A stretch of DNA of 32,000 nt from Desulfotalea psychrophila LSv54. Lineage in GTDB: Bacteria > Desulfobacterota > Desulfobulbia > Desulfobulbales > Desulfocapsaceae. Positions within the stretch are counted from its first letter, which is position 1, and every line of letters begins with the position of its first letter. This document shows, piece by piece, positions 1 through 32,000 of the stretch. The notes below the pieces were generated by a model. The model had not been told where the DNA came from. It searched no databases and was given only the letters and a program-made list of their open reading frames with translations. Both the position numbers and the translations under genes were made by a program. Location of the stretch: the NCBI RefSeq assembly GCF_000025945.1, contig NC_006138.1, positions 1,470,001 to 1,502,000 of the forward strand, written 5' to 3'.

Positions 1-1021
1 TGGCTGGCATCTTCTTATAGAGTCCACCGAGTTCGGTTAGTTTTGAGGTACCTGTTGCCTGAATGACAGCACCGGCGGCCATAAAGAGCAGTCCTTTGTA
101 GAGGATATGGGCCACGGCATGGGCTACGGTGCCGTTGATGGCAAGAGCGGTGCCGATGCCGACGCCTACGACCATATATCCCACCTGGCTGACAATTTCC
201 CAACCAAGAAGTCTGCGGATATCGTTTTCTTTAAGGGCGTAGATGATACCATAGACTGCCATGATCACACCGAGGCCGATCAGGATATCAAATCCAGCAA
301 AGGCACGAGCCAGGGTATAGACCGCAGTTTTGGTGGTAAAGGCGCAGAGAAAGACACCGCCGGTAATGGTTGATTTAGAGTAGGCATCTGGCAACCAGGA
401 GTGAAATGGAACCACGGCGGCATTAAGCATCAGGCCTACCAGAATCAGCCAGGTATAGAGCTGGGTGCCGGTTTCGCTCAGGTGGATAAAGGAGATATCT
501 CCCGTTGCTTGGTAGCGGAGGAGAAAACCGAGGAGGAGGATGACTCCTCCAAAGGTATGGACCAGAAGATAACGAAAGCCTGCTGCCAGGGCGCCCTTAT
601 CCTTGTTGAACCAGATAAGAAAGGTGGAGGCAAAGGCCATCATCTCCCAAAAGAGAAAGAGGACAAGATAGTCGGCGGCGTATATGGCCCCGAGGGATCC
701 TGCCACATAAAACCAGGCGGCAACATGTTGCCAGACACCTTTAATATGCAGGGAGTAGAGGGTGCCGATGATGGCCATAAGGGCCATGATAAAGGCAAAA
801 ACAGTGGAGAGATTATCTACCCTGCCAAAGGTTAAGGTCCACTCTCCCATGAAGGAGATTACCCCGTATGTGCCATGACTACCGTTGATATAGAGAACAT
901 CAATGAAGGTAAGGACTGGCACCAAGAGGAGATAGGCCTTTTTTAGGGCAGCGGGAATCAGTGGTAGAATGATTGCTCCGCAGATCATAATCAGGGCTGG
1001 ATGAATAAAGGCATTAGTCAT
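1..1021 (-). CDS. Complex I / Mrp antiporter-like membrane subunit (NuoL/M/N-MrpD family), 3' end runs off the window
   Basis: Not in the ORF track because there is no stop in the window. Manual translation from the ATG at 1021 gives MTNAFIHPALIMICGAIILPLIP...LFLFWEMMAFASTFLIW...AAVVPFHSWLPDAY...FTTKTAVYTLAR...ENDIRRLLGWEIVSQVGYM..., open to position 1. The TM5 Glu, the HSWLPDAY motif and the TM7 Lys are typical of this family. Its ATG overlaps the end of the 82-aa ORF (ATGACTAA). Confidence 0.85.
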   Translation of the reverse strand, partial: MTNAFIHPALIMICGAIILPLIPAALKKAYLLLVPVLTFIDVLYINGSHGTYGVISFMGEWTLTFGRVDNLSTVFAFIMALMAIIGTLYSLHIKGVWQHVAAWFYVAGSLGAIYAADYLVLFLFWEMMAFASTFLIWFNKDKGALAAGFRYLLVHTFGGVILLLGFLLRYQATGDISFIHLSETGTQLYTWLILVGLMLNAAVVPFHSWLPDAYSKSTITGGVFLCAFTTKTAVYTLARAFAGFDILIGLGVIMAVYGIIYALKENDIRRLLGWEIVSQVGYMVVGVGIGTALAINGTVAHAVAHILYKGLLFMAAGAVIQATGTSKLTELGGLYKKMPA

Positions 1022-1262
1022 CGTAATACTCCTTCTCTTGCTGGATACCTTTGCTGAACCAGCCTGCAAAAAAGATCAGGACGACGGTTGAAAGGAGAGC
1101 AAAAATTGACCAGAAAAAAGGGATGTGCTTTTCTGCCCAGGTGTGTGCGTGGTGGCTGTCTACTCCGAAAAAGCTCCAGAGGAGAAGGATGGCCGTTGCT
1201 AAAAATATCAGCATTCGTACCAGCCTGCCGTTTTTTTGCAGGTACTCTATAATATTTGTCAT
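1014..1262 (-). CDS. Small two-TM membrane protein (82 aa) embedded between the two antiporter-like subunit genes
   Basis: ORF track 1014..1262. It has two hydrophobic stretches (MLIFLATAILLLWSFF, FFWSIFALLSTVVLIFFAGWF) with a His-rich loop (DSHHAHTW). Its ATG overlaps the TGA of the upstream 488-aa gene (ATGA), and its end overlaps the next ATG, so it is translationally coupled on both sides. Confidence 0.6.
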   Translation of the reverse strand: MTNIIEYLQKNGRLVRMLIFLATAILLLWSFFGVDSHHAHTWAEKHIPFFWSIFALLSTVVLIFFAGWFSKGIQQEKEYYDD

Positions 1263-2725
1263 CCGATCACCGCCTTAACAAACTGCAACATGAAATGGGG
1301 GTAAATGCCTATTATTATTGTAACAGAGCAGGCAATGAGAATGGGGATAAGCATCGATAGAGGTGCTTCCTTTATACCCGTTTCTACCGTTCTTTTTCCA
1401 AAGAAGGCTCGGTAGGTAATGGGGGCAAAGTAGGCGGCGTTTAAGAGGGTACTGGTAATGAGCACCAGCATTATACCCATCTGATTGGCCTGAACCGAGC
1501 CAACGAGGAGATCCCATTTGGAGATAAAACCTGCAACTGGGGGAACGCCAATCATGGTAAGAGAGGCAATGGCAAAGGCCCCAAAGGTAAGGGGCATGCT
1601 CCGGCCCAATCCATCGAGTTCTGAAATATACTTTTTATGGGTGACCACGTAGATGGCGCCGGCACAGAAAAACAGGGTGATTTTGGCAAAGGCATGGTTG
1701 ACGATATGAATGAGACCGCCTTCAATACCAGCCGGGGTGAGCAGGGCAACACCGAGGATAATATAGGAGAGCTGACTTACTGTCGAGTAGGCAAGCCGTG
1801 CCTTGAGGTTATCCTTTGACATGGCAATAATAGAAGCTGCCAGAATAGTAAAGCTGACAAAATATGCCGTGGGAATACCCAGGTTAAGGGCATCCATGGT
1901 ATCAACCCCGAAAACATAGAGCATGACCCGGGTGGTACTGAAAACACCGACCTTGACCACCGCCACTGCATGGAGCAGGGCTGAGACAGGTGTTGGCGCC
2001 ACCATCGCTCCGGGGAGCCAGTGGTGAAATGGCATGATACCATTTTTGGCAAAGCCAAAGAGGCAGAATATATAGAGCATAATTACCAGGGGTTTGTTGA
2101 CCTCTGGAGGAAAGATACCCGTTGAAATATTAGGGGCAAAGTCCAGTGTTCCTGTTAGCACATAGATGAGAATCATGGCAGGCAGGAGAAGGGCCTTGGC
2201 CGTGGTGGTCAGATAGATAATGTACTTACGGGCACCGTTGTAGCTCTCCTTGTCCTGATGATGGGCTACCAGAGGATAGGTGCAGATTGAGACGATCTCA
2301 TAAAAGAGATAGAGGGTAAAGAGATTGTCTGAAAAGGCAACGCCCAGGGAACCGAATATTGCCAGGGCAAAGCAGGCATTAAAACGGGTTTGATTTACCT
2401 CCTTTGAGGCGCGCATATAGCCCATGGAGTAAAAGATAGCAATTGTCCATAGGGATGAGGCCACCAAGGCGAAGATCATCGACATGGCGTCTGCCCTTAG
2501 GGTGACCGTCACACCTGGCAGCAGGGTAAAGAGTTGAAGACGCAGGCACTCTCCCCGTAGAACGTCGGGCACCATGGAGGCGACAACGATTAGGAGTAAG
2601 ATGGATGCACATGAAGAGATTCCTTCACGGAGATTTTCCCTACGGCCATTTGTCATTACCGCAAGGGCTCCAACAAGTGGAATGAGTAGGGCAGTAAGGA
2701 GTATGAAGTCTGATCCTGATTCCAC
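1259..2725 (-). CDS. Complex I / Mrp antiporter-like membrane subunit (488 aa, NuoM/N/MrpD-sized)
   Basis: ORF track 1259..2725. Motifs seen: LFTLYLFYEIVSICTYPLV (TM5 Glu), MPFHHWLPGAMVAPTPVSALLHAVAVVKVGVF (proton-antiporter core with Lys). It follows nuoK after a 5-bp gap. The length matches 14-TM subunits, not the ~600-aa NuoL that carries the lateral helix. Confidence 0.85.
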   Translation of the reverse strand: MESGSDFILLTALLIPLVGALAVMTNGRRENLREGISSCASILLLIVVASMVPDVLRGECLRLQLFTLLPGVTVTLRADAMSMIFALVASSLWTIAIFYSMGYMRASKEVNQTRFNACFALAIFGSLGVAFSDNLFTLYLFYEIVSICTYPLVAHHQDKESYNGARKYIIYLTTTAKALLLPAMILIYVLTGTLDFAPNISTGIFPPEVNKPLVIMLYIFCLFGFAKNGIMPFHHWLPGAMVAPTPVSALLHAVAVVKVGVFSTTRVMLYVFGVDTMDALNLGIPTAYFVSFTILAASIIAMSKDNLKARLAYSTVSQLSYIILGVALLTPAGIEGGLIHIVNHAFAKITLFFCAGAIYVVTHKKYISELDGLGRSMPLTFGAFAIASLTMIGVPPVAGFISKWDLLVGSVQANQMGIMLVLITSTLLNAAYFAPITYRAFFGKRTVETGIKEAPLSMLIPILIACSVTIIIGIYPHFMLQFVKAVIG

Positions 2726-2730
2726 GGTTC

Positions 2731-3057
2731 CTATCCTTTAAGTTGTGCAGTATCGTCTGCGTCAATGGATTTGTTCTGACGGTAAACTGCAATAATGATA
2801 CTCAGGGCAATGGCAGTTTCAGCCGCTGCGATGGCCATAATAAACAGGGTTATGATCTGCCCTGTTGCGGGGTCCGGGGCGGTGAAACGATTAAAGGCCA
2901 TAAAGTTTATGGACACGGAGGCCAGCACAAGTTCGGCGCAGAAGAGCATACCGATAAGGGTGCGACGGGTCAGTATGCCATAGATGCCCATGCCAAAGAG
3001 TGCCGCTGCCAGGATAAGAAATGTGTTGAGGCTGTTATAGAGATTTAAGATTTCCAT
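2731..3057 (-). CDS. nuoK: NADH-quinone oxidoreductase subunit K
   Basis: 108 aa with three TM segments and conserved membrane Glu residues (FCAELVL, AAAETAIAL). Positioned between nuoJ and the antiporter-like subunit. Confidence 0.9.
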   Translation of the reverse strand: MEILNLYNSLNTFLILAAALFGMGIYGILTRRTLIGMLFCAELVLASVSINFMAFNRFTAPDPATGQIITLFIMAIAAAETAIALSIIIAVYRQNKSIDADDTAQLKG

Positions 3058-3578
3058 TTGCTTCGTCCCTCCCGAGCAATGGCAAGAGCTCCCAAAATTG
3101 CCGCCAGTAAAAGAATAGAGATAAGTTCAAACACCAGGGAGTACTGGGTCAGTAGCTCTATGCCGATGGTGCGCATGCTACCGTCTGTGATTTTGGCCAT
3201 TATCGGCCAATCTGCTCGGGTTACCAAAAACATCAGTGCCCCCGCCAGCATTCCTGAAACGGCAAAACCAATGGGACCGGCCAGCGGTTTTATTGGTTGC
3301 ATTTTTTTTATGCTATCCGGACTTGCCAACATGACACCAAAAGAGATGGTGATGCTCACTGCTCCGATATAGATCAGGATCTGCATCATGGAGATAAAGG
3401 GTGAGTTGAGAAAGAAGTACAATCCCGCCACACCCGTTGAGGTGAGGGCAAAGCCACAGAGCGCTCTGAAAAGCTTGTGGGCAAGGCAGGTGATAAGCCC
3501 TCCCACTAGAGTTATGGCGATGGTTACCAGAAAGACAAGGCCTACAAGGTTGTCAACGCTGAAGAGAGATGAAGTCAT
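3045..3578 (-). CDS. nuoJ: NADH-quinone oxidoreductase subunit J
   Basis: 177 aa membrane protein with FISMMQILIYIGAVSITISFGVML, typical of NuoJ. Overlaps nuoI by 4 nt and nuoK by 13 nt. Confidence 0.85.
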   Translation of the reverse strand: MTSSLFSVDNLVGLVFLVTIAITLVGGLITCLAHKLFRALCGFALTSTGVAGLYFFLNSPFISMMQILIYIGAVSITISFGVMLASPDSIKKMQPIKPLAGPIGFAVSGMLAGALMFLVTRADWPIMAKITDGSMRTIGIELLTQYSLVFELISILLLAAILGALAIAREGRSKWKS

Positions 3579-4012
3579 TTCTTCTCCTCCAGATCTTTGA
3601 TAAGATTGTAGTAAAAATCTTCTTTTTTTGTTGAGACATGATTGTATACCCGGGAAAATTGAATAGCACCAAAGTTACAGGATTCTATACAAGAGCCACA
3701 GAGAGAGCACTTTGTGAAATCAAGTTCATAGACAGTGGCGATCTTCTTTTTGGATCCTTCGAGTTTTTCTCCGCTGACTTTTATGCAACCGGAAGGGCAG
3801 GCTCGCACGCACATACCACAGGCTACACAACGTGTGTTTCCCTCTTCGTCGCCGATGAGTTCTATATGGCCGCGAAAACGGGCGGGCATTACTTCAGTTT
3901 CATGGGGATATTGAACCGTTATCTTTGGAGTAAAGAACTCCCTTGCCGTGATACGCATACCGACAATGAGACTCCATAAGCCCAGTACAATTTCTTTTAT
4001 AAATTCTATCAT
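3575..4012 (-). CDS. nuoI: NADH-quinone oxidoreductase subunit I (2x[4Fe-4S] ferredoxin-type)
   Basis: 145 aa with two CxxCxxCxxxCP-type motifs (CVACGMCVRACP, CSLCGSCIESCN). 4-nt overlaps with nuoH and nuoJ. Confidence 0.9.
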   Translation of the reverse strand: MIEFIKEIVLGLWSLIVGMRITAREFFTPKITVQYPHETEVMPARFRGHIELIGDEEGNTRCVACGMCVRACPSGCIKVSGEKLEGSKKKIATVYELDFTKCSLCGSCIESCNFGAIQFSRVYNHVSTKKEDFYYNLIKDLEEKK

Positions 4013-5010
4013 GGGGCAAATACCTTTATAAAACCTGCGGTGAGCAGAAGATTAATAAGGGAGAGAGGTATTAAAATTTTCCAGGAAAGATTTAATAACC
4101 CGTAGATAGTGGTTCGTGGAAAGGTCCAGCGAATCCAGATAAAGGTGAAGATCAGGATGTATATTTTTATCAAAAACCACCAGACACCGGGGAAGAGACC
4201 AAAGGGGCAGTCCCATCCTCCGAGAAAGAGCAGGGTGGTCAGACAGGCACCGATAACGATATTGGCGTACTCTCCCATGAAAAAGAGGCCAAAGCCCATA
4301 CTGGAATATTCAGTATGAAAACCTGCCACCAGTTCACTCTCCGCCTCACCCAGATCAAAGGGGGCCCTGTTGGTCTCAGCCAGGGAACAGATAAAAAATA
4401 TGAGAAAGGAGATGGGCATAAAGATATTGAAGAGGCCGGGTTTAAGTGGCCAGAGGTTCCAATGCCAGAAGCCACCACTTTGGGAGTGGACAATTTCTAT
4501 GAAATCCACCGAGCCACTGACCAGTACCACGGTGATTGCGGTAATCAGCATGGGGATCTCATAGGCAATGGTCTGGGATACTGCCCGAATGGCTGCCATC
4601 ATTGAATATTTGTTTCTGGAACTCCAGCCAGCCAGAAGTATTGCCAGTCCGGCAAAGGAGGCAAAGGCCAAGATAACCAGAAGCCCGATATCCATATTAT
4701 GGGCTACGATATTTTCGCTAAAGGGGATGGTAACAAAACTCATCAGGGCTGGGAACATGGCAAGTACCGGTGCCACCATGAACAGTATTTTATCTACTCC
4801 TCCTGGAATGACCAGCTGTTTGGTCATGAGCTTGATGCCGTCGACCGGGGGTTGCAACAGGCCCCACGGCCCGTTTTCCACGGGCCCCAGTCGCCTTTGG
4901 ATAAAAGCTGCTCCCCTTCGTTCTGCCCAAACAAGATATGCTGCATTTACAGCCACAAAGGCCAGGGCAATCAGAGCTGCTGCAAGAACATTTATTAATG
5001 TAAGACTCAT
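4009..5010 (-). CDS. nuoH: NADH-quinone oxidoreductase subunit H
   Basis: 333 aa polytopic protein. N-terminal WAERRGAAFIQRRLGPVENGPWGLLQPPVDGIKL is the NuoH/ND1 signature. Confidence 0.92.
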   Translation of the reverse strand: MSLTLINVLAAALIALAFVAVNAAYLVWAERRGAAFIQRRLGPVENGPWGLLQPPVDGIKLMTKQLVIPGGVDKILFMVAPVLAMFPALMSFVTIPFSENIVAHNMDIGLLVILAFASFAGLAILLAGWSSRNKYSMMAAIRAVSQTIAYEIPMLITAITVVLVSGSVDFIEIVHSQSGGFWHWNLWPLKPGLFNIFMPISFLIFFICSLAETNRAPFDLGEAESELVAGFHTEYSSMGFGLFFMGEYANIVIGACLTTLLFLGGWDCPFGLFPGVWWFLIKIYILIFTFIWIRWTFPRTTIYGLLNLSWKILIPLSLINLLLTAGFIKVFAP

Positions 5011-5024
5011 AAAAAACTCCCTCT

Positions 5025-6143
5025 CTATCGATCTATCTCAGGGATAACAAGGTCTAAACTACCCATAAGGGCCAAGGCATCTGCTATGAGCATTCCTTGG
5101 CAGACTTCGTCAAAAAGGTGCATATTGGAAAAGGTCGGTGAACGAAGCTTGAGGCGATAGGCATTTTTCCCTCCGTCACTGACCAGGCGAATACCGAAGC
5201 TGCCACGTGCCGCTTCCACCGTAGAGTAGTAATCTCCCTCTGGAAGTTTGATAATCTTAGGTTTCTTTTCAGGTATAATGGGGCCACCTGGTAATTTATC
5301 CATGGCCTGCTCTATGATGCGTAGAGATTGTTCCATCTCATCCATCCGCACCATGTATCTGGCGTAGGAGTCCCCCTCATGGTAGACTGGGATATCAAAG
5401 TCAAATTCATTGTATACTGAGTATGGTTCGTTTTTACGGACATCAAAGTTGATACCTGATCCACGGGCGACGGGACCGGTGGCCCCATATTTACGGCAAA
5501 TTTCCGGGGAGATATGGCCAATATCCTTAAGACGTTTCATCAGGATGATGTTATTGGTGACAAGGTCCCGATAGGTTTTTAGGGACTTACGCATTCGAAT
5601 GATAAACTTGCGGGTGCCTACCAAAAACTCATCATCAATATCATTATAGAGTCCGCCAAAACGATAATAGCAGTAGGTCAGGCGGGAACCGGTAATGGAT
5701 TCGAGCAGATCAAGGATCTGTTCGCGGTCGTCAAAGGCGTACATCAGCGGAGAAAAGCCACCGAGATCCATGATAAAGGCACCAAACCAGACCAGATGTG
5801 ATGAAAGTCTGTTCAGCTCTACGGTGATGGCGCGGATATATTCGGCTCGTTCAGGCACTTCGATTGAGCCAGCCTTCTCTACGGCCAGAACATATCCATG
5901 ACAGTAGGCCATGGCTGAGAGATAGTCGAGTCGGCTCAGATTTGGTAGGTACTGGTTATAGGTGCGGTTTTCACCCATTTTTTCGTGCATACGATGAATA
6001 TAGCCAATGACGGTTTCGGCACTGTATATATATTCACCATCCATGGTCAGCTTTACCCGAAGCACACCGTGGGTCGCTGGATGCTGAGGACCGAGGTTGA
6101 GAGTAAATGTCTCATCCGGGTTAAGTATAATATGTTCGCTCAT
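5025..6143 (-). CDS. nuoD: NADH-quinone oxidoreductase subunit D (49-kDa subunit)
   Basis: 372 aa. LGPQHPATHGVLRV near the N-terminus and the C-terminal DLVIPEIDR are NuoD signatures. No NiFe-hydrogenase CxxC pairs. The stop lies 14 bp from the nuoH start. Confidence 0.93.
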   Translation of the reverse strand: MSEHIILNPDETFTLNLGPQHPATHGVLRVKLTMDGEYIYSAETVIGYIHRMHEKMGENRTYNQYLPNLSRLDYLSAMAYCHGYVLAVEKAGSIEVPERAEYIRAITVELNRLSSHLVWFGAFIMDLGGFSPLMYAFDDREQILDLLESITGSRLTYCYYRFGGLYNDIDDEFLVGTRKFIIRMRKSLKTYRDLVTNNIILMKRLKDIGHISPEICRKYGATGPVARGSGINFDVRKNEPYSVYNEFDFDIPVYHEGDSYARYMVRMDEMEQSLRIIEQAMDKLPGGPIIPEKKPKIIKLPEGDYYSTVEAARGSFGIRLVSDGGKNAYRLKLRSPTFSNMHLFDEVCQGMLIADALALMGSLDLVIPEIDR

Positions 6144-6613
6144 GCTTTAAAGTCCTTGAGCAGAGGGTGAAAATCGGCATCCTCTGGCAGGAGCAGGGGA
6201 ATCAGATGGGGGTGGCCGGTGAAGTCTATGCCGAAGAAATCTCGTGTTTCGCGTTCATGCCAGTTGGCACCGTTGTATACCGAAGTAATAGATGGAATAA
6301 CAGGTGTGTCCCTGGAGGTACGAGTGCGGATGACGATGCGAAAAGAGTGCTCATCGTAGCGATTAAAGTCATATACCGATTCGATCTCTTCTTCCTTCGG
6401 CCAATCAACACCGGTGATGGATTCGAGGAAATAGCCGAGTTCATCGAGTACCGTAACTGTTTCAATGAGAAGATCCGGGCTGACCACGATGTTGAGGTAG
6501 TAGCCACAGATGCTGTAGTCGCTCTCTTCAACAAATGGCAGGGGCGTTGCTGTACTGTGGTCGGCAAAAAGGGATGCGAGTTTTTCTTGTGTCTGTTCTT
6601 TTATAGATGACAT
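6140..6613 (-). CDS. nuoC: NADH-quinone oxidoreductase subunit C (30-kDa subunit)
   Basis: 157 aa with the NWHERETRDFFGIDFTGHP motif. 4-nt overlap with nuoD. Confidence 0.9.
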   Translation of the reverse strand: MSSIKEQTQEKLASLFADHSTATPLPFVEESDYSICGYYLNIVVSPDLLIETVTVLDELGYFLESITGVDWPKEEEIESVYDFNRYDEHSFRIVIRTRTSRDTPVIPSITSVYNGANWHERETRDFFGIDFTGHPHLIPLLLPEDADFHPLLKDFKA

Positions 6614-6619
6614 AGCTAA

Positions 6620-7129
6620 TTATGCAGCCTCATTTTGGGAATCAACCTTGGGCCAGCGTCTCCATCCTGTAATTTGATGTTCAAGCTCAATGATACCTTC
6701 AATCAGAGCTTCAGGACGTGGAGGGCAACCGGGAATATAGATGTCAACGGGAAGAATCTTATCGGCACCCTCTATAATACCGTACTGTCCCTCGAAGACA
6801 AAGGGACCGCCTGAGATGGCACAGTTGCCCATGGCAATAACCCACTTGGGTTCAGGCATCTGGTCATAGAGGGTTTTTATACCCTCGGCCATTTTTTTGG
6901 AGATGGTTCCTGCCACAATCATGACGTCACTCTGTCGTGCTGAGGGACGAAAGACCTCAGCTCCAAAGCGTGAGAGATCGTAGCGGGCACATCCCGCCGA
7001 CATCATTTCAATAGCACAGCAGGCGATACCAAAGGTAAGGGGCCAGAGTGAATTTGCCCTGCCAAGGGCGATAAGCTTGTCCGCTGAAGCAAATTGAACT
7101 ACGGACGATGGTATGTTTTCTGTTTCCAC
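6620..7129 (-). CDS. nuoB: NADH-quinone oxidoreductase subunit B (N2 cluster, PSST)
   Basis: 169 aa with [21 protein letters not shown] and PGCPPRPE motifs. The ORF-track start overlaps nuoA by 31 nt, so the true start could be slightly downstream. Confidence 0.92.
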
Positions 7130-7509
7130 GTAAAAACTCCTTTAACCCATGCGTAAATAATGGCCAATGATAGTACAGAGACAAAGAGAAAAATTTCGAT
7201 AAAGTCACGCCAGATAAACATGGGATCGTTATAGGCAAGTACTACGGGAAAGAGAAAGAGTACGTCAACATCGAAGGCAAGAAAGATAAGGGCGTAGAGA
7301 TAGAAGATGACGCCATAGCGAATCCAACTGTCGCCGATGGGAGTCATACCACATTCAATAGGCTGATCTGCCTTTTGGGCGACCTGTCTTGTTCTGTTGG
7401 GCATGAAGAGGTAGACAATGGCAATGGGGCCGATGGCAAAGAGAAGACCTGCCAGGGTGAATGCCGTAATCCATAGAACGCTATCTTTGTAAAGAAATGC
7501 TGTATCCAT
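7099..7509 (-). CDS. nuoA: NADH-quinone oxidoreductase subunit A
   Basis: 136 aa with three TM segments. [11 protein letters not shown] and [13 protein letters not shown] are typical of NuoA/ND3. First gene of the cluster. Confidence 0.88.
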
Positions 7510-7659
7510 GACAATTACACTCGAAATAATTTATTTTACTGAAAAAAGACTGTTTAGTAAAACTCTGATGAGAGAATATCAGTTTTTTCCACGAAAGCAA
7601 TCGTAAAACATGAGTACCTCTATCAATTGTTTTGATAATTAGCAAAAGAGACCATTTTG

Positions 7660-8454
7660 CTAGGAGCTAGCCGGGCTCTTTTTTTTAAAAATAATGAGAG
7701 GGCAATTTTTGCATATGTCTGCTCCAGGAAAACCGTCTCCCGGTCGGGTGATAGCACTACTGCCAAGTTTGGCCTTTCTCTCAAGCAAACGATCAACCAC
7801 GGCACCTATCTGTCTACCGGGGATAATGACATTGGTTTCACCACGTTCGGTCTTACCTGCATTGTAGGAGCCTGAACAGGAGGGTAAGGTGTTGAACTGT
7901 TGTTTATTATAGCTGTATACATTGCCACCGCAGGCAGAAGAGTTCATGGTGAGCTGGGGACGTAGGGGGTGGGTGTCTGTTGCTGCCATATAATCAATGG
8001 CAAGGTGGTATGCCTGCATATTATCACAGTAGAAGTGGACCGTGTCTAATCCTTGCAGTTTATCGGCTGCGGCAAGTGGGGCGACGGCGATTGCCAGCAA
8101 TCCCTTTGGCAGGACAGATTTGCTCTTAATAAAACGCTCTGCCTGCTCGCGATCTTTAGCGTATTTAGTATGGCCTGTTATCTCTTTATTATCCAGATCT
8201 TTCCAGCCAAAACTGTACTGGGCATTACCGCAACTGAGATCTTTTTTCTCGGCAAAGACTGTCTGCCCCTTCATGCGTGCGGCTAACTGCCACTGGCAAA
8301 AGGTCATGCGATTGGCTGGTATATAAAAATCAGCCTCCTCTTTGAATCTTTTTATTTCATTTTCTTTGTAGAAAAATTTGACGGCCACAGGAAAGTGATA
8401 AAGACGAAGTTCTTTCATGAGGCTGTCTTGCATTTCTTTGTAGCTAAGGCCCAT
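7660..8454 (-). CDS. DUF169-family protein (COG2043-like), function unknown
   Basis: 264 aa. The N-terminal LRLYHFPVAVKFFYKE motif and Cys/Gly-containing central region (SSACGGN, LPSCSGS) match my recollection of DUF169 proteins. A good SD (AAGGAAGG) precedes the ATG. The family call is from memory only. Confidence 0.6.
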   Translation of the reverse strand: MGLSYKEMQDSLMKELRLYHFPVAVKFFYKENEIKRFKEEADFYIPANRMTFCQWQLAARMKGQTVFAEKKDLSCGNAQYSFGWKDLDNKEITGHTKYAKDREQAERFIKSKSVLPKGLLAIAVAPLAAADKLQGLDTVHFYCDNMQAYHLAIDYMAATDTHPLRPQLTMNSSACGGNVYSYNKQQFNTLPSCSGSYNAGKTERGETNVIIPGRQIGAVVDRLLERKAKLGSSAITRPGDGFPGADICKNCPLIIFKKKSPASS

Positions 8455-8940
8455 TGTGCCTTCCTTATTGTCTAGTGTGAAGCTGTTGACTGATGTGTGG
8501 CCTGTGTTGCGCCGGTTAATGTACTATTTATAAATGATAGCAGAAACTTATGTAAAAGAAAAATTAAAGTGAAAAAGGGGTGATATTTACTTCATCACAG
8601 TAAGTTACTGGACTTATTCTCTCCTTTTGAAGAGGAGGTATTTGAGCTGTAATTCCCCTATTAGCAATCTGCTCTATTTTCCCCATGGCATAAGGGGAGA
8701 AAGTGTATAAGGTGTCGCCTGTTTTGGAGGGTTTGTGCCCTCATTTGATTTTCAGTTCCCTGTCTCTTGCAAAAGCCTATTCTCCTGCGAAAACACTTGT
8801 TAAACGAGAAGAAGGTGCTATGATAACTATGGAGATGTAAATAAAAGAAATAATAAGTATCAATGGGATTGAACAAGGAAAAAAAGGACGTATTGTCGGC
8901 CTCAAAGGACTGTCTCCCATGAAATGGAGTGTATAAAATT

Positions 8941-9918
8941 ATGTCTATTACTTTAAGACAATTAGAGATATTTATTGCAGTTGCAGAAACAGCACAGGTT
9001 ACTAAGGCAAGTAAAAAACTTTTTGTAACCCAGTCTGCTGTGAGTATGGCCCTTGCTGAGCTGGAAAACCAGTTGGGTGGGTCTCTCTTTGATCGTCATG
9101 GCCGGAGTTTGCTCTTGAATGCTCGTGGCCGTTACCTTCTGCCTTTAGCAAAAGAGATATCCGGGCAGATTTCGAATATTGAAGTCATCATGTCAGAGAA
9201 GAACGATACTCTTGAAGGGCATATTGAGGTAGTTGCCAGTACGACCTTGGGTAATTATATCCTGCCCTATCTTATAGGGGCCTTTAAGCGGGTGCATCCT
9301 AAGGTGCAGGTGAATATGTTGGTCTATAATACTCGTCAGGCAAAGGAGTTGGTGCGTGCGGGGAAGATGGACGTGGGCTATGTGGAAGGACCTGTTCAGG
9401 CAACGGAAGATTTACATGTGCGTCCATGGTTTGAGGATGAGCTTGTTGTTCTCTGTGGGCCGAATGATCCGTTGGCTAACAACACTGCCTTTGATGTTGA
9501 TACCGATCTTGCTGGAGCTAAATGGATTGTGCGTGAACCGGGTTCCGGTACTGCCGCCTATTTTGAGAAAAAGATGGGCAAGCACTTTGAGAATGTTTCA
9601 GTGGTAATGGAGCTGGGTCATCCCGAGGCGATCAAACGTGCCGTTGAATCCGGTGTGGGGATTTCCTGTCTCTCAGCTCTCTGTATCTGCCGTGAAAAAG
9701 AAAACGGTTGGTTAAAGAGTCTGAAGATTGAGGGGGTTGATATGAAGCGACAGCTTCGAGTTGTTCAACGAAAGGATGTTGTAATGACCGATGCGCTTGC
9801 TGAGTTTATCTCTTTTTGCGATGTGATGTCTTCCTGTAGTGAATCCCGGATTTGCCTCTCCTCTCCGTGGAAACTTCAATCCCTTCTGGCAAAGCACTCT
9901 AGCCAGAAAGGAAAATGA
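8941..9918 (+). CDS. LysR-family transcriptional regulator
   Basis: The N-terminal LRQLEIFIAVAETAQVTKASKKLFVTQSAVSMALAELENQLG is a canonical LysR wHTH, followed by a ~200-aa substrate-binding domain. The ORF track begins at GTG 8929; I prefer ATG 8941 (MSITLRQLE). Confidence 0.9.
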   Translation: MSITLRQLEIFIAVAETAQVTKASKKLFVTQSAVSMALAELENQLGGSLFDRHGRSLLLNARGRYLLPLAKEISGQISNIEVIMSEKNDTLEGHIEVVASTTLGNYILPYLIGAFKRVHPKVQVNMLVYNTRQAKELVRAGKMDVGYVEGPVQATEDLHVRPWFEDELVVLCGPNDPLANNTAFDVDTDLAGAKWIVREPGSGTAAYFEKKMGKHFENVSVVMELGHPEAIKRAVESGVGISCLSALCICREKENGWLKSLKIEGVDMKRQLRVVQRKDVVMTDALAEFISFCDVMSSCSESRICLSSPWKLQSLLAKHSSQKGK

Positions 9919-9919
9919 T

Positions 9920-10675
9920 TTAGTAGAAAACCTGGAACAGCTTAAGACCGTGTGCAGGGGCCGTAGGGCCTGCTGCATTACGGTCTTTTTCTTTGAGTGC
10001 CTGTTCAAACCATTCAACACTCTCTTTACCCCGCCCCACCTCCAGGATTGATCCCACTATATTTCGTACCATATTTCTTAGAAAACCGTCGCCGATAAAG
10101 ACAAAATGCCAGGAGTCCTCTTCGAACTGTTCGTAACGTGCCTCTAGGATGGTGCGGACAGCACCCTTGCCACCGGTACGTGTTTTATCTCTGGATCCTG
10201 TATTTTCAAAAGAGGAGAAATCATGGGTACCGATAATTATCTGCAGACATTTTTGCATTGCCTCCTGATCAATTGGTTTTTCCTGATGGAGCATATACAA
10301 TCTCTTCTGGGGCGGGATTACTCCGCCGGTGAAAAGCCTGTAGTGATACTCCTTACCGGTGGCGGCAAAGCGGGCATGGAAATCGTCGGCCATTTCTCTT
10401 ACCTGAAGAATACGGATTGCACCTGGGAGCATTCTATTGAGTGCCCGTTGGAAATCATTACAGGTCAGTCTGGTATCGGTATGAAAATGTGCCGTCATTC
10501 CATCGGCATGGACCCCGGCATCTGTTCTGCCTGCCCCATGGAGGGAGATCTCTTTTACCGAGAGTCTTTTGAGGCGTGCTTCTATTTCACCCTGAATTGT
10601 GTTGGCGTGGTGCTGTTTTTGCCAGCCGGAATAATCGGTGCCGTCAAAGGCTATAAGTAGACAAATATTACGCAT
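9920..10675 (-). CDS. truA: tRNA pseudouridine(38-40) synthase
   Basis: 251 aa. MRNICLLIAFDGTDYSGWQKQ and HGAGRTDAGVHA (catalytic Asp) are TruA signatures. Confidence 0.93.
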   Translation of the reverse strand: MRNICLLIAFDGTDYSGWQKQHHANTIQGEIEARLKRLSVKEISLHGAGRTDAGVHADGMTAHFHTDTRLTCNDFQRALNRMLPGAIRILQVREMADDFHARFAATGKEYHYRLFTGGVIPPQKRLYMLHQEKPIDQEAMQKCLQIIIGTHDFSSFENTGSRDKTRTGGKGAVRTILEARYEQFEEDSWHFVFIGDGFLRNMVRNIVGSILEVGRGKESVEWFEQALKEKDRNAAGPTAPAHGLKLFQVFY

Positions 10676-10759
10676 GATATTTTGTGCTGTCTCCCTGCAG
10701 ACCTTCTCTTGCAGAGGAGGCGCTACAGGGATGGAATTTGGGTAAAGAGGTATGCTCTG

Positions 10760-11800
10760 TTATGGAAAGAGGGGTACGATTTCAAGGCCTTCTTGTTCCG
10801 CAAAGCCGCACATGATATTCATGTTTTGTACAGCCTGTCCTGCTGCTCCCTTGACCACATTATCAATGGCAGACATAACAATAATACGTCCAGTGGTTTG
10901 ATCGATGGCAAAACCTATGTCGCAGTAGTTTGAACCTCGCACATATTGGGTGGCGGGGGCACTGCCCAGTGGTAGCACTCGAACAAAGGGCTCATCTTTA
11001 TACATCTCTTCATAGAGTGCCTGTACCTCGTCTGCCTCTATCTCGCAATTGAGATCGGCGTAGATAGTACTGAGAATTCCACGGGAAATGGGTAATAGAT
11101 GAGGAGTAAAGGTTATATTGAAGTCCGTATTTGCAAGTTTTCCCAGCTCCTGCTCAATTTCCGGGGTATGACGGTGTTTTCTTCCCACTCCATATGCCTT
11201 GAAGCCATCGTTTACCTCACAGAAAAGCGATCCCACCTTTGCCCCGCGACCAGCACCGGTGGTGCCGGATTTGGAATCGGCAATAATAGATTGAGGTTTA
11301 ATAATTCCGGCTCGAAGCAGGGGGGCCATGCCCAGTATGATTGAGGTAGGATAGCAACCTGGATTGGCAAGGAGTTGTGTCTTTGCAATCTGCTCTCGGT
11401 AGAGTTCAGGGAGGCCGTAGACCGCCTGGCTTAGAAATTCCTTGGCAGAATGTTCCTGGTACCACTCCTCATAGACAGCCGCACTGTTGAGTCTGAAATC
11501 GGCAGAGAGGTCGATAACCTTTTTGCCCGCTGCCAATAACTGCGGAACGATGTTCATGGCCGTTTTATGGGGAACAGCGGCAAAGAAAAGATCTGCCCTC
11601 AGGCACAGCTCTTCAATGGTGAGATTTTCACAGATCAGTGATGTTCTGCCCCGTAGATTGGGGAAGACTTCAGAGAGGGCAACCCCAGCATATTGGCGGG
11701 AAGTTACTGCCGTAATTTCAACCTGAGGATGATTACAGAGAAGACGAGAGAGCTCTACGCCGGTGTAGCCGGAGGCTCCAATAATTGCTATTTTTATCAT
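10760..11800 (-). CDS. argC: N-acetyl-gamma-glutamyl-phosphate reductase
   Basis: 346 aa. [21 protein letters not shown] Rossmann N-terminus, NPGCYPTS active-site Cys region and a [16 protein letters not shown]-like C-terminus. Confidence 0.93.
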
Positions 11801-11920
11801 AATCAGACCTTATAATAAAGGAGTAAAAAGAGTGACACTCGCCCATGACCTATGTTTGTGAGGCTGGGGGCTCCAGTTGCGGACCTCGGCGGAGCGTTTA
11901 CAGGGCAATATCGCAGACAT

Positions 11921-11956
11921 AAAAAAAGGGGAATAACAGTATAACTGTTATTCCCC
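11921..11956 (-). terminator. Rho-independent terminator downstream of rpsI
   Basis: Perfect 13-bp stem GGGGAATAACAGT / ACTGTTATTCCCC with an ATA loop (11928-11956). On the minus strand it is followed by T7 (A-run 11921-11927). Confidence 0.8.
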
Positions 11957-12028
11957 TTTAATACCTCTAACCTATCGTTTATAAAAAAACATAACGATAA
12001 ATAGACGTAAAGTACAAGCAGATGTCTC

Positions 12029-12421
12029 TTAGCGCTTTGAGAATTGAAACTTAGCGCGGGCACCTTTTTGTCCGTATTTCTTACGCTCTTTAACACGTTG
12101 GTCACGACGAAGCAGACCAGCTTGTTTAAGAGGAGTACGATTCTCAGGATCTGTCTCGAGAAGAGCACGAGAAATTCCGTGAGCAAGAGCATCAACCTGA
12201 GCAGACTTACCACCACCCTTAAGGGTAGCTATAACGTCATATTTCTCAAAAGTATCAGTTGTTTTGAAAGGCTTTTCAATGAGATGCTCTTTGAAAATTT
12301 TTCCAAAATACTCAGTTGTTGCCATTTTGTTTACGATTACTTTTCCGGTACCAGGAGTAAGCCATACACGAGCGATAGCATTCTTTCTTTTACCAGTAGC
12401 GTAAAAACGATCTTGAACCAT
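12029..12421 (-). CDS. rpsI: 30S ribosomal protein S9
   Basis: 130 aa. YATGKRKNAIARVWL and the C-terminal RRDQRVKERKKYGQKGARAKFQFSKR are S9 signatures. Confidence 0.97.
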   Translation of the reverse strand: MVQDRFYATGKRKNAIARVWLTPGTGKVIVNKMATTEYFGKIFKEHLIEKPFKTTDTFEKYDVIATLKGGGKSAQVDALAHGISRALLETDPENRTPLKQAGLLRRDQRVKERKKYGQKGARAKFQFSKR

Positions 12422-12437
12422 GTTTTTATCTCCAGAA

Positions 12438-12866
12438 TTAAATGTCTAAAACAGTAGGTTGCTGAGCTGCATGTGGATGAGCTGCTCCAACATACACCTT
12501 GAGCTTCTTAAGTTGTGCTCTGCCCATTTTGTTCTTAGGGAGCATGCCTCGAACTGCCTTAGTGATAAGGTCGGTTGGATGTTTTTCAAGAAGTTCTTTA
12601 GCACTGGTTTCTTTAATGCCACCAATATATCCAGTATGACGATAATATGTCTTGTCGTCCCACTTCTTACCGGTAAGCGCGATTTTCTCAGCATTTGTCA
12701 CTACAATGAAATCACCGTTATCAATAAATGATGAAAATGTAGGTTTATGCTTACCGCGAAGTCGAGAAGCGATCTCAGAGGCCAAGCGTCCCAGTACCTT
12801 GTTCTCTGCATCGACAACATACCACTCTTTCTCGATCTCGTTGACTGGAGCAAGATAGGTTTTCAT
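12438..12866 (-). CDS. rplM: 50S ribosomal protein L13
   Basis: [44 protein letters not shown] is canonical L13. The start is placed at ATG 12866 with SD GAGGG. The 38-codon N-terminal extension in the ORF track reads through a terminator and the tRNA-Gly gene, so it is spurious. Confidence 0.95.
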
Positions 12867-12894
12867 TGTGTCCCTCAAATATCTATCAGTTAAT

Positions 12895-12926
12895 AAAAAA
12901 AAAGGCTCGAACGTGTCGAACCTTTT
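12895..12926 (-). terminator. Rho-independent terminator between tRNA-Gly and rplM
   Basis: The minus strand reads AAAAGGTTCGA-CACGT-TCGAGCC followed by T9. The core stem is 7 bp (one G-U pair) and is extendable by A-U pairs. Confidence 0.6.
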
Positions 12927-12935
12927 ATCGTATAT

Positions 12936-13010
<75 letters not shown>

Positions 13011-13051
13011 TCGTATGCGTTTTGTTTTTGACTGTCATTAAGACAGCGACA

Positions 13052-13080
13052 TATATACAGACTTGGAGGTAGCTCGTCAA
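13052..13080 (-). promoter_or_regulatory. Candidate sigma70 promoter for tRNA-Gly (and possibly read-through into rplM-rpsI)
   Basis: The minus strand has TTGACG (13080-13075), a 17-nt spacer, then TATATA (13057-13052). This sits about 41 nt upstream of the mature tRNA 5' end. Confidence 0.45.
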
Positions 13081-13301
13081 CAAAAAAAGTGTGTTGATCG
13101 CTTTTTTTGTTTTGCTACACCCTCATCATTACGACAAAAAAGGTTAAATTTTGCGGCAACAAGACATGATACAGTTTTGTGGTTGAAAATGCAACGATAT
13201 TATTCTACCCTTTTTAAGACGTCTATTTTATATAGTTTATTCGTCTATGTTAAGATGTTTGTTGAAAAGCTTCCTTTAAATTTAATGGGTCAGGTGTTGC
13301 T

Positions 13302-13901
13302 ATGGTTGTAATTGAAAAAAACAGAAAATCGGCAATAAGCAGGAAAACGACAGAGACAGATATCCAACTGGAGTTGAATCTTGATGGGGCCGGTCAGCAT
13401 CTTATTGACACTGGCGTACCTTTTTTAAATCATATGCTGACCCTGTTTAGTGTGCATGGTTTTTTAGACCTCTCTCTTCGGGCAGAAGGTGATATTGATA
13501 TCGATGATCATCATACCACCGAGGACATTGGTATTGTTTTGGGACAGGCCATTGCTCAGGCTCTTGGTAATAAGGGTGGAATTAGTCGTTATGCTTCGGT
13601 CTACCTGCCCATGGATGAGGCCCTGGTCCGAATTGTAATAGATCTGTCCAATAGACCGTATTTGCATTATAATGCACCTGTTATAGAACAGAAGCTTGGC
13701 ACCTTTGATTCTTGTCTGGTTAAGGAGTTTTTCCGAGCAGTATCGCAACAGGCGGGGATGACCCTGCATATAGATATGATTCATGGTGAAAATGGCCATC
13801 ATATTGTTGAGGCGATATTTAAGGGATTTGGTCGGGCCCTCTCTTTGGCAATAGAGCCTCTTGGTACCGATGGTGCCCTCTCTTCAAAGGGATGTCTGTA
13901 G
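13302..13901 (+). CDS. hisB: Imidazoleglycerol-phosphate dehydratase
   Basis: 199 aa. RKTTETDIQLELNLDG, GVPFLNHML and DIDDHHTTEDIGIVLGQA are IGPD signatures. Confidence 0.95.
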   Translation: MVVIEKNRKSAISRKTTETDIQLELNLDGAGQHLIDTGVPFLNHMLTLFSVHGFLDLSLRAEGDIDIDDHHTTEDIGIVLGQAIAQALGNKGGISRYASVYLPMDEALVRIVIDLSNRPYLHYNAPVIEQKLGTFDSCLVKEFFRAVSQQAGMTLHIDMIHGENGHHIVEAIFKGFGRALSLAIEPLGTDGALSSKGCL

Positions 13902-13941
13902 GAAGGTAAAAATATTTATTATCCATTATAAGGAGACTCTT

Positions 13942-14562
13942 TTGAAAACACTACTGCACGCTATACTCATCTTCACGCTGATCCTGCTTGCCTCATGCTC
14001 GTCTAAAGCGCCGACCATGACCGAGGAGCAGAAACAGGAGGCCGCCCAATCGGTAGCAAGTATTGCTGTTTTGTCAACGACGGTCTATTTAAGTGATGTC
14101 AGTCCCGAGAAGAAAAAGGAGCTCACTGCAGGAGCGGTCTTTGTGGATACGCGAATACAAGAGGAACTCACTGGCAACGCAAAGGTTCAATTTGTGGGAG
14201 ATCGTCAGCAGTATAAAGAGTTTCCAGAGGTGGATGGGGGTCTTAAGGAAACTGCTTTGTCCATAGGTAAGAGCTTTGGCTGTGATGCTGTTCTTGTTCC
14301 AACCCTTGAGCGTTTTGTTGAGCGTGTTGGTAGTAATATGTCTGTGACATCGCCTGCTTCGGCCAGATTTTCCCTTGTTCTTTTAGACACCCAAACGGGG
14401 CAGACCATATGGACCAGACAGTTTAAAGAGACTCAGCAGTCTTTTATGAGTAATATACTGGCCTTTGGCAAGATGCAGGAGCGTGGCCTGAAGTGGATTA
14501 CCGTGGAACAGATGGTAGGTCAGGCAATTAAGGAGCAACTTGCAGATTGCCCCTACCTGTAA
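13942..14562 (+). CDS. Putative lipoprotein, function unknown
   Basis: The ORF-track start at 13861 lies inside hisB. TTG 13942 is preceded by AAGGAG (13930-13935) at a 6-nt spacing and gives MKTLLHAILIFTLILLASCSSK, a signal peptide with an L-A-S-C lipobox. Confidence 0.65.
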   Translation: MKTLLHAILIFTLILLASCSSKAPTMTEEQKQEAAQSVASIAVLSTTVYLSDVSPEKKKELTAGAVFVDTRIQEELTGNAKVQFVGDRQQYKEFPEVDGGLKETALSIGKSFGCDAVLVPTLERFVERVGSNMSVTSPASARFSLVLLDTQTGQTIWTRQFKETQQSFMSNILAFGKMQERGLKWITVEQMVGQAIKEQLADCPYL

Positions 14563-14592
14563 TTAGCTAAGCTGTGGAAGTTATTTGTTTTT

Positions 14593-14620
14593 GCCCTGTA
14601 GCCTTTGCTACGGGGCTTTC
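14593..14620 (+). terminator. Weak candidate terminator after the lipoprotein gene
   Basis: GCCCTGTAG-CCTTTG-CTACGGGGC forms a 9-bp stem with one G-U pair, followed only by TTTC. Confidence 0.3.
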
Positions 14621-14633
14621 TGCATTCTAGGGA

Positions 14634-15368
14634 ATGATTATGGCGAAAAAAGAAATTTTACCGGCAAAATATAATAAGCTCCTTGGCAAGGCGATGCATG
14701 ATTATGCCATGCTTGAGGATGGTGATAGGGTATTGGTGGGTCTGTCCGGTGGTGTTGACAGTATGGTCCTTGCCTGGATTTTGCATTTTTGGCAAAAGAA
14801 GGCACCCATCAGCTACCAGATAGAGACTATTACCGTTGACAATGGCTATTGGCGATCAAGCAAGGGGGCTACCGATCCCCAACTCTCTATTGGACCCCAG
14901 ATGGAGAAATTTGGCATTACCCATCGGGTGGTAGATGCCTGGGCCCTGGCTCGGGAGGAGATGACCTGCTATCTTTGTGCCCGTAATCGTCGAAATCAAC
15001 TATTTGATATTGCCCGTGCTGAAGGCTTTAATAAGATCGCTCTCGGTCATCATAAGGATGATCTGTTGGAGACCTTTATGCTCAACTGTCTTTACAGCGG
15101 TAACATTTCAACCATGGTGCCTCATCAGAAACTCTTTGCCGGAAGACTGGGAATAATCAGGCCCATGGCCTATCTGGAAAAAGAGCATGTACAGGAACTT
15201 GCCGGTCTTGCAGGCCTTTTACCCGTGAAAAATTACTGTCCGCTTTCGGATCACACCCGCCGGGAAAAGGTCCGTAAGATCCTTGCACATATTTATGAAA
15301 TTGAGCCAGATGCTAAAAAGTCGATGTTTGCGGCCCTGGGCAACGTCCGGGGTGACTATCTATTGTAA
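14634..15368 (+). CDS. ttcA: PP-loop ATPase, tRNA 2-thiocytidine synthetase TtcA-like
   Basis: VLVGLSGGVDSMVLAWIL (SGGxDS PP-loop), the CYLCARNRR CxxC motif, and HHKDDLLETF. The second ATG at 14640 has better SD spacing (AGGGA at 14629-14633). Confidence 0.75.
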   Translation: MIMAKKEILPAKYNKLLGKAMHDYAMLEDGDRVLVGLSGGVDSMVLAWILHFWQKKAPISYQIETITVDNGYWRSSKGATDPQLSIGPQMEKFGITHRVVDAWALAREEMTCYLCARNRRNQLFDIARAEGFNKIALGHHKDDLLETFMLNCLYSGNISTMVPHQKLFAGRLGIIRPMAYLEKEHVQELAGLAGLLPVKNYCPLSDHTRREKVRKILAHIYEIEPDAKKSMFAALGNVRGDYLL

Positions 15369-15633
15369 GATGGGGCTACGGTGGCAAAAAGGTCCCCCCT
15401 CTGTATAAAAAACTCCTTGCGTGGCGGAGAGAACTGATTATAACATGGCCTATTTTACCATTGGAGCGTGGCTTGAGAGGCTTTTCTCTTATCGCCGGCT
15501 GTTTTGTAGATTAATTAAAATGAAATGGCGGTTACGCCTTTAACAGTTATCTTATAGTTTGTCTTATTTACGAGATAATTTCTGTTGAGCCCTGGGCTTA
15601 GCTCTATTTTATAGAAAACATAACGGGAATATT

Positions 15634-16983
15634 ATGAGACAACGTATAACAGAGTTGCTTGTGGCAAAGGCAGAAGAGCAGGTGGTAACTGTAGCAGGCT
15701 GGATTCGCACCCGACGAGATACCGGAGATTTTTCCTTTCTTGAGGTGAATGATGGTTCCACCCTGATAAATATGCAGGTTATTGCCGACAAGAGCCTTGG
15801 CAATTATGAGGAAGAGGTAAAAAAACTGAGCACCGGATGTTCCGTGATGGTTGAAGGGGTTCTGAAAGAGTCTCCGGCAAAGGGGCAAAGTGTTGAGGTA
15901 CACGCCTCTTCGGTGACCGTTGTTGGTTGGGCAGATCCAGAGACCTATCCTCTGCAGAAAAAACGACATTCCCTGGAGTTTTTGCGTGAGATAAGCCATC
16001 TACGTCCACGTACCAATGCCATTAGTGCCGTTGCCCGGGTGCGTTCACGGCTCTCCTATGCGGTGCATAATTTCTTTCAGGAGAAGGGCTTTACCCAGGT
16101 TCATACTCCTATTATTACCACCAGTGACTGTGAGGGGGCGGGAGAGATGTTTCAGGTAGCTGCCACCGGTAAGGATGGCCATTTCTTTGGCGCTCCGGCT
16201 GGACTTACCGTAAGTGGTCAGTTGCAGGCTGAGGTTTACGCCACCGCCCTGGGTGATGTCTATACCTTCGGCCCCACCTTTCGTGCAGAAAACTCTAACA
16301 CCAGTCGTCACCTTGCAGAGTTCTGGATGATTGAACCCGAGATGGCCTTTTGTGATCTGCAGGGGGATATGGAGGTGGCAGAGGAGATGTTGAAGTATGT
16401 GCTGGCAGATGTGCTGGAGCACTGTGTAACGGATATGAACCTCTTTGATAAGTTTATCTCCAAGGGGATCATTGAACGTCTCCAGTCTGTTCTGGCGCAT
16501 GATTTTGCCCGTGTGACCTATACCGAGGCTGTGGATCAGCTTCTTGCCTCGGGACAGAAATTTGATTTTGCCGTGAAATGGGGGATTGATCTTCAGTCTG
16601 AGCATGAGCGTTATCTGACCGAACAGGTATACAAGAGGCCCCTGATTGTAACGGATTATCCTGCTGCCATTAAACCGTTTTATATGCGTATGAATGAGGA
16701 TGGCAAGACCGTTGCTGCCATGGATATTCTGGTGCCGGGTATTGGTGAGTTGGTGGGTGGTAGTCAGCGTGAAGAACGCTACGATCTGCTCGCTGAGCGG
16801 ATGGAGGCAGCAGGTCTTGATCTGGAAGAATATGGGTGGTATTTGGATCTTCGTAAGTATGGTACAGTGCCCCACGCGGGTTTTGGCCTCGGTTTTGAGA
16901 GACTGGTTCAGTTTGTCACAGGCATGGCTAATATCCGCGAGGTAATACCCTTTCCGCGCACCCCGGGTTTTGCCCCCTGCTAG
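15634..16983 (+). CDS. asnS: Asparagine--tRNA ligase
   Basis: 449 aa. N-terminal OB fold ([25 protein letters not shown]), class II motifs ([37 protein letters not shown]). Length and sequence are typical of bacterial AsnRS rather than AspRS. Confidence 0.9.
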
Positions 16984-17108
16984 AGAGGCCTTTTTTGCGA
17001 GATTCCGCCCCATGGCGTGGCTGGGGCGGTAGTAGCTGATAGAGAATAAGAATGCGGGCACAATCTTGCAGTCTATTTCTAGAAATGAAATGTAGAGAGG
17101 AGTTTGTT

Positions 17109-17792
17109 TTGAGCAAGGGCCCAGGTGTAGAGAAGATGTTTGATGCTATTGCCGGACGTTATGACCTGATGAATAAGGTGATGACCATGGGCCAGGATCA
17201 GCGTTGGCGTAGGTTTGTTGTGGCCAAAGCAGGAGACCCGGGTGCAGGGCAGGTTCTGGATCTTGCCACGGGCACCGGTGATATTGCCGCATTGATGCAC
17301 AGGTCCTATCCAAGGGCCCAGGTAACAGGCGGAGATTTTTCCCGGAATATGCTCGAGGAGGCGAAGAAGAGGTTTGCGGGCCAGGGCATTGATTGGCAGG
17401 TCTGTGATGCCAATAAGCTTCCCTTTGCAGACAATACCTTTGAGGCCGTAACCTTTGGTTATTTGCTGAGAAATGTTGATGATGCCTCTTCGGTTCTGGC
17501 CGAAGTGTACCGCGTGTTGAAACCGGGTGGGCGTTGTGTCTGTCTTGATACCACACCCCCTGCTAAGAATATTATTTACCCCTTTGTTCAGTTTTACTTC
17601 CGTTACGGAATCCCTCTATTGGGCCGGATGATAGCCGCCGATGAGGCAGCTTATGCCTATTTGAGTGGCTCGACGATGGAATTTCATTCTGCTGAGGTGC
17701 TTGCCGATCTTTTTCGTGGGGCCGGTTTTGTTGATGTCCATTATAAGAAATTTATGCTGGGAACGATCGGAATCCATTGGGGAGTGAAATAA
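17109..17792 (+). CDS. ubiE: Demethylmenaquinone / ubiquinone C-methyltransferase (UbiE/MenG family)
   Basis: MFDAIAGRYDLMNKVMTMGQDQRWRR and the SAM motif VLDLATGTGD. I place the start at TTG 17109, with SD GAGAGGAG 6 nt upstream. The ORF track starts at 17052, and ATG 17085 is an alternative. Confidence 0.88.
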   Translation: MSKGPGVEKMFDAIAGRYDLMNKVMTMGQDQRWRRFVVAKAGDPGAGQVLDLATGTGDIAALMHRSYPRAQVTGGDFSRNMLEEAKKRFAGQGIDWQVCDANKLPFADNTFEAVTFGYLLRNVDDASSVLAEVYRVLKPGGRCVCLDTTPPAKNIIYPFVQFYFRYGIPLLGRMIAADEAAYAYLSGSTMEFHSAEVLADLFRGAGFVDVHYKKFMLGTIGIHWGVK

Positions 17793-19726
17793 TGTTTGGT
17801 GAAGGAAGGCTAGATGCAAAGTTGTTGCCTGTGCGTGAGATCCAGAAGACTCTGTTTGAGATGTTTATCGCCAGTGTTGCCCATCATTCAGATAATATTG
17901 CCTATATATATAAGGTTAACGGTGAAGAGCTGCGGGTAACCTATTCAAAGCTCTTTGAGGATGTGCTTCTGTTGAGCAGGGCCTTTAAGAGGCGGGGCTT
18001 GGGCAGGGGCGATAAGGTGATGCTCCTCTCGGACAACCGTTATTCCTGGATCGTTACCGATCTTGCCCTTCTCTCCCTCGGGGCGGTAAATGTCCCCCGC
18101 GGCTCGGATACCCCCACTCAGGAACTTGAGTTCATTGTTGAACATTCTGAGAGTGTTCATCTGATTGTGGAGAGCAGTAAGTTGCTTGATCTGCATGCTG
18201 ATTATATCAAGAGATGCCGACAGATAAAAGACATCTTCATTATGGTGGCAGGAGAGGTGCATACCCTCTTTGGTCGTACCTATTCCTATCAGGATCTGCT
18301 TGCCAATCGTCAGTATAGCGAAAAAGATGTGAATAATTTTCTGGAAGAGGGTTATTCCTCTACCGAAGATGATTTTGTTACCATAATCTATACTTCAGGT
18401 ACTACAGGGGTGCCCAAGGGGGTCCAGCTCAGCAACAAGAACATTATGCATAATGTTGATTGTTTGCCGGGGATTATTCGTCTTACCGAGGAAGATCTGT
18501 GGCTCTCCATTCTTCCCAGCTGGCATATTTTTGAACGTACTGCCGAGTATGTTGCCCTTGCCGCCGGGACAACCCTCGTCTACTCCACGGTGCGCACTCT
18601 GGTCCAGGATCTGGAGAGATATAAACCGACCCTGTTGGCCACCGTGCCTCGGGTATGGGAATCTCTCTACTCCAAGGTGGACTCAGGGGTACGTAAAAAA
18701 GGAGCAATGGCCTATAGAATCTTTACTTCTCTTATCTGGTGTTCTTCCACTTATCGACGTAACAGAAGGGAATTTCTTGATCGGCTGCCAGTTTTTGCAA
18801 AGCCTAATTCCCTTGTTCGGTTTGGCCAAAAAGGTGTGGCTTTGGTGAAGATGTTGTTCCTTTATCTGCCCTATCTTTTTGCCGAGAAAAAGCTCAATGT
18901 GGTGCGCCAGCGTTTTGGTGGCAGGCTACGCTTGGCGATCAGTGGTGGAGGTAGTCTTGCCGATTACCTTGAAGAGTGGGTTGATGCCGTTGGTATTCGT
19001 ATTGTTAATGCCTATGGGATGACCGAGTGTTCGCCTGCTATTGCCGGACGTGGACTCGACTGTCGGGTCTATGGAACGGTTGGCGCAGGTGTTACCAATA
19101 CCCGGATTCGCTTGGTTGATGATGATGGCCTTGAAGTCTCTCAAGGAAAAGAGGGGTTGATTGAGGTTGTGGGCGATCAGGTTATGGGCGGTTATTATAA
19201 AAACGATGTGGGGAATATCGAGTCTTTTACCGATGATGGTTTTTTTAGAACCGGTGATCTCGGACGAAGGACGATCAGTGGTGATCTGGTCCTAACCGGT
19301 CGGGCCAAGGATATTATTGTTCTCTCCAGTGGGGAGAATATTGACCCCAGCCGGATTGAGAGTGCTATCTCTGTTTTTCCCTTTGTTCAGGATGCTATTT
19401 TGGTTGGGCAGGACAAGAAAGGACTCGGTGCCCTCCTTGTTGCCGACAGAGAAGAGTTGCTAAAGTATGCCGATAGCAGATTTTCTCATCTGCGTAAAGC
19501 CAGTCAAGAGCTTCTCAAGGATAATAAGGTGCTTGAACTGATTCGCAAGGAGATGAACGATAAGCTCCGGCCTAAGCAGGGGTTTAAGTCCTATGAAAAG
19601 TTGCATAAAATTACTTTCTTAGAAAAGGAATTTAAGCTCGGTGAAGAGCTGACCAATACCCTGAAAAAGAAACGTCATGTTATAGAAAAGAAATATCACA
19701 AGGTTATCAACGATTTGCTCCATTAA
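17792..19726 (+). CDS. Long-chain acyl-CoA synthetase (AMP-forming, ANL superfamily)
   Basis: IIYTSGTTGVPKGVQLSNKN AMP-binding motif, YGMTEC, GDLGRR...GRAKDII. ATG 17792 overlaps the ubiE TAA (TAATG); the ORF-track start at 17777 is a TTG five codons upstream. Confidence 0.88.
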   Translation: MFGEGRLDAKLLPVREIQKTLFEMFIASVAHHSDNIAYIYKVNGEELRVTYSKLFEDVLLLSRAFKRRGLGRGDKVMLLSDNRYSWIVTDLALLSLGAVNVPRGSDTPTQELEFIVEHSESVHLIVESSKLLDLHADYIKRCRQIKDIFIMVAGEVHTLFGRTYSYQDLLANRQYSEKDVNNFLEEGYSSTEDDFVTIIYTSGTTGVPKGVQLSNKNIMHNVDCLPGIIRLTEEDLWLSILPSWHIFERTAEYVALAAGTTLVYSTVRTLVQDLERYKPTLLATVPRVWESLYSKVDSGVRKKGAMAYRIFTSLIWCSSTYRRNRREFLDRLPVFAKPNSLVRFGQKGVALVKMLFLYLPYLFAEKKLNVVRQRFGGRLRLAISGGGSLADYLEEWVDAVGIRIVNAYGMTECSPAIAGRGLDCRVYGTVGAGVTNTRIRLVDDDGLEVSQGKEGLIEVVGDQVMGGYYKNDVGNIESFTDDGFFRTGDLGRRTISGDLVLTGRAKDIIVLSSGENIDPSRIESAISVFPFVQDAILVGQDKKGLGALLVADREELLKYADSRFSHLRKASQELLKDNKVLELIRKEMNDKLRPKQGFKSYEKLHKITFLEKEFKLGEELTNTLKKKRHVIEKKYHKVINDLLH

Positions 19727-19765
19727 TGGAGATGTTACTCATTCATTTTCTTTTACTCAAACCTA

Positions 19766-19805
19766 CGCACCCCCTCTTGTTCTCCCCCTCGCCAAGGTGG
19801 AGAGA
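19766..19805. repeat. REP-like GC-rich hairpin element, left copy
   Basis: CGCACCCCCTCTTGTTCTCCCCCTCGCCAAGGTGGAGAG. It shares the CGCACC end and the CTCGCCAAGG core with the reverse complement of the 19895-19931 copy. Confidence 0.6.
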
Positions 19806-19894
19806 CTTTCAGCAGAAATATGGCAACAGACGAAGCCTCTGCTCTTGCCCAATCTCCTCTTTTTTGCCCTTTCTCGCATCTTTTCTGCTTTTAG

Positions 19895-19931
19895 CCCCTC
19901 TCCTTGGCGAGGAGAGGTTGGGTGAGGTGCG
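19895..19931. repeat. REP-like GC-rich hairpin element, right copy (inverted)
   Basis: CCCCTCTCCTTGGCGAGGAGAGGTTGGGTGAGGTGCG contains an internal hairpin CCTCTCC-TTGGCGA-GGAGAGG. Its reverse complement aligns with the left copy. Confidence 0.6.
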
Positions 19932-20195
19932 TTCGTGCCGGAGGCAATTTCCTCCATTCCGTCAACTCTTATCAAGGGAGCAGGTCGCTCGGAACAATAA
20001 CTGTTTGTCGATTTTCAAAAGGTCTCACCTTTTCAATGCCAAAACCCATAAGAGATGGGGGCATTTAAGCGTTACAGTGTACTACATATCTGCAAAGCGA
20101 TAGCTGCCGATAAGAAAATAATGGTAGAGGTAAAGGCTAAAGGAAAAAAGAGGCCCTACCCGTTGTAGGGAAACCCTAAGCTTGCGCTCATGGGA

Positions 20196-20605
20196 GAATA
20201 AACACATGCAAAAAGCCTAAAAACCAGAACATTGGCGCAATATACATTTGTATAAAGCCTCAAACATTCAGTAGTCGACCAATATACAAATGTATAAAGC
20301 CCGAAACACCCAGGAGTGGAGCAATATACAGATGTATAAAGCCTGAAACATCCAGGAGTGGAGCAATATACAAATGTATAAAGCCTCAAACATCCAGGAG
20401 TGGACCAATATGTAAATGTATAAAGCCTCAAACACCGAGGAAACACAATATGCAAATGTATAAAGCCTGAAACATCCAGAGTGGACAATATACAAATGTA
20501 TAAAGGGTGAAACTTGAGTCTCGACCAATGTACCCGTGCATAGGGTGAAAACTGCCGAGGTTGACCAATGTACGAATGTCGAGAGGCTTGAAAGATGGGG
20601 AATGG
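20196..20605. repeat. Array of ten head-to-tail 40-42-bp direct repeats, each built around a TATACA-NN-TGTATA palindrome
   Basis: The CAATAT(A/G) register starts at 20196 (degenerate), 20238, 20280, 20322, 20364, 20406, 20446, 20486, 20526 and 20566. The spacing is 42 bp five times, then 40 bp four times. Consensus: CAATATACAAATGTATAAAGCCTSAAACATCCAGGAGTGGAG. The outer copies are degenerate. ORFs 20156..20488 and 20268..20528 are translation artefacts of this repeat. Confidence 0.95.
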
Positions 20606-20763
20606 CTTATCTAGAGGATCTTATCTTAGGTGAGATGGAGGACTCTCTTCTTATTTATGCAACAAGGCCGCATTGGTGTTAAAGAATTGATTATCTTTTC
20701 AAATTCACACATATTTATTTTCCTGATGGATAATGCTCATTAAAGCTAACTCCTCATTAAGAG

Positions 20764-20809
20764 GCAAAAAATTGTTGGCCAAAATCAGCGAGGCACGAGC
20801 ATGGCCAAC
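20764..20809 (-). terminator. Candidate (bidirectional) terminator downstream of the 141-aa gene
   Basis: GTTGGCCA (20774-20781) pairs with TGGCCAAC (20802-20809) across a 20-nt loop. The minus strand continues AATTTTTTG and the plus strand continues TGTTTTTGTCCTTTT. The long loop lowers confidence. Confidence 0.4.
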
Positions 20810-20834
20810 TGTTTTTGTCCTTTTGAATGACTTG

Positions 20835-21260
20835 TTATAAACCGTTTTCACGTGTGCTCATTAAAAAAGCCTTAAACCTAATAATGTTAGGAGTTTCATT
20901 GCGTTTCAGCATCGAATACTCTGTGAGAGCATCAGTTATAGCCATAAAAGAATCCAGTTTTAAGTTTAAATAGGCAAAACGATCTGCTTTATTATCCATG
21001 TGTTTAATAGAATTTTTCGGGCGCTTATCTTCTTTTTTGATAGCTGTTCTATTAATTTGTTCATCTATAAATTTAGCTGCTTGATCTAGTATCATAGTAG
21101 TAAAATCTTGCCCGCCGTTTATTCTTAGCCATTTACCATATATTTCTTGAGCAGCTCCAGCTAAATGCAGCGCCGAAAAATATTTTTGACCATCTAGATA
21201 TGATTCAATAGCACTCTCTAACATTTCATCTGCAATAGTTAATTTATCAAACTTTTCCAT
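20835..21260 (-). CDS. Hypothetical all-helical 141-aa protein with a possible HEPN-like (DUF4145-like) motif; partner of the Shedu-like gene
   Basis: AT-rich ORF 58 bp downstream of the 417-aa gene on the same strand. The N-terminal helix pair MLESAIESYLDGQKYFSALHLAGAAQEIYGKWL and R80-P-K-N83-S-I-K-H87 (codons 21023-21000) resemble the HEPN Rx4-6H signature. This is not a confident family assignment. Confidence 0.55.
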   Translation of the reverse strand: MEKFDKLTIADEMLESAIESYLDGQKYFSALHLAGAAQEIYGKWLRINGGQDFTTMILDQAAKFIDEQINRTAIKKEDKRPKNSIKHMDNKADRFAYLNLKLDSFMAITDALTEYSMLKRNETPNIIRFKAFLMSTRENGL

Positions 21261-21318
21261 GGGATTCCGATAGGTTTATAACGGCAGAAATCAGGCGCCG
21301 ACCAATGGATTTACCGCG

Positions 21319-22572
21319 TCAGCGCCCCATACCCCTTCCCGTTGCCTGAATTAATTTGTTGTGTGTTTTAGACCACTGACTTATTGTAAACTTAAGTCGC
21401 TCTAATAAATCATCATATGTAATGATGTCGATTACATTTTTGTATTTTCTTTTAATAACTTCAAAATCTTGCACCTGCTCATGTGTCATACCCTTTTTAC
21501 GACCCATAATTATAATGCCGCTTGGATTTGTTATTTTTATTTTGAAGTTCTCTGGCAATTCGTCTTTGTAGTGCTCTGTTAATTTTTCCTCTCCTTTTTT
21601 ACCCCATTTATTTAAATAGAAAATATACTTCTCAATTTGCATTACCGTACCAGAAAGTTCTCTTAGCGGTATGTAGTTGTCTCTATAAGTTCTTGTAGTA
21701 ACTATACACTTGTCGAAGGGCTTCTTTATTTCGATAATGTCTGTATTTCCGCTGGAATCTATTAGTAAATAGTCGATTTTTCGATCCGCTTTGTTATAGG
21801 TATCCCTGACAGGAGCTTCCTTGAATGCATGTATATATTTGGGATATAGCAGTAGTATAATTTGCAGCAATTCCTCCTGCCATTGAGCTTCAGTATAAGA
21901 AACTTCATCCTCAAGCATAGAATTAAGCTTTTCAGAAATGCTTGTAAATTTAATTAGTTCGAGATTTGAAAAATCATACTGAAGATTAGCTCCCTTTCTA
22001 CCATTTTTTTTATTTAAATATTGTTGATAACGTTCCTCATAGTCGTCATTAATTTCTATGTATGAAGATAAAACGCCACTGATCCTTGCTGAAACATATT
22101 TATTTAGTTCATTTGTATTGGGAAATGTTTTCAATAAACCATAATAAACCGGCATTGAGATCGCGTCTTCTTCGTCACCACCTATATAAATGGGACGATT
22201 TACCATGTTATCTATTTTGGGAAATATTGATATGTTACGTTCCGCGACAAAAAACCTACGTTCTAGTTTTATATCTTCATGCACATATAGATCGTGTTTT
22301 AAAGATAAAATATCCTTCGGGAAGCGATAGTATTCCCCATCCTTAACAGCAACTTCAAATTCAACTGGAGCCTCTTCGTCTTCTTTATTGAAAGCAGAAC
22401 TAAGATTCTTTTGGCTAAACTTGAAGACTTTACTAATTGTAACTCTGCCTGATTTATCCAATTCGTGATAGACCCAATTATGCGTGGGATAATCGCTTGA
22501 GTAGCAGAGTAAGATTTTGTTATCTAATTCCTTAAATTTAATCATATATTTGGGTTGCTCGCATTGAGACAT
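21319..22572 (-). CDS. Shedu-like (DUF4263) PD-(D/E)xK nuclease, putative anti-phage defence protein
   Basis: 417 aa, AT-rich. The C-terminal third reads EAQWQEELLQIILLLYP...RKIDYLLIDSSGNTDIIEIKKP...GTVMQIEKY...PSGIIIMGRKKGMTHEQ...VIDIITYDDLLERL. This gives a D...D...E-x-K nuclease core, a Q-x-x-x-Y helix and a TYDDL tail, as in DUF4263/SduA. The N-terminal ~250 aa has no recognisable domain. The start could be M10 (22545). Confidence 0.65.
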   Translation of the reverse strand: MSQCEQPKYMIKFKELDNKILLCYSSDYPTHNWVYHELDKSGRVTISKVFKFSQKNLSSAFNKEDEEAPVEFEVAVKDGEYYRFPKDILSLKHDLYVHEDIKLERRFFVAERNISIFPKIDNMVNRPIYIGGDEEDAISMPVYYGLLKTFPNTNELNKYVSARISGVLSSYIEINDDYEERYQQYLNKKNGRKGANLQYDFSNLELIKFTSISEKLNSMLEDEVSYTEAQWQEELLQIILLLYPKYIHAFKEAPVRDTYNKADRKIDYLLIDSSGNTDIIEIKKPFDKCIVTTRTYRDNYIPLRELSGTVMQIEKYIFYLNKWGKKGEEKLTEHYKDELPENFKIKITNPSGIIIMGRKKGMTHEQVQDFEVIKRKYKNVIDIITYDDLLERLKFTISQWSKTHNKLIQATGRGMGR

Positions 22573-22903
22573 AATGACCCGAGGTGAGCCACGAGATTGT
22601 TTTGTGATTTGGGCACCGTGTACAGGTCCTGGATTGAAAAATGGTCGCAGTCGCTTCCCTTATTGCTGGGGACTTAGCTCCGGGGCGACAAATTTTTCTT
22701 TAAAACTGCTGTTTATCTCCTCTGGTAACATAATGGAGGAGCAGATGGAAGACAAGCTTATTTCACTCCTGAGCCTAGCTTTAACTCTATGGAAAGTGGC
22801 AGAGTCTCTTATGGGGAGACCTCTACTCATTCGTAACGGAGAAAAGATGTTACTCTTCGAATATTAGATATTTATCCTGCTATAGCACTAAGGCAAACTC
22901 TTG

Positions 22904-23812
22904 CTACGATCGCCCCTTTTTATTAAGGGGGTAGCTGCTCTCTCGGTAAAAAATAAACATTCCAGAGGCAATGATGATGCCAGCGCCCAGCAGGGTTTGG
23001 GCACCAGGGAATTGCCCAAAAAGTAGCCAGCCAAGAATGGTGGCACTCACTATTTCGAGATATTGAAAGGGGGCAAGAACATTGGCATCTGCTTTGGTGA
23101 AGGCGATGGTTAAAAGTTGATGGGAGATAAGGGAGCTGGCGCCAACACCAAGAAAAAGGAGGGCAACCTCAGTCGTTGGCCAGGAGAGTTCAAAGAGCGG
23201 CAGTGAAAATGCATCTCCTAGTAAGGTTATGGGTAAAAGAAAGAGAGTTGCACCCATGCTTGCGTAGAACTGCATGGCGTTGACACTCTCTCCTCTTTTA
23301 CTCTGTTTTCTCGTTACAATAAGATATAGGGCAAAAAAGGTTGCGGTGAGAAAGGGGAGGATGGCGGTTGCACCAAAATTTGTGAAGCTGGGGCCGATGA
23401 TGAAGAGGGCGCCGGCAAAGCCAATCAAACAGGCTGTTATTCGTGCAATACCAATTTTTTCTTTAAGAAGTACGGCGGAAAAGAGGGTTAAGAGGAGGGG
23501 TTCTGCAAAGAAGATAGCAATGGCATCGGCCAGAGGCATTTGGGTAATTGCGGCGATAAAGCAAAGAGATGCCACTGCATTGAGAATACCTCGCAAAAAA
23601 TGGGTGGCCAGCAGAGGGAGCTTAGGGATTTTAAGTTCCCGGTAGGCAAAGGGAAAAAGCAGTGCACCCTGTAAAGAAAAACGGACTAAGGCAATTTCAC
23701 CGGGGGAAACATAGGCTGTCAGAACCTTACTTATGGCATCAATAACCGGAAGCAGCAAGGCTGCTGCTATCATAATAAGTAATCCTTTTTGCTGTGACTT
23801 TCTTTCCTCCAT
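22904..23812 (-). CDS. EamA/DMT-family transporter
   Basis: 302 aa with about 10 TM segments in two EamA-like halves. A strong SD (AAGGAGGAGG) precedes the ATG. Confidence 0.85.
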   Translation of the reverse strand: MEERKSQQKGLLIMIAAALLLPVIDAISKVLTAYVSPGEIALVRFSLQGALLFPFAYRELKIPKLPLLATHFLRGILNAVASLCFIAAITQMPLADAIAIFFAEPLLLTLFSAVLLKEKIGIARITACLIGFAGALFIIGPSFTNFGATAILPFLTATFFALYLIVTRKQSKRGESVNAMQFYASMGATLFLLPITLLGDAFSLPLFELSWPTTEVALLFLGVGASSLISHQLLTIAFTKADANVLAPFQYLEIVSATILGWLLFGQFPGAQTLLGAGIIIASGMFIFYRESSYPLNKKGRS

Positions 23813-23904
23813 GCCTCCTCCTTAAAAAGTAAATAGGAGGAGGGTACTGTAGGAGTAACGGATTCGCAACAGGAGAAAGTTGGTTAGTATGCTTTCGCCT
23901 CACT

Positions 23905-24672
23905 TTAGTAAATCTTGGCTTGGTCCTGTTGGGCCTGGCTATTTTTAGTTGCCGCTATGATAATTTCGTTAATGCTCTTGGCATAGGAAACATTTTTAGG
24001 AGCAGTCACCCTATCAAAGGATGTTCTATGCTCTGCTTGAGGATCATAGAAAAAGATATAATCGCTACCCTGGTTTTCCAGAAGGTCTGTCAGGACAATT
24101 TTAAGGTTACTGTTTTCTTTGTTGAGGGGGTCAACTCGGACAAAGGCTGTTCCCCATACCTGTCGTATCTGTTCAATCTCTTCGTCGGAAATATTCTCTG
24201 CTGCTGCTGTAGTGGTGATAAGGGCCGCGGAGCTGGATCTTTCTTTGCCTACTTTTATCTCGTCTCCAACCCTTATTTCGCCGCCCTCTTTGACAATGGC
24301 AAAAATACCTTCGCGGGGCATAACGCAATCACCTGCCTGATGGAAAATGGCGCATGGTTTGTGACAGATCTTGCCCAACTGGGAGATGATAAGTTTGCTC
24401 TTGCCAATTGTGAGATGGCTTCCCACGGGCAGGGCCGTAAGGTTTATTCCCGTTGTGGTGAGATTCTCTGCAAAATTACCTGCCACCACATCAAGTCCCT
24501 TTTCTCTCATGGAATCGATACTTTCCTGGGCGAGGAGGCTTACCTGGCGATGCCATCTGCCACCGTGGGCATCGTCTTGTAGGCCAAAGGCCTCAATAAG
24601 TTGAATGGAATGCACATTTTTTTTTCGAACACCCTTGCGATTACTTATGGAAATTGCTGAAATGATGGACAT
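23905..24672 (-). CDS. MOSC-domain protein with ~110-aa C-terminal extension of unknown function
   Basis: The N-terminal ~145 aa (GLQDDAHGGRWHRQVSLLAQES...NLTTTGINL...GKICHKPCAI...REGIFA.V..GG.I..GD) is a MOSC beta-barrel. ATG 24672 has better SD spacing (AAAGGTG) than the GTG at 24681 used by the ORF track. Confidence 0.75.
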   Translation of the reverse strand: MSIISAISISNRKGVRKKNVHSIQLIEAFGLQDDAHGGRWHRQVSLLAQESIDSMREKGLDVVAGNFAENLTTTGINLTALPVGSHLTIGKSKLIISQLGKICHKPCAIFHQAGDCVMPREGIFAIVKEGGEIRVGDEIKVGKERSSSAALITTTAAAENISDEEIEQIRQVWGTAFVRVDPLNKENSNLKIVLTDLLENQGSDYIFFYDPQAEHRTSFDRVTAPKNVSYAKSINEIIIAATKNSQAQQDQAKIY

Positions 24673-25072
24673 GATAGGCACCTTTTGTGAGAAGAAGAGC
24701 TTACACCTCTTCTGAGGGTTTTTGAGAATTCGGCATTAGGAAATAAGGTATCTATTTTAGCTGTTTTTGCAAGAGGTGATGGGACTGAAGAGGGGATTTG
24801 TAAAAAAAATATGATGGTTCCAGGTCATGGAGGATAAAGGTTTTCGTAAAGATTGGGGGGGCAGGAGGTAGGAGTGGGTAAAATAGGCAATTATTATAAT
24901 CTCTTCTTTTGTATTTGGAAATAAAATTGTTGATTTTTATTTTTTCTCTGTCGAATTTGTTGCTAGAGACAATAACTCCCTAGTTATAGTTATATAAAAA
25001 GCCTATAATGAAGCATTAAGTTGAAACTGATTTTTGCTGATCAATAATAACAATTACAAGTGGAGACCTGTT

Positions 25073-25558
25073 ATGAGCATTATAAGAAATGTAGACTGTG
25101 TCGTTACCCCTATAGATTTTTCAGATAATTCTGAAATGATAGCAAAATCTGCAGCCTATATGGCGGGTAAATTTGGTGCATCATTACACCTTGTCTTTGT
25201 CGTACAGAATTTTGAAGATTATTCTGGTTTCTTTGTTCCTCAGATGTCAATGCCCAGTCTTGAAAATGAACTGCTTGAAGGTGCCATGAAGAAGATGGAG
25301 GCCTTTTGCGAAAAACTTCAACCAACCTTGGATGAAAGTGGTATTAGTGATGTGAAGAGTAAGGTTCTGACCGGCGATGTTGCCGAGCGCATTATTGAGT
25401 ACGCCGCAGGGGCAGATGCGGGCATGATTATTATGGGTACCCATGGCTATAAGGGACTTGAAAAGATTATGTTTGGTAGTGTGGCGGGTAAGGTTGTCCG
25501 TGCTGCCGGTTGCCCTGTCTTAACCATTAATCCCTATAAGTGCAGCATGAAAGAGTAG
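25073..25558 (+). CDS. Universal stress protein (UspA family)
   Basis: MSIIRNVDCVVTPIDFSDNSE...MGTHGYKGLEKIMFGSVAGKVVRAAGCPVLTI contains the USP ATP-binding G-2x-G-9x-G(S/T) motif. SD GGAGA lies 6 nt upstream of ATG 25073; the ORF-track start at 25034 is less likely. Confidence 0.88.
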   Translation: MSIIRNVDCVVTPIDFSDNSEMIAKSAAYMAGKFGASLHLVFVVQNFEDYSGFFVPQMSMPSLENELLEGAMKKMEAFCEKLQPTLDESGISDVKSKVLTGDVAERIIEYAAGADAGMIIMGTHGYKGLEKIMFGSVAGKVVRAAGCPVLTINPYKCSMKE

Positions 25559-25647
25559 TCCTACTTTGAGATGCAGGCAGTAAGGTTTGATGGCAAGGAG
25601 ATGCTCTTTTGAGTTCTCTTTGCTTTTTTTTTGTACAGAGGATAATT

Positions 25648-26121
25648 ATGACTCCAGGTGTGAAACAGGTAAAAAAAGCGGGGATGAGCTATAAACTCCA
25701 TGAGTATAAGCATGATGTGCGAGCAGAATCCTACGGGCTTGAGGCAGCAGAAAAACTTGGGGTTGCTGTGGAGAGGGTTTTTAAGACTCTGGTGGTGGAG
25801 GATGGGGATGGCAATATGGCCGTTGCCATTATTCCTGTCTCTTGTTCCCTTAACTTGAAAAAAATGGCCATGGCTCTGGGTGTTAAAAAAATAAATATGG
25901 CCGACAAGGTTCGGGTACAAAAGACAACGGGTTATGTTCTGGGTGGGGTAAGTCCTTTGGGACAAAAAAAGCGTCTGCCAACCGTACTGGAGAGTTCAGC
26001 CCGGGAGATTGCCACCATCTATGTCAGTGCCGGTAAGCGTGGCCTTGATATTGAGCTTGCCCCGGATGTACTTGTAACTCTGCTTGGGGCAGCCTTTGCA
26101 GACCTCTCGTCTAGCTCTTAG
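25648..26121 (+). CDS. ybaK: Cys-tRNA(Pro)/Cys-tRNA(Cys) deacylase
   Basis: MTPGVKQVKKAGMSYKLHEYKHD...TGYVLGGVSPLGQKKRLPTVL...IYVSAGKRGLDIELAP is near-collinear with E. coli YbaK as I recall it. SD AGAGGA precedes ATG 25648. Confidence 0.93.
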   Translation: MTPGVKQVKKAGMSYKLHEYKHDVRAESYGLEAAEKLGVAVERVFKTLVVEDGDGNMAVAIIPVSCSLNLKKMAMALGVKKINMADKVRVQKTTGYVLGGVSPLGQKKRLPTVLESSAREIATIYVSAGKRGLDIELAPDVLVTLLGAAFADLSSSS

Positions 26122-27161
26122 TCCTCCTCACAAAAGAGAAGGAGGTGCCCCTGCGCACCTGTCTCTTTTCTCTTCTCCAGTAAACTGCCGCAACTTGCGT
26201 CCTCAAAGGAGTAGATATCGATACGTTTGCGTCCATACTTCTCACGGGGAAAGGCAACCTCTATTGCCGCATTCCACAGGGCGATGTCTTCATAGTTTTG
26301 ACCCTGAACTAGCGCCTCAATTCCTTCCAAGAGAGAGCTGTTCTCTTCCTTAAAGGCTGTGATCCTCTCAATGGATTCAAGGGACTCCCATCCCGTGATT
26401 GCAGGGAGAGCAATGGCGAAACTGGGCTTGATGAGGCTCTCTGTAAGGGTGTTATAGCTATCGAGCATTCTCTCTGCTGCATCTCTGTTATCGGTTATAA
26501 AGATGTCGATAGTCTTAAATCTCTCCTCACTCCTCTGGTAGAGTGTCTTCCAGGCCAGGAGGCGATTTTGTACTGCCCCTGAACCCTGACTGACCATGTT
26601 TTTCTCCAGTAGCTGCAGGTCGGCTAAGGGGTTTTCTTCCTCGTCGATGAACTCTCCGTGCAGGTTTTGGAGAAGTTCAAGCTCATATCCTTCCAGGAGG
26701 CTGAGGTTACGGCTGAGCTCCTCCTCTTCTCTTTCCAGCAGTTCTGCAAGTTTAAGTACCAGGCGTGCCTGCCAAATTTCGGTGCCTTCTTGAGATGTCA
26801 GGTCGTGCCCACCCAGCAGTGAAGAGATAATGTCTCCCCGTGACTCCGGATGAGCCTTGTTTTTTGCTGAGAGTGCGGCCAAGCTAAGGCTTGAAAGTTG
26901 GGCCGCATAATCATCTTTGCGTGTACCTATATCCCTTACAAGGTGTAAAAATCTTGCCCGATTATCACCAAGAGGGCAGGGAGTATATGCTTGACAGAAA
27001 TCATTTTTAATGAAACTATCGTTGAGATCTGTATCGTGACTGATGGTGCTATCCTCAATCGGTTGAAGCAGATAAATGGTAGCGGGAAGCAGGAACATGG
27101 GATACTGCCGCGCCGAATAGATGGCAGTTCCTGGAAAATATAAGGTCTTTAGAGCACACAT
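26118..27161 (-). CDS. Hypothetical protein (347 aa), acidic, with a central coiled-coil-like region
   Basis: A long ORF with host-like composition and no motif I recognise. The central ELLEREEEELSRNLSLLEGYELELLQNLHGEFIDEEENPLADLQLLEK segment is helical and acidic. The stop overlaps the ybaK stop (TTAG). The start is uncertain (M1 at 27161 or M22 at 27098). Confidence 0.6.
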   Translation of the reverse strand: MCALKTLYFPGTAIYSARQYPMFLLPATIYLLQPIEDSTISHDTDLNDSFIKNDFCQAYTPCPLGDNRARFLHLVRDIGTRKDDYAAQLSSLSLAALSAKNKAHPESRGDIISSLLGGHDLTSQEGTEIWQARLVLKLAELLEREEEELSRNLSLLEGYELELLQNLHGEFIDEEENPLADLQLLEKNMVSQGSGAVQNRLLAWKTLYQRSEERFKTIDIFITDNRDAAERMLDSYNTLTESLIKPSFAIALPAITGWESLESIERITAFKEENSSLLEGIEALVQGQNYEDIALWNAAIEVAFPREKYGRKRIDIYSFEDASCGSLLEKRKETGAQGHLLLFCEED

Positions 27162-27470
27162 ATGAAAAGTCTCACCAATACGTTATCGTTTTATGCTTCG
27201 ATTGTTGTTTATTTGATCTTTAACCTTCGTCTGCAGGGGAATGGTGCAGGAGGAATCGATGCACTTTCTAGTTTTCAGGCCACGGCTCTGCAGATTGGGC
27301 AGACAGCACCATATATTGCAGGGTTTACATATTTTATTATTGCCATTTTACAGTATATGTCAGGGGGGGACAAGGTACCCTGGGATCGCAGAGTGCGGCT
27401 TTTTATGGCCCTTGGTATTCTCGGTGGTCTGTTTATGGGCATTTATGAATATGCAGGTGTTATTGAATAG
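27162..27470 (+). CDS. Small membrane protein (102 aa), possibly TrbC/VirB2-like
   Basis: An N-terminal hydrophobic segment plus two TM segments (APYIAGFTYFIIAILQYM, LFMALGILGGLFMGIY) flank a short G-x-x-x-P-W-x-R-R loop. A candidate terminator follows. The SD is poor. Confidence 0.5.
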   Translation: MKSLTNTLSFYASIVVYLIFNLRLQGNGAGGIDALSSFQATALQIGQTAPYIAGFTYFIIAILQYMSGGDKVPWDRRVRLFMALGILGGLFMGIYEYAGVIE

Positions 27471-27551
27471 ACTGATTGTACCTGCCTAATTCTGTTCTGT
27501 AAATGAACAAAGTTTCTTTTTTTCAGAGGTTTATTTCTTACATTTTTTCGG

Positions 27552-27590
27552 CCCCTTCCTGCTCTTGTGAGAGAGGTAAGGGGTTTTGTC
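27552..27590 (+). terminator. Candidate rho-independent terminator after the 102-aa ORF
   Basis: CCCCTTCC...GGTAAGGGG forms the outer stem with an inner CTCT/AGAG stem and a TGTG loop, followed by TTTTGTCTCTT. Confidence 0.5.
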
Positions 27591-27617
27591 TCTTGTAGCT
27601 CCTATTAAGGGTGTCCC

Positions 27618-30600
27618 ATGTTGCATCTTCATATATCTAACCACACCGAAAAGCTTCTCGAAATCTTAGCGGCCATTATTAAAAGAGAGGGCCGCGCCAA
27701 TCTCTTTGCCAGAGAAATTTTTTTAATTCAGAGCCCGGGGGTGGAGAGGACTGTCTGTCAGTATCTGGCCGATGAGTTTAAGAGCTGGTGTAATTTTGAT
27801 TTTCTCTTGCCTGCTGGTTTGTTGCGAAAAATAGCCTCAAGCCTCTATGTTGATCTTGAAACAGATCTCTTTGCCAGCCAGACGACCGTCTGGCGACTTG
27901 AGGCCCTGTTGCGGGATATTGATGAGGATATTTATCTGCCCTTGAAAAAATATGTAAGCGGCGAGGTGGCGGAGCTGAAAAGATATCAACTTGCCGGTCA
28001 GATAGCTCAGCTCTTTGATCAGTATCAGCTGATGCGTCCCAGCATGCTTGCCCGTTGGCGACTTGGCCAGAGGGTAACGGAGGAGGATTGCGAAATATGG
28101 CAGATGCATCTCTGGCAGAGACTGGTGGAGGAGTTCCCCGCTGCCCGGCATCAGGGAGAGATCTTAGAAAATATTATTGAAACATTGGAAAAAGAAGAGT
28201 GCCAACGTCGTCTGCCCAGGCGGATCTTTGTCTTTGGACTCCATACCATGGCCCCGCTCTTTTTAAAGTTCCTGCAGGCCCTGTCCTCCCGGACCGAGGT
28301 GCATCTCTTTCTCCTCTCCCCCTGCAGAGAATATTGGGGTGAGGTGGGGAGGGGAGGCGATCGTCTTCTCTCTCTGGAGGGCATAAGGGATTCGGGTGTC
28401 GATCTCTCTTCCTATGAGGAGGAAGAGCCTCAGCAGTTACTGGCCTCTCTTGGTCGGCAGGGCCGGGATTTTCAGCAGATGCTGGTGGCGTCCGCTGGTT
28501 ATAGTATAGACTCTGCCCTCTATCAGGGCTTAGGTGCTGGCTCTCCCCCCTCTCTTCTCCACGTCCTACAGGGGGATATTTTAGAGAGGGGCAGACTGGC
28601 GGTTACGGCAGCAAGAGACGATTCCCTTCGCATTGTCTCCTGCCATTCGCCTCTGCGGGAACTTGCTGTGCTCAAGGATCATATTCTTGACCTGCTCTAT
28701 AAGGATGCCAGCCTGCAGCTACGGGACATTGTGGTGATGGCCCCTGATATTCAGGAGTATGCCCCGCTCATTCCCGCCCTCTTCGCTGACATTCAGTACT
28801 CCATAGCCGATCGTGCCACGGGACAGCGCAATACGGTGATGGCTGTCTTTCTTGATTACCTCAACCTCTTCTCGGGAAGGTTCGGTTGGAGTGAGGTTCT
28901 TGATCTGCTTCGTTCGGAGCATATTTATTCCCAGTTTAGCCTTGGTGAGGGGGATTTTGATCTCCTGCAGAAGTGGGTGACAGAATCCGGTATTCGCTGG
29001 GGACTTTCAGCGGAGCAGAGGCAGGAGCTCGGCCTACCTCCCCTGGAGCTGAATACCTGGTTGGCTGGCTTGCAGAGGCTGCTCCTGGGCTTTGCCATGT
29101 CCGCCGATACCATGGTGGAGGGGGTTTTGGCCTACAGCGATATCGAGGGCAATAGTGCTCAGGCACTTGGCGGTCTTTGCGAATTTCTTCAGGTGTTACA
29201 GGGGGGACAAGAGCTCTATACCACTCCACGTCTTCTCCATGAGTGGGCAGAGTTGCTCCAGGGGGATGCGGAGCGTCTCTTTGGCGGTGAAGAAAATTCT
29301 GCCCATCAGGAACTACAGCAGATTCTGGCAGGGCTTGGCCGGGGCAGGGAGTATCAGGGCGTCCTTCTCTACAGTCAGCCCATTGCCTTTCAGGTGGTTA
29401 TGGCCTGGCTCCAGCAGGCCTCTGCCCAGGTTGGTTCCAGTGCAGGCTTTCTCCGGGGGCAGTTGACCTTCTGTTCTATGTTGCCCATGCGCTCTATTCC
29501 CTTTCGGGTGATCTGCCTTTTGGGGCTTAACGAGGGTAAGTTTCCCAAACAGGATAAGCAGGCGACCTTTGATCTCCTCGCCAGCAAACCCGAGCTGGGT
29601 GATCGCTCGCCAAGAATTGACGATCGTTATCAGTTTCTTGAGGCCCTGATCTCCGTGCGTGACTCTCTCTATCTGAGTTATGTGGGGAGATCGATAAAAA
29701 ATAATGGCGAGATTCCTCCCTCGGTTGTTCTCTGTGAACTGCTTGATCTGCTGGAGTGTAAATTTGCCATTAAGCCTGAGGATATTGTGGTTGAACAGCC
29801 CCTCCATCCCTTTAGTTCAAAATATTTTGAAGGGAGAGCTGACCTCTTTAGCTATAACGAGAACTGTCTTACCCTGGCCCAAAAGATCTATGGTGGTGGT
29901 GGCGGGGAGGAGCGTCCATGGTGGTCGGGGAACCTGGGACGACCTCAGGAGAACATCTACCTGGCCGATATGGTCTCTTTTTACAAGAACCCCCAACGTT
30001 GGTTTGTGAGCAGAAGTCTTGAGATTCGTCTGGGTGCCAGTTCGGATCTACCCGACGATACAGAGACCTTCTCTGCCTCGGGCCTTGATCGTTATCTGTT
30101 GGAACAGGGTTTGGTAGAGGATCTGCTGGCAGGTAGAGAGGTGGCAGATATCTATCATGGTCTGGCCATAGAGGGGCGCTGGCCCCAGGGGACTCCGGGG
30201 AGCCTCCTCTTTAAAAAACTCCTGACAGAGTTGGACGAATTTACCAACAGCATTCGTCAGATAGATCCCGGCCCGATTATCCAGACCCTTCCCATTGATC
30301 AGCGTATTGGCCCCTATCGTCTTTTGGGGAAGGTTGCCCTGCGCCAGAATGGGATTTTTCTCCATCGTTATGCCAATCGTAAGGGCAAAGATCTACTTGA
30401 GGCATGGTTATATCATCTGGTGGCGGGAAGGGAGCGACCGGATATTATCACCTGGCTGGTCTGTAAGGATGGGGTGCTGAAATTTTCAGAACAGCCGTCC
30501 GAGGAGATGCTCCTTCTCTATCTGGAGCACTTTGCCTTTGGTGTTAATACCCTCTCCTCCTTTCAAGTTGAGGCGGCCTATGCCTATAGTTTGCACTGTC

Positions 30601-30788
30601 AAAAGAAGAGTAAGAAGACACCGATGCAGGTAGCCGAGGAGACCTTGAAGGGGAGCGTGACAAAGGGGTATGAACCCGAGCTGGCCCTTGCCATCAGCGG
30701 TGGAGTGGAGGAGTTTTTGGCGGGAGAATTTGAACGATACTGTATAGAGCTGATGTTGCCTATTTGGGAGTACGCCGATGAGTTATAA
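27618..30788 (+). CDS. recC: Exodeoxyribonuclease V gamma subunit
   Basis: 1056 aa. N-terminal MLHLHISNHTEKLLEILA...IFLIQSPGVERTV is typical of RecC. The size and the immediately overlapping recB gene also support the call. Confidence 0.88.
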   Translation: MLHLHISNHTEKLLEILAAIIKREGRANLFAREIFLIQSPGVERTVCQYLADEFKSWCNFDFLLPAGLLRKIASSLYVDLETDLFASQTTVWRLEALLRDIDEDIYLPLKKYVSGEVAELKRYQLAGQIAQLFDQYQLMRPSMLARWRLGQRVTEEDCEIWQMHLWQRLVEEFPAARHQGEILENIIETLEKEECQRRLPRRIFVFGLHTMAPLFLKFLQALSSRTEVHLFLLSPCREYWGEVGRGGDRLLSLEGIRDSGVDLSSYEEEEPQQLLASLGRQGRDFQQMLVASAGYSIDSALYQGLGAGSPPSLLHVLQGDILERGRLAVTAARDDSLRIVSCHSPLRELAVLKDHILDLLYKDASLQLRDIVVMAPDIQEYAPLIPALFADIQYSIADRATGQRNTVMAVFLDYLNLFSGRFGWSEVLDLLRSEHIYSQFSLGEGDFDLLQKWVTESGIRWGLSAEQRQELGLPPLELNTWLAGLQRLLLGFAMSADTMVEGVLAYSDIEGNSAQALGGLCEFLQVLQGGQELYTTPRLLHEWAELLQGDAERLFGGEENSAHQELQQILAGLGRGREYQGVLLYSQPIAFQVVMAWLQQASAQVGSSAGFLRGQLTFCSMLPMRSIPFRVICLLGLNEGKFPKQDKQATFDLLASKPELGDRSPRIDDRYQFLEALISVRDSLYLSYVGRSIKNNGEIPPSVVLCELLDLLECKFAIKPEDIVVEQPLHPFSSKYFEGRADLFSYNENCLTLAQKIYGGGGGEERPWWSGNLGRPQENIYLADMVSFYKNPQRWFVSRSLEIRLGASSDLPDDTETFSASGLDRYLLEQGLVEDLLAGREVADIYHGLAIEGRWPQGTPGSLLFKKLLTELDEFTNSIRQIDPGPIIQTLPIDQRIGPYRLLGKVALRQNGIFLHRYANRKGKDLLEAWLYHLVAGRERPDIITWLVCKDGVLKFSEQPSEEMLLLYLEHFAFGVNTLSSFQVEAAYAYSLHCQKKSKKTPMQVAEETLKGSVTKGYEPELALAISGGVEEFLAGEFERYCIELMLPIWEYADEL

Positions 30789-32000
30789 AGCAGGAACGCC
30801 TGATCCGATTATCTTTGATGTGGCCAAAACACCCATGGAGAGAGGGGTTAATTTTATAGAGGCCAGTGCCGGGACAGGAAAGACCTATGCCATTGGTATG
30901 CTGGTCTTGCGGGCCATATGCGAGCAGGATATTGGCATTGATCGTATTCTTATTGTCACCTTTACCCGGGCGGCGGCCGAGGAGCTGCGTTCTCGGGTGC
31001 GGGCCCGTTTGGTGGAGGCCCGTGATCTTTTGCAGGGACGGCATGAGGATGCGAGTCTTCGTGCCTGGCAGGAGCATGCGGTAAAGGATGAGGGTGTGGC
31101 TCGACGCTTTATCTCTCGTCTGCAGCTGGCCATTGTCAATATTGACCGGGCAGGTATTTTCACCATCCACAGTTTTTGTCAGCGGATGCTCAGTGAGCAG
31201 GCCCTGGAAAGTGGTCAGCTCTTTAGGATGGATCTGCTTACCAGTCTCGATGACCTGCGTCTCCGGGCCGCCGAAGATTTTTGGCGTATTCATGTCTACT
31301 CCCTGTCTCCCTGGTCTTGTTCTTTGGTAATGGGCCAGTGGTCTTCTCCGGCGGATCTGCTCGCCAACGCCTTTGTCCATCTCCATGGCGATACCCGGAT
31401 AGAACCAGAGGTGGAAGATATCTCTCTTCTTTGGCAAAATCTCGAAGGAGCCATCGCCAGGATGAAGGAGTGGTGGCTCGGTTCGGGTACCGCCCTGCAG
31501 GAGGCCCTGGCCGAGGCCTGTGGCGAAGACAAGTTTAAGAAGGCCTTTGTCGCAGACTTTGCCGGCTCTTTCCGGGCCTGTGAAAAGTTCTTTCTGGGGC
31601 AGGCAGAAAAATTTCCGGCAAATCTCTCCTGGCTGACCGTGGCCGGGTTGAAGGTTGAGATAAACGGCAATAAGTTTCGTGGTAAGAAAAAGGATGAGAT
31701 CGACCCCTTTCTTAACAGCATGGGTCTGCCCGAAATGGCGGCCACGGAGTTACTGGAGCTCAAGAAGCAGCTCTTTATCGGCTACCGTATATTCTTTGCC
31801 GGAGAGCTGGAGCGAGGGGTAGGGCGGCAGCTGCAGGAGCATGGCTCCATCTCCTTTGATCAGCTTATTTCCCGTCTCGCAGCTGGGCTCTGCGGTGAGG
31901 AGACCCATTTGCAGACGGCCCTGCAAGCCCGTTATGATCTGGCCTTGATCGATGAGTTTCAGGATACTGATAACGAGCAGTGGCATATCTTCTCCAAGCT
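30778..32000 (+). CDS. recB: Exodeoxyribonuclease V beta subunit (5' part, runs off the window)
   Basis: Not in the ORF track because there is no stop in the window. Manual translation from ATG 30778 gives MSYKAGTPDPIIFDVAKTPMERGVNFIEASAGTGKTYAIGMLVLR...ILIVTFTRAAAEELRSRV...IFTIHSFCQRML...LALIDEFQDTDNEQW. These are SF1 helicase motifs I, Ia, III-like and II in RecB order. It overlaps the recC end by 11 nt. Confidence 0.88.
   Translation, partial: MSYKAGTPDPIIFDVAKTPMERGVNFIEASAGTGKTYAIGMLVLRAICEQDIGIDRILIVTFTRAAAEELRSRVRARLVEARDLLQGRHEDASLRAWQEHAVKDEGVARRFISRLQLAIVNIDRAGIFTIHSFCQRMLSEQALESGQLFRMDLLTSLDDLRLRAAEDFWRIHVYSLSPWSCSLVMGQWSSPADLLANAFVHLHGDTRIEPEVEDISLLWQNLEGAIARMKEWWLGSGTALQEALAEACGEDKFKKAFVADFAGSFRACEKFFLGQAEKFPANLSWLTVAGLKVEINGNKFRGKKKDEIDPFLNSMGLPEMAATELLELKKQLFIGYRIFFAGELERGVGRQLQEHGSISFDQLISRLAAGLCGEETHLQTALQARYDLALIDEFQDTDNEQWHIFSK

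Follow-up and report, generated by a model that had tools for sequence, protein, structure and literature searches.

Two probable integron cassettes, one encoding a Shedu nuclease, in a variable slot of the Desulfotalea psychrophila LSv54 chromosome

Between the genes for a long-chain acyl-CoA synthetase (17777–19726, plus strand; Pfam AMP-binding, E = 2.7e-75) and an EamA-family transporter (22904–23812, minus strand; Pfam EamA, E = 7.5e-27), the chromosome of Desulfotalea psychrophila LSv54 carries an islet of about 3.1 kb with an AT-rich core, whose origin and manner of arrival are the question addressed here. All coordinates refer to the window, a 32,000-nt stretch of this chromosome, in which the synthetase and the nuclease SduA described below are 100% identical to proteins of D. 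psychrophila LSv54. The initial annotation regarded the block as an accessory islet that had entered at the 3′ end of the synthetase gene and is bracketed by an imperfect direct repeat. The islet itself is real: the two bordering ORFs end at 19726 and 22904 as claimed, and two AT-rich minus-strand ORFs (20835–21260 and 21319–22572), a tandem array and a large hairpin were all found between them.

The block is foreign in composition. The G+C content is 0.32–0.36 over about 20600–22600 compared with 0.46–0.53 on the flanks, and 0.347 over 20750–22574 compared with 0.467 for the window; the G+C counts previously given for single lines of sequence (19/60, 15/60, 26/60, and 35/60) are all exact. 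The nearest relatives of both genes occur in marine Gammaproteobacteria or on metagenome contigs and not in Desulfobacterota, and both genes are missing from the syntenic loci of related genomes. Low G+C, gammaproteobacterial relatives and absence from these loci together support the view that the block is foreign accessory DNA. The closest relatives compared are about 70% identical in coding DNA and include no true empty site that would give breakpoints at the nucleotide level. In four Desulfotalea-like relatives the upstream genes AspRS-UbiE-synthetase and the downstream genes Usp-tRNA_edit-...-RecC are conserved (MOSC is also retained in three of the four), and the content of the slot in between varies among them, which makes it a rearrangement hotspot with the synthetase gene as the conserved left edge. 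The eamA gene, previously taken as the core boundary on the right, cannot serve as such. Its composition is native-like (G+C 0.473), but it is missing from the slot in all four relatives (L002, L003, L005, and L028), three of which have Ni-SOD in its place, and nucleotide homology with the relatives ends at 19726/19727 and returns only at 24293 or 25071.

The smaller of the two genes is followed by an integron attC site (attC2; 20744–20841, minus strand), in which R″ (TTATAAC) overlaps the stop codon and R′ reads GTTAGCT. Eight homologues of this site (77–85% identical) were found in eight marine gammaproteobacterial replicons, each located just after an unrelated small ORF, and attC sites of Pseudoalteromonas, Vibrio, and Aliivibrio are among them. 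One homologue lies inside a complete integron whose integrase is annotated, where the sequence past the GTT of attI equals the sequence past the GTT of attC, and another sits on an Aliivibrio plasmid, within a dfrA1 array. The covariation analysis of attC2 gave 26 pairs, nine of them compensated, with 93.5% of the cells paired (0 of 500 shuffles; 23–49% in slid controls). A covariance model from which the window was left out (R1) scores attC2 at 99.4 bits on the minus strand (E = 2e-25) and 26.6 bits on the plus strand. Judged by its homologues and conserved pairing, 20744–20841 is a genuine attC site, and it is the only certain one here. An integron integrase was not found in the window (tblastn, E ≥ 1.8).

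The unit that ends in this site, cassette 2 (20750–21281, minus strand), runs from the TT of GCC G/TTATAAACC to the G of GAG/TTAGC. Its ORF (20835–21260, minus strand) encodes an all-helical protein of 141 amino acids (AlphaFold2 pLDDT 86.5) with 62 homologues, most of them from metagenomes and the named ones from marine Gammaproteobacteria. The protein has no match in Pfam, PADLOC, or PHROGs and a single match far under the cut-off in NCBIfam, and a fold search with the predicted structure returned no significant match. A unit of about 470 bp containing the gene recurs among different neighbors in Marinomonas, in Rheinheimera, and on a metagenome contig (L007, 96.7% identical); the DNA of the gene is 75–80% identical to the Rheinheimera and Marinomonas copies. 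Homology to cassette 2 starts at 21283 in L007, at 21281 in L009, and at 21285 in L011. The L007 sequence is identical to the window from GTTATAA on and unrelated upstream, which places the junction exactly at G/TTATAA, and the copy in Rheinheimera carries an attC of its own beginning at the same TATAACAAGT, which model R1 detects (E = 0.02). These comparisons establish, at the level of sequence, the cassette boundary of the 141-amino-acid gene.

Cassette 1 (21282–22574, minus strand) extends from TTATGTC to the G of GCC G/TT. It carries the SduA gene (21319–22545, minus strand), the product of which has 408 amino acids from the RefSeq start and is listed in RefSeq as “Shedu immune nuclease family protein.” Taken mechanically, the ORF begins at 22572 and encodes 417 amino acids. 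The matches to PADLOC PDLC00388 (E = 2e-162, full length), Pfam SduA_C (E = 3.8e-42), and the “Shedu effector protein” PDB 8PS4 (E = 6e-94, residues 1–389, with DIIEIKKP aligned to DIIEVKKP) identify the 417-amino-acid ORF by homology as a full-length Shedu nuclease of the Escherichia coli SduA type. DNA homology of the SduA region covers 22574–21356 in L012, 22545–21355 in L015, and 22503–21347 in L018, and both L012 and L015 read AAC G/TTATG at the position matching the start of cassette 1. In L012, SduA has an attC-like hairpin on each side, the upstream one ending at the homology boundary, and in L013, which represents the locus of L012 again, the end of an attC-like hairpin coincides exactly with the start point of cassette 1. 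Furthermore, the 3′ attC of the L015 SduA is found by model R1 (E = 0.02–0.03), and the SduA unit of L018 terminates in GCGTTAGCC. At the junction between SduA and cassette 2 lies a putative degenerate site (attC1; 21276–21364, minus strand; R″ ACACAAC or AGGCAAC, R′ GTTATAA). Its R″ shares homology with the R″ of SduA cassettes found elsewhere, and its AAC..GTT-closed hairpin ranks third among seven such places in the window, but its fold z is only −1.2 and models from the attC2 family give its minus strand only 4.9 bits; attC1 is only weakly attC-like. Cassette 1 is preceded by A where an integrase junction should have G, which counts against a cassette model, and no attC-like hairpin, attI, or integrase remnant was found upstream in 22575–22903.

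Overall, 20750–22574 (minus strand) probably represents two integron cassettes that derive from marine gammaproteobacterial integrons and reside, with no integrase in the window, in the variable slot downstream of the synthetase gene. They are best read as a small cassette cluster of the CALIN/SALIN type (2016, PMC4889954; Loot et al. 2022, 10.1101/2022.09.11.507474), a type already described. Features shared with such clusters are the compactness and common orientation of the ORFs, whose 5′ leaders measure 21 and 29 nt, an AAC...GTT-closed hairpin after each ORF, the absence of a nearby integrase, the recurrence of the cassettes in other arrays with differing neighbors, and the number of cassettes, two being the commonest CALIN size (1362 of 2961 CALINs; 10.1101/2022.09.11.507474). 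The cluster differs in that only one of its two attC sites is demonstrably intact, in its upstream junction (A/TT, not G/TT), and in its host, a sulfate reducer of the Desulfobacterota; the attC type and both genes suggest donors among the Vibrionales or Alteromonadales instead. The absence of an integrase, transposase, or tRNA target from the window then has an ordinary explanation, since cassettes would move via attC with the integrase acting in trans. Integron integrases insert cassettes at genomic G/WT sites (10.1101/2022.09.11.507474), and a two-cassette circle or two successive cassettes may have been captured by a trans-acting integrase at a noncanonical genomic site; alternatively, the pair may be the surviving fragment of a former cassette array. 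After either route, the upstream junction and attC1 would have decayed.

An array, a hairpin, and a spacer fall outside the cassette model. The tandem array (20193–20605) consists of about 10 units with a period of 42 and then 40 bp (TRF 20193–20505, with degenerate units on to about 20605), and a 14-bp palindrome, TATACA-AA-TGTATA, occurs in most units (12 matches compared with 0.24 expected; the edge units are degenerate). The GC-rich inverted repeat of 170 nt (19765–19935), originally described as REP-like hairpins, has a fold z of −3.6 and folds at −68.9 kcal/mol as RNA (0 of 200 shuffles fold as well) and −39.7 kcal/mol as DNA; it has no second copy in the window, the compared loci, plasmids, or phages and no significant Rfam match. 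On the cassette strand the array is followed by a hairpin resembling an intrinsic terminator (20154–20170, minus strand; CCCTACAACGGGTAGGG and then a T run), the sole terminator-like site found in 19600–23000. The orphan spacer of 329 nt between eamA and cassette 1 (22575–22903; G+C 0.444) contains a possible 44-codon plus-strand ORF (22733–22867) and has no homologue in any compared locus.

These features could be relics of a different vehicle, and the cassettes may have been cargo of a larger mobile element or defense island, for example a transposon, an integrative element, or part of a plasmid, which entered the hotspot by recombination and then decayed. The variable content of the slot would suit such a history, as would the G+C content of 19727–20749 (0.425, under the window mean) and the IS91 plus recombinase, or IS110 elements, that adjoin SduA relatives elsewhere. 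The array is shaped like the sopC-type centromeres of the F plasmid or like iterons, being built of head-to-tail units of 40–42 bp (about four helical turns), most of which hold a short palindrome suiting a dimeric DNA-binding protein. However, the array is chromosomal with no ParA/ParB, SopA/SopB, or Rep genes nearby, so that the resemblance is one of form only, and the window contains no partition, replication, transposition, or integration genes. No real match to the array came from the metagenome, viral, plasmid, or phage collections; like the array, the hairpin and the spacer lack homologues in plasmids, phages, viral contigs, metagenomes, and the loci with the same cassettes, and nothing ties the three to the cassettes. 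A larger vehicle is an unlikely explanation.

Considerably less probable still is that one 3.1-kb element entered at the 3′ end of the synthetase gene, whether through site-specific integration or through transposition, and left the direct repeat as its att or target-duplication scar. The two strings quoted for this repeat are located at 19724–19744 and 22834–22858 exactly as written, they share one exact 11-mer, AGATGTTACTC (19730–19740, plus strand, and 22845–22855, inside the spacer), each copy lies near a gene end, and homology with the relatives does end at the synthetase stop codon. When the zones are cut down post hoc to 100 and 150 nt, the alignment score is equalled in only 9 of 1000 shuffles and an exact 11-mer in common has a P of about 0.003. 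Over the full intergenic zones, however, the best gapped local alignment is equalled in 141 of 1000 dinucleotide shuffles, the same 3.4 kb, array excluded, contains eight further pairs of exact 11-mers, and a repeat-finding run over the region did not list the claimed repeat. Reading the sequence by eye revealed no terminal inverted repeats beside the two copies and no inverted repeats within them, and neither an integrase nor a transposase was found in the window. The demonstrably mobile units end at 20750, 21281/21282, and 22574, the outer two of these ends lying about 1 kb and about 270 nt inside the repeat copies, and the right synteny breakpoint lies beyond eamA. The bracketing repeat looks like a chance match and plays no part in the cassette mechanism. 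Native, vertically inherited DNA with a gene-specific low G+C, which the near-average G+C of eamA and the flanking intergenic DNA might suggest, is scarcely tenable, being already contradicted by the identities of the 141-amino-acid gene to copies among unrelated neighbors and by the attC2 homologues in Pseudoalteromonas, Vibrio, and Aliivibrio; the absence of both genes from the relatives' syntenic loci also speaks against it.

Shedu is reported as the second most frequent defense system among integron cassettes (Darracq et al. 2024, 10.1101/2024.07.02.601686), and the single-gene Shedu cassettes in the sedentary chromosomal integrons of Vibrio and its relatives resemble cassette 1 (10.1101/2024.07.02.601686), which differs in having no integron platform around it and in belonging to a host of another phylum. 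The E. coli SduA (PDB 8PS4/8PS5) is a tetramer in which an N-terminal clamp recognizes free DNA ends and a PD/ExK domain nicks the DNA (Loeff et al. 2023, 10.1101/2023.08.10.552762). The window protein, known as a sequence homologue, covers the end-sensing and nuclease domains and keeps the D...E-x-K stretch, and differs in that its last few codons extend into the attC1 region. Cassette 1 may be expressed in D. psychrophila without a Pc promoter, and SduA may be active there; by analogy with the E. coli protein, it should form a tetramer, sense free DNA ends, nick, and block linear phage or plasmid DNA.

The islet between the acyl-CoA synthetase gene (17777-19726, plus strand) and the gene of an EamA transporter (22904-23812, minus strand) consists of a GC-rich 170-nt inverted repeat (19765-19935), a tandem array (20193 to about 20605), a 141-aa ORF (20835-21260) and a 417-aa ORF (21319-22572), both on the minus strand, and a 329-nt spacer (22575-22903). 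The G+C content is 0.347 for 20750-22574 compared with 0.467 for the whole window; the section 19727-20749 (0.425), the spacer (0.444) and eamA (0.473) were analyzed separately. The initial annotation, which described an islet of hairpins, repeats and two AT-rich genes, was largely right in this observation, and its four G+C line counts were reproduced exactly on recount. Both the synthetase and the 417-aa ORF match Desulfotalea psychrophila LSv54 proteins at 100% identity. A search against Rfam returned only a tRNA-Gly at gathering score, and the islet gave one match far below the threshold.

The hairpin that follows the stop codon of the 141-aa gene is a conserved attC site (attC2, 20744-20841, minus strand), with an R'' box (TTATAAC) that overlaps the stop codon and an R' box (GTTAGCT). 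Eight replicons of Pseudoalteromonas, Aliivibrio, Vibrio, and Catenovulum contain intergenic sequences with 77-85% identity to attC2, and each of these sequences is located directly after an unrelated ORF. The shared structure consists of an essentially invariant TAAC:GTTA pairing, a 3x3 loop and a 5-bp L box with three compensated pairs. Overall, 93.5% of the cells of the 26 pairs are paired and nine pairs display compensatory changes, a result that was reached in 0 out of 500 shuffles, with 23-49% in slid controls. A covariance model built from the other eight sequences only, with the window excluded, recovered attC2 on the minus strand with 99.4 bits (E = 2e-25), compared with 26.6 bits for the plus strand, and nothing else in the window scored below E = 0.9. 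The only other E-value below 1 with the attC models (E = 0.34-0.93) belongs to an AT-rich hairpin at 11907-11980, which is much shorter than an attC site and was judged to be a chance match or a terminator hairpin.

The same model detected further sites in the arrays of four of the attC2 relatives (L020, L021, L024, and L025) and, weakly, the attC of a Rheinheimera homologue of the 141-aa gene. The relative on an Aliivibrio salmonicida plasmid (L021) lies in a dfrA1-containing array with four more matches to the model, and L020 contains three more matches among IS110 elements. In Pseudoalteromonas sp. HL-AS1 (L022) the attC2 relative follows the first cassette beside an annotated, divergent integron integrase, and the cassette start that follows the GTT has the same sequence at the attI as at the attC. 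This locus (4404-6500) is a complete small integron in which the same 107-aa cassette is present twice in tandem, followed by an IS110-family transposase; a LexA-box-like sequence (CTGT-N8-ACAG) is found in the intergenic region between intI and the cassettes.

At the other end of the 141-aa gene, DNA homology begins abruptly on the 5' side, at 21283, 21281, and 21285 in three comparisons. The window and the closest copy (L007, 96.7% identical) are the same from GTTATAAACC (GTTATAAACCTATCGGAATCCCATGG) onward and unrelated before it; this edge is the G|TT point at which the crossover of integron recombination takes place. Homology to the L007 copy (8395-8536) stops 31 nt ahead of the stop codon in the window, where the L007 contig continues into a different reading frame (…RLEDYRWSSYPSY…), suggesting that a rearrangement removed the attC of that copy. 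The hairpin upstream of the L007 copy was not recognized by the covariance models.

The 417-aa ORF encodes SduA of the Shedu family of anti-phage nucleases. It matches the PADLOC profile PDLC00388 end to end (E = 2e-162, positions 1-400 of 402) and the Pfam family PF14082 (DUF4263/SduA_C; E = 3.8e-42, residues 226-390), and RefSeq names a 408-aa form of the protein "Shedu immune nuclease family protein". Residues 1-389 of the ORF align with residues 4-407 of the 411 in PDB entry 8PS4 (E = 6e-94), and the isolated N-terminal sensor domain (8PS6) is matched at E = 6e-33. The D...ExK stretch of the PD-(D/E)xK motif is kept, with IDYLLIDSSGNTDIIEIKKP aligned to IDIALVDANGNLDIIEVKKP of 8PS4. Shedu is reported to be the second most frequent defence system among integron cassettes (10.1101/2024.07.02.601686).

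At other loci, the relatives of sduA behave as cassettes. Their homology to the window extends over 22574-21356 in L012 (86.6%), 22545-21355 in L015 and 22503-21347 in L018, and in all three loci the sequence ACAYAYAACAA at the end of the sduA ORF is followed by a divergent hairpin that ends in GTT. The 5' edge reads AAC G|TTATG in L012 and L015, the attC-like hairpin of the preceding gene in L012 ends exactly at this edge, and the covariance model detects, weakly, a site after the sduA homologue of L015. The corresponding sequence in the window is GGTCA|TTATGTC, in which an A instead of a G precedes the cassette in place of the G|TT boundary; the junction is mutated or non-canonical. The metagenome contig L012 (577-6057) contains the closest SduA relative on a long contig (84% amino acid identity); the gene that precedes it encodes an AAA_15/AAA_21 ATPase and carries an attC-like hairpin of its own. 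Upstream are an IS91-family transposase and a 290-aa tyrosine recombinase that scores 179 bits against the integron-integrase model TIGR02249, under its cut-off of 265.

The site that would separate the two cassettes, the putative attC1 (21276-21364), is located where sduA meets the 141-aa cassette, a GC-rich junction of 72 nt. Its R'' is homologous to the R'' of other sduA cassettes. The AAC..GTT hairpin has a folding energy of -11.4 kcal/mol, which ranks third of seven such places in the window, and a fold z-score of only -1.2; even the broadened covariance model failed to pick it up, giving 4.9 bits, with both models biased to the attC2 family. Thermodynamic folding was set aside as weak evidence for an attC (z-scores of -2.0 and -1.2), and the AAC..GTT heuristic is noisy in GC-rich coding DNA. 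The top-ranked hairpin of this type (9929-10005), a strong GC-rich structure with a plus-strand T run between convergent ORFs, was rejected as a false positive of the heuristic and is likely a terminator.

No integron integrase was identified in the window, where tblastn searches with the L022 integrase and the L012 recombinase gave E-values of at least 1.8, and no attC or attI site was recognizable in the 329-nt spacer. The neighbors of the islet are housekeeping genes, and the adjoining intI and attI that define a complete integron are absent from the window. A CALIN, a group of cassettes lacking an integrase, is defined by at least two attC sites on the same strand within 4 kb, with no nearby intI (PMC4889954). 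Because attC2 is certain and attC1 doubtful, an A rather than a G precedes the sduA cassette and the spacer holds no recognizable attC or attI, the element can be classified in two ways, as a CALIN of two cassettes in which one site has decayed or, in formal terms, as a single attC without an integrase (SALIN) preceded by a cassette-derived gene; the latter applies if attC1 is rejected. Both types are common, and 1362 out of 2961 CALINs contain two cassettes (10.1101/2022.09.11.507474). Genomic G|WT sites can serve as targets for cassette insertion by integrases (10.1101/2022.09.11.507474). The cassettes would have moved by means of an integron integrase supplied in trans, and since integron cassettes move in this way, the islet itself need not contain an integrase, a transposase or a tRNA target.

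The 141-aa protein has 62 homologues, most of which are unnamed metagenome sequences; the named ones belong to marine Gammaproteobacteria, including Rheinheimera, Marinomonas, Photobacterium, and Vibrio. No match was found in Pfam, PADLOC or PHROGs, and a single NCBIfam match was far under the cut-off. The structure model is confident and all-helical (pLDDT 86.5). Only nonsignificant matches were returned by a sequence-profile search of the protein against the PDB and by Foldseek searches of the PDB and BFVD. The family shares the invariant segments LAGAAQEIYGK and KNxxKH. A comparison with the Rx4-6H motif of HEPN proteins showed that K82, N83, K86, and H87 are invariant and that R80 is replaced in several of 25 homologues. 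Several HEPN structures are present among the weak fold matches of the model (E = 1.6-4.2, TM 0.30-0.46), with no Pfam match.

The 141-aa gene travels alone. It stands by itself amid other genes in L007, L009, and L011, and the SduA relatives have other neighbors, so that an obligate pairing of the protein with Shedu was rejected. Its neighbors include a PIN/Phd pair in L007 and runs of small co-oriented genes in Rheinheimera and Marinomonas. In Marinomonas lutimaris (L011, 7175-10241), a series of small genes in one orientation, among them AbiJ/Abi_C, FRG, DUF4238, and the 141-aa homologue, is interspersed with four copies of a ~190-nt repeat that each contain a CAACTAAAGCC...GGGCTTTAGTTG hairpin; this segment looks like a chromosomal cassette array among P2-like tail genes.

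The integron model leaves the tandem array, the 170-nt hairpin and the spacer unexplained. The array consists of about ten units, 42 and then 40 bp in length, of which the central ones are most alike and those at the edges degenerate. The 42-bp unit (CAATATACAAATGTATAAAGCC) has no counterpart in viral contigs, in plasmids and phages (searched by blastn) or in loci with the same cassettes, and its one metagenome match, to a eukaryote-like contig of microsatellite sequence, was put down to chance; the spacer and the 170-nt hairpin are likewise singletons. The palindrome TATACAAATGTATA is matched 12 times compared with 0.24 expected. Tandem units with a palindrome resemble sopC-type centromeres in form, but centromere and iteron arrays have a partition or replication gene nearby and none is present among the ORFs of 17000-25000. 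The only terminator-like site in 19600-23000 is of the intrinsic type and located just past the array on the minus (cassette) strand (20154-20170), a position that hints at possible read-through of the array by a transcript of sduA and the 141-aa gene. A kinship of the array with the attC1 region was rejected, since 29% of random windows gave an equally good alignment, and the array is not a CRISPR, as it lacks unique spacers and repeats the entire 42-bp unit at 76-100% identity. Two more far-reaching readings are improbable. In the first, the 141-aa protein would be a minimal module of a new type that acts alone in defence or as a toxin and spreads as an integron cassette, perhaps a divergent HEPN-like RNase. 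In the second, the array, with the terminator behind it, would be a non-coding element with a function of its own that was recruited next to the cassettes, for example to titrate a protein or for regulation. Their support comes down to the conservation of the 141-aa family and the regularity of the array, respectively.

The alternative put forward in the initial annotation was that an imperfect direct repeat (19724-19744 and 22834-22858) is an att or target-duplication scar of an insertion. The two sequences are present at these positions and have in common one exact 11-mer (19730-19740 and 22845-22855) and a TTC after a 1-nt gap. Outside the array, this 3.4-kb region contains eight further exact 11-mer pairs. 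The score of the best gapped local alignment of the two intergenic zones was reached in 141 out of 1000 dinucleotide shuffles (9 out of 1000 with zones narrowed post hoc), and no inverted repeats were seen beside either copy of the 11-mer on reading the sequence. The second copy lies in the 3' end of a possible 44-codon ORF (22733-22867, plus strand; MEEQMEDKLISLLSLALTLWKVAESLMGRPLLIRNGEKMLLFEY) that is divergent from sduA; a longer 97-aa frame at this position had no match in Pfam.

Even the closest orthologues of the synthetase share only about 72% identity and therefore provide no true empty site; a scan of the genome collection for the synthetase returned only a paralogue-level match (30% identical). 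The upstream order AspRS-UbiE-synthetase is kept in all four syntenic relatives (L002, L003, L005, and L028) and the downstream order Ni-SOD, (MOSC), Usp, tRNA_edit, ..., RecC in three of them; sduA, the 141-aa gene and eamA are absent from the slot in all four. Nucleotide homology with the relatives ends at 19726/19727 and restarts at 24293 (MOSC) or 25071 (Usp), which together with the absence of the slot content identifies the slot as a variable hotspot. A Sod_Ni gene is located between the synthetase and MOSC/Usp in three of the four Desulfotalea-like relatives (L002, L005, and L028); the LSv54 chromosome carries the EamA transporter in that place (22904-24681) and no Sod_Ni anywhere in the window. 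The initial annotation had regarded breakpoints away from the two repeat copies as a sign of a chance match. The right breakpoint is at 24293 or beyond rather than at 22834-22858, and eamA itself is unconserved here, which counts against the repeat by that measure. With this breakpoint, the shuffle frequencies and no recombinase, the scar is unsupported and the direct repeat is treated as a chance match.

The mobilization mechanism, which the initial annotation had left unexplained, is answered by ordinary integron biology, and the islet is a fresh instance of a known phenomenon that leaves current understanding unchanged. The points of modest note are the cross-phylum location, the 141-aa cassette family and the orphan array. 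The islet provides a clean example of Vibrionales/Alteromonadales-type attC cassettes in a host from another phylum, a psychrophilic sulfate reducer, in agreement with published work according to which integron cassettes, Shedu included, spread outside integron platforms. The conserved, uncharacterized 141-aa cassette family is a candidate for defence screening.

Follow-up and report, generated by a model that had tools for sequence, protein, structure and literature searches.

A dyad-bearing 42-bp tandem repeat array in Desulfotalea psychrophila LSv54, probably one of a small lineage-specific family of interspersed minisatellites

Introduction

Several described repeat systems share features with the tandem array analysed here. 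MIRU and other bacterial VNTRs/minisatellites, like our array, consist of tandem 40-100-bp units, lie between genes, occur at several loci, have decayed edges and are restricted to a lineage. BOX elements of S. pneumoniae, with their tandem 45-bp boxB modules, and the REP/BIME elements of enterobacteria resemble it as dispersed non-coding repeats with palindromes and tandem modules, and often, as it does here, lie 3' of genes or between two that converge. The sopC site of the F plasmid comprises twelve 43-bp repeats bound by SopB. Its units, as in our array, run head to tail, span about four helical turns and carry one inverted repeat each. Finally, the ToxI, CptI and TenpI arrays are built, as ours is, of tandem non-coding units of ~34-45 nt, a likeness to which the terminator-like hairpin following the array here can be added.

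The array lies in the chromosome of D. psychrophila LSv54 and was studied within a window, by which we mean the whole 32-kb stretch of DNA analysed. An earlier note on this DNA had described ten repeat copies centred on a palindrome and offered two readings: a sopC-like centromere or iteron array, or an array of structured RNAs linked to the adjacent defence cassette. Here we describe the array and its relatives, consider its genomic setting, and weigh these and other explanations.

Array structure and unit conservation

Tandem Repeats Finder resolved 7.6 copies with a period of 42 at 20193-20505, together with a period-84 reading at 20233-20505 (score 367), and a repeat search found 8-9 in-register copies with successive start spacings of 42, 42, 42, 42, (42), 40, 40, 40 and 40. 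Units start at 20196, 20238, 20280, 20322, 20364, 20406, 20446, 20486, 20526 and 20566 (u1-u10), and all are in direct orientation; the place of the array and the starts of its units are those that had been described before. The count of ten copies stands in part: seven units (u2-u8) are solid, but u1, u9 and u10 are relics, with 42-64% identity to other units and under nhmmer detection (Table 1). One of these relics, u9, has retained hairpin potential in a shifted register.

Table 1. Coordinates, strand and supporting analyses of the features at the array locus (positions within the window).
Feature	Coordinates	Strand	Basis
Tandem array, 10 unit-length registers (6 x 42 bp, then 4 x 40 bp)	20196..20605	.	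Tandem Repeats Finder, repeat search, unit alignment
Seven well-preserved units, u2-u8	20238..20525	.	nhmmer E 7e-12 to 3e-7 per unit
Edge unit u1, degenerate (identity to other units 50-64%)	20196..20237	.	alignment, identity matrix, nhmmer
Edge units u9 and u10, degenerate (identity to other units 42-62%)	20526..20605	.	repeat search, alignment, identity matrix, nhmmer
14-bp dyad TATACAAATGTATA (example)	20283..20296	.	pattern search
Remaining dyads	starts 20241, 20325, 20367, 20409, 20449, 20489	.	pattern search
Terminator-like hairpin CCCTACAACGGGTAGGG then CCTCTTTTTT, next to the array at its minus-strand 3' end	20145..20170	-	terminator scan and fold
Integron attC site, at the end of the cassette with the 141-aa gene	20736..20848	-	blastn matches, alignment, nhmmer, fold
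141-aa cassette gene DP1336	20835..21260	-	conserved all-helical family, 62 homologues
Shedu nuclease SduA (DP1337)	21319..22572	-	Pfam SduA_C E 3.8e-42, PADLOC E 2e-162

Every core unit bears the dyad TATACA-NN-TGTATA. Searching for TATACANNTGTATA with at most two mismatches recovered seven matches inside the array and nine in the 32-kb window, where 1.0 was expected and a count of nine was reached in 0 of 100 shuffles. The two central bases are AA at 20283, 20367 and 20489, TT at 20241 and GA at 20325, so that both the palindrome and its alternative centres agree with the earlier description. Mutation of the arms toward the outer copies, also described there, is present, but it affects the inner units u6 and u7 as well.

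The consensus of u2-u8 reads CAATATACAAATGTATAAAGCC|TGAAACATCCAGGAGTGGAG, with a conserved first block of 22 bp (block A) and a variable last block of 18-20 bp (block B). Comparing each of these units with the consensus, changes were found at 8 of 154 positions in block A (5%) and at 23 of 140 in block B (16%; gap-aware Fisher p = 0.002), statistics that are indicative only, as the units are few and mutually non-independent. Indels are all confined to block B, with none in block A. Within the dyad, the arms carry 3 changes in 84 positions and the two central bases 3 in 14, and in the unit alignment conservation extends to CAA and AAAGCC, the flanks outside the palindrome. Pairwise identity peaks in the central units and falls off toward the edges. 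Neither pattern nor nhmmer searches found a second copy of the unit elsewhere in the 32-kb window.

Two peculiarities of individual units may be recorded here. The u2 dyad (20241-20254) reads TATACATTTGTATA, which is exactly what the usual TATACAAATGTATA becomes on reverse complementation; the palindrome looks as though template switching had inverted it. On the plus strand, many units in 20280-20405 read GGAG, then 10 nt, then ATG TAT AAA GCC TGA; this Shine-Dalgarno-like arrangement upstream of a 4-codon mini-ORF (MYKA) is probably a coincidence, because its ATG belongs to the dyad.

Paralogous arrays in the same chromosome

The T-rich minus strand of the unit holds no stop codon, so gene callers run through the array, and this property allowed related arrays to be sought at the protein level. 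Using the stop-free 110-aa ORF at 20159-20488 (minus strand) as a phmmer query against 1.84 billion representative proteins, the best two matches were DP0866 (CAG35595.1, E 4e-14) and DP0839 (CAG35568.1, E 3e-5), both annotated as "unknown protein" of D. psychrophila LSv54; the remaining matches, a sea slug sequence among them, are minisatellite-like ORFs of 14-aa period with no relation to the array. DP0866 contains six and DP0839 five 14-residue repeats at exact 14-residue offsets, with a core, C[FL]RLYT[FS]VYC, that results when TGTTTCAGGCTTTATACATTTGTATATTGC, the core of the present array on its minus strand, is translated. The four other residues of the repeat are LFLR, PSTQ, STTQ, SSPR or PSPQ in the two proteins as against STPG in the present array, and the LFLR type resembles its u6 (VFPR). 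Over 17 units, the mean match to consensus is 0.72 at core positions versus 0.41 at the four variable residues.

Reading DP0866 and DP0839 from their translations, the three arrays (these two and the DP1335 region) have in common a ~30-nt core, GCAATATACAAATGTATAAAGCCTGAAACA, that includes the 14-bp dyad, and the remaining ~12 nt of the unit vary both within and between them. On the same translated evidence, at least three arrays of ~5-10 units each occur in one chromosome; DP0866 and DP0839 lie ~470-500 genes from the present array and 27 genes from each other. Since their 14-aa (42-bp) repeats translate the same 30-nt core, we assign the arrays to a lineage-specific interspersed minisatellite family, and this membership, taken by itself, appears highly probable. 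All three arrays contain the same variants of the unit, namely CFR/CLR, YTS and a variable segment of the LFLR/VFPR type; that CFR/CLR and YTS are shared points to a common multi-unit ancestor. The earlier note had held that a dispersed, high-copy minisatellite would tell against its functional readings, and what we found goes part of the way there, with at least two more arrays in the genome (DP0866 and DP0839), seen at the level of translation.

DP0839 and DP0866 look like spurious calls of translated repeat DNA, as do the ORFs called across the present array at 20156-20528 on the minus strand, probably DP1335, which look like translated repeat or non-coding DNA. A genuine repeat protein encoded by the array was rejected: the 40-bp units break the frame, a ribosome-binding site is lacking, and the pattern of conservation is not codon-like.

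Genomic setting

The array is intergenic and non-coding, and sits in a 1.1-kb 3'-3' gap with fadD (DP1333, plus strand) on one side and the minus-strand pair of the 141-aa gene and Shedu, which was acquired horizontally, on the other. The fadD product, an acyl-CoA synthetase, and Shedu are both 100% identical to LSv54 proteins. The window represents core chromosome, with nuo genes, a LysR regulator gene, truA, asd, hisB, asnS, ubiE, fadD, MOSC, Usp and recC (DP1343). Pfam scans of 30 ORFs found no ParA/ParB/SopB, Rep, relaxase, integrase or cas gene in the 32-kb window, which likewise contains no ToxN-like gene. The earlier statement that neither par/rep nor any other DNA-binding gene is visible is right about par and rep, but not strictly true of DNA-binding genes at large, given the LysR-type regulator at 8929-9918. 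The neighbouring defence gene that it mentioned is indeed present, and is the Shedu nuclease SduA (Table 1).

The fadD-MOSC interval (window 19727-23900, corresponding to 9935-11893 in the relative L136 and 9935-10463 in L137) is a variable hot spot in Desulfotalea relatives, occupied in one of them by a periplasmic-binding-protein gene and Ni-SOD and in another by an MCP gene; in LSv54 it contains an EamA transporter gene besides the array and cassettes. Downstream of fadD lies a CT-rich stretch (19845-19888 and 19897-19917 region) with a 19-bp tandem repeat in 2.2 copies and a 7-bp-stem hairpin, CCTCTCC...GGAGAGG, which no T-run follows; it has no known match, its sole Rfam match being a weak, sub-threshold one to whalefall-1. 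The 125-aa ORF DP1334 (19726-20103, plus strand) looks like a spurious gene call, because its composition is implausible and it matches no family.

On its other side the array adjoins an integron attC site (Table 1). This element is 77-85% identical to sequences present in multiple intergenic copies on replicons of Pseudoalteromonas, Vibrio and Aliivibrio, and in an alignment with two such copies the similarity ends exactly past the GTTA of R'. Its boxes read ATAAC (R'') and GAG|TTAGC (R'), it is matched by nhmmer at E 1.5e-30, and its bottom-strand hairpin folds at -15.3 kcal/mol (z = -2.7). Integron integrase is absent from the window, making this an attC site (or cluster) without an integrase, in a sulfate reducer. 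The array starts ~150 bp past the R' boundary of the last attC, and regex and HMM searches for a second attC that would enclose it as an ORF-less cassette found none.

Together, DP1336 and its attC site (20736-21283, minus strand) make up a complete integron-type cassette, from G|TTATAAACC through GAG|TTAGC. The DP1336 DNA is 96.7% identical to metagenome contigs in which it has a different context, the homology starting at G|TTATAAACC, near 21283. Metagenome copies of the cassette adjoin a PIN/Phd toxin-antitoxin pair. In two of them (L131 10395-10536 and L132 1189-1315) the 141-aa gene has lost its 3' end to sequence coding ...LEDYRWSSYPSYINQSKAPTWLY..., where both contigs stop; the encoded segment, as we take it, resembles a REP-associated (IS200-like) tyrosine transposase.

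The 62 homologues of the 141-aa protein come mostly from marine Gammaproteobacteria and share the invariant residues K82, N83, K86, H87 and D93; homologues of the gene occur within same-strand arrays of small ORFs. UniProt calls the protein "similar to alpha-acetolactate decarboxylase", a name for which we see no foundation. In its AF2 model (pLDDT 86) the fold is all-helical, and the HEPN-like PDB matches are non-significant; with this fold, and with homologues that occur without arrays, we rejected the protein as a cognate binder or toxin. The 141-aa gene and Shedu form a low-GC island (GC 0.30-0.39). A short attC-like hairpin candidate, GCAACGG...CCGTTATAA, overlaps the Shedu 3' end at 21284-21350 (minus strand; fold z only -1.6), and suggests that Shedu may itself be an integron cassette.

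Searches in other genomes

A blastn search of the array against 72,556 plasmids (PLSDB) and 50,697 phage records returned zero matches. In the syntenic relative L136 (asnS-ubiE-fadD ... MOSC-Usp-RecC) other genes fill the fadD-MOSC interval, and neither it nor a Desulfotalea MAG contains sequence similar to 19700-20850; the closest relatives, whose fadD is 72% identical at the amino acid level, lack the array wholly. A two-unit pattern gave zero matches in IMG/VR and matched TA/TG microsatellites alone in JGI metagenomes, and a one-unit pattern, too degenerate to be specific, gave 120 single chance matches over genome contigs, none of them tandem. There is also no array at the loci of the 141-aa homologues. 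The Shedu homologues that come nearest, at 84% and 78% identity, reside in other defence contexts, with neither a 141-aa gene nor a tandem array beside them. Given these array-free homologues of both neighbours, the specific tie to the defence cassette that had been proposed earlier is unlikely. Literature searches combining the organism with repeats, the dyad sequence, integron/attC or the locus tags found nothing relevant.

Preferred explanation

We regard the array as a member of a small, LSv54-specific family of 42-bp interspersed minisatellites in which the dyad core has been kept as a protein-recognition site, a statement which, taken whole, we hold to be somewhat better than an even bet. 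Its second half is the more tentative: a protein-recognition role for the core falls a little short of an even chance. Among functional readings, a protein-binding array is nonetheless the most plausible. Slipped-strand mispairing or unequal recombination would grow and homogenise the arrays, a mechanism that we infer because their edges are decayed and their centre is homogenised, and duplication of multi-unit blocks would spread them, as unit variants shared by three arrays suggest. The core would be retained because a protein dimer recognises it as a dyad-symmetric site, be it a DNA-binding factor of the host or the enzyme responsible for mobilisation. The 42-bp spacing (~four helical turns) would set successive sites on one helix face. 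Passive transcription probably crosses the array on its minus strand and reaches as far as the hairpin at 20145-20170. Two observations count against this explanation: between two gene 3' ends there is no promoter for the array to regulate, and the switch from 42- to 40-bp units spoils strict helical phasing.

If the dyad core does bind a protein, the arrays would constitute an uncharacterised multi-site chromosomal landing pad beside mobile defence cassettes. Pressed further, and by analogy, each array could be a cis-acting landing pad of 5-10 phased dyads on which a putative D. psychrophila DNA-binding protein builds a complex like that of sopC/SopB. We think this extension rather improbable; were it true, the arrays might mark or insulate the borders of acquired DNA, silence such DNA, or serve chromosome organisation. 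If no protein binds, they could still be useful as strain-typing (VNTR) markers. For annotation, the arrays show the "unknown protein" calls DP0839 and DP0866, and probably DP1335, to be seeming artefacts of the stop-free repeat strand.

Alternative explanations

A neutral minisatellite, born of selfish or accidental duplication, with a core conserved through recent ancestry, gene conversion or palindrome-templated repair, is an unlikely alternative but one with a substantial claim to attention. The unit is confined to a single lineage, its decayed edges and homogenised centre are typical of unequal crossover, a cognate gene is lacking nearby (32-kb window), and its site, with convergent genes on either side, is a non-regulatory one. 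In u2, moreover, the dyad centre is an exact inversion (TT for AA), which palindrome template switching would be expected to produce. Yet under neutrality all positions of the unit share one history, whereas the core is 3-fold less changed within the array and has been conserved across three arrays in which the other 12 nt diverged, and hairpin-templated repair does not explain why the non-palindromic CAA and AAAGCC are conserved too.

A second alternative, which we find distinctly doubtful, is that the array acts as a minus-strand repeat RNA, whether as a long 3' UTR of the Shedu/141-aa transcript or as a separate sRNA ending at 20145-20170, with U-rich units (CCUGGAUGUUUCAGG plus an AU hairpin) that bind or titrate an RNA-binding protein or are processed at unit length. 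The terminator-like hairpin and T-run directly past the array fit such a transcript; the hairpin may end a minus-strand transcript crossing the array, and makes passive transcription of this strand plausible, though terminator-like sites occur in shuffled sequence at 1.5 per 2 kb. Three units contain GGAUGU, which resembles a CsrA-type motif (SELEX consensus), and a 701-nt minus-strand fold reaches z = -4.8, compared with -2.3 on the plus strand. Such long-fold scores are strong because any tandem palindrome array would yield them, its low MFE being expected, and single units fold no better than shuffles (z from -0.5 to -1.6). Rfam searches over the array gave nothing at the gathering score and nothing at E up to 10, and the consensus fold of the unit (RNAalifold) has an energy of -0.17 kcal/mol on the plus and 0 on the minus strand. 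In the candidate unit hairpins (the AU-rich dyad and CCUG-N7-CAGG), 79% of cells are paired on the plus and 74% on the minus strand, there is no excess of covariation over shuffles, and wobble pairs lean slightly to the plus strand, against the strand proposed. A promoter scan found no promoter-like site between 20606 and 20745, and the best-conserved part of the unit is the AU-rich dyad rather than the GGA segment. The structured-RNA array that had been suggested earlier thus fails at each of the Rfam, folding and covariation tests, and membership of a known structured RNA family, CsrB/Rsm sponges included, was rejected on the same results.

The centromere or iteron reading, in which the array would be the relic of a sopC-like partition site or iteron origin carried in by an integrated plasmid or ICE, is very improbable. 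Its geometry holds, each 42- or 40-bp direct unit having one inverted repeat, but nothing else does: the window has no adjacent ParA/ParB (SopA/SopB) operon, Rep, relaxase or integrase, the location is core chromosome with flanking genes syntenic with those of a relative, no similarity appeared among the 72,556 plasmids, and the unit recurs at no fewer than two other chromosomal loci. For an iteron origin in particular, inspection of the unit gave no DnaA-box match, and the flanks are convergent gene ends. What remained of the earlier note's centromere or iteron proposal is the geometry alone, and we have removed this tempting reading as unsupported.

Least probable of all is that we are dealing with the degenerate form of a CRISPR-like array or of a type III antitoxin (ToxI-like) one: a ~28-nt core with an internal palindrome and a GAAAC end recalls CRISPR repeats and a 40-42-nt unit falls within the ToxI/CptI range, but the would-be spacers (inter-core segments) are just 12-14 nt long and homologous to each other, the window has no cas genes, neither strand offers a ToxN/AbiQ-like or adequately sized ORF 3' of the array, Pfam and PADLOC return no match for the flanking ORFs, and 141-aa homologues exist without arrays. 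In short, the array is neither the centromere of a plasmid nor an iteron origin, and it belongs neither to CRISPR nor to the ToxI-type antitoxins.

Other candidate identities were also rejected. REP/BIME elements do not fit 32 kb without a further copy, an AT-rich 14-bp dyad and units that are all direct. An array of sigma-70 or sigma-54 promoters gave no scan match, and the spacings are unsuitable by inspection. To our knowledge, none of the dif/Xer, loxP-like, LexA, NrdR, Zur, ModE, DnaA and IHF motifs fits.

Comparison with known systems

Set beside the systems with which we began, the array departs from each in definable ways. From sopC it differs in having no adjacent sopA/sopB-type genes, in being chromosomal and multi-locus, and in showing no similarity to PLSDB plasmids. 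From the ToxI, CptI and TenpI arrays it differs in the lack of a toxin gene 3' of it, in its 7-10 units as against 2-5.5, and in the lack of support from structure or covariation. Compared with REP/BIME, the array has neither the GC-rich REP stem nor the GTAG motif, and its units are direct where BIMEs alternate; compared with BOX, it is without flanking modules of the boxA/boxC type; and its predicted RNA or DNA hairpins are weak. MIRU, finally, belongs to a different sequence family and is known at 41 loci against three here; the small overlapping ORFs of MIRU are not seen in our array, whose unit has instead a conserved 14-bp dyad. The array represents a new sequence family within a known kind of element, that of MIRU and BOX.

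Follow-up and report, generated by a model that had tools for sequence, protein, structure and literature searches.

The Shedu nuclease gene sduA and the small gene directly downstream of it on the Desulfotalea psychrophila LSv54 chromosome are best explained as two independent integron-type cassettes, which would together form a small orphan array between housekeeping genes in the 32-kb stretch analysed here (the window). The first cassette would carry a single-gene Shedu nuclease. The second would carry a 141-amino-acid, all-helical protein from a large, unannotated stand-alone family that is predicted to lie in the HEPN superfamily, near AbiV and the minimal HEPN proteins. We give this explanation as a whole, namely separate cassettes brought together by stacking rather than a Shedu partnership, with a probable HEPN-superfamily small protein, a probability of roughly 0.7. 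The two genes are thus taken to be adjacent because cassettes were stacked head to tail by site-specific recombination, and not because they function jointly.

The small gene was detected as a complete ORF, from ATG to stop, and its product is labelled 'hypothetical protein' at NCBI. It has 62 close homologues, and an exhaustive profile search retrieved 862 cluster representatives of its family at E ≤ 1e-3; it is therefore certainly a genuine, conserved gene. Sequence searches of the protein against Pfam, NCBIfam, PADLOC and PHROGs returned nothing meaningful, and no homologue was found in phage genomes. The name it carries in UniRef, 'similar to alpha-acetolactate decarboxylase', was unsupported by any search. 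An earlier note on this DNA had described a helical protein of 141 residues, encoded on the same strand as the nuclease gene, 58 bp from it and with the same AT-rich composition, and these descriptions were confirmed. The spacer to the SduA stop at 21319 is 58 bp, the GC content of both genes is 0.33–0.34 compared to 0.47 in the flanks, and the AlphaFold2 (AF2) model of the small protein is all-helical (pLDDT 92, pTM 0.85). The flanking genes encode housekeeping functions (class II aminoacyl-tRNA synthetase, UbiE, AMP-binding ligase, EamA, MOSC and Usp). Coordinates of all features are collected in Table 1.

Table 1 Features of the two adjacent cassette units in the window (positions are those of the window).
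Feature	Position	Strand	Description
Small-gene CDS	20835..21260	-	CAG36065.1 / WP_011188577.1; ORF list and exact NCBI match; unannotated HEPN-like family
K82-N83-S84-I85-K86-H87 codons	21000..21017	-	[K/R]-N-x-x-K-H; end of helix 80-86, loop follows
E39-I-Y-G-K43 codons	21132..21146	-	E-x3-[K/R] in helix 2, within LAGAA(Q/E)E block
Small-gene integron cassette	20750..21281	-	532 bp, GC 0.348; from TTATAAACC to the G of attC R'
Core site G/TTATAAACC	21273..21282	-	R' of preceding site and first cassette bases
attC of small-gene cassette	20744..20840	-	R'' TTATAAC on stop codon ... R' GTTAGCT; R2 match
SduA (Shedu nuclease) CDS	21319..22545	-	408 aa from NCBI start; Pfam SduA_C, PADLOC SduA
SduA cassette-like unit	21282..22574	-	1293 bp, GC 0.347; TTATGTC at start, 29 nt 5' of probable start codon
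Degenerate attC-like site between SduA and small gene	21276..21364	-	R'' ACACAAC ... R' GTTATAA; encodes last ~12 SduA codons

To define the conserved residues of the family, 113 divergent members, sharing ~25% identity, were taken from the cluster-representative search. The window protein contains the peptide E-D-K-R80-P-K-N83-S-I-K-H87, in which the earlier note had read a HEPN motif of the form R80-x6-H87. The histidine was conserved in 112/113 divergent members, whereas R80 occurred in only 17 of them, so that the catalytic basic residue had been mis-assigned. Although arginine predominates at position 80 among the close homologues (35/49, with histidine in 10), this position was essentially random across the divergent members (R17, K16, Y14, G11). 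K86 (112/113) and N83 (111/113) were as sharply conserved as the histidine, and position 82 was occupied by lysine in 74 and arginine in 37 of the 113 members, the window protein having lysine. Given a random position 80 and the retention of positions 82, 83, 86 and 87, the signature of the family is therefore [K/R]82-N83-x-x-K86-H87. The element [K/R]82-N83-x3-H87 has the canonical HEPN R-N-x3-H spacing and begins two residues downstream of R80. Tandem-duplicated members carry isoleucine at the K/R82 position, and N-x-x-K-H alone is therefore universal. A second conserved site was found in helix 2, where E39 occurred in 107/113 divergent members and position 43 was lysine in 67 and arginine in 7.

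The arrangement of these residues was compared with the defined HEPN active site, in which Rx4-6H stands at the end of helix 3, before the loop that connects it with helix 4, the arginine is directly followed by a polar residue (N/D/H) and helix 2 contributes an acidic residue, typically as Ex3[KR]; the fold is a four-helix up-down bundle and has an insert between helices 2 and 3 (PMC3710099). The AF2 model of the small protein places helices at residues 27-47 (helix 2), 53-64 (an extra helix), 80-86, followed by a loop, and 100-117. It has H87 at a helix end, N83 after a basic residue, E39-x3-K43 in helix 2 and the additional helix 53-64. The canonical arginine is replaced by lysine in the window protein and in two thirds of the members.

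Fold searches were performed with two independent AF2 models, that of the window protein (pLDDT 92) and that of a 27%-identical member with arginine in the motif (R-type; pLDDT 94). Both models show an additional helix behind helix 2. The top matches of both models were HEPN proteins, among them TM0613, AF0298, AbiV, TT1696, ST0689, the 1wty HEPN protein, Csx1-Crn2 and a HEPN-MNT toxin; the PDB entries concerned include 1o3u, 1ufb, 1wty, 2hsb, 1wol, 9bj5/9bj7 and 8y7f. For AF0298 (2hsb), TM0613 (1o3u) and TT1696 (1ufb), all among the top matches, TM-scores were 0.37–0.46. Individually, the fold matches were non-significant (Foldseek E ≥ 0.3, TM-scores ≤ 0.5), and a search of viral structures gave no match. 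The check for a HEPN four-helix structure suggested previously therefore placed HEPN proteins at the head of both rankings, but at scores that do not reach significance.

Profile searches pointed in the same direction, below threshold. HEPN_Apea (PF18739) was the only recurrent Pfam family, matching 5/113 members (best 8.5e-4), and the R-type consensus matched it across the motif at E = 4e-4 (21.2 bits; cut-off 24.4). The same consensus matched HEPN (PF05168) over residues 9-114 of 146 with E 0.15 (12.7 bits; cut-off 22), and one member matched HEPN_AbiV (PF18728) with E 0.016–0.058. The window protein itself had no Pfam match to any of these three families, and neither the family members nor the consensus scored above the Pfam gathering threshold for them. 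In PADLOC, the Csx1 model matched five members (best 9e-6), with single weak matches among the members to Cas13-ApeA, AbiJ, CARF_HEPN and AbiV (0.015). Consensus sequences searched against PADLOC gave spurious coiled-coil-type matches only. Profile searches of PDB sequences gave no match, and the 120 best matches listed for the 113-member profile contained no Pfam domain, their names being 'hypothetical protein' or unrelated. A previously suggested kinship with DUF4145-type modules found no footing, as DUF4145 was absent from the 24 families matched by 49 members at E ≤ 10 and from the best 25 of 67 families matched by the 113 members at E ≤ 0.1. Some members are tandem duplicates and one is a fusion with a weak PF05168 domain; both arrangements would fit a domain that works in pairs. 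Taken with the motif, this evidence, which is suggestive rather than significant, leads us to regard the small protein with moderate confidence as HEPN-like, with a predicted HEPN fold. The earlier idea of a mini-HEPN protein thus stays plausible by motif and fold ranking, with no individually significant match behind it.

The same observations could be read as a helical bundle without HEPN catalysis, that is, a non-catalytic RNA- or nucleotide-binding module, an immunity- or antitoxin-type protein, or an enzyme performing other chemistry on N-x-x-K-H and E39. Such a protein would explain why every HEPN match is sub-threshold, why lysine stands for the canonical arginine in two thirds of the members and isoleucine in the tandem forms, and why a cognate antitoxin was missing from every context viewed; HEPN families that have lost catalysis are also on record (PMC3710099). 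Set against this, the near-invariance of N83, K86, H87 and E39 in 113 members at ~25% identity points to an active site or to a site for a specific ligand. Both the motif and the acidic residue of helix 2 are placed in keeping with the HEPN active-site layout, and the interchange of lysine and arginine at position 82 is that expected of a phosphate-contacting residue. We therefore consider a bundle that is not a catalytic HEPN RNase unlikely, although credible enough to keep in view, and favour the HEPN-type reading.

Under this HEPN-type reading, AbiV would be the closest characterised analogue of the small protein. AbiV is an abortive-infection HEPN RNase of Lactococcus, a dimeric enzyme cleaving rRNA, with the motif 91-RNHKSKH-97 and 2hsb and 1ufb as its nearest structures (bioRxiv 10.1101/2024.05.05.592566), and it needs the upstream RNA antitoxin abiV2; it is also a frequent integron cassette (bioRxiv 10.1101/2024.07.02.601686). 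Like the small protein, AbiV (PDB 9bj5/9bj7) is small, stand-alone and all-helical, and the two match in fold with TM 0.43–0.50. Its structural neighbours 2hsb and 1ufb are also top fold matches of the small protein, and RNHKSKH resembles the family signature [K/R]-N-x-x-K-H. However, the spacing is x5 in AbiV and x4 in the small protein, AbiV is longer (201 versus 141 amino acids) and has arginine where the window protein has lysine, and there is no significant sequence match between them. Furthermore, whilst abiV2 lies upstream of abiV, the 22-nt leader of the small-gene cassette leaves no room for such an antitoxin. By analogy with AbiV, a nearby array of 40–42-bp tandem repeats was considered as a possible type III antitoxin RNA, but it was rejected as part of the unit because it falls beyond the boundary of the cassette and none of the other loci has it.

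Other HEPN systems were compared in the same way. Minimal HEPN proteins are often paired with a nucleotidyltransferase (MNT) gene, but none was seen beside the small gene. The 'Integron cassette HEPN' family (PDB 3jrt) is a cassette-borne HEPN family of marine Gammaproteobacteria, proposed to be a dormancy-inducing RNase (PMC3710099), and is thus a HEPN-type integron cassette, as proposed for the small protein. 3jrt was absent from the profile searches of PDB sequences (E ≤ 10) and from both lists of 50 fold matches, and the small-protein family therefore looks different from the 3jrt family. Anti-phage activity has been shown for the cassettes Esos, from the Vibrio cholerae superintegron, and HEPN-AbiU2, from V. 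mimicus (bioRxiv 10.1101/2024.07.02.601686; 10.64898/2026.03.17.712381). As described, each resembles the small-gene cassette in having a single small gene and, as predicted for the small protein, a HEPN-like domain; no V. cholerae protein was among the small-protein homologues listed.

The small gene and its surroundings constitute an integron gene cassette with an attC site at the 3' end. The core site G/TTATAAACC (the slash marks the recombination point) stands 22 nt 5' of the ATG. In blastn comparisons, DNA similarity to more than 10 small-gene loci opens at 21285-21281 and closes at ~20831, and the break in homology at 21282/21281, a G/TTRRRY-type core site, recurs in more than 10 loci. 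The junction GTTATAAACC was also found in loci L001, L007, L012/13, L015, L031, L035, L038 and L041. At the other end, GGTTTATAAC (20843-20834) overlaps the stop codon of the small gene and is the exact reverse complement of the TTATAAACC start, as is expected for the opening bases of a cassette relative to the R'' box in the attC that it carries.

The attC itself was identified with a covariance model (R2) built from the arms of 12 attC sites from other loci, with an uninformative centre. In these training sites 88.9% of the arm cells were paired, compared to 34–45% when the arms were slid against each other, and 10/11 L-box pairs change on both sides. When both strands of the window were searched (64 kb), the sole significant match of R2 was the site at 20840-20744 on the minus strand (26.8 bits, E = 2.2e-4), which aligned end to end; the runner-up had E = 2.4. 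In related loci, R2 also recovered dozens of attC sites from outside its training set, and every one lay on the strand of the gene. An earlier model, R1, built from 52-nt 'mini' attC constructs, was discarded. Real sites are 65–130 nt long, and the negative result of R1 was an artefact of design because R1 was unable to span them. A rigid, structure-only scan of AAC...GTT pairs (18 base pairs) gave 13/18 for the true site and 14–17 for shuffled sequences, demonstrating that structure alone has no discriminating power.

The window attC is identical at 93/98 positions to the attC behind a 75%-identical copy of the small gene in L035, a marine contig with another attC immediately upstream of that copy, and at 72/99 positions to an attC in L007. 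Across other loci, at least five attC types stand behind the small gene, and in the V. vulnificus superintegron it has canonical VCR-type repeats on either side and an IntI gene at a distance of 1.2 kb, beside infC-rpmI-rplT, the place where superintegrons classically lie. A Desulfobacterota chromosome and unrelated marine contigs have near-identical cassettes in common (96.7% nucleotide identity). The hairpin and T-run downstream of the small gene (GTTGGCC-N22-GGCCAAC-AATTTTTT), previously taken to end an operon, are indeed there; they form the central stem of the attC, and no intrinsic terminator was called at this position.

Judged by its profile matches, the upstream gene is a bona fide full-length Shedu SduA. 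It matches Pfam SduA_C at 3.8e-42 over profile positions 2-159/159 and PADLOC SduA (PDLC00388) at 2e-162 over residues 10-404, and its product is 100% identical to D. psychrophila P0063/P0064. The longest ORF has 417 codons (21319-22572), with the NCBI start at M10 (22545). Shedu is described as a single-protein homotetramer (PMC13434031), and among the defence systems carried by integron cassettes it is reported to rank second in frequency (bioRxiv 10.1101/2024.07.02.601686). As in other single-gene Shedu cassettes, the window SduA is full-length, and its close relatives are flanked by attC sites. Blastn similarity of the SduA unit to these relatives (87% in L017-19, 81% in L020-22) was confined to 22574-21356. 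Their units open with G/TTATGG and G/TTATGT at the same offset as TTATGTC in the window, where the left boundary reads A/TTATGTC and not G/TT. At the other end, homology stops at the R''-like ACACAAC (21356), where the relatives have ATATAAC or ACATAAC and then their own attC; the one behind the SduA relative in L017 (3128-3187) scored 39.6 bits with R2. The last ~12 codons of the window SduA ORF therefore run into different sequence, and beyond this the gene has nothing unusual compared to other Shedu cassettes. The site between the two genes aligned end to end with R2 at its predicted boundaries (21364-21276) with 6.9 bits (E = 0.097 in a 191-nt search), and is treated here as a degenerate, weakly attC-like site. 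No IntI was found in the 32-kb window (best tblastn match of the V. vulnificus IntI, E 0.48), and the two units are therefore considered an orphan mini-array of the CALIN/SALIN type.

The earlier note had proposed that the two genes are functionally coupled, the small protein being a dedicated partner of Shedu (an effector, a sensor/regulator or an antitoxin-like inhibitor) and the pair a new two-gene Shedu variant. The close, same-strand arrangement and the equally low GC content led to this proposal, and neither a promoter-like nor a terminator-like site was called between the genes. With the same strand and a gap of 58 bp, co-transcription in D. psychrophila is therefore plausible, and it is possible as in any cassette array. 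However, the survey of gene neighbourhoods that the note had called for did not bear out a partnership. SduA was absent from ~25 independent small-gene loci (tblastn), and none of the six loci holding the closest SduA relatives (two distinct proteins) had the small gene. Since homologues of the small gene were never found beside SduA (DUF4263) genes in these loci, the proposed coupling fails. Elsewhere, the neighbours of the small gene include VapBC, FRG, a Type ISP restriction enzyme, acetyltransferases and glyoxalases, whilst the closest SduA relatives are single cassettes lying beside AAA_15 and TIR genes. For each gene, homology breaks off at core sites located between the two, and the families differ in size: the small protein has 62 close homologues, SduA 2,586 relatives at E ≤ 1e-30. 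Together with the activity of Shedu as a single protein (PMC13434031), these observations make a dedicated Shedu partner very improbable, and the apparent Shedu-plus-HEPN architecture is an artefact of cassette stacking.

It is equally improbable that both genes arrived as one non-integron island carrying incidental attC-like sequences: the 32 kb contain no IntI gene, the upstream site resembles an attC only weakly and the rigid structure-only scan fails to separate sites from shuffled sequence, but the downstream site is the only significant covariance-model match in the window and 95% identical to the attC that follows the small gene in a marine contig with an attC upstream too, and the junctions fall exactly at G/TT core sites common to loci in bona fide integrons.

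Returning to two stacked cassettes, the small one is most likely a stand-alone HEPN-type RNase or defence cassette, as judged by analogy. Its candidate active site would comprise [K/R]82-N83-x-x-K86-H87, at a helix end running into a loop, together with E39-x3-K43 of helix 2. With low to moderate confidence, we infer a metal-independent RNase that needs no partner protein, is probably dimeric and would bring about growth arrest or abort phage infection, as shown for AbiV and proposed for other HEPN proteins on cassettes. Distant members of the family are singletons in variable regions beside TumE, ParE, a transposase, or an integrase and an Abi gene, with no conserved partner in the loci viewed. 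No antitoxin-like partner able to explain how a free RNase is tolerated was seen in the gene contexts of the family. A broader proposal, namely that the family is an unannotated mini-HEPN clade of more than 800 clusters in which the catalytic arginine is commonly lysine, spread on cassettes as phage-triggered RNases that act alone, with no protein antitoxin, in marine Gammaproteobacteria and a sulfate reducer of the Desulfobacterota, is tentative and on balance doubtful.

These results remove a false lead, as there is no new two-gene Shedu architecture here, and they illustrate a general trap: in cassette arrays, tight same-strand spacing and shared composition mimic an operon, yet reflect stacking by recombination. 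Both HEPN proteins in integron cassettes (the PDB 3jrt family) and Shedu cassettes are already documented; the small-protein family has no annotation, and 3jrt was not among its listed matches. The analysis delineates this unannotated family of ~145-amino-acid proteins, whose hallmark is the sharply conserved pair of motifs [K/R]-N-x-x-K-H and E-x3-K. Its members move as integron cassettes and lie among defence and toxin-antitoxin genes, which makes the family a well-defined and cheap candidate for the cassette defence screens now under way. If the broader proposal were true, the clade would be a new single-gene abortive-infection family common to marine Gammaproteobacteria and a sulfate-reducing member of the Desulfobacterota.

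The attC-like site between SduA and the small gene, a degenerate match to our attC model, encodes the last ~12 codons of the SduA ORF (…QATGRGMGR, window 21319-21364), and this C-terminus shares no homology with the C-termini of close relatives. At the opposite end of the nuclease gene, the cassette core site TTATGTC contains the start of the longest SduA ORF at 22572 (region 22545-22574), and the NCBI start (M10 at 22545) is consistent with relatives. The junction at the left edge of the SduA unit (window 22575-22580) has the sequence GGGTCA followed by TTATGTC; an A precedes TT where a G is canonical, and no attC or attI-like match was found upstream of it. The second-best match of the attC model within the window (Table) was located in AT-rich intergenic DNA upstream of the Usp gene and is most likely noise.

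A tandem repeat array occupies the non-coding DNA between the AMP-binding gene and the attC site of the small gene, each unit of which carries a 14-bp palindromic core (TATACAAATGTATA). This array had no match in Rfam, was missing from all other small-gene loci and could represent an iteron-like or protein-binding array.

The UniRef name of the small protein (20835-21260), 'Similar to alpha-acetolactate decarboxylase', was supported by none of the searches run. Five relatives within the small-protein superfamily stood out (P0207, P0244, P0265, P0209 and P0239). Some are tandem duplications, and in these I-N-x-x-K-H is retained in both repeats while the -5 position lacks a basic residue. One relative, P0239, carries a fused N-terminal region, which weakly matched generic HEPN (PF05168, E=0.0016).

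Coordinates of the repeat array, the additional attC-model match and cassettes at other small-gene loci
Feature	Location	Details
Tandem array	Window 20193-20582	Nine to ten copies of a 40-42-bp unit
Second-best attC-model match	Window 25003-25085 (+)	10.3 bits, E=2.4
Type ISP restriction-modification gene (1063 aa)	L015 7000-10410	attC matches on both sides (7000-7113 and 10351-10410)
Small-gene cassette copy	L012 6978-7395; L013 772-1189	96.7% DNA identity to the window copy

In L015, the Type ISP gene appears to be an unusually large integron cassette (~3.3 kb) and lies two cassettes further downstream than the small gene. In L012 and L013, the near-identical copy of the small-gene cassette adjoins a PhdYeFM/PIN pair, a context unrelated to that of the window, and its attC site has been replaced together with the last 8 codons of the small gene. 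This looks like a recent transfer of the cassette, followed by decay.

Follow-up and report, generated by a model that had tools for sequence, protein, structure and literature searches.

A canonical single-gene Shedu nuclease, probably brought in as an integron cassette, and an independent cassette beside it in Desulfotalea psychrophila LSv54

The locus

The window, by which we mean the whole stretch of 32,000 nucleotides of Desulfotalea psychrophila LSv54 that was analysed, carries on its minus strand an open reading frame of 417 aa (21319..22572), which we call sduA, and 58 bp downstream of it, on the same strand, the smaller gene orf141 (Table 1). A preliminary description had placed the nuclease gene in an AT-rich islet, and base composition bears this out, the GC content being 0.339 in sduA, 0.359 across the islet (20154-22575) and 0.476 in the remaining window. 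The flanks of the gene pair are all housekeeping (EamA, MOSC, Usp, a YbaK-type editing domain, RecC, an acyl-CoA synthetase, UbiE and a class II aaRS), and no integrase was found among the genes of the whole window.

The open reading frame and all of the motifs previously listed for it are indeed present, namely E228-A-Q-W-Q232, I-D267-YLLID...DIIE281-I-K283-KP, M-Q312-IEKY and IIIMGR...ITYDDLLERL. Its first nine codons are another matter: translation most likely begins at Met10 (ATG at 22545) and gives a protein of 408 aa, since it is here that RefSeq starts the protein, and that the alignment with Escherichia coli SduA (EcSduA), the match to the PADLOC model and the consensus drawn from 36 homologues start as well. 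The upstream ATG (22572-22570) sits within ATTATGT, a degenerate cassette-boundary motif that we return to below. RefSeq names the identical (100%) 408-aa protein "Shedu immune nuclease family protein", and the product has 2588 homologues at E<=1e-10; it is thus already annotated as Shedu, and belongs to a subfamily with solved structures and a published mechanism.

Elsewhere in the islet lies a tandem array built on the palindrome TATACA-NN-TGTATA, which has 12 matches where 0.15 are expected. We considered this array as a CRISPR and rejected the idea, its units being contiguous and without unique spacers; a plasmid or phage fragment was likewise rejected as the source of the islet, since plasmid records match only the 93-bp attC described below. 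Comparison of 19727-20750 and 22575-22903 with all fetched loci gave no matches, Pfam matched none of the leftover small ORFs of the islet, and an Rfam search over the whole window returned a distant tRNA only, with no known RNA element in the islet.

Table 1. Features of the sduA-orf141 islet, in window coordinates
Feature	Position	Strand	Basis or remark
sduA coding sequence, predicted type I E. coli-SduA-like Shedu nuclease	21319..22545	-	408 aa + stop
First nine codons of the 417-aa ORF, more probably 5' UTR than coding	22546..22572	-	homologues begin at Met10
N-terminal domain and helical linker, predicted homologue of the EcSduA dsDNA-end clamp	22006..22545	-	8PS6 alignment, Foldseek
SduA_C / DUF4263 PD-(D/E)xK nuclease domain, predicted	21403..21897	-	Pfam PF14082
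Predicted active-site codons E228, Q232, D267	21889-21891, 21877-21879, 21772-21774	-	mapped onto EcSduA
Predicted active-site codons E281, K283, Q312	21730-21732, 21724-21726, 21637-21639	-	mapped onto EcSduA
W33 and R112 (N-terminal domain)	22474-22476, 22237-22239	-	equivalents of EcSduA W25, R106
Degenerate R'-type core ATTATGT (consensus GTTATGT), putative 5' end of sduA cassette	22569..22575	-	boundary in relatives
Candidate, probably decayed, sduA attC	21276..21364	-	R'' ACACAAC in T-H-N-K codons, R' GTTATAA
orf141 coding sequence, conserved protein, predicted all-helical, 141 aa	20835..21260	-	62 homologous clusters
orf141 integron gene cassette, 532 bp	20750..21281	-	upstream R' TTATAA to G of downstream R'
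attC of orf141 cassette, 97 nt	20744..20840	-	R'' TTATAAC overlaps stop codon; R' = GTTAGCT
Tandem array, 8-10 units of 42 to 40 bp, palindrome TATACA-NN-TGTATA in each	20196..20582	.	AT-rich islet
Terminator-like hairpin, possible end of sduA + orf141 transcript	20154..20170	-	consensus scan only

A predicted Shedu nuclease of known architecture

Judged by its sequence, the sduA product is a Shedu/DUF4263 PD-(D/E)xK nuclease, and on the nuclease core the preliminary description has been confirmed throughout. Pfam SduA_C (PF14082) matches residues 226-390 (417-aa numbering, as everywhere below) with E=3.8e-42 and 144.6 bits, against a cutoff of 27, and the match spans profile positions 2-159 of 159. 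The PADLOC SduA model PDLC00388 aligns residues 10-404 with its positions 1-400 of 402 (E=2e-162), and PHROG 18241 spans the product end to end. Chain 8PS4_A of the EcSduA structure 8PS4 matches over residues 10-398 with E=3e-94 and 43.7% identity, and this identity is graded along the protein, from 33% in the N-terminal domain through 46% in the linker to 51% in the nuclease domain. Structure comparison points the same way: for an AlphaFold2 monomer model, built on an alignment of 36 homologues, the best PDB matches in Foldseek are 8PS5, 8PS4 and 8PS6, with E of about 1e-38 to 1e-35 for 8PS5/8PS4, and the next match after 8PS6 is the Bacillus cereus Shedu nuclease core.

What does not survive is the earlier idea that the N-terminal domain is unrecognisable, for the PADLOC model, the PHROG and two PDB entries all cover that region. 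Indeed 8PS6, the crystallised N-terminal domain of EcSduA, aligns with residues 10-189 (E=3e-33), and the predicted N-terminal fold matches it with a Foldseek E of 2e-14 and a target TM of 0.72, so that, as far as homology can tell, this is the best-characterised of all Shedu N-terminal domains, the DNA-end clamp. In the model, pLDDT drops under 50 in the linker and the global TM-score reaches only 0.45, and the arrangement of the domains consequently stays unconfirmed by it.

The residues that matter most in EcSduA can be followed through the alignment with 8PS4. E228, Q232, D267, E281, K283 and Q312 correspond to EcSduA E226, Q230, D269, E283, K285 and Q314; these six and W33 are invariant, and R112 is kept in at least 90%, among 36 homologues of 58-85% identity. 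The three positions first singled out as catalytic, D267, E281 and K283, therefore fall on the experimentally validated D269, E283 and K285 of the E. coli enzyme. In EcSduA, alanine at E226, D269, E283, K285 or residue 314 abolishes both immunity and dsDNA cleavage, while W25A and R106A abolish immunity in vivo and Q230A only reduces it (10.1101/2023.08.10.552762). Three residues of the secondary DNA patches differ from those of EcSduA (K116 is replaced by N, R154 by K and Y256 by T), and since the N-terminal domain is 33% identical and these three DNA contacts have changed, end recognition by the D. psychrophila protein is something we infer from its homologue rather than observe.

The neighbouring gene is an integron cassette

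The second gene of the islet has relatives of its own. Homologues of the orf141 protein form 62 clusters at 43-95% identity, from Rheinheimera, Marinomonas, Photobacterium, Vibrio and metagenomes, and an exhaustive profile search places them in a wider superfamily of 852 representatives (at the 50% identity level), mostly of 140-160 aa. The AlphaFold2 model is all-helical with a pLDDT of 88, and the motif N83-x-x-K86-H87 is nearly invariant across the superfamily, while K82 just before it does not vary at all in the close family. No significant match came from Pfam, PADLOC, NCBIfam, PHROGs, PDB sequences, PDB folds or viral folds.

The gene is an independent, self-contained integron cassette, unrelated to Shedu. 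In otherwise unrelated loci, homology sets in precisely at G|TTATAAACCT, some 21 nt 5' of the orf141 ATG; this G|TTATAAACCT is common to the window and to the homologous loci L001, L009/L010 and L011/L014, the sequence farther upstream being unrelated, and at one orf141 locus what precedes it is an attC of the same family. At the other end, the ORF runs out in GGxTTATAAC, with its stop codon embedded in an R''-type core, in the homologues L001, L002, L004, L011/L014 and L015, which is to say in most of those with readable 3' flanks, and in four of these (not L002) an R' core GTTA... follows 70-130 nt later. The attC of the window's own copy folds as a long imperfect hairpin, with z near -3.4 for either strand, and the 93 bp after the stop codon recur, at 77-85% identity, as several unannotated sites in replicons of Pseudoalteromonas, Vibrio, Aliivibrio and Catenovulum; one of these sites belongs to an array with dfrA1. 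In Vibrio vulnificus (L007) an orf141 homologue lies 1.2 kb downstream of a true integron integrase (model TIGR02249 for such integrases, 481 bits against a cutoff of 265), in a region just after infC-rpmI-rplT and among many small genes on the same strand. A home-made attC scan of the window (AAC...GTT, terminal pairing, energy per nt) was discarded, as it returned hairpins in coding regions and missed the orf141 attC.

sduA as a probable decayed cassette

For sduA itself the traces are fainter in the window than among its relatives. Across 31 loci, chosen as distinct relatives of sduA at an identity of at least 55%, an exact GTTATGT stands 21-30 nt before the ATG in 21, against 0.18 expected in shuffled sequences. 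Averaged over pairs of loci, sequence identity rises from 0.30 over the 25 nt before the G to 0.56 over the 24 nt after it. The complementary R'' core of these relatives, ACATAAC, falls within conserved T-H-N-K codons near the C-terminus of SduA, and in at least nine of the relative loci a canonical attC hairpin, ending in GTTATGC, GTTATAT or GTTATGG, follows the gene. Since the R'' core sits in the T-H-N-K codons, the SduA tail is variable after N-K.

The corresponding 89-nt candidate attC in the window folds weakly (z -1.1 and -0.2); with both this site and the 5' core degenerate, the cassette origin of the window copy rests on its relatives, and we would say that the copy looks like a fossil cassette. 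Such a vehicle is no surprise, for Shedu has been reported from cassettes before, ranking second in frequency among the known defence systems that integron cassettes carry (Darracq et al., 10.1101/2024.07.02.601686). Cassettes have also been described as inserting at attG sites in genomes.

Weighing the alternatives

It is natural to ask whether the two genes form one system, in which the small protein would regulate or target the nuclease as KELA does for KELB, and the preliminary description had indeed proposed a two-gene Shedu variant. A two-component Shedu does exist in KELShedu (KELA/KELB, PMC12577705), where a DUF4263 nuclease likewise adjoins a small gene on the same strand, and in the window the genes share strand and low GC, lie only 58 bp apart and have, by a consensus scan, no terminator-like site between them; the hairpin at the far end of the islet is the one such site that the scan gave for the minus strand from 19700 to 23000. 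Co-transcription is plausible, through the adjacency of cassettes and not as a dedicated operon, and because cassettes usually lack promoters of their own, orf141 may be transcribed by read-through from sduA. The co-occurrence test, however, has largely refuted a partnership. No relative of orf141 occurs in 80 metagenomic SduA loci (41-74% identity), and tblastn found no SduA in 15 orf141 loci, whose context was taken from exact-protein look-ups since a search of species-representative genomes gave only three. Among the 53 of the 80 loci in which the C-terminus is complete and 600 bp or more of sequence follows, the downstream neighbours vary in size and strand and none is conserved. Next to the nearest SduA relatives, at 84% and 78% identity, stand other genes again, for an AAA_15/AAA_21 ATPase with a 729-aa protein or for a TIR protein. 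In addition, a G|TTATAA cassette boundary runs between the two genes of the window, with separate attC sites between them (a candidate) and after them, the latter belonging to orf141 itself. KELA, which is required for defence, lies upstream of KELB at a distance of 3 bp (PMC12577705), whereas orf141 lies downstream, past a cassette boundary, and is never with SduA elsewhere; its 62 homologue clusters contain no E. coli protein, so a homologue is undetectable in that species, and EcSduA is active alone. We therefore give the partnership almost no credence. With it goes the second of the two features that had made the locus look novel, the first being the unmatched N-terminus, and both are refuted.

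Taking orf141 as independent, one may still wonder whether it is an uncharacterised defence or toxin cassette in its own right, possibly a divergent HEPN-like one, which chance has stacked beside Shedu. Integron cassettes are enriched in small defence systems (10.1101/2024.07.02.601686), the neighbours of orf141 at other loci include toxin-antitoxin pairs, the motif K82-N83-x-x-K86-H87 resembles the R-N-x3-H of HEPN proteins, and several of the best fold matches are HEPN proteins, although these are non-significant (Foldseek E of 1.4-3, with TM-scores of only 0.34-0.41). A Pfam HEPN family is touched by one of 42 distant superfamily members, at E=0.0016, and not by the window protein. Against this stand the absence of any significant match in the sequence, profile and fold searches and a motif, K-N-x-x-K-H, in which lysine replaces the arginine of HEPN R-x4-6-H. 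Sequence, profile and AlphaFold2-fold searches together with the Pfam scan of the 42 relatives having given weak hints, we made no HEPN assignment, and we consider a defence or toxin role for orf141 unlikely. The bolder proposal, that the 141-aa protein stands for a large unnamed superfamily (852 representatives) of small helical proteins from integron cassettes and is a divergent HEPN-like nuclease, a stand-alone mini defence or toxin module expressed here by read-through from Shedu, strikes us as a long shot; were it true, the sduA and orf141 cassettes would act as a stacked defence pair. As for sduA, its copy might be an inactive relic of a horizontally acquired cassette, a view encouraged by its two degenerate recombination cores, its solitary position among housekeeping genes and the failure of a consensus scan to recognise a promoter. 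The frame is nevertheless intact and of full length, every catalytic or end-sensing position at which the homologues do not vary has kept its residue, and decay of an attC leaves the SduA protein unaffected, so a dead gene is, to our minds, very improbable.

Proposed mechanism and comparison with known systems

We think it very probable that sduA is a canonical single-gene type I Shedu that was brought in as an integron cassette and has since decayed as such, and that orf141 is a second, independent cassette and not a Shedu component. Much of what can be said about action comes from EcSduA, which protects E. coli on its own and forms a tetramer (Loeff et al., Cell 2025, preprint 10.1101/2023.08.10.552762). 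The clamp made by its N-terminal domains accepts linear dsDNA solely by the end, on which Trp25 stacks, and its DUF4263 domain is a Mg2+-dependent PD-(D/E)xK nuclease that nicks the 5' strand about 14 nt from that end (10.1101/2023.08.10.552762). What our data show directly is the homology, how far residues are conserved, where the cassettes are bounded and that the two genes fail to co-occur; for the D. psychrophila protein we argue by analogy on its oligomeric state, on end sensing and nicking, on activity against phages and on transcription. It would assemble as a tetramer, in which paired N-terminal domains would form a clamp that takes a free linear dsDNA end only, W33 stacking on it; the DNA would then be placed over the Mg2+-dependent site formed by E228, Q232, D267, E281, K283 and Q312, and the C-terminal DUF4263 site would nick the 5' strand, always some 14 nt in from that end. 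Because the clamp would need a free linear end and the nick would fall at a fixed distance from it, linear phage DNA would be attacked and the circular chromosome spared. The gene itself would have entered D. psychrophila on an integron gene cassette, the recombination sites of which decayed afterwards, and together with orf141 it would make up, amid housekeeping genes, a small integrase-less cassette cluster with a length of about 2.4 kb and a GC content of 36%.

Among known systems the closest is thus EcSduA of E. coli KTE10 (8PS4, 8PS5, 8PS6), which has the same length of 408 aa and is 44% identical over its full length. Both proteins have an N-terminal clamp domain, a helical linker and a C-terminal DUF4263 nuclease, at least as predicted for the window protein, and the six active-site residues, the end-stacking Trp and R106 are conserved between them. 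They differ in their hosts, the window gene belonging to a psychrophilic sulfate reducer, and in their setting, since the EcSduA study places Shedu in the Z/fun hotspot of P2 prophages (10.1101/2023.08.10.552762), whereas here the gene appears to sit in a decayed integron cassette. Bacillus cereus SduA (8TI8, 8TI9) is more distant: it shares the DUF4263 core (sequence E=2.5e-5, Foldseek E about 1e-5), but its N-terminal domain is unrelated and only residues 256-397 of the window protein align with it. In the B. cereus enzyme and in the EcSduA type alike, the N-terminal domain restrains the nuclease (Gu et al., 10.1101/2023.08.10.552793). The activation proposed for the former is a change from tetramer to octamer with double-strand cleavage (10.1101/2023.08.10.552793), and that for the E. 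coli enzyme is end-clamp nicking (10.1101/2023.08.10.552762). Finally, the defence systems described from integron cassettes, CALINs and SALINs (10.1101/2024.07.02.601686) offer a probable parallel for a single-gene Shedu between attC sites, and a parallel for an attC cluster without an integrase; they differ in that the window sduA lies outside any integron, among Desulfobacterota housekeeping genes, and that its own sites have decayed.

Implications

The discovery value of the sduA locus is small, since both the system and the kind of vehicle that carries it are known already, and its main outcomes are corrective: the N-terminal domain is, by homology, the known DNA-end clamp, the start is probably Met10, and orf141 stands by itself. 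As orf141 is an independent cassette, catalogues of Shedu should not list this locus as a new type with two genes. A modest by-product concerns the family as a whole, in that the variable C-terminal tail of sduA-lineage proteins appears to be encoded by the recombination site itself.

Neighbours of SduA and its relatives

Close relatives of the Shedu nuclease SduA come with varied neighbours. The closest metagenomic one, 84% identical, is preceded by a 575-aa AAA_15/AAA_21 ATPase and followed by a 729-aa protein in which no Pfam domain was found, the gaps being 74 and 29 nt. L097 also has a tyrosine recombinase and a transposase of the IS91 type further upstream, and the whole may be a multi-gene defence cluster. 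In addition, a gene for a 339-aa TIR-domain protein sits 130 nt upstream of a 78%-identical relative, on the same strand.

In the window itself, the gene for RecC (exonuclease V gamma) lies 5 kb from sduA, and dsDNA ends are a substrate of RecBCD too; we saw no sign of a functional link between the two genes. Among RNA genes, the window yielded a single one, for tRNA-Gly(GCC), and beside it is a second AT-rich stretch (~12000-14000, GC 0.40-0.42).

Locations of features in the window and in fetched loci (L-numbers)
Feature	Location	Remark
R'' core in T-H-N-K codons	window 21355-21366; L016, L020, L022, L024, L027, L037, L040, L042, L045	
orf141	window 20835-21260	minus strand
Tandem palindrome array	window 20196-20582	8-10 units; spacing drifts from 42 to 40 bp
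Terminator-like hairpin	window 20170-20154	minus strand
RecC gene	window 27618-30788	
tRNA-Gly(GCC)	window 12936-13010	minus strand
orf141, then 202-214 aa gene	L004 8001-9177; L005; L006; L011 8001-9214	
84%-identical SduA relative and neighbours	L097 3026-6308; L098 145-5395	
TIR-domain protein and 78%-identical SduA relative	L100 100-2461; L101 2794-5155	

The orf141 superfamily and the palindrome array

The product of orf141, the cassette gene downstream of sduA, belongs, as do proteins P0183-P0330, to a superfamily that no family library names and that counts 852 representatives when clustered at 50% identity. Most members are helical, stand alone, measure 140-160 aa and share a nearly invariant N-x-x-K-H; a few, of 300-389 aa, are tandem duplications or fusions. 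At the tabulated loci, from Rheinheimera and from several contigs of marine metagenomes, a gene of conserved size (202-214 aa) and without a Pfam domain comes ~140 nt after orf141; it is probably the next cassette in the same array.

Between the orf141 cassette and the sole terminator-like hairpin on the minus strand lies a tandem array, every unit of which contains the palindrome TATACA-NN-TGTATA (12 matches with <=2 mismatches, against 0.15 expected). An Rfam search gave no match, and none of the fetched loci has a counterpart. The array might serve as an operator or consist of iterons, or it might be a satellite.

A recombination site that encodes protein

In this SduA clade, the R'' core (ACATAAC) of attC, the integron cassette recombination site, sits within the codons of the conserved T-H-N-K residues near the C-terminus. 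The recombination site itself therefore encodes the variable, low-complexity C-terminal tail of these proteins.
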